A DNA stretch of 38,903 nt from Bigelowiella natans CCMP2755 (taxonomy: Eukaryota > Protista > Cercozoa), in assembly GCA_000320545.1 (NCBI GenBank), contig ADNK01001271.1, forward strand, positions 1 to 38,903. Direction: 5' to 3'. This document shows positions 1 to 38,903 of the stretch, piece after piece. Numbering within the stretch: the first letter of the stretch is position 1; each line of letters begins with the position of its first letter. The notes under the pieces are model-generated. The model had not been told where the DNA came from. It was given only the letters and a program-made list of their open reading frames with translations, and searched no databases. The position numbers and the translations under genes were made by a program.

Positions 1-1
1 G

Positions 2-196
2 GGGGATGTTCCTTCGATTAGTAAAAACAGTATGTCAGCACGCGATGTCAAAAAAATAGAAAGCCTTTTATGTTCTGCGAGAGCTGAGAATTTCTTCTTA
101 TTGAATCACGAAGGTGTGGGTCCTGAGTTTCTGTTGATTTGCTTTGCTGTTTTAGCGGAATCAGTCGATGAGTACCTGAAAAAACTGAAGAAGTAG
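2..196 (+). CDS. 3' end of an unidentified gene entering from the left edge
   Basis: Open frame GDVPSISKNSMSARDVKKIESLLCSARAENFFLLNHE..ESVDEYLKKLKK* ends at TAG 194-196, with a probable 42-nt GT-AG intron at 114-155. No family recognised. Confidence 0.5.
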   Translation, partial: GDVPSISKNSMSARDVKKIESLLCSARAENFFLLNHEGVGPEFLLICFAVLAESVDEYLKKLKK

Positions 197-502
197 GTGG
201 CCGACGGCGAGCATGGTTGCGTTCCTATTCACGACTCACGGCAGTACTAAGAAGAGCGGTAGGGCCAATTAATATTGTAAGGCTCCTTGTAAACTGCCCA
301 TTGTCTACTTGTTCCTGCTTAATAACAATGTTGCTCTAATCTGGTACACATGTGGGTCATATGTGGACGCACGTAGACTTTCGTACGCCGCGCACAATTG
401 TAAACACGCCCATGCGCACGTTCTAGCTCTTGCCCGCAATGCGCATAGCGTTAATTACGATACTTACATACATAGCATGTATACAACAATGTCTAGATGT
501 GC

Positions 503-630
503 ATGAAATGGATGTCTAGGATGTAGTGCAACATGATTACATTTTTCATTCAATGCGGTCATCCCGATGTAGCTGTGCAAAGCTGCGGCAACAGCAGCAA
601 CGCTTGTCAAGTGTTTTGTTTCGGCAATCA
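503..630 (+). repeat. Dispersed repeat family A, copy 1 (degenerate)
   Basis: ggatgt..attacatttttcattcaatgcggtcatcccgatgtagctgtgcaaagc aligns by eye with 21533-21603 (+), 2685-2781 (-) and 31915-32011 (-). Confidence 0.8.
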
Positions 631-801
631 TGTGCAATGCACTACTGCACACTCTATATATAGCACTTCATCACACTTGCACACTGGTAGCCGCTGCTTT
701 GCACAACAGCTACATCAAGCATGATTCTTGCAGCAGCACCTCCCCCGATCCACCTCAAAGCTGTAGATCTTGCTCAACATGCAAGTCGAGAACGGCGAAA
801 A

Positions 802-806
<5 letters not shown>

Positions 807-839
<33 letters not shown>
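807..839. repeat. (GA)n microsatellite
   Basis: Seen directly. Confidence 0.95.
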
Positions 840-842
<3 letters not shown>

Positions 843-1015
843 GAATTATCTGGTTGTCGCAGGGTGAAATTTGACTGTATTTTGCAATTTAGGGTGCAGG
901 GTGATTATGATTTTTGTTGTCGGAATTCGCAGGCTTGAACCGACGTTCCGGCTGCACAACAGGGAATGCTCGCCGCCGCAAGTTGGTGAGCAGCGTGCAG
1001 CTTCGGTTAGCGTAT

Positions 1016-2378
1016 ATGGGGTGGTTGTCCTGGTTCAGCTCCAACTGCCCGCTCGGACTTGGATGCTGCTTCGTTCCAAGGTCACTCACTCCTGCAGTCA
1101 AGAGACGAGTAGTGCCTTTGTGGGAGGGATTAGGGGAGTGCGGGCATATCTGCGACGCATGGACGCGCAATAAAACGATGAACATCATTACTTGTCATAA
1201 GTGCATGGTATCAGGATCATCATCAATGCGCACTCATCTCGTTGGTGTTTTAGAGCACCGGAAGGGACCGTCCTCCCCCACCTTGAGGAGGTTCAACTAG
1301 GAGGGGGAGATGGAGGAGGAGAAAGCGTGATTCTGGAAGCAGGAATGACTGCCAAAGAAAACGATTCTAAGGGGGGCCATGCCGCCGCAGCAGTAAGAGT
1401 TGTCCTTATCAGCGACACGCATGGTAGACATAGAGAGTTGGACCCCCTCCCAAAAGGCGACGTACTTATACACGCCGGAGACTTCACCACCTACCACAAA
1501 TATGGGTCCCGGGGAACACTCCAGGAATTCGACCGATGGCTCGGTGAACAGACACAGTATACGACTAGGCTGGTTATTTGCGGCAACCATGAGACGGTAG
1601 TGGAGCAGGGGGGAGATGATAAGATGGGGGGGGTTACGGACAAGTGTAACTTTTTACAATTAAATCGAGGCTTCTAGAAAAGTGCTTTATACGCTCGTTA
1701 TATCCCACGATGTTTTGGCATATCAGTTCCTCGATGAGGGAGGCGATTCACGACCGTCCTGTGAGCTGAAAAATGCTCAATGGCTACATGGGAATATAAT
1801 CGAAACGACGTCCAATTTGCGTGTATATGGAGCCCCATATCGTCCACGCAGAGGCTGCTGCTACCAAGCTGAGGCTTTCGGTAGTCTACAGGATCCCACA
1901 TGTTCTTCTGGCTTCCTTTCAAACGTTAAAGTCTTTTTTTGTTCTTCATGTTCTCACTATCGTACCCTGCTGCTGTCGTTGTCAACTTCTTTCTATCGCT
2001 GATTCAGGTAGATCACAGGGTTTCCTACGCGACGTGTGGAAATCGATCAAAAAGGAGGCGCGCATCGATATCGTCGTAACACACGGACCTCCATTCGGCG
2101 TTCTAGACGTTGAGAAGGTGGGCCACATTGGCGACTGGTACTTGTTGAAACACATCCAAGAGGCTCGGCCTTCATTGCACGTGTTTGGTCATGTGCACGG
2201 TACTCACGGGGCTCGATTGCTGCGCAACAAGAACACCGTAAGTATGAATCCAAACAGCAGCCGTAGCCACAACAAAAGTGGAGACAACACCATCCTCTTC
2301 GTCAACGCATCTAGCTGCTGTACCGAAAAGGGGGGGTTGCATCCGCCTGTGATTGTCGACATCTTTCCGAAAGTTTAG
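1016..2378 (+). CDS. Calcineurin-like metallophosphoesterase, MPPED1/MPPED2 (239FB/AB) family; exons ~1016-1080, 1254-1596, 1727-1880, 2008-2378
   Basis: Family motifs RVVLISDTH, DVLIHAGDFT, VICGNHE, VVTHGPP, LHVFGHVH and FVNASS are joined in frame by GT-AG introns. Exon 1 (MGWLSWF..GCC) is less certain; ATG 1345 is an alternative start. Confidence 0.9.
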
Positions 2379-2684
2379 CCGCAACGTGTGCAAAAAGTGT
2401 AACATTGAAATGCTGTGCCAATGGTAATCTACGTCCCGTGATGAAGATTCCACGCACAAAATATGCCCTCGCACGTACGTCGCGGCTTAGATGCACGAAT
2501 ATCTACACGCTCGCAAGTGTAGAAGCCAATGTCTGCAGAGTCATGTTCACACTCGGTTGTTGTGCACGTGTATACAGTCGCACAACACCACATGCACTCC
2601 AGCCAGGCTAAGCAGGACATCTGTGTGTGTGTGGAATGCACATGCTTCTGCTAGAACACAGCACATCACTGCAGAAATGAACAA

Positions 2685-2781
2685 ACACAACATAAGCGCC
2701 GTGGCCGTCGCTCTGCATAGCTTTATTTCATTAGGATGACAATATTGAAAAAATGTAATAATTTCATTACAATTCGTCTCT
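2685..2781 (-). repeat. Dispersed repeat family A, copy 2 (degenerate)
   Basis: Reverse complement gtaatgaaattattacattttttcaatattgtcatcctaatg..gctatgcagagcgacggccacggcgc matches the other copies. Confidence 0.75.
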
Positions 2782-3151
2782 GATGTTAATAGGACATTAA
2801 TCGTGAGTGACGGCAACAATGATTTAGCGTCGTCGAACGGTTACCGCATTGATCACAAATGGGAAGCTCATACAATCTAGCCATGGCACAAGCCAAGCGA
2901 AAGTCTCCAATGCATGCTACCACTAGATAGAAGAGCACACTGTGGTGCAAGGAGCACCGACAGTTTGCGCAAGAGACACAAAAGATGATGAATCTCCTTC
3001 GATCTAATAATAGTATCACCATGCAACATTGCACGACAAACCGATCGTGCGTGGAGCCTCAAGTACGATTTCAGCACGGGCTCTTTTTTGCAAAGCCACC
3101 CGTGATTATTTCAACTTTTGATACTATACATGTCGTCACTAGAGCTAATTC

Positions 3152-6100
3152 TCATACAGCGATGTTTACCCATTTGCGTCGCTTCGTCTCTTGCTCTTCT
3201 GTCGGAAGTTTCCGCTCGTGGCGATTGAGTGGGTGACTAAGTTCTATCTGCTCCATCGAGATTCTCGACGAGCTATCTATTCCAAAACCTGCTTGCTCAG
3301 GTATGCTATCGAGATGAGCGGAGGGTCTTGACGCTCCAACAAAAAGGTCATCGATTGCACCGCCGCCTCTCGTCGCCTGCGCATCCGAGCTCGATGACAG
3401 AGAGTGAAGGCTAATAGGTACGTTGGCCCTTGATAGCAAGTTCGTCGACGCGCTGAAGGTGACTTCGAAAACTTTCAAGGTGCGATGAGCTTGTCGCAGA
3501 GCACGCGCAACCTCCGTGTCATCGGAAACGTCCGTCTCCTCGATCTTCATTATGGTCCACCCACGCTTCACGCCCAACTGCTCTGCCTGGCCGCCTTTTT
3601 CAACGTATGTAACTGTAGCGTTTCGGTAATAAAATCCGACGCCTCCAGTCTCGAAGGAGAGCGACTCCGTGTACTTCCCAATGGAGGACAAACCCACTCC
3701 GCTGCCTCCTCTTCCGTCCACTCCATCATTCGATTCCTTTGGATCGAAGCAGTAGCTGCAGTGGCAAAAACACGAGGGCACGAACGGAGCGAAGATCAGC
3801 ATTTCAAGCATCAAAATTTGAAACACCCGAAGTATAAAGTCCCAACAGAATGAGAGAAGGGTGCCCTCCACCCACTGTTCATAGCAGTCCCTCATCTGCC
3901 AAGAAAGCGGGATCAGTAAGACTAAGCTGCCCATAACGACCACCACGGCGAACGCCACGCCGACGTAGTCTCTGCAGTTCCAACGGTGCGTGTCAATGTC
4001 ATCGTCTGAGAACGACCGCATGCTTGCTCTTCTCCCTGAAAGGGCCTGGGCATTCACCGCGTGTCCGGATTTCAAGGAATGCATGATGGCCTTTGAGCTC
4101 TTGACGCCGAGTTTGTCGTACACTTGGGGGAGTTGGGTTTCAAGACTTGTGCGGCTTGCCGCGGTCATTTTCTGAACGCTGGCCTGGAAATTAGCCCCTT
4201 GCTGGGCCTCCTTCTCCTCCTCAACTTCATCATCTTGGTGATTGCCGCCCTCCTCATCCACCCACTCTTCGTCTTCATGCTCCATGTCGCCGGCCTTTTC
4301 CACCACGGGGCAAATGAAAAACAACACCAGGTAAGTTGGGGGGAGGCGAATGAAGAATAGGGAAAAAGCTCATGCTCATATTTTTCAATGAAGCTATTTA
4401 CTACCTCAAATCCGCATTCTCCACAGCAGGTACCGGAGTCGCCAGTAAGATACGCGGTACAGAGTAGCAAGCACCCGCACATTTTGTGGCTGAAATCTGT
4501 GCTGAGACTCACATAAAAGGGCTTTGGGACTTTGCGAGAGAAAAGTCTGGAGTGCAAATATGGAACAGGGAAGGCGAGTAAGCAGGATACAAGCCCTGAT
4601 GCCAACGCAGAGGCGACAAACGGAAGCTCTTGGTCTTGCCTGTGAATCAATGCTGAAACCACCATCTGCAGGAACTGAACCACAGCAAAAACGGTGGAGC
4701 GCTTGGCGGAAGTGAGGAAGTCGCCGCGATGCCTGAACATAAATAGCCAGGGATGCATCCTTCGGAGGTCCCAGCAGGAGTGCTTGAGGAAGTTGCTCCA
4801 TGAACGCTTGCCTTTGGCGCGCAGCAGGCGCATGCGATTGAACTTCCTCCAGAAGGCCCGGGAATCCTTTGCAGCCTGATCGCTGTTCTTGAGGAGCTTG
4901 TCGTAGAACAAGGCGCCCAAGAAGAACAAGAGGCATGTAACTGCCATTGAGCAGCCGAACCACATGACAGGATTTTCCACCGTGTAGGCGTTTCTGTCTG
5001 AAATCCCTCGCTCGTCCACCGTGTTCACCTGGATGCGCACGTCCGTGCGCGCGTTAAAAGCAGTCAAGTGGTTTGATTCGCACAGCACTGCGCTCCCCGT
5101 ATCCCCGCGAAGCCTCACCCCAGCAGACGACCAGTTAGCCACGGTTGGGTTCCAGAAGCGGCACGCCGATGTGAAGGCACTCTCATCTCCATGCTCGGCT
5201 TTATTTCCCTTCGGTGTCTGAATGACAACGGGTTGACTAAGGTTCTGCACCGGCAGGCGCTGGCCCAGTTGGCGCAGCTCGATGACTACCAAACTGGTCG
5301 CTGTGGCGGCCTCAGGAGGATAAACGGTGTCATCGTTTACCGTGACCATCAGCGCGGAAAGAGGGTGCTGCGGGTTTCCAATAGGCGTCCCTGCAGAGCT
5401 AGCGTTTCCGGGGATCCGAAGAGTGGCATTGCTCAGCACCAAGGTTGTTCCCTCGCTTTGGAACTGGGAAGCGCCGACCAGATGCGACGCCAGGCTCACC
5501 CTTTTTGTCGAAACGGTGCGCGCAAACTCTCCAGTCACAGCGTCTGAGGTTTGGCCCTGGGCTAATCCAGTGAGGACGGACTCTACCCTCGGAGCTAGCG
5601 CTGCCCTTTCCTGCGCATCAGCGTCGACTGCTGCAACGTCGATGATGTTACTCACTGCGGAGAGCGTGCTAGAGACCATGGAGGACACGAAGGTATTGGC
5701 AGGGTTATTGACAAGGTTGGTGGCGATGTCGATAGCCACAGCGCGCGAATGGCTGTCCAGTTCGGCCTGGACCCCACTGTCAGCACTCGATCCGTGTCCT
5801 ACGGAGCTATCGCTCGAGTTGCTGAAAGCGGGGTTGGTAACGACACTCAGGAGGGACGACGGCAGGCCCACGTCTTCTTCAAATGAAGAGGACGACGATG
5901 GTATCGCTTGCAAGCTCTTGATGGAATTCAGCAGGTCTGCTCGGATCGCCCTCCTTTCAGCCAGGGAGCGGGTTTCCGTGCTCGTTCGGCCTCCATTGTT
6001 GAGATCCTGCGCCAGTCCCGTAACCAGTACTGAGAAGCGCTGCAGGTCTGTACAAACAACGTTGTTCAAACGCGGTATCAAATTATACGCATGCAATGCA

Positions 6101-6580
6101 TGTTGCGCGAGTTGCCCTTCTCCCCCCCCCCTCCCCCTCTCTCGCTTTCTCTCCTCTGATATCTAAGAAGAAGAACCTCCTTCGTCCAAAGTGGAGTTGA
6201 TCAACTGCTGGATACCGGTCGAATCAACTTGCGTAGCAGGGGCTATCTCCACGGTGAAGGCGAACATGCTCGAAGCTCCGAAGCTGTCCTCAATCCTTCC
6301 ACGAACTGCATTTACCACAGCAACCAAAAAATCATCATTTAGTTGAGACACCAGGGGGACTACGGAAGTGGCAATAGGTGTGGAGGTAAGCTGTGGTTAG
6401 GTGGTGGGAAGAAGAACGACGTTTAAGCGAAGTTCCATTGCTCGCCGCAGGCAAGAGCGTTCGGCAGAGGTTATTCTCCTTCTGGAAACACAGATCAAGA
6501 ATAACTTCCACACCAGCTATGCTTTGCTCCGCCTAGAGGATTAAAACCATTTTTTTCTGAGTGTGTGACTCCTCCCATCG

Positions 6581-6628
<48 letters not shown>

Positions 6629-6825
6629 CGTTGTTCTGTCTCACTTCTTTTATTCTCTAGAAATTAATAGAATTCGTTGCTTTATCTCTTATGCAATACA
6701 AATGTTATGGGAAAAGTAGATACCCATCGAAGATATCCACACACGCACTCTCTCTCACACACACACACACGCGCGCGCGCACTCATAGGCACACAAACAC
6801 GATATCTACGCGCTCAGATACGTGC

Positions 6826-6888
<63 letters not shown>

Positions 6889-9800
6889 CTAAGTGGGTAT
6901 GTTTGCATACTCTACCTGGAAACCATAGGTCAATGGAATATCTTCGTCAGTCCAGTCTTGACAAAAGAGAACGTAACTAGTGCTCAGGGCAACTCCTGTC
7001 GTAAACGGGGGTGATGCCACAGCTGACCCCGCCACCACTGATGATGGTGAGGAGGAAGAAGAAGATAAGTCTGGGGATCCGCCACAAGAGCCTAGAGAGG
7101 GCGGTGAGTTCGTGGAGAATGATATGGTTGCGCTTCCAGTCTGACCATACTTATCATGGGCCTGGACAGTGAAGATGAAGGACGCGGGAGATGCTAAGGT
7201 TCCTGGGGAAATCACGAGATTCGAAACGTTACGCGGCGACAGCAACCCCTCCACCCCGCCACCACCTGCTGGCCCCTCAATCAGGGGAGCAAAGTTCTCC
7301 GAGTCGCAGAACCATGAATATGACGTGATTGCGCTGCTGTGCTGTGTTGACGTTACCAAAGCGACGCGCGAACCTGAATTGAGGATCAACCGCTGCGTAC
7401 CGCCGCCACTGGACCCGTCTCCCTCGTACACCCGCGCACCCTGAACTCCCAAGTTGAGTATGGGGATCGGGAAGGTAGAGAGCGAGATCTCCTGGTACGC
7501 AGTGGAGATGCGGGAATAGTTGGCACTCGAGGGCCTCCCCGTCACGTTGAGCTGGACGATGAGGGATGTGAGGTTAAGGGAGTAAAGGAAACCACTAGTT
7601 ATATTTAGCTGGGGCCCTGATTCAAGAGTCCCAACAGGTAGTGTCAGGGCAAAGGCAGAGTTCGGAATAGAAAGCCGCCATTGGAATTGAAGCTCTTGCG
7701 TATCATTTCCAGCAGCAGTAGCAGGATCCCACGACTCACTGGCATCGAAGGTAACCAGCTCTTGGCTGAGCTCAAGGGCCGGTATTGACCGTCTGCCACC
7801 CCCGGATATCACCGCGACAACTGGATCAGCTTCGACTCGCACCAGAAACGTGGCGTTTCCTGTCCCCAGAACGATACCCGAGGTCACGTCCACCGCGGTC
7901 GCTGTGAGAGTGAACCCATAGACGCTGCCGACAGACAGACTGTATGGTGCCAAGCGGAGGTACACCGATGTTCGCTCCGGAATGGCTACAGCTTCCGTCG
8001 AGAGCTCGGAGGCGAAGATCTGCGCTGAGCCTAGATTCCTCGAGCTCGGAAGGGCTTGCTTCCATGTGCCTCTAGTCATCACACCTGAGCGCCCGGTTGA
8101 GTTGCCGGCACACTGCGGGACGACGATCTGCGCGCGTATCGACAGGGTGTTCTGCACCTTGGCCCGGAGCTGACCGGCATAAGGGCGGAGAATAATGGGG
8201 ACGAAATCTGAGCGCTTCACCACGGTGAAGTTGGCCGTGGAGGTGTGGTTTAGCCAGTTTGTCATCGTCAGAGCGAAGGTGTGGCTCCCCAACGACGCGT
8301 TCGCCGATGGTATCTCCATACGCATGCCCTGCAGGTTCGTGATGTATGCCTTCGCTGCAGGGCTGAGCGTAGACAGGTTTCCGGGGATATAACTCCATGA
8401 AATACGGGTGAAATCGCGCCCTAAAGCGCCTTGGCTCTGGCCTGCATCTAGCGTGATGCTATCACACGTCCCCACAGCATCTGAACCATCAAGAACGACC
8501 TTAGTCTGAATCACATCGAGAGGAATCCCGACGGTAGCGTTGCCCTCCAGGCCACGGAAACGAACTGAGATCGCGCTCCCCGGCTGAACGGTGGCCGAAG
8601 AGCCCAGGGCGATTGTGACTTGTCTAGAATCGGACCAGGTGCAGGAATACCCGGTTCCCAGCTGCTGGGCGGAGTTTCCAGAGAGAAGCTCAGCGCACTC
8701 GAAGGCAGGGGAAAGAGCAGTGGAGACGGAGAAGCCGAGTTTTATTCGACTGCAGTCGCTGGAGAACACAGCGGACAGCAAGCCGATGTTGGTCATGGTC
8801 GGTGAGCTGGACGAGGGCGAGCAAGTTGGCTCTGCGCTAGGACTTTTGGAAGGCGAAAATGAAAATGAAGCCATCATCGACGGGGAGAGCGAGGGCAAGG
8901 AGGTGGTTCCCTGCGGTATCGGCGTGTTCGTAGGGCTGAGCGAGGATGGCGATAGAGATGATGGACAAATACTCGGACTTAACGATGGAGATCGGGAAGG
9001 CATCTGCGTGGGAGTTATGGACGGGGAAAGGCTGGGGGCTATACTCGGAGATGAAGTTAGATCTGATGGAAATCGAGAAGGCATCTGCGTGGGAGTTATG
9101 GACGGCGAAAGGCTGGGAGCTATACTCGGAGATGACGATGGAGATCGGGAGGGGCTACAGCTCGGTGCTCCAGATGGTGTGGCAGTCGGGCTGCTCGAAG
9201 GGAGTGACGATGGCGACAGGGTTGGTGAGCGAGAAGGCGCTGCAGTGGGACTTGTTGAAGGGCATGAAGACGGGGTCGTGGTTGGTGAATGGGAAGGGCT
9301 AGCACTGGGAGCTTGGGTAGGAGCCGTAGTTGGGATCTGGGATGGACACAGAGATGGCATTTGAGAGGGGCCAGAAGTAGGGGCTAGAGTCGGTGCTACA
9401 GTCGGGGTCTTCGAAGGGGTACTTGATGGCGACTGGGAAGGGGTAGCGGTTGGAGCCTTGCTCGGAGACACCGTACTGTTTCACATTAGAGAATAAGTGT
9501 TCAGACAATTCAATATTTAAATCTTCCGAGGGCTGCTTTTGATTCAAGACGACCTGGGCGCGAAGGTGACTGGGCTTTGTGTTGGAGCAGATGTAGATCG
9601 CCATGTACCAGCAGCAACAGCAAGAATTGTGCTTGTATCGCATGTTGGAAAGGCGAATATCCGTCCATCTCCACCGGTCACTATGCTGTTATATCGGCCT
9701 CCAATTTGGATGGTGGAACTGAAATTTTGTACCTTGAGCACACACACAAGCACACACGCATGTGAGCAAATCCAAGTGCCAATAACTTTCAGCAATTCAC

Positions 9801-10764
9801 TCACTGGGTCGATTATGAGGAGCAGACTCTGAGCCAGTCCATTTCCAGGTGCGAACAGTCTTCCATCTGGACCTGCTGTAACGTCACTAAATAAATCGTA
9901 CCCACTGTATTGTATCGCGGAGAAGAGGGGCGGAATAAGGTAGGTGGTGTTCAGCGATGGGTCAAGTACCTGAGAGAACAACACGAGCACACACTCACAC
10001 ATACGCATGCGCTACTCAAAGATACGTTCGGTTGCATAGGGGAATACAACGTATGGGATGTATCTGACTGATGTGGAAAAATGTCGACTCATATATCTTG
10101 TACTCTGACTACCCGGACTTGCGCAGTATGGGTGCCAATAGGATTGGCTGGTGCGATGTAAACACGGCCATCACTGATAAACGATACGCACCGAACTCAG
10201 CCAACAGAGAACTCCAGTGATGCAAGCTCGTACAGTGAAGTATTCGATTCTTTTAAGCTACCTGCCAACTATCATTCTTCCCGGCCAAAGACTTTGAATC
10301 CCGCCCAAGGTAGTCAGAGTCAATTGCGTGGGATCCAGGACTTGAAACTTTCCGTTTGCTAAATAGAATGGTAGCTACGTTACTTGTTCAGGGGAACTTC
10401 CTAGCCGTGTTGTTGCATGGGAGCACGCGGTGTCGATGGTGGTATTTTTCATTAGAAAACCGAATAAATTTCAACCTCTTGGACTCATGTAGATGCGGCC
10501 ATCTGGTACTGCTACCATTTGGAGAAAACGACCCTGTTATGGTATGCAGTGAGGTATAATTTTACTTTTGCAATCGATTGCTGGAGCAACTTAGCACTCA
10601 CCGATGTTGCGAGGGAATAAAGCGGAGGCTGTTGACCGGTGGGCGTGAGGTACTTGATTTCATCAGCATTCCTGGGAGCGAAGAAGATTTTACCCGCAGA
10701 AAATACAGAGGATGCAAACCTACGAAGACAATCGTCGAGCAATAAGTGCAGAACGTCAAACTTC

Positions 10765-10806
<42 letters not shown>

Positions 10807-11503
10807 AGTCCCAATTGATCAGAAAAAGGTTATTCTTAAGCTTCTTCTTACTTAGCATTCACATCGCCTCCAGAAGGCATCAAGTATTCGTTGTGCAAGT
10901 ACGACCTGGCCATGCAGCACCAACATGAGAGTGAGAATAAAAGGGCCTAGGATGTGCTACACAATCGAATAGAAATTGAATTTGAACTTACGTATTGGTT
11001 GACGTGTCGATTATAAGAATATAGAATCCTGAACCAGGCGGACAATATATTTTCCCATTCGTCGAGTTGGTCTCATAAAGGGTGCAAGATATAAACTTCT
11101 TTGAGCCAGAGGACGAGTAGGATGTTGGGAGGAAAGAGGCTGCGTCACTTTCAGTATCAACGAGCAATACGTGATTTGAGGTATATGGCGCTGCAAATAA
11201 TCGCCCATCACTTAGCATTACTGCTGCATCTTTGACGTAATGATACTCGTCTGTACTTGTTAGACTTGCAAAATGAAGATCGTTCTGCGCCAACTTATAA
11301 GTTGCATTGTTGGGGTGGATCATGATTACATTTGTTACTTTGCCCGGCACGGCAACAACCTTGCCGTTGGGAGCTCGGTGAGCTGACGTGTACTGCATAC
11401 ATGATATACTCGAGGTTGTATTGGGGAGAAAATACGTTGAGACGGATGACTGTCCCTCAACCCTATTCCCGTAATAGAAAAGCAGCAGAATCCCAAGGAG
11501 CAT
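3152..11503 (-). CDS. Large polycystin-1/PKDREJ-like cell-surface receptor: signal peptide, ~8-blade beta-propeller, S/P/T stalk, REJ region, GPS, ~5 TM, C-terminal PDZ
   Basis: Signal peptide MLLGILLLFYYG. Eight xxGK/R-hydrophobic-P repeats, then a PTxxPS stalk. REJ-like segments ITLDAGQS, VTFDASESWDP, TNSPPSLGSC and WTDEDIPLTYGF. GPS CRFWNPTVANWSSAGV..CESNHLTAF. PKD1-like HPWLFMF..DFLTSAKR. PDZ GVGFYYRNATVTYVEKGGQAEQLGVKRGWTIMKI. Phase-consistent introns include 4295-4404, 6048-6176, 6391-6915 and 9476-9553, plus several in 9.7-11.0 kb. Confidence 0.85.
6583..6888. repeat. Intronic microsatellite cluster (CT)n, (CA)n(CG)n, (TA)n(TG)n
   Basis: Seen directly inside intron 6391-6915. Confidence 0.95.
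8800..9475 (-). repeat. Coding Ser/Pro/Thr tetrapeptide repeat (mucin-like stalk) including a near-exact ~78-nt internal duplication
   Basis: PTxxPSxxPS periodicity; SSPSIAPSLSPSITPTQMPSR occurs twice. Confidence 0.9.
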
Positions 11504-11891
11504 GAATTTGAATCCTCTACGACTTAGCGATCAAAATTAGCACTTCTCACGATCCACTACGCGGCCCAAAACTTCGGGATCGTAAACGGCCAATACTCTG
11601 AGGCAACAGGCAGCAAGGCACGGAATACAGGTGTTGCCAGGCACGGGAACCGTCGAACATGTGAATCTCGGAATGATCTGCAGGTTTCTCGGGGTTTCCG
11701 CGGAAGAACGCAGTAACTCCGTATAACTTCCAGACGGGGAAAACGACGGCTACTTCCCTTATATTTACCGGTGAGAATGATGTCGCAACATTAAAATTGT
11801 CTAGCATGGAGACGCTCAGGCTAAACCGCATACATTTTCCCCCAAAAACAGCAGAGAGTTGAATATTTCTCATCGGGTTCGTTCCAACCCG
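11504..11891. promoter_or_regulatory. Putative bidirectional promoter between the receptor (-) and GUCD1 (+)
   Basis: Head-to-head ATGs about 390 bp apart. Positional inference only. Confidence 0.45.
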
Positions 11892-13361
11892 ATGAGGTGC
11901 TCCTCCTCCTTTTCCTCCTCCTCCTCCTCCTCCTCCTCCTTTTCTTCGCCAAAAAATCTGCTAGTGCTGCAGGAGGAAGATTGGGACTGCGGCCTTGCGT
12001 GTGCCCTCATGGTTCTCAGGTTGGTTTGAAAACCCTTTCTTGGTGGCTTGGAATAGTTTCTTCGGAGTTGCCGCCATCAACCAATGATCGCCTGTAATTA
12101 CCAACGCCAGGGCCCTTCAATATTCTATGAGCTCCATTCAAGGAGGATCTGGTGATACAAAAGTCGTCTGTAACGCTATGAATGCTAACACCTCTTTTTT
12201 TGTATTTTCCAATATCTTTGGGGAATCGTTTTTGACCCCACAGGGCGACGGGCACTTCCGAGCATGAAAGAGCTTCGGGAACGGTGCGAGACACAGAGTA
12301 TATGGACGATTGACCTAGCCCATCTGCTGAGGTATATTATATTTGAACCATGTATTCGCATGAGGGTTAATCACAGGCAGTATTCAACATATACGTCTTG
12401 GGGGCTGCAGACACTACGGTGTTGGCGTTCGGATGCGCACAGTGTTTCCGGGGGTGGATCCAAGTCATCAACACTCTCAATTCTATAAAGATGTCATTAG
12501 TCAGGACCAGAAGAGGGTATGATCGTCGATAGAAGGGGAGAATAATTAATCCAACTAGAATCGTGTTACCTCAGGTCACTCAGCTGTTTCGAAGGGCTGC
12601 AGATGCTGGGATATCTGTAGAGAGAAAGGGGACCACGAGTTCCGAAATGTTGAGCTTGGTTGCTGATCACGGCCACGTTCTTATCGTACTTGTGGATAGA
12701 ACTATCCTCCTGTAATCACTAAGATGTGCTCGAGAAACTACCGATCTCAGAGGTTGCCAAATTTAATTTCAGGTGCGATGAATGCGCACTCGCCGACAAG
12801 GCCTTCGCGGAAAAATTGAAAGAATTTGGTAGCAAGGCTGATTCATTTTTAGGTGCAAGATATTCTTTGAAAATGCCCCCTTGCATGCCCTAACGCCCCA
12901 CTTTTGAAGGTCATTTTGTAGTTTTGACGGACATCTCGCAGAGTAGAATTTCTACAGAAAAGCGAAATAGTGACGGGGGTGGCTCTCCGAACAATAATAA
13001 AGCCCTTACGGACAACTTCTCAAATGACTTAAAGTCAGCTGCTGTTCCTCCTGTTCCAACGAAGGGATCGAAGAGAGCCTGGTTCTATGATCCTGGATCT
13101 CGCGTTGAAAATCGTAATGCATTAGTTCTGAGATCTGAGAGCACTACTCTAACCATTTGTTATTTAGACCAATGCAGTGTCCCATTTGATCAGTTCGAGA
13201 AAGCTAGGTTGGTGTCTTAAATTTGAGATTCTTCATTCTCTGAGAACTTTCATTTTATGTTCACGCACACCCCTCCCCCCCCCTTGGACAGATTACAGAG
13301 TGGTACAGACCAAGATATATTGATAATTAAAGTTAATGAACAGAAGAAACCCAAGTCGTAG
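11892..13361 (+). CDS. GUCD1: GUCD1 family protein (Guanylate_cyc_2 / papain-like fold), about 8-9 short exons, largely missed by the ORF track
   Basis: Spliced translation gives QEEDWDCGLACALMVLR, ETQSIWTIDLAHLLR, HYGV..PGVDPSHQHSQFY, RVTQLFRRA, LIVLVD, LGHFVVL, FYDPG and FEKARLQSGTDQDILII, the ordered GUCD1 motif set. Stop TAG is at 13359-13361. Confidence 0.9.
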
Positions 13362-13956
13362 TCATCTTACAGTAATATAATTTGCGCTCACACCGGCCGA
13401 TCCGCATGCAACGTAATCAATTTTTTCGAACTAATGCGCAGTGATGATGCTTGGCCTCGATGGATGATGGTAGTTTAGCGTCACAATGTTATTGCGTGTC
13501 CAATACAAATATACATGTGATATATCACACGGCTAATGCAAACCGACTGCAACACAGCATGGGTACCATCTACACCTTATCGTCGGACATAGCAACCACG
13601 GACATGCTAGCATGTTGGCTTGGCACGTATATATAGCAGAGCATGTGGACAGGGCAAGTAATACAGATGATAAGAATACGAATGTTATCGCAATAATGGC
13701 ACTTGACTAATAAACATAAACAGATGAGACATTCTGTATCGTGCGCCTAGAGCGTGTGAACGCATTATCACAAATGATTTTAAGCAAAGAATTGAACAGA
13801 TTAGACACATGCTAGAATCAGCATAGCCATAAAGCGGTGGCTACGTTGGGAGTTGCGGCGTACTCTTAGCCATCAACAACACTCTAAACCACATGCAATT
13901 ATGCAGTGTGATGCCTTTACACTGTAGCATTGGGAGGCTTCCTGAGGAGTAGACAC

Positions 13957-14778
13957 TCAAAGCACCTCTTGTTGACTCCTAAGGGTATCTTTCATGTTCT
14001 CTAAAAATGTTTTACAAGCTTGAATGGCCATTGCCATCCCCTCAGCTTGCTGGGTGTTGCGCACAGCAGGTTGTATTTCGCTCAACCAAGATGCGTATCT
14101 CAGGTAGGAAAATAGCGGCGTCTTCAATGAATTGGCGAGTTCATGACCCTTGCATGCTTCACGAAACCTTTGGTGGCATTTTGTCCTAGAGTGTTTCAGT
14201 CGTGCCAGAAAATTTCTTCCACGCTCGAAATTTTCGACGTATTTACGGACCGATTCCTTGGAATCGTCTAACAGAGACAGAATCATCTTTCCAAGAGGCT
14301 CGGGCTCAATGTCGCAGTAAGCGAGAACAATGCATTTCAAGTTATGTTCTTGCTCATCAGCTACACTCTTTGAAGAATAGAAATGTAAAGACTGCATGAC
14401 CTCTTCAAATCTAGCATCCAGCTTCACAAATTTCAAGACTTCGGATGTATCCCATCTGCGACGATGAGGAGCACTGTGCAATGTTCTTTTCAGAAGATCA
14501 CGGTGTCTTAATTTTACGAGGAAGGCTGTGTGCGCTTCATGGATCTCTCCGATGCTCGAAAACAGTATTGTAGCCTCTTGCTTGGTCAAGAGCTGTTTCC
14601 GGTCAGTTCCTGCACAGCTGATGAAGTCGGAGATAACGGTTCCAAGACACTCCACGTAAGCCTTCTCGGTCTCTAACAGGATTGATTCAGCACTTAAAAT
14701 TATGCTATCCCTTTCCTTTGTTCTTCGCCGAGCCCCCAGCTCTTTGTGCTCCCCCGAGAGCATACACGTGCGATGCAC
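13957..14778 (-). CDS. RhoGEF (Dbl-homology) domain protein, start uncertain
   Basis: ILLETEKAYVECL (CR1), ILFSSIGEIHEAHTAFLVKL (CR2) and LANSLKTPLFSYLRYASWLSEI (degenerate CR3). Confidence 0.7.
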   Translation of the reverse strand: MHRTCMLSGEHKELGARRRTKERDSIILSAESILLETEKAYVECLGTVISDFISCAGTDRKQLLTKQEATILFSSIGEIHEAHTAFLVKLRHRDLLKRTLHSAPHRRRWDTSEVLKFVKLDARFEEVMQSLHFYSSKSVADEQEHNLKCIVLAYCDIEPEPLGKMILSLLDDSKESVRKYVENFERGRNFLARLKHSRTKCHQRFREACKGHELANSLKTPLFSYLRYASWLSEIQPAVRNTQQAEGMAMAIQACKTFLENMKDTLRSQQEVL

Positions 14779-15098
14779 CTCGGAACGTTCGTGACCTTTC
14801 AGTGTACACGGGAAAATTTCTCACGAGAGCCGCATTTAATTATGTCGCTCCTCCGAATTGCAACCTTTTCATGCAAATCTTGGTCATCAAAGACACACCG
14901 CGTTTCTCAACTGCGCCAATCCGGATCACGCATCTAGCTGAAAGTTTTATGCTCTCCTAACATGTTTTTGTTGCCTGCATTTTTGCATTAACGCTCACTT
15001 TTTGAGCTGTCGTACGATTTGAGTACTAATCTTCGATGTTTACCGTAGATCTACTAATTATGGACCGAATTTGTCGAATTTCCGAGGTGTTGTTACAG

Positions 15099-16602
15099 AT
15101 GGCTGGCATCACGGCCCGTGCGAGCGGCGGATGCATCCGATGCAGCGGCAGCTTAGCGGCTCTCACGGTCCTGGTTACAACCGCAATGCAGCTGTCCCCT
15201 TTCAGGCCTCCTATACTCGCAGCTAACTCTTGCGCAAAAGTGAGGCCAGGCCCTCAATCTCGACTGCACAAAGATGTAAAGGTCGGATGCATGGAAAAAC
15301 TCAATTGCGCACCGTTTCGCTTCGGCTTCTCGTTGTCATCCCTCCTCCCCTTTTGTACGGGAGGCAAGCTAATTCCTAAGTAGCTTGAGACATTATTTAA
15401 TCTTTCGATTTCTGTGGTTTGCTCTTGCATGCTTCAATGGACGGAATGTAGAGGACCCTGTGTCTCCGTGCAATGCGTGTCGAACAAGAGAGAGAAATCA
15501 ATGTTTCCCAAGCTCAGAGCACCATGGAAGCGTGCAAAATACAACCCTCATTTTTTCCATTCTATTAGAAGGGACAGTGGGAGTATCAACTACGCAGGAA
15601 GTTTAAAAGAATAGGCAACGACATAGGCATCAATGCAAAATGCTCCGTCCCGCTATCTTTAGAGGAGCAACAGCCCTGCAGCAATGGTGCCAGACTCACA
15701 GATTATCAATCTGGAGCTCTTTCCATATTACAAGTACAATCCAGGTCCAAATATAATGTTCGGTTGATAAAATTAGCTCACTCTAGATGTCCCATAATTG
15801 CTAGGATTCTTCGCTTGCGAGGCGGTGATAGAAGAGAAGGAATGGACTCAGCAGTACACGATCCTGATCGGGAGCGCACGGGGAATATGGTGTTATGCTT
15901 AAGAGGGGGGAGTGACGGGAGAGGGCCGCGTTCAGAAGCAGCACAAGATAATCGGGGGCGTTTCCGAAACAACAACTTTGGTAGCCAGAGCGGAGGCCCC
16001 CGACAATATGGTAGGAGGACTCGCAGGGGCGGCGGCGGTGGCAGGTTTCAGCGACAAAGAAAAGCGCAAAATTCAACAGACAAGAGTATTTTGAAGCTTG
16101 GTGACTGGGTTCGTAGCCGCTAGAAATACAGAATAGTGTTCACGCATCTGAATTCTTTGTCCGATCAGATTTGTCCGACATGTTATGGAAAGAACTTCGC
16201 GATGCGAACGGTATCATTTTCCCATTCTGTCGTGTGAGCGACCTGGAGGCTCAGAAATATGGCTTATATATATGTGATTGCAGGAATCTTGCTTCAGATG
16301 TCAGGCGGACAAACCGGAAAATATACAAACGATGAATGCGTTATACGAGGAAGGAAAACTAAATTTTTCTTCCGAAAGGCAATATGATCTTTAATTAGCG
16401 ATGTCTAATAATTGTATTCTGCTATCATTGACCTTCAATTTTATTAATATTGCTGACGATTTGTTCGCTATAAAATATTAGATATGTGTTCGAGGAGATT
16501 CCGCAGGTTGAGCATTTCCAAAAAAGCTTGATAAGGTGCCGTACTGTCATTAATTCAATTCAAGTTTGATCACATTTGTTTCTATTTCAGCTTGGAGAAT
16601 GA
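15099..16602 (+). CDS. RGG-rich, RanBP2-type zinc-finger RNA-binding protein with long N-terminal leader and two LxLRGG motifs
   Basis: Splicing introns 16109-16168 and 16211-16283 gives GDWICPTCYGKNFAMRTESCFRCQADKP, with an RGG/RG tract upstream. Final exons are 16284-16378, 16482-16506 and 16591-16602 (TGA). The 5' exons (15099-15363, 15452-~15531, ~15569 on) are phase-consistent but less certain. Confidence 0.75.
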
Positions 16603-17221
16603 ACATTTATCTGTTCTGTCGTCTCTTCCCATTGAAAACGGCTAAAATAATAAGGAAGAGCGATCTGCATTCCTGAATTCAGTCAAATTTAATGCCGCCA
16701 TGTATAATATTACTTTTCGGATCTAATTTGAGCCTATGAACTCATCTTCGTCCGTTGTGTTGCTATATATTATTGTTGACATCGCTTTAATCACCACATG
16801 TGCCATGTTGCCATCCTATGTACGTTTGTGCGTGCATGATTCTCGTACGCGTTGAGCCGATGTGCGTTTTAGCGGCATATTTGTGGTTCCTATTAATGCA
16901 TGTGCGACACATTCAGTCCATATAGTATACTACACGTACATACGCATGTCATTTCACGTTTCGTAGATTGCGTTATATGAGGAATGTGTATGCCACAATC
17001 TGCATGTGCCGTTACTAACTTCGAGCGTGAAGTTTCCATGTGCATGTATTTCCTAATTGATCCTATGATGATTGTACAATAATTTCATGCACATTTGAGG
17101 ACCAATCACATTACAATTGCTGCGATTTGACAAGGCACAGATGCATGATGACTAGTTAGCAGTTGTCATGCGGTGCGTTAGCTGCTGTATGTCGACTTAC
17201 GTTGCTTGCCATTCAACTAGA

Positions 17222-18255
17222 TCAATGCCGTAACTGAGCGACGTATACTTTGTTAAACTCCAAGTAACCATTTGAAGTTGTCTTCAAATGCGAGCTGATC
17301 CTTGAATGAAGAGCAGGAAGTTGATGAAATGGGACCGAGGGGTAGCAATGATGTGCCGAGTGATAGGGCATATTCCATGCCAAAGCCCGGACGAGCCCGC
17401 TTGTAAATGTTGTCCTCGAATTCTCCAACATATTCGCAACATGAGGACAACGTCCATGCTCTGCGAGCAGGAATAGTCGGAGAAATGGCTGACCAATGAG
17501 CAAGGGAATAATCCAAAGCGTTGCTAGCCAACTAACGCTCGCCTTTCCGACCTCTGGGAACAGAAAGCAGCATACTCCAATGGAGAGCGCCAGAGCGAAA
17601 TAAATTCCCAAAATCACGCGTGCTTCTCTTCTAACAATCGCGTGTTTGTGATTTGGTAGGTAGGGATATGATATGGTTCCGAATGCATTGTTCAACAACA
17701 CAGTGGCCTCACCAGACCAGTAACCCCATCCCGAGAGATACAACAGGAATGCCGGCCAAGTCTCTGGGCGCCCAGACCCAACAATTTCAGGATCTTTAGT
17801 AGGATCATTTGTGTACATGTGGTGAGCTCGGTGGAAGTAGCGAAACCATATGAATGGAAGGGCAATGATCGGTGCAATTGCGTGCCCTGAAATGTCGTTT
17901 ATCCACCTTCTTCGGAACGCTGTCTGTAATTGTGGGGGAGGAAATATGAGAACCAGAAAAATAAAGGAGAGGTAGCACCAATTTTAGGGTAATTCACGAG
18001 ACATTCGATGACCTGATGGGTGCACTCGTGGCTGAGAGCGAATAGAAACGTGAGCAGTATCCCATACGGAGGTAGAAGCAGCGCCCATAGCCCCGATTTC
18101 GTCGTCCTTGTCCAAACAATTAGCAGCGCAAAGGTTAAAATAAGCGCCAAATGGATAAAAAGTCGAACAAGAGCTGGAGCATCTCGCTTGGCTGTGAGCT
18201 TTCGCTTATCATCCTCCGACAGGGTCCGGAGGAAGTCGACGTGGCTGTCGACCAT
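17222..18255 (-). CDS. Membrane fatty-acid desaturase family protein, MocD/alphaproteobacterial-like; one intron at 17924-18012
   Basis: Three His boxes HECTH, HRAHH and HSAHH, plus AEHGRCP..NSRTT..LAWNMPYH. Alternative start at 18300. Confidence 0.9.
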
Positions 18256-18769
18256 GGGCCGGTGCGAAATTAGAAATTGGGCGCTAGGATGTATTCCCAT
18301 CTAAAATCCTTCCATCCTATAATTAACATCCACATATCCAAATTCGGTTGCCGCTGATCGCACCCTAATTTAACCAGAAATGTGCCTAAATCCACCGAAT
18401 CATTTGGCCATTTTGTTAGGATTGCCCAACCTAGATCTAATTGTGTTTTTCTAAAACATCATACTACGATGTACAGAAATTATGCTTCCATGTCGCACCC
18501 ACAAAACTTTAGGGTTTTCGAAGATCTTGACGTCGGGATACCTCTTCGTCTGCGTGGTAAATACAGTTGTCGCAGATAGAGAATATCTTGTGTTTGACTG
18601 GTTTTCTAAATTTACAGTACGTCTGTGCAGTTCGTCGTTTCATTTCTATCATTTGTCATTCCATCCAGGACACGGAATTCTCCCCCCCCTTCCCCCGACC
18701 CCGCTCCCTCGCTGCCTTTTCTTTTTGAGGTAATAATGTGCGACAATCGTACTTTCTAGTTCTGAGGGA

Positions 18770-20940
18770 TATGCGGAAACCCTCACCATGGAGAACGTGG
18801 AAGGCTGTGAGCGACTCGAGAGGGGGGACGGCTCCCAACACTGCCAGCAGGTGAACATGATAGCTATTCGTCAGCGTCCTTTTCACCCATGCGTGGAATT
18901 AAATAATGTTCAGTGGAGGAAGCTTGTATCCTAATTTCGATGCCTCAATCGGAACTGTGCCCCTCCGATCAATTCGGCCTCCAGCTAGAGCCGTAACCCC
19001 TGGAGTAGGAATGGGGATGGGAGTGGTAATAAGTTTCTTAGACCTATTCTTCCAGCTTTTATTACAAAATGGATGTCTTCCAGGGTATTGTCGATTCGCG
19101 AAAAGGATTAGGAGTCGTCGGATCTAGCGCCCCTTCGAGGCTAAAGCCCAAATATCGGAAAAGTAACAGGGTAAGATATCTCCGTTCCGAAGCTAATGAC
19201 TCACTGCAAGCTATGTTTTTTGAGAAATTCTCGATATAATCAGTCGATCTCGAACAAACGACCGGTATTCCGGGCTGGTACCGCTCAGACACGATTCAGT
19301 AAGGATTTAAGCCCGATTTGGAAGTGATATTCCTAATATTTACTTTTTGCCCGAAGGTCGAAGCGGCGTCTCAAGAAACTTTTCTGCACCACGTCCGGCC
19401 TTTGGCAGACAATACGTGCAGGTTCAGCAATAGTATATAGTCAAACAATAATATTGAAGAATTTTTAAGATTGTCCCGAGACACTGCGAATTTTGGAGAA
19501 AGACAGTAATAATTTTTTTTGATTTGTTGCTGAATCATGCCGGCTTCATTTCGATTTTTTCTGCACAGCTTCTTAATGTTCTCTGTATAACTTACTTCTT
19601 TCATTACTTTGCACTAGGAGCCTTTGGAAGAATCTAAATCCAATGTAAAGAGACCAACGCCTCAAATGAAGTATGCACCTATATGATTCAAAAAGAAGCA
19701 AACGGGTTTTCAGATTTAATATTTGGCAGACCGTTACGCCTGGAGGGCTTTGAATGGCTGATAGAAAATCATCCTTCTGTCCATCGTCTGGAGAGAGATT
19801 CGAAGATTTCCACTGGGTTTACACATGTTTATTGTTTCTGACCACGGGAATGATCAGGGGAGGGAGAAAACTAAGACAGGATGGTGGTTTTTTTTTCAAG
19901 CTAGATGTAATATAGTTTGAAAGAAAGCAACTCTTGAGCCTGCGACGTTAACTCGTCGAAGTGAAACTTGGCGTTGTTGCTAGCATTTAACTCCTTGGTT
20001 ATTGCATTACGTATTCAATCAAGATATTCCTACATATTTTTTATTCTACCCATTTTCATAGACGCAGGGTGAGTTCTCGAAGGACCCAGAGACCGGCAAC
20101 AGTCTTTAGCAGCTCCTCCAAATCCGCTCATATTCTTGAAGAAAATGAGAACGATTCAGAGCATAGACGTAGGCTGAGCTCTCGAAGGACTCAGAGACCG
20201 GCCACAGTCTTTAGCAGTTCCCCCAAATCCGCTCATATTCTAGAAGAAAATGAAAACGATTCAGAGCTTAACTTTAACGAGGAGGTGACTAAACTGACGT
20301 AAGTATGAAGTAGTGTGGATTTTGATATCTGGGCATTTATAGGAATGTTTCTCCGGAAGGAGCGGTGCGCTAAGCTTCAGACGAAACGACGAAAGGTCTC
20401 GTCAGAGCATCAATGATTTTCTGTCTGTATTCTCAATGTAATGTTCCTGATTTTAAATCTTCTGATTTGAAACAGAAAGCTGCAAATCTCTCAGAAGCGT
20501 AACCGTCGCGTGCAGTCTGCCTCCATTAGGAGAGTGCCACCTTCCCACCACCATCATCACCGTATCCGGCCTCCATCTAGGCAACGACCACCTCCTCAGG
20601 CATTACACTTGAACCTGTTCAACGTTTCCATGGACCTTCCAGGTGCCAGCATTCTGTTGTTGTGCTTTCGCTGTTCTATGTTGACGTGTATACGTGTGGT
20701 CGCATTGTCTTGTTTTCCTTCTTTTCTAGACACCCCGAAGCATGCAAGGGTTGGAGCAGAAGACGGTACACGAGGATCCAATACACGAGCTGGAGACGGT
20801 ACATTTTCAAGGGAAAGAATTCGGAACAGCCACGTGACGCGAATGGGCAGATCGTCGAAGACTGTAAAAAAGGCGTTCATGCCCACAAGCTAGGCGTTGG
20901 CCACCACGCGTGTAGTGTATCCTATATATGCAATACATAG
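18770..20940 (+). CDS. Hypothetical multi-exon protein, unknown function; both ends uncertain
   Basis: Series of short open segments bounded by GT/AG (MRKPSPWRTW.., GGSLYPNFDAS.., EPLEESKS.., PLRLEGFEWLIENH.., SSRRTQRPATVFSSS twice). No family recognised. Confidence 0.4.
19482..19594 (+). repeat. Dispersed repeat family B, uninterrupted (probably intronic) copy
   Basis: cactgcgaattttggagaaagac..gatttgttgc..catgccggcttcatttcgattttttctgcacagct is shared with 21511-21725. Confidence 0.9.
20057..20266 (+). repeat. Tandem duplication, 2 x 105 nt, in frame
   Basis: catagacg...gattcagag occurs twice with scattered substitutions; a 35-aa repeat. Confidence 0.95.
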
Positions 20941-21409
20941 TACGTATACACACATTTGTCTAAAGTCACCACCTATTATTATATCAAGAAATGGCACCAT
21001 GCGCTGCAATCGCAGTTCTAATTATGTAGCAGGAGCTTCTATTGCCACCCGTGTTTACACGTGCTCATTACTAATGTATAAGATTGCGGTGGAACATAAC
21101 ACTAGAATATCTAGATATTTTCGTGAGTGTTAGCTGCGATGCATGTAGCATTCCTAAGTTGAGCTGGCATATAACTCATGTTGACTAACTGCTCATGTGT
21201 AGTCTAAATCGCATGGCGCGTGTACGACTGCGCTGTATAGCTACTAGCTGCACTGTTCTGTGTGGCGTGCTCTAATACGTACGTGATGTCGTATACGCAT
21301 GTATGTGGTTGTACGCGTCCATCGATCATGCAAGTATTGTCATTAGAGCGTTGCATGCGTGCGTACACCATGCAACAATAAATCGCCGCACGCTTCATTT
21401 TATGCACTT

Positions 21410-21484
21410 TATAGGGACTTAAAGTCCCTATATATAACTTATTAGTCCCTACACGTATCGTATATGGACTTATTAGTCCCTATA
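21410..21484. repeat. Palindromic GGGACTT/AGTCCCTA unit array
   Basis: TATAGGGACTT-A-AAGTCCCTATA inverted repeat plus two ACTTATTAGTCCCTA units. Confidence 0.85.
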
Positions 21485-21510
21485 TCATCTAGTCATCGGT
21501 ACACACGCAG

Positions 21511-21725
21511 CACTGCGAATTTTGGAGAAAGACATATATGAGACGGATGTAATGAACAAATTAAATTTTTTCAATGGTCATCCTGATGTAGCTGTGCAAT
21601 GCAGAGAAAGACATATACAGCAATAACTTTTTTTGATTTGTTGCGATGCTGGACCATGCTAGCATGCCGGCTTCATTTCGATTTTTTCTGCACAGCTCTA
21701 TTGTGTTCTCTGTGTATATAACTCA
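21511..21725 (+). mobile_element. Repeat family B copy interrupted by a family A fragment (21539-21603) flanked by a 14-nt direct repeat
   Basis: gagaaagacatata occurs at 21525-21538 and 21604-21617. The paralog at 19482-19594 lacks the insert. Confidence 0.8.
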
Positions 21726-22026
21726 TATGGCATTGCTTGCTTGCTTGCATGCACGTGTGCTTGATTGCTCTACACTCTAGCAATGCACAGGAGCAGGTGT
21801 CATCGTTGCTGAGATGCTGGCTAGCTGGCATCCCATTCTATTCATCGTGACCAACAATAGTGCAAAGTGCTCATGTGTCACAGCACCCATGCAATGCTCC
21901 AAAATTTCGGAATCGAAACGACTGTGAACGTGTGAACGAAATAATTGAACGACATGCATGTCATGAATGAGGAACACCGTGGATGTCTATGTTGGACATC
22001 AAATTGCTCTCGTACCATGAGCATCC

Positions 22027-22905
22027 TTAGCGACGTGTGGATTTTGAAAATTCGACGCGGAGATACTCCCTTCCAAATTTCATCCCGTTCGTCTCACGCA
22101 TTGCATCCTCAGCATCCCTTTCGTCGTCATATTCAACGAAAGCATACGCTGGAGGGCGTGATGGTGTCTTGAGATCAATCCGCATAATTTTTCCAAATTT
22201 CGCATAGATCTCGTCGATTTCTCTCTCACGGACATCCATAGGAAGATTTCCGATGAAGATTTTACGACTAGGAGCACCTCGGGGTGAACGAGAACCTCCA
22301 CGACCACCACCACGTGGACCACCCCTAAGAGGAGGACGAGGGCGTGCAATGTTGCAAGTAATACGACGTCCATCAAGACGAGAATCATGCATGCCGTCAA
22401 CAGCCTCTTCTGCATCCCGCTTGCTTTCGAAGGTGATGAACGCAAAGCCGCGGGGCTCGCCGCGTTTGTCGCAAGGAACGAAAACATCAGTGATGTTCCC
22501 ATACTTCTCGAATCTATCACGGAGATCATCCTTGTGAGTACGGAAGTCTAGATTTCCCACATAGAGTTTACGTCCATAGGTTTCATCCCCATACTCTTCA
22601 GCCCTCTTATTTTCCTGGGAAGGGGATCGGGACCTATCGCGGTCACCACCTCCTCGGCCTCTACCTCGGTTAGATCGGGAGCGTGATCGCGAGCGAGAGC
22701 GACTGCGGCTACCGCCACGGGAGGGCGATCGCGATCGCGAATCATCCCTCTTACGCCTATCATCTTTGTCATCTTTGTCATCGTCCCGGCGGTCATCCTT
22801 ATCGTCTCGGCGATCGTCGTCCTTCTGGTCGTTGTCGCGATCCTCCTTGGGATCCTCCGTCTTCACGTCTTCTGGTTCCTCCTTTCTGTTCTCGTCGTCT
22901 GACAT
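22027..22905 (-). CDS. SR-family splicing factor / RNA-binding protein: acidic N-terminus, RS tract, two RRMs; 5'-UTR intron at 22906-22971
   Basis: RRM1 KLYVGNL..RGFAFITF; RRM2 KIFIGNLP..PPAYAFVEY..YLRVEF; SRSRSRSRSR tract. The ATG directly follows a ..caacag acceptor. Confidence 0.92.
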   Translation of the reverse strand: MSDDENRKEEPEDVKTEDPKEDRDNDQKDDDRRDDKDDRRDDDKDDKDDRRKRDDSRSRSPSRGGSRSRSRSRSRSRSNRGRGRGGGDRDRSRSPSQENKRAEEYGDETYGRKLYVGNLDFRTHKDDLRDRFEKYGNITDVFVPCDKRGEPRGFAFITFESKRDAEEAVDGMHDSRLDGRRITCNIARPRPPLRGGPRGGGRGGSRSPRGAPSRKIFIGNLPMDVREREIDEIYAKFGKIMRIDLKTPSRPPAYAFVEYDDERDAEDAMRETNGMKFGREYLRVEFSKSTRR

Positions 22906-23667
22906 CTGTTGAAATAGCATTATGGGATGTAAGTTTTCGAGATTATGTGAGACATTTTTCACCATTCATACTTAGGTCAAAAGAAGCAGCTTTAAATACA
23001 GATACAGCTTCAAAAAGCGCGGAAGCTTCAAAGCGGAAACGATACTAGAAGCTTTAGCATGCACAGAGCTCTTTGGCGGGAGCTAAAAGCTTCTTCTCTC
23101 TTGCATGCACACTCTTTGAGCAGGAGCTTCTAAAGCTTCTTTTCTCTTGCAGGATAACAGGCAGCAGTTGATGCAGAAACTTCTGTTCTTCCAGAAGGAA
23201 GAAGAAGTAAAAAGCTTGCCGAGGAAGAGCAAATTCCTCGCAAAATGCTTCAATCTTCGAGAAAACGCAAGCACGGGCCCACGGAACTTCCAAGGCAGCA
23301 GGCATCATCTTTATTTTTTGATCCTCTAGCTTCTATCCTTGTAAATGTGATGAAACCCAAGAACAATCCCGTTTGGGCTTCGTGAATGATATCAACATGC
23401 GTGTGAGGCTTGCCTTATCGCGGCGGGTTGAAATGTGATAAACGTAAGCGTTATAAATTAAAAATTGCCTTCTCTTCTTGAAATAATATCATATATTTAT
23501 CTAAGACGACAACATATATATGCTAATTATTTTCCGAATTATCATACTCAAGGAAAAAGTATTTACAGAATTGAGGCATTAGAGGATCTAATTTCTTTTT
23601 GCGGACTTAAATATTTTATTTTCAGATTAGTCTTTAAGGACAGATGGATGAGTATTCATGAAATGAT

Positions 23668-23861
23668 ATGGAGAAATGTTTAAGCTGCACCGTTCCATTT
23701 ATATTTCTGATTTAATTATCCTAGATAGCTGGATTCTGCAACTACCCAATGAGATGATTCTGGAAATTTTGGAACTAACTACGAAATGTATTCCCCGGAA
23801 ACTAGACCTTGGCCATTTTCATCAAAATCGAGGAAAATCGGACAACAAAGCAGGAAAAACG
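23668..23861 (+). other. Possible short F-box-like coding fragment or pseudogene
   Basis: ATG 23668 plus intron 23678-23724 gives MEKYSWILQLPNEMILEILELT, resembling the F-box LxxLPxE motif. No convincing continuation found. Confidence 0.25.
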
Positions 23862-24129
23862 GTATTCTTCTGTTTGGTTTGGATTAATTAGGTCTATGTA
23901 CTTTCTATTTTGAATATATTCTCGTTGACCAATTGGGGTTTCTCCTAGCGACTTTAAACTTTCCGCTGTCTTTTCCGTGTTTGCCATCACTGGTATTTTT
24001 CAGGTATGAATTCTAGGCTGAAACATATCTTGATATTGTCGGGATCCAAATGCTGGATGCCGAACCGCTCTCCGTACTACCCTACTTGTTTGCCCCCATC
24101 GCTTTGAAGGATATTGCAGATCGCATTCG

Positions 24130-26653
24130 ATGATTCGGAGAGGATGGGCTGGATCAGTTGTGAATCTAGCCCTTGGCCTCGTGGTCACGATCGTTCTCGT
24201 GTCATTACTTCCCTCTCGGAAGTCTGGCGCTCTTTCTGCTGGGGGTTCGCTTCTATCCTGGCCAGGCTCTGTATTCTATTCAGTTCGGTCCTATGGCTCA
24301 CATTTCCGTCCTATAGCCCGATATGCTCCTCAAAGACATTTTCAGCATCGAAAAAATAGTAGAAGACAGACTATGCTCTGGTATTGCTGCATCAAACACA
24401 CGCCATTAGTTACATAGACCAATGTGGAACATTTGGTGTTAAAATTGAATGGCATGATCTCCTTTTTGTTGGAAACGCAAACGACTCACACGTTACATAC
24501 AAGCATATACATATCCTTGTAAATACACGTATTAGTGAAGAAATCATTATGTATATGTGTCTGCAATGCATAAGACATAAACTAGTTCAATAATCTTTAT
24601 TCCAAAATAAGTCAATGCAAGGTAGCGTGCAATACTATATGACCGATAATTCCTGCTGGTGATTGATCATCATTAGGGCTAGCAAACCTAGACGAAAATC
24701 TCTGGCTGAGACCCCGGTACCGTGTGCTCTCTGCTACTTTCGAAGCGTTGCATCCTAATCTCTAAGAGTAATACTGTATTACAGGATGACTGGCTCTCGC
24801 CTCTTGATCTCGGCGTTTTCGGAAGTCCCCCAGAAAAACAGAGGACGGAGGAGGAGGATTGGAAGCACAGTAACTATCTTGAAGACTCAACGAGGAAACC
24901 TCCACGAAATAGTGCTAGTAGGGGCGTGAGAGGTTCTCGTGGCAACAGCTTCAGTTTCGGAGGGGAAGGAGGTCGTTGGGAACCTAACGTAGCAACAACC
25001 AAAACTGCAATAGATGAAACAACCCATCATGGCACCAATAGCATTCGTGAGGAGAGGCGATGGGGTAGACAAGGGGGGAGGGGCAGCAGTAGCAGCTTGG
25101 AAGATGCACTTGACCGCAAAGAGCAGAGGATCACGAGGGAAAAGAATCGTAGATGGGACAAGAAGGACCCGATGATGAAAGTAGATGCTAAGAATATGCT
25201 GCGGCAACACGCGGAAGATCACATGCTTGATTTGAGCAGCCTCGGTATCAGATTGGGTGGAGCAGTTCCTGAAACGTTCGAAGATATGGGACTAGACGCT
25301 GTGACCGTAAAGGTGAAATCGTAGAATCACGCCCATGCGCGCGCGCACGCACACACACACACACAACAACACCTTAGCAGGGCGAGAGGGGGGGGGGGGG
25401 GGGGGCGGATATGGTGGAATAGGATGAGAAACCGAAAATCTTCATAGAGATGATATTGACGTGTTCCATTCGAGAACTCCAAATTCATATTCTTGATTCT
25501 TCTGTAGCGTATAAAATGAAGGAGAATCAATATGGTTCTCTAAATTTGCAGGGGCTGTCGAGCCTTGGCTTCTCCAAACCAACTGAAATACAGGCCAAAG
25601 CATCCATTCCTATCCTTCAAGGTTCGTTGCAGGGGTATTAGTTGGAGTTTCAGTAGAACACGTGCTAGTTGTGCTGCCGCTGCTACTGCTGCAATGGTTG
25701 TTGCGAATACTAATAACGACACACGATACGTCGTCTACTACGCTGAAATTTATAAAAATGTTCCGTTGCCTGTATTTGTTGCTGTCTCTCCCTTTCGTCT
25801 TTGCAGGGAGGGATGTCTTCATTGCGGCAGAAACTGGCAGCGGCAAAACTCTGGCGTACCTCCTACCCCTCATATCACGAATGAAATACCTCGGGATAAA
25901 GGGGGGGAGGCCTCAGATAACCAAGCTGAAGCGAAAGGGGTCTCCCCGTAAAGGAGTGGGCAAGTCCAAACAGAAGGTGAGTTCGTTCAGTTCCGGTGCC
26001 AAGCATCCACAACCTATCATCTGAGAGAACAACAGCGTCCTGCATCCACTCCACCGACACCAAGGAAATCACATCATGATCATCGTCGGGTGGGTTCTAA
26101 GGGCTCTGCTGCTGCTGCTGTGTGTGCATGATTGCTACAGAAAGGGAAGAAGAAAGCTTCCTCCTCCTCATCTCTCGACGTTTCAGTGATAGCGAGCCCC
26201 TCCATCCTCATTGTTGTGCCCACCGATCTCTTATGCCGCCAAGTCTGTCTGTGAGAAAAAGAAGAAGAAGAAGAAGAAGAAGAAGAAGAAGAAGAAAAAT
26301 AACATAGAGAGAAGACATTTCTTGCAAGCAATAAAGCCCTTAAAATAGCCAGATGCACAGCTCCTCCTGACCTCTAGTTGGAAATAGCATTTGTGGTCGT
26401 TCATCCTCCATTTCCTTGCATATGTTAGTGATAAAAACACCTAATAGAGAGCATGCTTAACACGCATAATGAATGTGCTCCAAACACGCACACAGAGAGA
26501 GGGGGGTGGGGGAAGAGTGGGAACACTCGAGATATTCTCAATGCTCATTCGTGATGTTGTTGCTGGCTTTGTAGGTGACATCGGTGGGAGATTGGGTTTC
26601 GGAGGCATTAGCTGACATCTCTGCCTCAGACGCCATGTCTATGCCATGGCAGC

Positions 26654-26689
<36 letters not shown>

Positions 26690-26893
26690 TACCATCAGTA
26701 ACAGCAGCAGCGGCAGCAGCAAAAGCGGCCGCAGCAAGACTGCGCGTGGAAATGATGGCAGGAAAGATGAAGCCAAAGGACCAGAAGGAAGTGCTCGCAG
26801 GTGTGTAAAGCTAAGTTTCACATTAGTTCCCTCTTCCTCCTCACCATTGTACTTTAATAAGACAACCAATGATACTTTGGTTCTCCTTCATTC

Positions 26894-26936
<43 letters not shown>

Positions 26937-27773
26937 CTCTCCCTCTTTCTCTACATTCATTCATCTGCGATCTCCTCCTCTTCGTTTATTCCTCTTGGAA
27001 TCCTCAACTACCGAAGCGGACGGGATAGATGTGCTGATATCGACGCCAAAATCCGCCATGGATCTGGTCGCCAACCAACACTCCTTTTTCGTTGAATGCA
27101 TGGCTTTCTCCCATCACTCTTTCAGGGAACATTTTACAATTAGTTGATGCACACGTCATCATCACCATCATCATCATCACCACCACCATCATCACCATCA
27201 TCATTTCCATAATCTATTTTGTTGTACAGGTGAACGCCCGAAACGGGCTAGGCATTTCTGTGGACCGCCTAGCAGCAGTCGTTGTGGATGAAGCGGACCA
27301 GGTGATTTGGGAGGGGGTATAGGGGGGGAGGGGGGGGGGGGGCATCACTTAACACAGTGGAGACTGTTTGGTCGTGGGAAAGCAAATGGCAATTAAGATG
27401 GACGAGTAACGATGATGTTCCAATACTGTCAATTCTAAGCACGCCTACTGAAGAAGACACACCTACACGCGCACACATGTGTATGATGATCCTTATTCGT
27501 TTTGAGTGTCAATCCATGCACGCTTTTTTACACCGAGGATACATGGCAATCAGATCATCCTCTCCGAAGAACGCAGCGGGCACAGTCTTTCGCGCCTACT
27601 AGCCAGCATAGACAGGAAGAAAAGACAATCGCAGGAGAAGCACCAAGCATCATGGTCACGATCATCGTCGCCTCTACCCGCGCAGCTAATTTTTGCTGCC
27701 GCTACCATGTCTCGAGAGACGTGGGACGAGGAGCTGAAGCCTATCCTCTCCAAGGCAGGGTGGGTGTAGGCAT

Positions 27774-27807
<34 letters not shown>

Positions 27808-27917
27808 TGGCAAAAGGATAAACAATGCCGACACTACACAACACAACAATAACGAACGACTGAAACGACGAACATCCTCATCGTCATCATCATCTAATCG
27901 GCCCCTCATGATCTCAT

Positions 27918-28011
<94 letters not shown>

Positions 28012-30645
28012 TATTGCTTCCAAATAGACGGAATAGCTCGCTGCCCCTTCGCCGCGTTTCGTCGTCCGGGCTGCATAAGGTCCCTCCCCAGCTCCAGCAG
28101 TCCTTTGTCAACTTCCACGTTGCAGAGGCGGGGAGGAGAGGACAGGAAGAAGCAAGTCCCAAGGGAGAGAACAACGATGCTGTTGGAGGAGAGCAAGAGA
28201 CTAGGTTAGCAGCCCTGTGGAACGTGCTGGAAGAGGTAAACTATCTCTCGTCGTAATCTTCTCCTGTTCTCCGAAAACGTTCTCAGTGCCTGTCTGCTAT
28301 ATGTACGCCTCATATACAACATAATATGGTCTGTGATCATCTTAATCAAGTCGACCTGGTACACCCCCTCACCACCCACCCGTTCTTTCCGTTGTATGTT
28401 GTAGGAATTGGGGAGTTTTCTCACTGTAAGTTGGTCTCCCAACATGGATCTGGCCCCCATAGATGGTGATGTAAAAGTCTGAACGAGATTCTTACACGCG
28501 ATGCTAGCTTCCTCCCGCCCGCCCCTCCCCTTCTAGATGACGGCAATGAATATGACAATACCTCTCTTCATCACCCCCTCCCCTGCCTCCTCTCCCCCCC
28601 CCATTTAAATTGATGCAGAGATCTACGAAGAGGAAGAGGAGCTGCAACTGGAGGCCGCCAGTGACAATACAGAAGCAACCGGTGAGGAGGGGGGGGGGGG
28701 GGAGGGGGGGATGGTAATGATACAAGCGGCGGCAGCAGCCCCAGCGGAGTAACAGCAGCACAGCTAAGAGGATCTTTAGGAGATCTTGCACAGTGGGCAT
28801 CTTCTAGTCTAGAATCGGAGTTCAGTGGTGACACAGGTGTGCGAGCTATAATAGTATAGACACGAGTGTGCGAAGAAGCAGAGACCTATTCCCTCTTCCT
28901 CTATTGATGGGTTGCTACTATCTTGCTGTGTTCGTCGCCAACTCTGCTGCATAGAAGCCGAAGATGGATTGGTCCCAGCGATCGAAGATATACCCATTGA
29001 CGAGGCGGGGGAAGGGAAGGAGGAGGGGAGCGAAGGTGACGCCGAGCAATTCAGGGCGCTAAGTCAGGTCGTTGTTGTGTTTAATGTATATTTTCGGATG
29101 ATCCCGAACGAAGGCTGCACACATGCATGTGATATCGCTGCTGCTGCTGCTGCTGCTATTGTGGCTCTTCTTGGCTGTGGGAGTCCCTCTGTTTGCGCAA
29201 CACTACAATTCCGTCTCTTCGATAAGGATGATGATGATTATTACTTTATTATTTATTACTATCATGCCGGCGTAAGTTATTCATTCTTCCGTGTTTCTCT
29301 TTTTTCTTTCTTTCTTCTTCTATTTCTTATTTTTTGCTGTAACTATCGTCGTTGTGTTTTGCTGTGTCCACGTGGCGACGGGCAGGTGCTAGTGTTTACA
29401 AATAGCATCGCTGATGCCGAGGTCGTTGCCAGCTACCTCAAACGAAGAGGCGCCTTCTCGGTCGTTCGGTTTTAATGATGATTATGACAGCAACCACATC
29501 GCCGCAAACAACAATAATAATTCAGTCAGCAATGGCAACGGTTTCTAGCTCTTCGCGCACATTGTTTTCCTTGAGATGTATACATCTTTGATCAAAAATA
29601 AAAAACTAACGTGCAGTGACCTATCATGCTAAACTGACGGTCTTCGTCATTCCTGCATTATTTAGGTTGGTGTGTTCCACGGGAAAGTCGGAAGAGGGGG
29701 AGAGGTGGGTTCCCTCTCGTCTTTATTGTCGTTGTTGTCGTTGTCTTGTTAGTATCGTCACCGTTTGCACTCCAAGCCGTGTTATGATGTGGGTGTTGAT
29801 AATAGATAGAAGTAAGAAAGGAGGAGAGATGTGATAGTGCGAGCTCTTCTTAAGCTGCTGTAGTCCTGGTTATCATCATCGTCATCATCATCATCATTAT
29901 TGTTGTTGTTGTTTTCTTCTTCCATAGGTTTTGGATCGATACAACAACGGAGCATTGCGTATTCTCGTGTGTACGGACGCAGCAGCGCGGTAGGATTATA
30001 ACGAACACACTCTGTCATCGTCGTCGCCATTGCTGTATTTGCTGCTATTGTTGCTGCTGCAATGAATCCCAATATATACTGAAAGCTCAGTACAGAAGAA
30101 ATAAATTATAATAGTGATCGCTTTCTTATATCATCGCGGCTGTTGTGACTATCGTCTCCTCGTTGTCGTCACTATCACATCGTTATCTCTGCCGCACTTT
30201 GTGCTGCATACAGGGGACTCGACTTCGAGGGGGTGACGCATGTTGTTCAGTACCAGATGCCGCTTGGAGAGGACGTACGTGTCGCTCGATGATGTTGTTG
30301 TTGATGATGATGATGATGATGATGATGATAGCCGACAACGAAGGGCTAACGAGAGGGAAATCATCGATAATTTGCCGAAATAAATGAGGCGCGACGACAG
30401 CGATCGCAACACTCGCTTTCGCGGTTGCTCTTTATTTGTAGTAGTCCTTCCGACGATGTAGTTCTTTCCCTTCCCCGCTTTCCGCTGGATCAAAAAGGCT
30501 GATTGAATACCTGTCAAACAGGCACGGGAGGTGTATCTGCACCGAATTGGCCGCACAGCGCGCGCGTCGCAAAGGGTAACCATTGTCCACCACCACCAGC
30601 AGGAGGCACGTCCTCATGAACGAAGAAGAAGAAGAGGAAGGATTC

Positions 30646-30687
<42 letters not shown>

Positions 30688-31324
30688 GTAAAAGTGGACT
30701 TAGATCACATTTTTCTTTTTTCTTTCTGCCCTCCTCCTCCTCCTCCTCCTCCTCCTCTTATCCAAGGAAATGGCTGGGCGAGACAAGACTTTTAAGGCTA
30801 TATCTCTCTATGAAGAGGGGGGGATAGATCAGGGAGAAGAGAACCTCGTTCAGCATCTCCAGAAAGGGTCATCATCATCATCATCATCATCATTATCATC
30901 ATCATCATGCAATCAAATGCGTCCATCACAACACTCAGCCGCTTTTGCATGCCGAAAATGAACGATTCACAAGCGATTCGACAAAAAGCATTCGTTTGCT
31001 TTGCAGGACTGTCAATTGCTATCAAATTTTCGCTGCTTTATTGCCTTTGTTTTTCTTAATGAGTAAATCGATCATTTCATGTTGCTGTATCTTATCTTGT
31101 CACATACGGCTCATTTTCTTTTTTTTTCTATCCTTTCGCTCCTCTCCTCTCCTCTCCTCTCATCCTTGGGTCTTCCACGGTGTAGAACTGGAATTATCGA
31201 TACCACGTCACGAGCTTATATGAAAAAGCAGCAGCCGCGACGAATGGAAACAGAATCCCTGGTAGACGACGATGGTGATGATGAAGAGGAGGAATTCGAC
31301 ATTACCGATCCCAGAATGATATGA
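24130..31324 (+). CDS. DEAD-box RNA helicase with bipartite (signal + transit) N-terminal leader; many exons
   Basis: Motifs in order across exons: Q motif FEDMGL..GFSKPTEIQ, I AETGSGKT, Ia VPTDLLCRQ, Ib STP, II DEADQ, III AAT, IV VLVFTNS, FHG, V CTDAAAR|GLD, VI HRIGRTAR. Leader MIRRGWAGSVVNLALGLVVTIVLVSLL joins in frame via exons 24130-24380, 24677-24716 and 24785-25312. Confidence 0.9.
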
Positions 31325-31914
31325 GAGAATGTGGAAGAAGAAAGAAGCATTTAATTGAAGATTTCCAAAAAATCTTTTCTGGGCACGACGGTAGAGGATC
31401 TGATAGTTCTAAAAGCGGCTAAGCCTGCATCGGGGAAGATGTTGTCCCGTGGAGCGTATCTGAAATGAGCAGTGTGGATTTTAGCGCACAGCGCAAACAA
31501 CGAATTTAGAGTGTCCGTTCTTGTTCTGCTGAGCTATTAATTGTCGTGTATACTCGTTGCAACTTTCTTCCATCGTTTCGTTTACTTGTGCGCGACGCAA
31601 AGCCACCTATTTGCTGCTGTTCTGGTATTTATTTGCCCATTATAAGCGCATCGTATTCGCAGCACAACATGTGAAGAGCAATTGCAACATGTTTTGACGA
31701 CACATATTGTTGCACAATGCACATTCTAGCATTTACTGTTAGACTTGCTCATATGAATACACACAGTGATGCGCGACGACGAAACGAAAAGATTGACTTG
31801 CGATGAGAAGCAATATAGGAAACACGCACTGCTACGCGAAATGCGCGACATTCGCAAGACCGAAACAACATGCATTTGATTGCATGAAACACATCATAGC
31901 GGAGACCAACAGAT

Positions 31915-32011
31915 TCAACATTAGCGCAGTAGCCGTTGCATTGCACAGCTACATTAGGATGACCATAATTGAACAAATTTAATTTGATTAATTACATCCA
32001 TTTTACATATA
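31915..32011 (-). repeat. Dispersed repeat family A, copy 4 (least degenerate-looking)
   Basis: Reverse complement tatatgtaaaatggatgtaattaatcaaattaaatttgttcaattatggtcatcctaatgtagctgtgcaatgcaacggctactgcgc. Confidence 0.85.
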
Positions 32012-32251
32012 GGAAATGCTGACAGTAAACTTGAAAAAGCAAACTTGCATGGTAATATGACAATGACCTGCCTAGATCGGTATGCTAGCATGTATGATGC
32101 ATGTATGATGAAGCCAGCTTTTCTAGATTTGTACGGTCAAAGAGGCGTAAACTGTATGCGAGGTCATGGCCTCATAGCTACTACATCTGAACACCTTCTG
32201 GGTTCGTTTCACTAAAAACCAAGACTTTGCTCGGAAAGCAGCTTCGATTCC

Positions 32252-33491
32252 TCACTTTGAACCCGCCGCATTGCCGGAGGATAGGATGTTGGATAGCTTC
32301 CGTATGTCTACCTAAAGAGAAGGGGAGACGACAAGGAGAAGACCAAGAAAGAGCACGAACGAGCGGAATAAGAGAAAGCGTATTATCAGCAGGTCTAGAG
32401 GTGTTAAGAGAATCCTTCAATAAATTCTCTTTCAATGACTGTCCATTTTCCTCTCGTTTTATCATCTTTTTTCGCATTCCCAGAGCCCTCTTTCAGCGGT
32501 CTCGTCGAGCACCGTATTTTTTAAAGCATATATAACAAATAGCTGATACCTTCCGTTTTACTCCTGCGCTCTTTGCATGCCCTTCGATTGCCTAATGATG
32601 ATGGTCAAGATAAAGACGATGACGATGTGTCACTGATACTGTGTCTACTAATACAGAGCAGGGCGCTGCCGGTTCTTCTTGCTTTTTGTTGGTGAGGGAT
32701 TGTCGTTGTTCTCATTTCACCTCTTTGACATCTTCCTCCGTGGTGATAATGGGGTTTGTGGAAAGAACACCTGTCGTCGATGACGTGATGATTAGGATAA
32801 TGATTATGATTATGTTGATGATGATGCCGGCGCTGATGGCGGAAATGATGATTAGGCCGATCATGATGACAGCAAAAGAGAAGTCGAGAGAACAAGCGAT
32901 GGTAAGAGAGATAGAATTAAAAAGGGAAAGAGAGGGAGAGAGGGAGAGAGAGAGAGGGGGGGGGGAGGGGGGGGGAGGGGGGGATTCAATTAGTTACGAA
33001 CCTACTGCCAATGCCAGCCCACATCGTCCTCCGCCTGAAGAACGAGGTAGATAACAAAGAGGGAGGGAGGGGAGGACAAAGCGCGATACACCATACATCA
33101 GAGGGGAATTTTCGCCACCATTTCTGCGATCATCAAGCGCCAAGCTGTGCGAATTCCTCGCAGGATTAGCGCACATCAACGCTACTACTCGCATGTATTG
33201 ATTGCCTCTGCTGCTTCTTCAACACTTCTACTCAAAATAATCATGACTCTCGTTCGTTGTGTGGACAGGTAAATCATCGCGCACGCTTTACCGCCAGAAC
33301 AATGGACGACGACTTTCTCCTCCGAAGCCTAAGGAGGGGGGGGGGAGGGGCGGGGGTGGACGAGGACGATCTTCAGCAACGCGATGTGATAGTGTGAAGA
33401 TCACGTTGCTGCCACTGATGGTTGTTGATGATGAGCATGACGGTGATGATGATGATGATAAGATATGATGATGATGATGATGATAATGATA

Positions 33492-33524
<33 letters not shown>

Positions 33525-34383
33525 GTGTCTACGACGACGATGACACTAACAAATAATGGTTAATGTATTGACGACCCGGGCTTCTTCAATCGCATCGATA
33601 ATCTTTGATTTTGCATCTCCTAATAGTAGTTACAGGGGGGGGGGTCATTCAATACCTGTTGGAATCCAGAATTGCAATGAGAAAAATCGAGAGATCAGGC
33701 TCTGCTGCCGCCTCGTTTTCCTCCGAAAATGAAATTATACCTTTGAACATGGGAACTCTGATATAGGACTGGAAAGAATCTCTCATCTTTTGCTCGATGT
33801 CCCCGTCATACCTAGCGTGGAATTAATAATTCGTCCGTGACTTCGATTGTTCTTCTCCTGCTTGATGATATGATGATGGTGGTGGTGGTGGTGGTGATGA
33901 TGATAATGATATGATGAAGAGGTGGAAAAATATCTCGGCTTAGACGTGAAAATGCTCGCTCACCACTCAAGCTCGTCGTCGCCCAGCAACGAAACGACTC
34001 TGACCGTTGCAAGTTGTTGGGAAAGCATATCATCGATCGAACAACTCCTCTCTGAAGCAACTACCTTTTCACGTCTTGCGATTGCATGAACGCTACCCAG
34101 TCATCTACCAGTGCCATGTCAACCCCCCGTGGTGTCTCATTGTCACCATAACCTACACGGTCACGTCATGCTCAGGAAAAACTAGGTTGCCCAAGATCAC
34201 CACCGTTCTACGACGGTGTCGTTTGCTACCTGGTCTGCAGCTGCCGTGGAGAATGCTATCCCCCTCGCTCGCAGCGGCGAAGTTGAAATCCTTCGTTCCG
34301 ACGGCAGTGTTTCCGAAACTGCGGGATCGGAGACCAATGCCAGATAATCGCAGGGGTTGTCGCACTAGTGCTCGATGAAGCAT
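32252..34383 (-). CDS. Dual-specificity / PTP-superfamily phosphatase with mitochondrial-type presequence; about 9 exons
   Basis: Spliced product MLHRALVRQPLRLSGIGLRSRSF..FAAASEGDSILHGSCRPGY..DDWVAFMQSQDVKRVVSLL..EEKVVVHCSGGGGRCGLALA..VDIRKLSNILSSGNAAGSK*. The CX5R motif is split by intron 33035-33291. Confidence 0.8.
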
Positions 34384-34659
34384 TCTCACCCCTCCAAATA
34401 CGAAAAGGCGGGTGTTCATCGCTGAAAACATAACAACGACGAACATAAGGGGCGATCCTTTACCAACATGCACTGCGCTATTTATCAACAGGAAGGGTAA
34501 TGTAGCTGCGACGGGGGGGGGGAAGGGGCCTCCGTCACACACTCGGACCGAAACGAGTACTGAGAGTACCGCCTGAATCTGAAATTGCCGGGAATTTTTG
34601 GAGATCGTAGCTGAATTTTATAGACGCAAGGGGGAAATACAGGGCGTTTTCTATCTTCG

Positions 34660-34770
34660 GGAGGGATTTCCTGAGGGATTTCGAAACCCGAAGATTTATT
34701 TCGAACATCCTTATTTGTGATTTCATAGGATTTCCAGGATTTCCTAGGATTTCCTAGGATTTCCAGATTT
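34660..34770. promoter_or_regulatory. GGATTTCC(TA) tandem motif in the divergent intergenic region
   Basis: ggatttccaggatttcctaggatttcctaggatttccagattt plus upstream gggatttcc and gggatttcg. Regulatory role is inferred from position. Confidence 0.4.
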
Positions 34771-34803
34771 TGATGCGGCAATGCAACGCAGGTGTTTGTT
34801 CCG

Positions 34804-37800
34804 ATGGAAACAGAGAGAGAAAGAAAGATGAAGGATGATTCTTCAGTTTGCATTGTTCTCAATCCCTCAGTGCTGTACTTCTGGCAAAAATATTACGATA
34901 TTATATCGATAGTATATCGTTCTCGCCATCCGGTTGTGGCAAACTACGAATGGGGGAAGGAGCAGTTGAACCCGCCCCCCCCCCTCTTCTTCCAACACTG
35001 ATTCTTCCGTCGGCGTCGCCACTGTCACAAAAATCGCTTAGTCAGAAAGATTGTGATTTGGCATTTGAAGGGAAAGAATGATGGAAAGGAATGAGAGAGG
35101 TCACCCGTCCCCCTCCTGATGATTTCTTGCGATTTGCTATCCTTCGAGTGCCGGAAGTAGCCTCTACACGCGTAGCTGCATCTACGAACCCAGTCAAATG
35201 TCTCATCGATCACTAATATATCCGCGACAACAGTTAGCCTGAAGCAAACGCACGCACACACACACACACACACACACACAATGGTTAGCGTAGCCCCGCC
35301 TCGGCGGGTGTGTTGAGAGTAGGGTAGGAGGATGATCGGGTTCTAGAATTCCCGATATGCGCCGGCGCATACGTAACAGAAATGATTCTTTGTCTTTGCT
35401 TTGTTCCACTTGAACAGTGGCGAAGAATCAAGAGCCTCTAGCCAAGGCTCCATCGTCGTCGGGTCCATCGTCATCATCATCATCATCATCATCATTCGAT
35501 AATCTGCAAAAGAAGAGGAATATGGAGAGAAACCGGCGTGTTGCTCTGGAGGAGTGGGAGACCCTGCGACAGCTGCAGCAAACTCTTATGTATTCAAGGT
35601 TATTGATGACAACTGGCAGCCCAGCTGTCATGTTGTTGTGCAATTTGTCACCGAAATCCCTGATTATGTGCATCCTCCTCCTCCTCCTGCTACTGCTTCT
35701 TGTCTTCAGATTTATCCAGCAATCTCATGCGTCGCTACTTTGCTCCGTACGCGACGAGATCGTGGGTCTTGAGAAATCCCTGCTCGGAGTGCGTGCTCTC
35801 GACCATGCTGTCGCTGACCTTTTGGTAGGGAACGACAACAACAACAATGATAATGATGATGATTGATGATGATGATGATAATGATGATGATGACCAACAA
35901 CAATCAAGAATCAGATTCAATGAGAATAACTATTTACGATAAACATTCGATAAACTGCAATCCTCTCCCTGCCCCTGATCCCCTTTTCATCGTTTGTGTT
36001 CAGACCTTCCAGGGCCACGATACGGTAGCCGACAGCAGCGGTAATAGACAGCAGCAGCACAACGATGTGAAGAGGAAACCATTCGTCTCTGGGATTGGCG
36101 CAGGATTCAACGGGGGCGAGTCGAACCCGGCCGGTAATTTTCCATCGTCGTCGTCGTCTTCGCTGTACTCCATGGAGGGGGGCACGACGTCATCCATGTC
36201 GTCGTCCTCGCCTTTCTTCTTGGGATACGAAATGAAGAATCGATTCTGTGACTTGATGAAGCGGCTGAGGGACATGCCGAGGGCGCTGGGAAGGCTTCTC
36301 GCGTTGTGCGTGGAACAAAACGTCGTGCAGGTAGACGAATTTGCGCCCGTCTCCAAGGCGATCGTGGGCGACCTGTACGGCATCTTTGCGCTGCACCGTC
36401 CCATCCCCTACGCCGGGGGGGTGTGCGTATCTGGTGAGAAGAAGCTCCTGGCCATGTTAGAAGCCATGTTGATATCCCTCAAGCGCTCGCGAGTGAAGCT
36501 GCGGCAGATATCCCTGCCTCATCGTCTTCTGCATGAGTATGCCTCCAGGGTCGGCAGAAAGTTTCTCCACGCGACCATCCTGCCGCTTGTCACGCACCTG
36601 TCCACCAATAGCTACTATCAGGAAGGCGGAGAAGGCGGAGGAGGAGGAGGAGGAGGAGGGGGAGGAGCAAGGACGGCAATAGCCAACAATACCGTTCATT
36701 TTCCAGAGGGTCATGACCTCCTGGAGACTCACACGTCGTCTTCTTCGTCTTCTTCCACAAAGACAAAAGGAGGAGGAGGAGGAGTGAGCAACGACGGCGA
36801 TGACAACAACATCTCTGGCAACTACATGGGCACCACGCAGCTCGAGGGAATTCAGAAGTGCGTGTCGCGGCTTCTACAGAGAATCTTACACAGCCTGCCG
36901 GTCGTTCCCATCGGCCTCCGGATTCTTATCAACAAGATATACCGCCTCGAGGAGGAGGAGGAGGAGGAGGAGGAGGAGGGAGGAGGAGGAGAAGCCTTGC
37001 CTGGAGATATAAGCTCGCTACGCACGTTCTTTTGGGACTGGATGGTCGACGCTATTCTGAACCCTGACCCCCATCAGCTGTGTCGTTGGCGGCCGCTCTC
37101 GCACTCGGCCCGCGCCTCCATCCACCTCGTAGCCACGGTCATCGTGAAGCTGGCGCAAGCAAGGCCGGAGGCATCAAGGTTCGCCTCCGTGACCCCACAG
37201 TCGGTGCTTAATGAGTACATCGCTAGCATGCGCCCTCGCATCGAGGTCTTTTCCCGGCACCTCAGAGACCTACCGGAATCCGCGCTGGAAGTGTACTCGA
37301 GGGGGGAGAGGGAAGTCCACACTGGCCCCTTTGGATTGCGAAGTGGTAGCGACGGGTACGAGTTTGTCAGGGGGGAAACTAAGGAAGGAAGGAGCAGAGG
37401 AAGAGGAGGAGGAGGAGGAGGAAAATCGGGTTTCCTATATGCTTCCTCCCCGTCTTTGTCGGTATCGTCCGCCCCCCCCAGCATAGAGCCCCTCGTGTTC
37501 AGCCTCAGCAGCCTCCGCGCCTTCCACTCGCTTCTCCTGCGAGCTTGCGACTGTGAGGGGTGGGGAACGGAGCTGGATGCATTCAACGAAGACGATGGCG
37601 GCGTTATGTCCGCGGGCTCGTTGGCTGAGCTAATACGCGGGTGCAAGCTACCAGTCCAAAGCACCACCCCCCCACCGAACTCTCCTCGGAAGGAAATGCG
37701 GGGAAGCAGCAGGAGGAGGGAGGAGGACGGCTTAGACGGTGGAGAGGAGGCGGCGCTCGTCGTTCTCGATCCGGGTGCGTGTCGCGCTGCCAGTGTCATC

Positions 37801-37812
37801 CGTGTACTCACA

Positions 37813-37847
<35 letters not shown>

Positions 37848-38903
37848 CCATTATCGAATAGTTGTCATAGAATAATAATAATAGTAATAATAATGATGAC
37901 AATAGAATACATGCTGTTCATTACGCTGGCGGTTGGAAATGTAGCGACACACATAATCTAATGGCCTTCTACTATCTATCCATGTCATCCATTATTAGGT
38001 GTCACCGTGCCCACTGCGCCGAAACCTCCCAAGCGTCTGTTCGCACATCTCCCACACCGCTCCCCCCCCCACCAGGACCTGTCGCAAGAAGAGCGGAAGC
38101 AAAGTTTGAGGCAGCATCATGATCACCATCGACGGCAGCAACGAAACCCTCCAACCCCACCCGCGCGATCTAGGACAACGACGTCGATGAGACGGAGGGG
38201 TGAGGGGGGAAAGGCACAGCGGAAGATGACAGGTGAGAAGGAGGAGAGGAGGAAGAAGGAGGGGGAGGAGGAGGAGGAGGATGAGGAGGATGAGAAGCTG
38301 CTCCTTCAGGCTTTGAACAGGCTTGCAAGCGCCATCTCCAATACTCTGGTCATGGCTGGCGACATTTCTCGCAGGATCCCCTGCGGGACCGGAGGAATGA
38401 TGATGACAACGACGATGGCAGGCGCCATGGGGGGGGGGCTCAGCAGCCCAGTCAGCCCGTACACGACCACCAGCGAACATCGGTATAGAGATGGGGCGCA
38501 ATCAATGGCGTCATACAAAGAGGCTGAGAAGGATGGGGTGGGGGCGGGGGGGGGAGCAAAGGGGCTAATACATCACACGGGGTTTCCTTATCCCTCAAAA
38601 CGTAAATATAATAGCCGGACTAACACTACCACATATATTTCTGGGCTGTTGGCGGTGTTGCAGGCCCAAAATCATCTATCATCCAAGTGAACTACGTAAT
38701 CTAATTAATGCAATATGTAATATTTTCCCCCACCAAGCTCCTTCGTAGTGAGAGGAGAGGTGGCCTGGTAGTACTAGTACTAGTAGTAGTAGCTTGGAGT
38801 TAGAGAAAGGAGACACAAATGACTTCATCGGGCCGAAACGGGGAAGAGCTTCATCCATCATGATGCTATGCCAGTGGATCCCTGGAGATGCCACCGCTAC
38901 AAA
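34804..38903 (+). CDS. RasGAP-domain protein (IQGAP/GAPVD1-like GAP-related domain), 3' truncated by the window; 5' exons uncertain
   Basis: LMKRLRDMPRALGRLL, IVGDLYG..EKKLLAML, KLRQISLPHRLLHEYASRVGRKFLHATILPLV, ILHSLPVVPIGLRIL, FFWDWMVDAILNP and ARASIHLVATVIVKLA follow the RasGAP helix order. Confidence 0.72.

Follow-up and report, generated by a model that had tools for sequence, protein, structure and literature searches.

Genome-wide CTAG scars in Bigelowiella natans and a candidate parent DNA transposon with CT...AG ends

Excision footprints of transposons are normally rare and heterogeneous, so that past excision is nearly invisible in genomes. Footprints that consist of both target-site duplications (TSDs) and bases of the element's ends have been established for Mariner/Stowaway elements and for Sleeping Beauty (PMC4561436, PMC8151067), and footprints of the Tc1/mariner type are explained by cleavage inside the element followed by non-homologous end joining (PMC8151067, PMC4561436). 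By comparison, piggyBac has TTAA as its target and excises without a footprint (PMC8151067), and PIF/Harbinger elements have a 3-bp TSD and excise precisely (PMC4561436). The scar analyzed here, a CTAG core between two copies of a 4-mer (X-CTAG-X), resembles the footprints of Tc1/mariner and Stowaway elements, e.g., the CAG that Sleeping Beauty leaves between TA TSDs or the footprints of Osmar, in that both TSDs would be kept around terminal bases of an element. However, the TSD here is a variable 4-mer and not TA, two bases per end would be retained in one invariant form, the candidate element is about 7.5 kb long and there are more than 30,000 scars. In the literature that we searched, no description of a CTAG scar was found.

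Our starting point was a window of 38,903 nucleotides, the whole stretch of B. natans CCMP2755 DNA under analysis (contig ADNK01001271.1, positions 1 to 38,903). Exact 4-bp duplications flank 8 of its 107 CTAGs, while Markov shuffles contain a mean of 0.56 and a maximum of 3. An earlier note on this DNA had listed eight exact cases with duplications of 4-5 bp, and all of them are located where it had placed them. Seven are 4-bp cases, with X being ATGT (489-500), CATG (13603-13614, beyond the 3' end of a minus-strand RhoGEF ORF), ATAT (21107-21118), TCAT (21485-21496), CATG (21655-21666), CTGG (21817-21828) and CATT (31722-31733). The other (511-524) is a 5-bp variant within a dispersed repeat, which we call repeat A, in otherwise non-repetitive DNA, and relatives of this site have the 5-mer only once. 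An exact scar with X = AGGT (32391-32402) was absent from that list. One-mismatch candidates are found at 2873-2884 (with converging ORFs on either side, and not individually significant), 21098-21109 (overlapping the scar at 21107-21118), 21773-21784 and 32081-32092. The densest part of the window, 21098-21828, contains seven CTAGs, four of them exact scars and two of them one-mismatch cases, and this cluster lies directly beyond the 3' end of an RRM (SR-like) ORF on the minus strand (22027-22965).

Other features of the window can be mentioned briefly. A 10-bp tandem repeat containing CTAG (34735-34770) could be mistaken for a scar with a 6-bp duplication, which it is not. About 110 bp are present in two tandem copies at 20060-20270. 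On the minus strand, the ORFs at 3152-9471 encode a long stalk rich in Ser and Pro along with PDZ and GPS domains, and are polycystin- or adhesion-receptor-like.

It is important to use a realistic background when judging such counts. The earlier note had assumed a chance of 1/256 per CTAG, but any one core actually has a background of about 0.8%; even so, CTAG is the top non-microsatellite core in the window (P = 3e-6). The note had also proposed comparison with shuffles and with other cores, and by both measures the enrichment is present in the window and in 200 kb of contig C3601. In the 200 kb of C3601, 71 of 568 CTAGs have an exact duplication (65 of these are non-periodic), against a mean of 3.2 and a maximum of 8 in shuffles, and the enrichment of CTAG among all 256 cores has P~1e-51; no other core or duplication length comes near CTAG with 4 bp. 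The word CATT-CTAG-CATT occurs 1,117 times genome-wide, and its reversed control word 6 times. Exact duplications are found at 16% of all CTAGs versus about 1% for other cores, and at 32% of CTAGs inside scar islands, which are themselves defined by these scars. Of the proposed duplication length of 4-5 bp, the 4-bp part holds, while 5-bp duplications are at most rare (1.3% versus 0-0.7% in controls, and mostly within microsatellites). One-mismatch cases are not above background in the window (7 of 107 CTAGs), but exceed it in the larger sample (10.6% versus 5.7%). The note was right that the flank varies: there are 67 different X among 162 scars, which rules out a single repeat copied around. 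The genome assembly comprises 91.4 Mb in 3,736 contigs. Extrapolated from the density of one contig, it would contain about 32,000 exact scars, and about 49,000 scars once aged ones are counted. The CTAG scar is thus a real genome-wide feature, with about 30,000 copies or more.

Comparison with paralogous sequences that contain X once reveals the scar as an 8-bp insertion. The example in the window is imperfect: the paralog (19461-19610, plus strand) of 21565-21740 does have a single CATG near 19536, as the note had observed, but about five further bases differ just upstream. Cleaner pairs of filled and empty sites are found in locus L016, where the site corresponding to one scar is empty in 15 copies of repeat A. 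Among aligned copies of this repeat, there are four 8-bp insertions, and scars account for three of them. Repeat A itself is represented in the window by a 71-bp piece (21534-21604, plus strand), the end of a TA-flanked MITE-like repeat; here and at L003:1498-2114, it makes up the long inverted ends of units that measure 350-850 bp and are situated in TA runs. A 1.1-kb query gave 1,302 first-look candidates genome-wide. This very abundant, MITE-like repeat hosts scars but does not generate them. Its ends read GAG, which predicts a GATC core, and GATC is at background.

The duplicated 4-mer has a palindromic bias: its first base is C (0.51) or A (0.32), and its last base is G (0.51) or T (0.32). 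Such a bias fits the expectation for a dimeric transposase. Scars are strongly clustered, as 73% of the gaps between them are below 500 bp, versus 16% expected, and 4 overlapping pairs occur among the first 100 CATT-CTAG-CATT sites listed. They avoid long ORFs, which contain 3 of 71 scars versus 73 of 568 CTAGs. The ORFs of the window suggest a location in tail-to-tail spacers; a crude test of gene orientation around scar islands by splice motifs gave a signal that was too noisy. The scars have also aged. There is an excess of one-mismatch cases, the mean pairwise mismatch is 0.11, and the aged cores CCAG and CTGG, which are the products expected from TpA hypermutation, are at 6.5-7%. Scar islands overlap TpA-depleted DNA.

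As one of two possible sources, the earlier note had named a cut-and-paste element that has CT...AG termini and flanking duplications, and it had suggested looking for one with TIRs. Such a family is present. When about 300 kb were scanned for inverted ends bordered by a duplication, one convincing CT-ended element was found. Its type copy is 855 bp long (C3601:131787-132641, equivalent to L034:1787-2641), with a 24-bp TIR starting CTTGG and with CCAG on both sides. The element ends are 5'-CT...AG-3', with TG...CA two bases further in. The 24-bp TIR has 27 matches in the genome, including facing pairs. Measured from end pair to end pair, long copies span 7.5, 7.5, 8.5 and 13 kb (C2208:62005-69480, C3106:25042-32536, C222:19806-28273 and C274:5148-18343, respectively), and there are internal-deletion derivatives of 855 bp and 1,151 bp. 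In the 855-bp copy, 394 bases from the left of longer copies are joined to 460 bases from their right, and interior sequence is common to six genomic copies. The TSDs, which were read from short pattern matches with four flank bases per end, are CATG (C2996), ACAT (C2208), CACG (C222), CGAG (C274) and CCAG (C3601). On C3106, the TSD ACGG was predicted from the left end and subsequently confirmed. Six of the seven end pairs thus have a 4-bp TSD (P~1e-9 by cross-contig pairing); a 130-bp pair on C3423 has no matching TSD. In its TIRs, its fixed 4-bp TSD and its dispersed long copies with derivatives, the family resembles a cut-and-paste DNA transposon. It is a low-copy family of about 15-20 copies.

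The 15 element targets have a mean of 2.0 bits under the scar-derived matrix versus -1.2 bits in island DNA. Conditioning on the search pattern raises this background to -0.4 bits, and none of 200,000 simulations was as high as the observed mean. The targets are somewhat richer in C..G than the average scar (1.1 bits). The 855-bp copy has lost nearly all of its TpA dinucleotides, with one TpA in 855 bp. This lone TpA sits in a scar at L034:2486-2497, and the scar is therefore probably younger than the TpA erasure of the copy. Beside the element, at C3601:127732-131655 (L033/L034), there is an inverted repeat with 1.27-kb arms that are 99.8% identical, which reflects a recent duplication or an assembly fold-back. 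TIR-like variants were seen at C716:41301, C3730:131335, and C2360:8093 and 14978, including one facing pair 6.9 kb apart. These are possibly sister families, with a match count that is at control level when two mismatches are allowed.

A further copy comes from outside this assembly. An ENA metagenome contig (L041) contains a left end of the element that has diverged to about 75-80% identity. This end is inserted in repeat A, close to a position that is scarred in L016, and the sequence runs on into the element interior. The same contig carries its own CTAG scar at positions 6-17. The mark therefore exists outside this assembly, which speaks against an assembly artefact.

The candidate parent does not fit readily into a described superfamily. 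Sola1/2, Ginger, Kolobok, Chapaev and Academ have a 4-bp TSD, TIRs and a length of several kilobases, as does the candidate parent, but the termini of these superfamilies (GRG, TGT, RR, CAC, YR) do not fit CT...AG. The TG...CA ends of Ginger and other integrase-type elements are present two bases inside; in the candidate parent, however, CT and AG separate the TSD from TG...CA, which would otherwise lie directly against it. With piggyBac the candidate shares a 4-bp TSD and a pyrimidine-pyrimidine start, but TTAA is absent among both the element TSDs and the scar X. PIF/Harbinger elements, which are present in this genome, have a palindromic target bias like that of the scars, but the TSD differs (3 versus 4 bp). 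For Tc1/mariner, piggyBac, Harbinger and Ginger alike, a defining feature is missing from the candidate.

For the transposase, 15 Pfam models of transposases or integrases had no match inside the four paired long copies; several of the controls were silent too, and the readable copy is hypermutated. DDE_3 and DDE_1 matched only elsewhere and not inside the degraded element copies, and none of 15 genome matches to PF13359 (DDE_Tnp_4) lies within a copy. The model applied for piggyBac, PF13843, had no match, nor did its control match anywhere. There was no match to rve within the four paired long copies, nor to the Mutator, DUF6589, DUF7869 and Transposase_21 models inside copies. Proxy Pfam models for Sola, Chapaev, Academ and Kolobok were blank or matched elsewhere, again with silent controls. 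HMMER with the left-end frame returned only P0001, probably a spurious prediction on a metagenome contig. The Atlas, homologue searches and scans of JGI metagenome or viral data were all blank. Separately, the genome contains a family of about 20 ORFs of about 1,489 aa that are near-identical and carry an integrase; this family is probably a young LTR retrotransposon. A LINE-like remnant of a reverse transcriptase at L013:3-1499 lacks TpA and stop codons and has a weak match to RVT_1.

Our best explanation is that the scars are excision footprints of this family or of a sister family with CT...AG ends, to which we assign a probability of roughly 0.8 on the basis of sequence comparison. The link between the CTAG scar and this candidate parent is proposed here and appears to be new. 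Removing the interior from X-CT[element]AG-X gives X-CTAG-X exactly, such that the scar core equals the first two and last two bases of the element. Scars and element agree in the length of the duplication, in the terminal bases and in target bias, and the host repeat of one diverged element copy also contains scars. As for the mechanism, the non-transferred strands would be cut 2 nt inside the element, a geometry like that of Tc1/mariner, leaving each flank with a 2-nt 3' overhang. End joining would then keep and fill both overhangs to give X-CT+AG-X, and polymerase-mu-like fill-in across unpaired 3' overhangs would yield such a product. We regard the odds of this exact 2+2 fill-in chemistry as about even. 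Each hop would leave one scar and add no copy, so 15-20 copies could produce tens of thousands of scars. In rough numbers from a published mutation rate, the mean age of a scar would be about 1.6e8 generations, and a rate of about 1.5e-4 events per genome and generation, kept up for about 3e8 generations, would be enough. In mutation-accumulation lines (bioRxiv 10.64898/2026.01.13.699255), none of 21 new indels is a scar; as only about 0.5 would be expected, this absence carries no weight.

Some observations fit less easily. With about 2,000 scars for every copy of the element, the ratio is extreme and counts against the model. Among the sites compared, none was encountered in the empty, filled and scarred states alike. 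Known excision footprints are usually heterogeneous, and the variants of 3 or 4 nt that retention of one end would leave (CAG, CTG, CTTG, CAAG, CTTAG) are here at background or close to it, which makes for an unusually uniform outcome. One-end footprints were rejected on this ground. An element that simply targets CTAG and makes no TSD was also rejected, as X is duplicated in 6 of 7 element pairs versus 12-32% of CTAG sites.

Another, unseen transposon could have CTAG palindromes as its ends and be cut 4 nt inside, so that complementary overhangs religate; the family that we found would then be only a relative. The invariant core would be explained with no need for polymerase fill-in, and one could have escaped a search of 300 kb, given that autonomous families are rare (about one copy per 5-6 Mb). 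TIR-like variants with two mismatches do exist, although their match count is at control level. However, no CTAG-ended element was found outside scar clusters in about 300 kb, and the family at hand already fits the TSD length, terminal dinucleotides and target bias, so we consider such a parent improbable. Slightly less probable still is that full insertion never took place, and that 4-nt staggered breaks, made by an abortive transposase or a host nuclease, were repaired with a fixed 4-nt linker. The core uniformity, the huge ratio of scars to elements, the strong clustering and the overlapping pairs, which would be tandem re-hits, are all compatible with this. However, a repair process that inserts an invariant CTAG is not known to us, and it would be left to coincidence that the linker is what results from joining the two ends of an element whose TSD length and target bias are those of the scars. 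The earlier note had offered both transposon excision and fixed-linker repair; given the element family, the former is supported and the latter is no longer needed.

That the scars are an assembly or library artefact, a product of slippage or a by-product of TpA hypermutation is largely refuted, and we give it very little weight. The overlap of scar islands with TpA-depleted DNA is a point in its favor. Hypermutation acts on the same kind of DNA and has erased the readable 855-bp copy. However, the scar on the metagenome contig, the signs of ageing and the avoidance of long ORFs argue against an artefact. TpA hypermutation in B. natans is a substitution process, reported to produce substitutions only (bioRxiv 10.64898/2026.01.13.699255), and the main text of that report makes no mention of CTAG or footprints.

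If the scars are excision footprints, then the kind of footprint is already known from other transposons, and it is its uniformity and number that are unusual: there is one fixed mark every 2-3 kb, and spacers have gained roughly 0.25-0.4 Mb. Such scars would allow cut-and-paste events to be counted, mapped and dated genome-wide. Target choice could be measured from tens of thousands of sites, and jumps could be ordered against the alga's TpA-erasing defence. The candidate parent turns this into a testable claim, as the four loci of 7.5-13 kb should hold an unclassified transposase. We also propose, much more tentatively and as an idea that we think is rather unlikely, that the parent represents an undescribed group of transposases, with CT-TG...CA-AG ends, a 4-bp TSD, aim at spacers past the 3' ends of genes and an invariant 2+2 footprint. 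If this were true, the B. natans genome would hold a datable record, with 30,000-50,000 entries, of the jumps of an element that barely multiplies.
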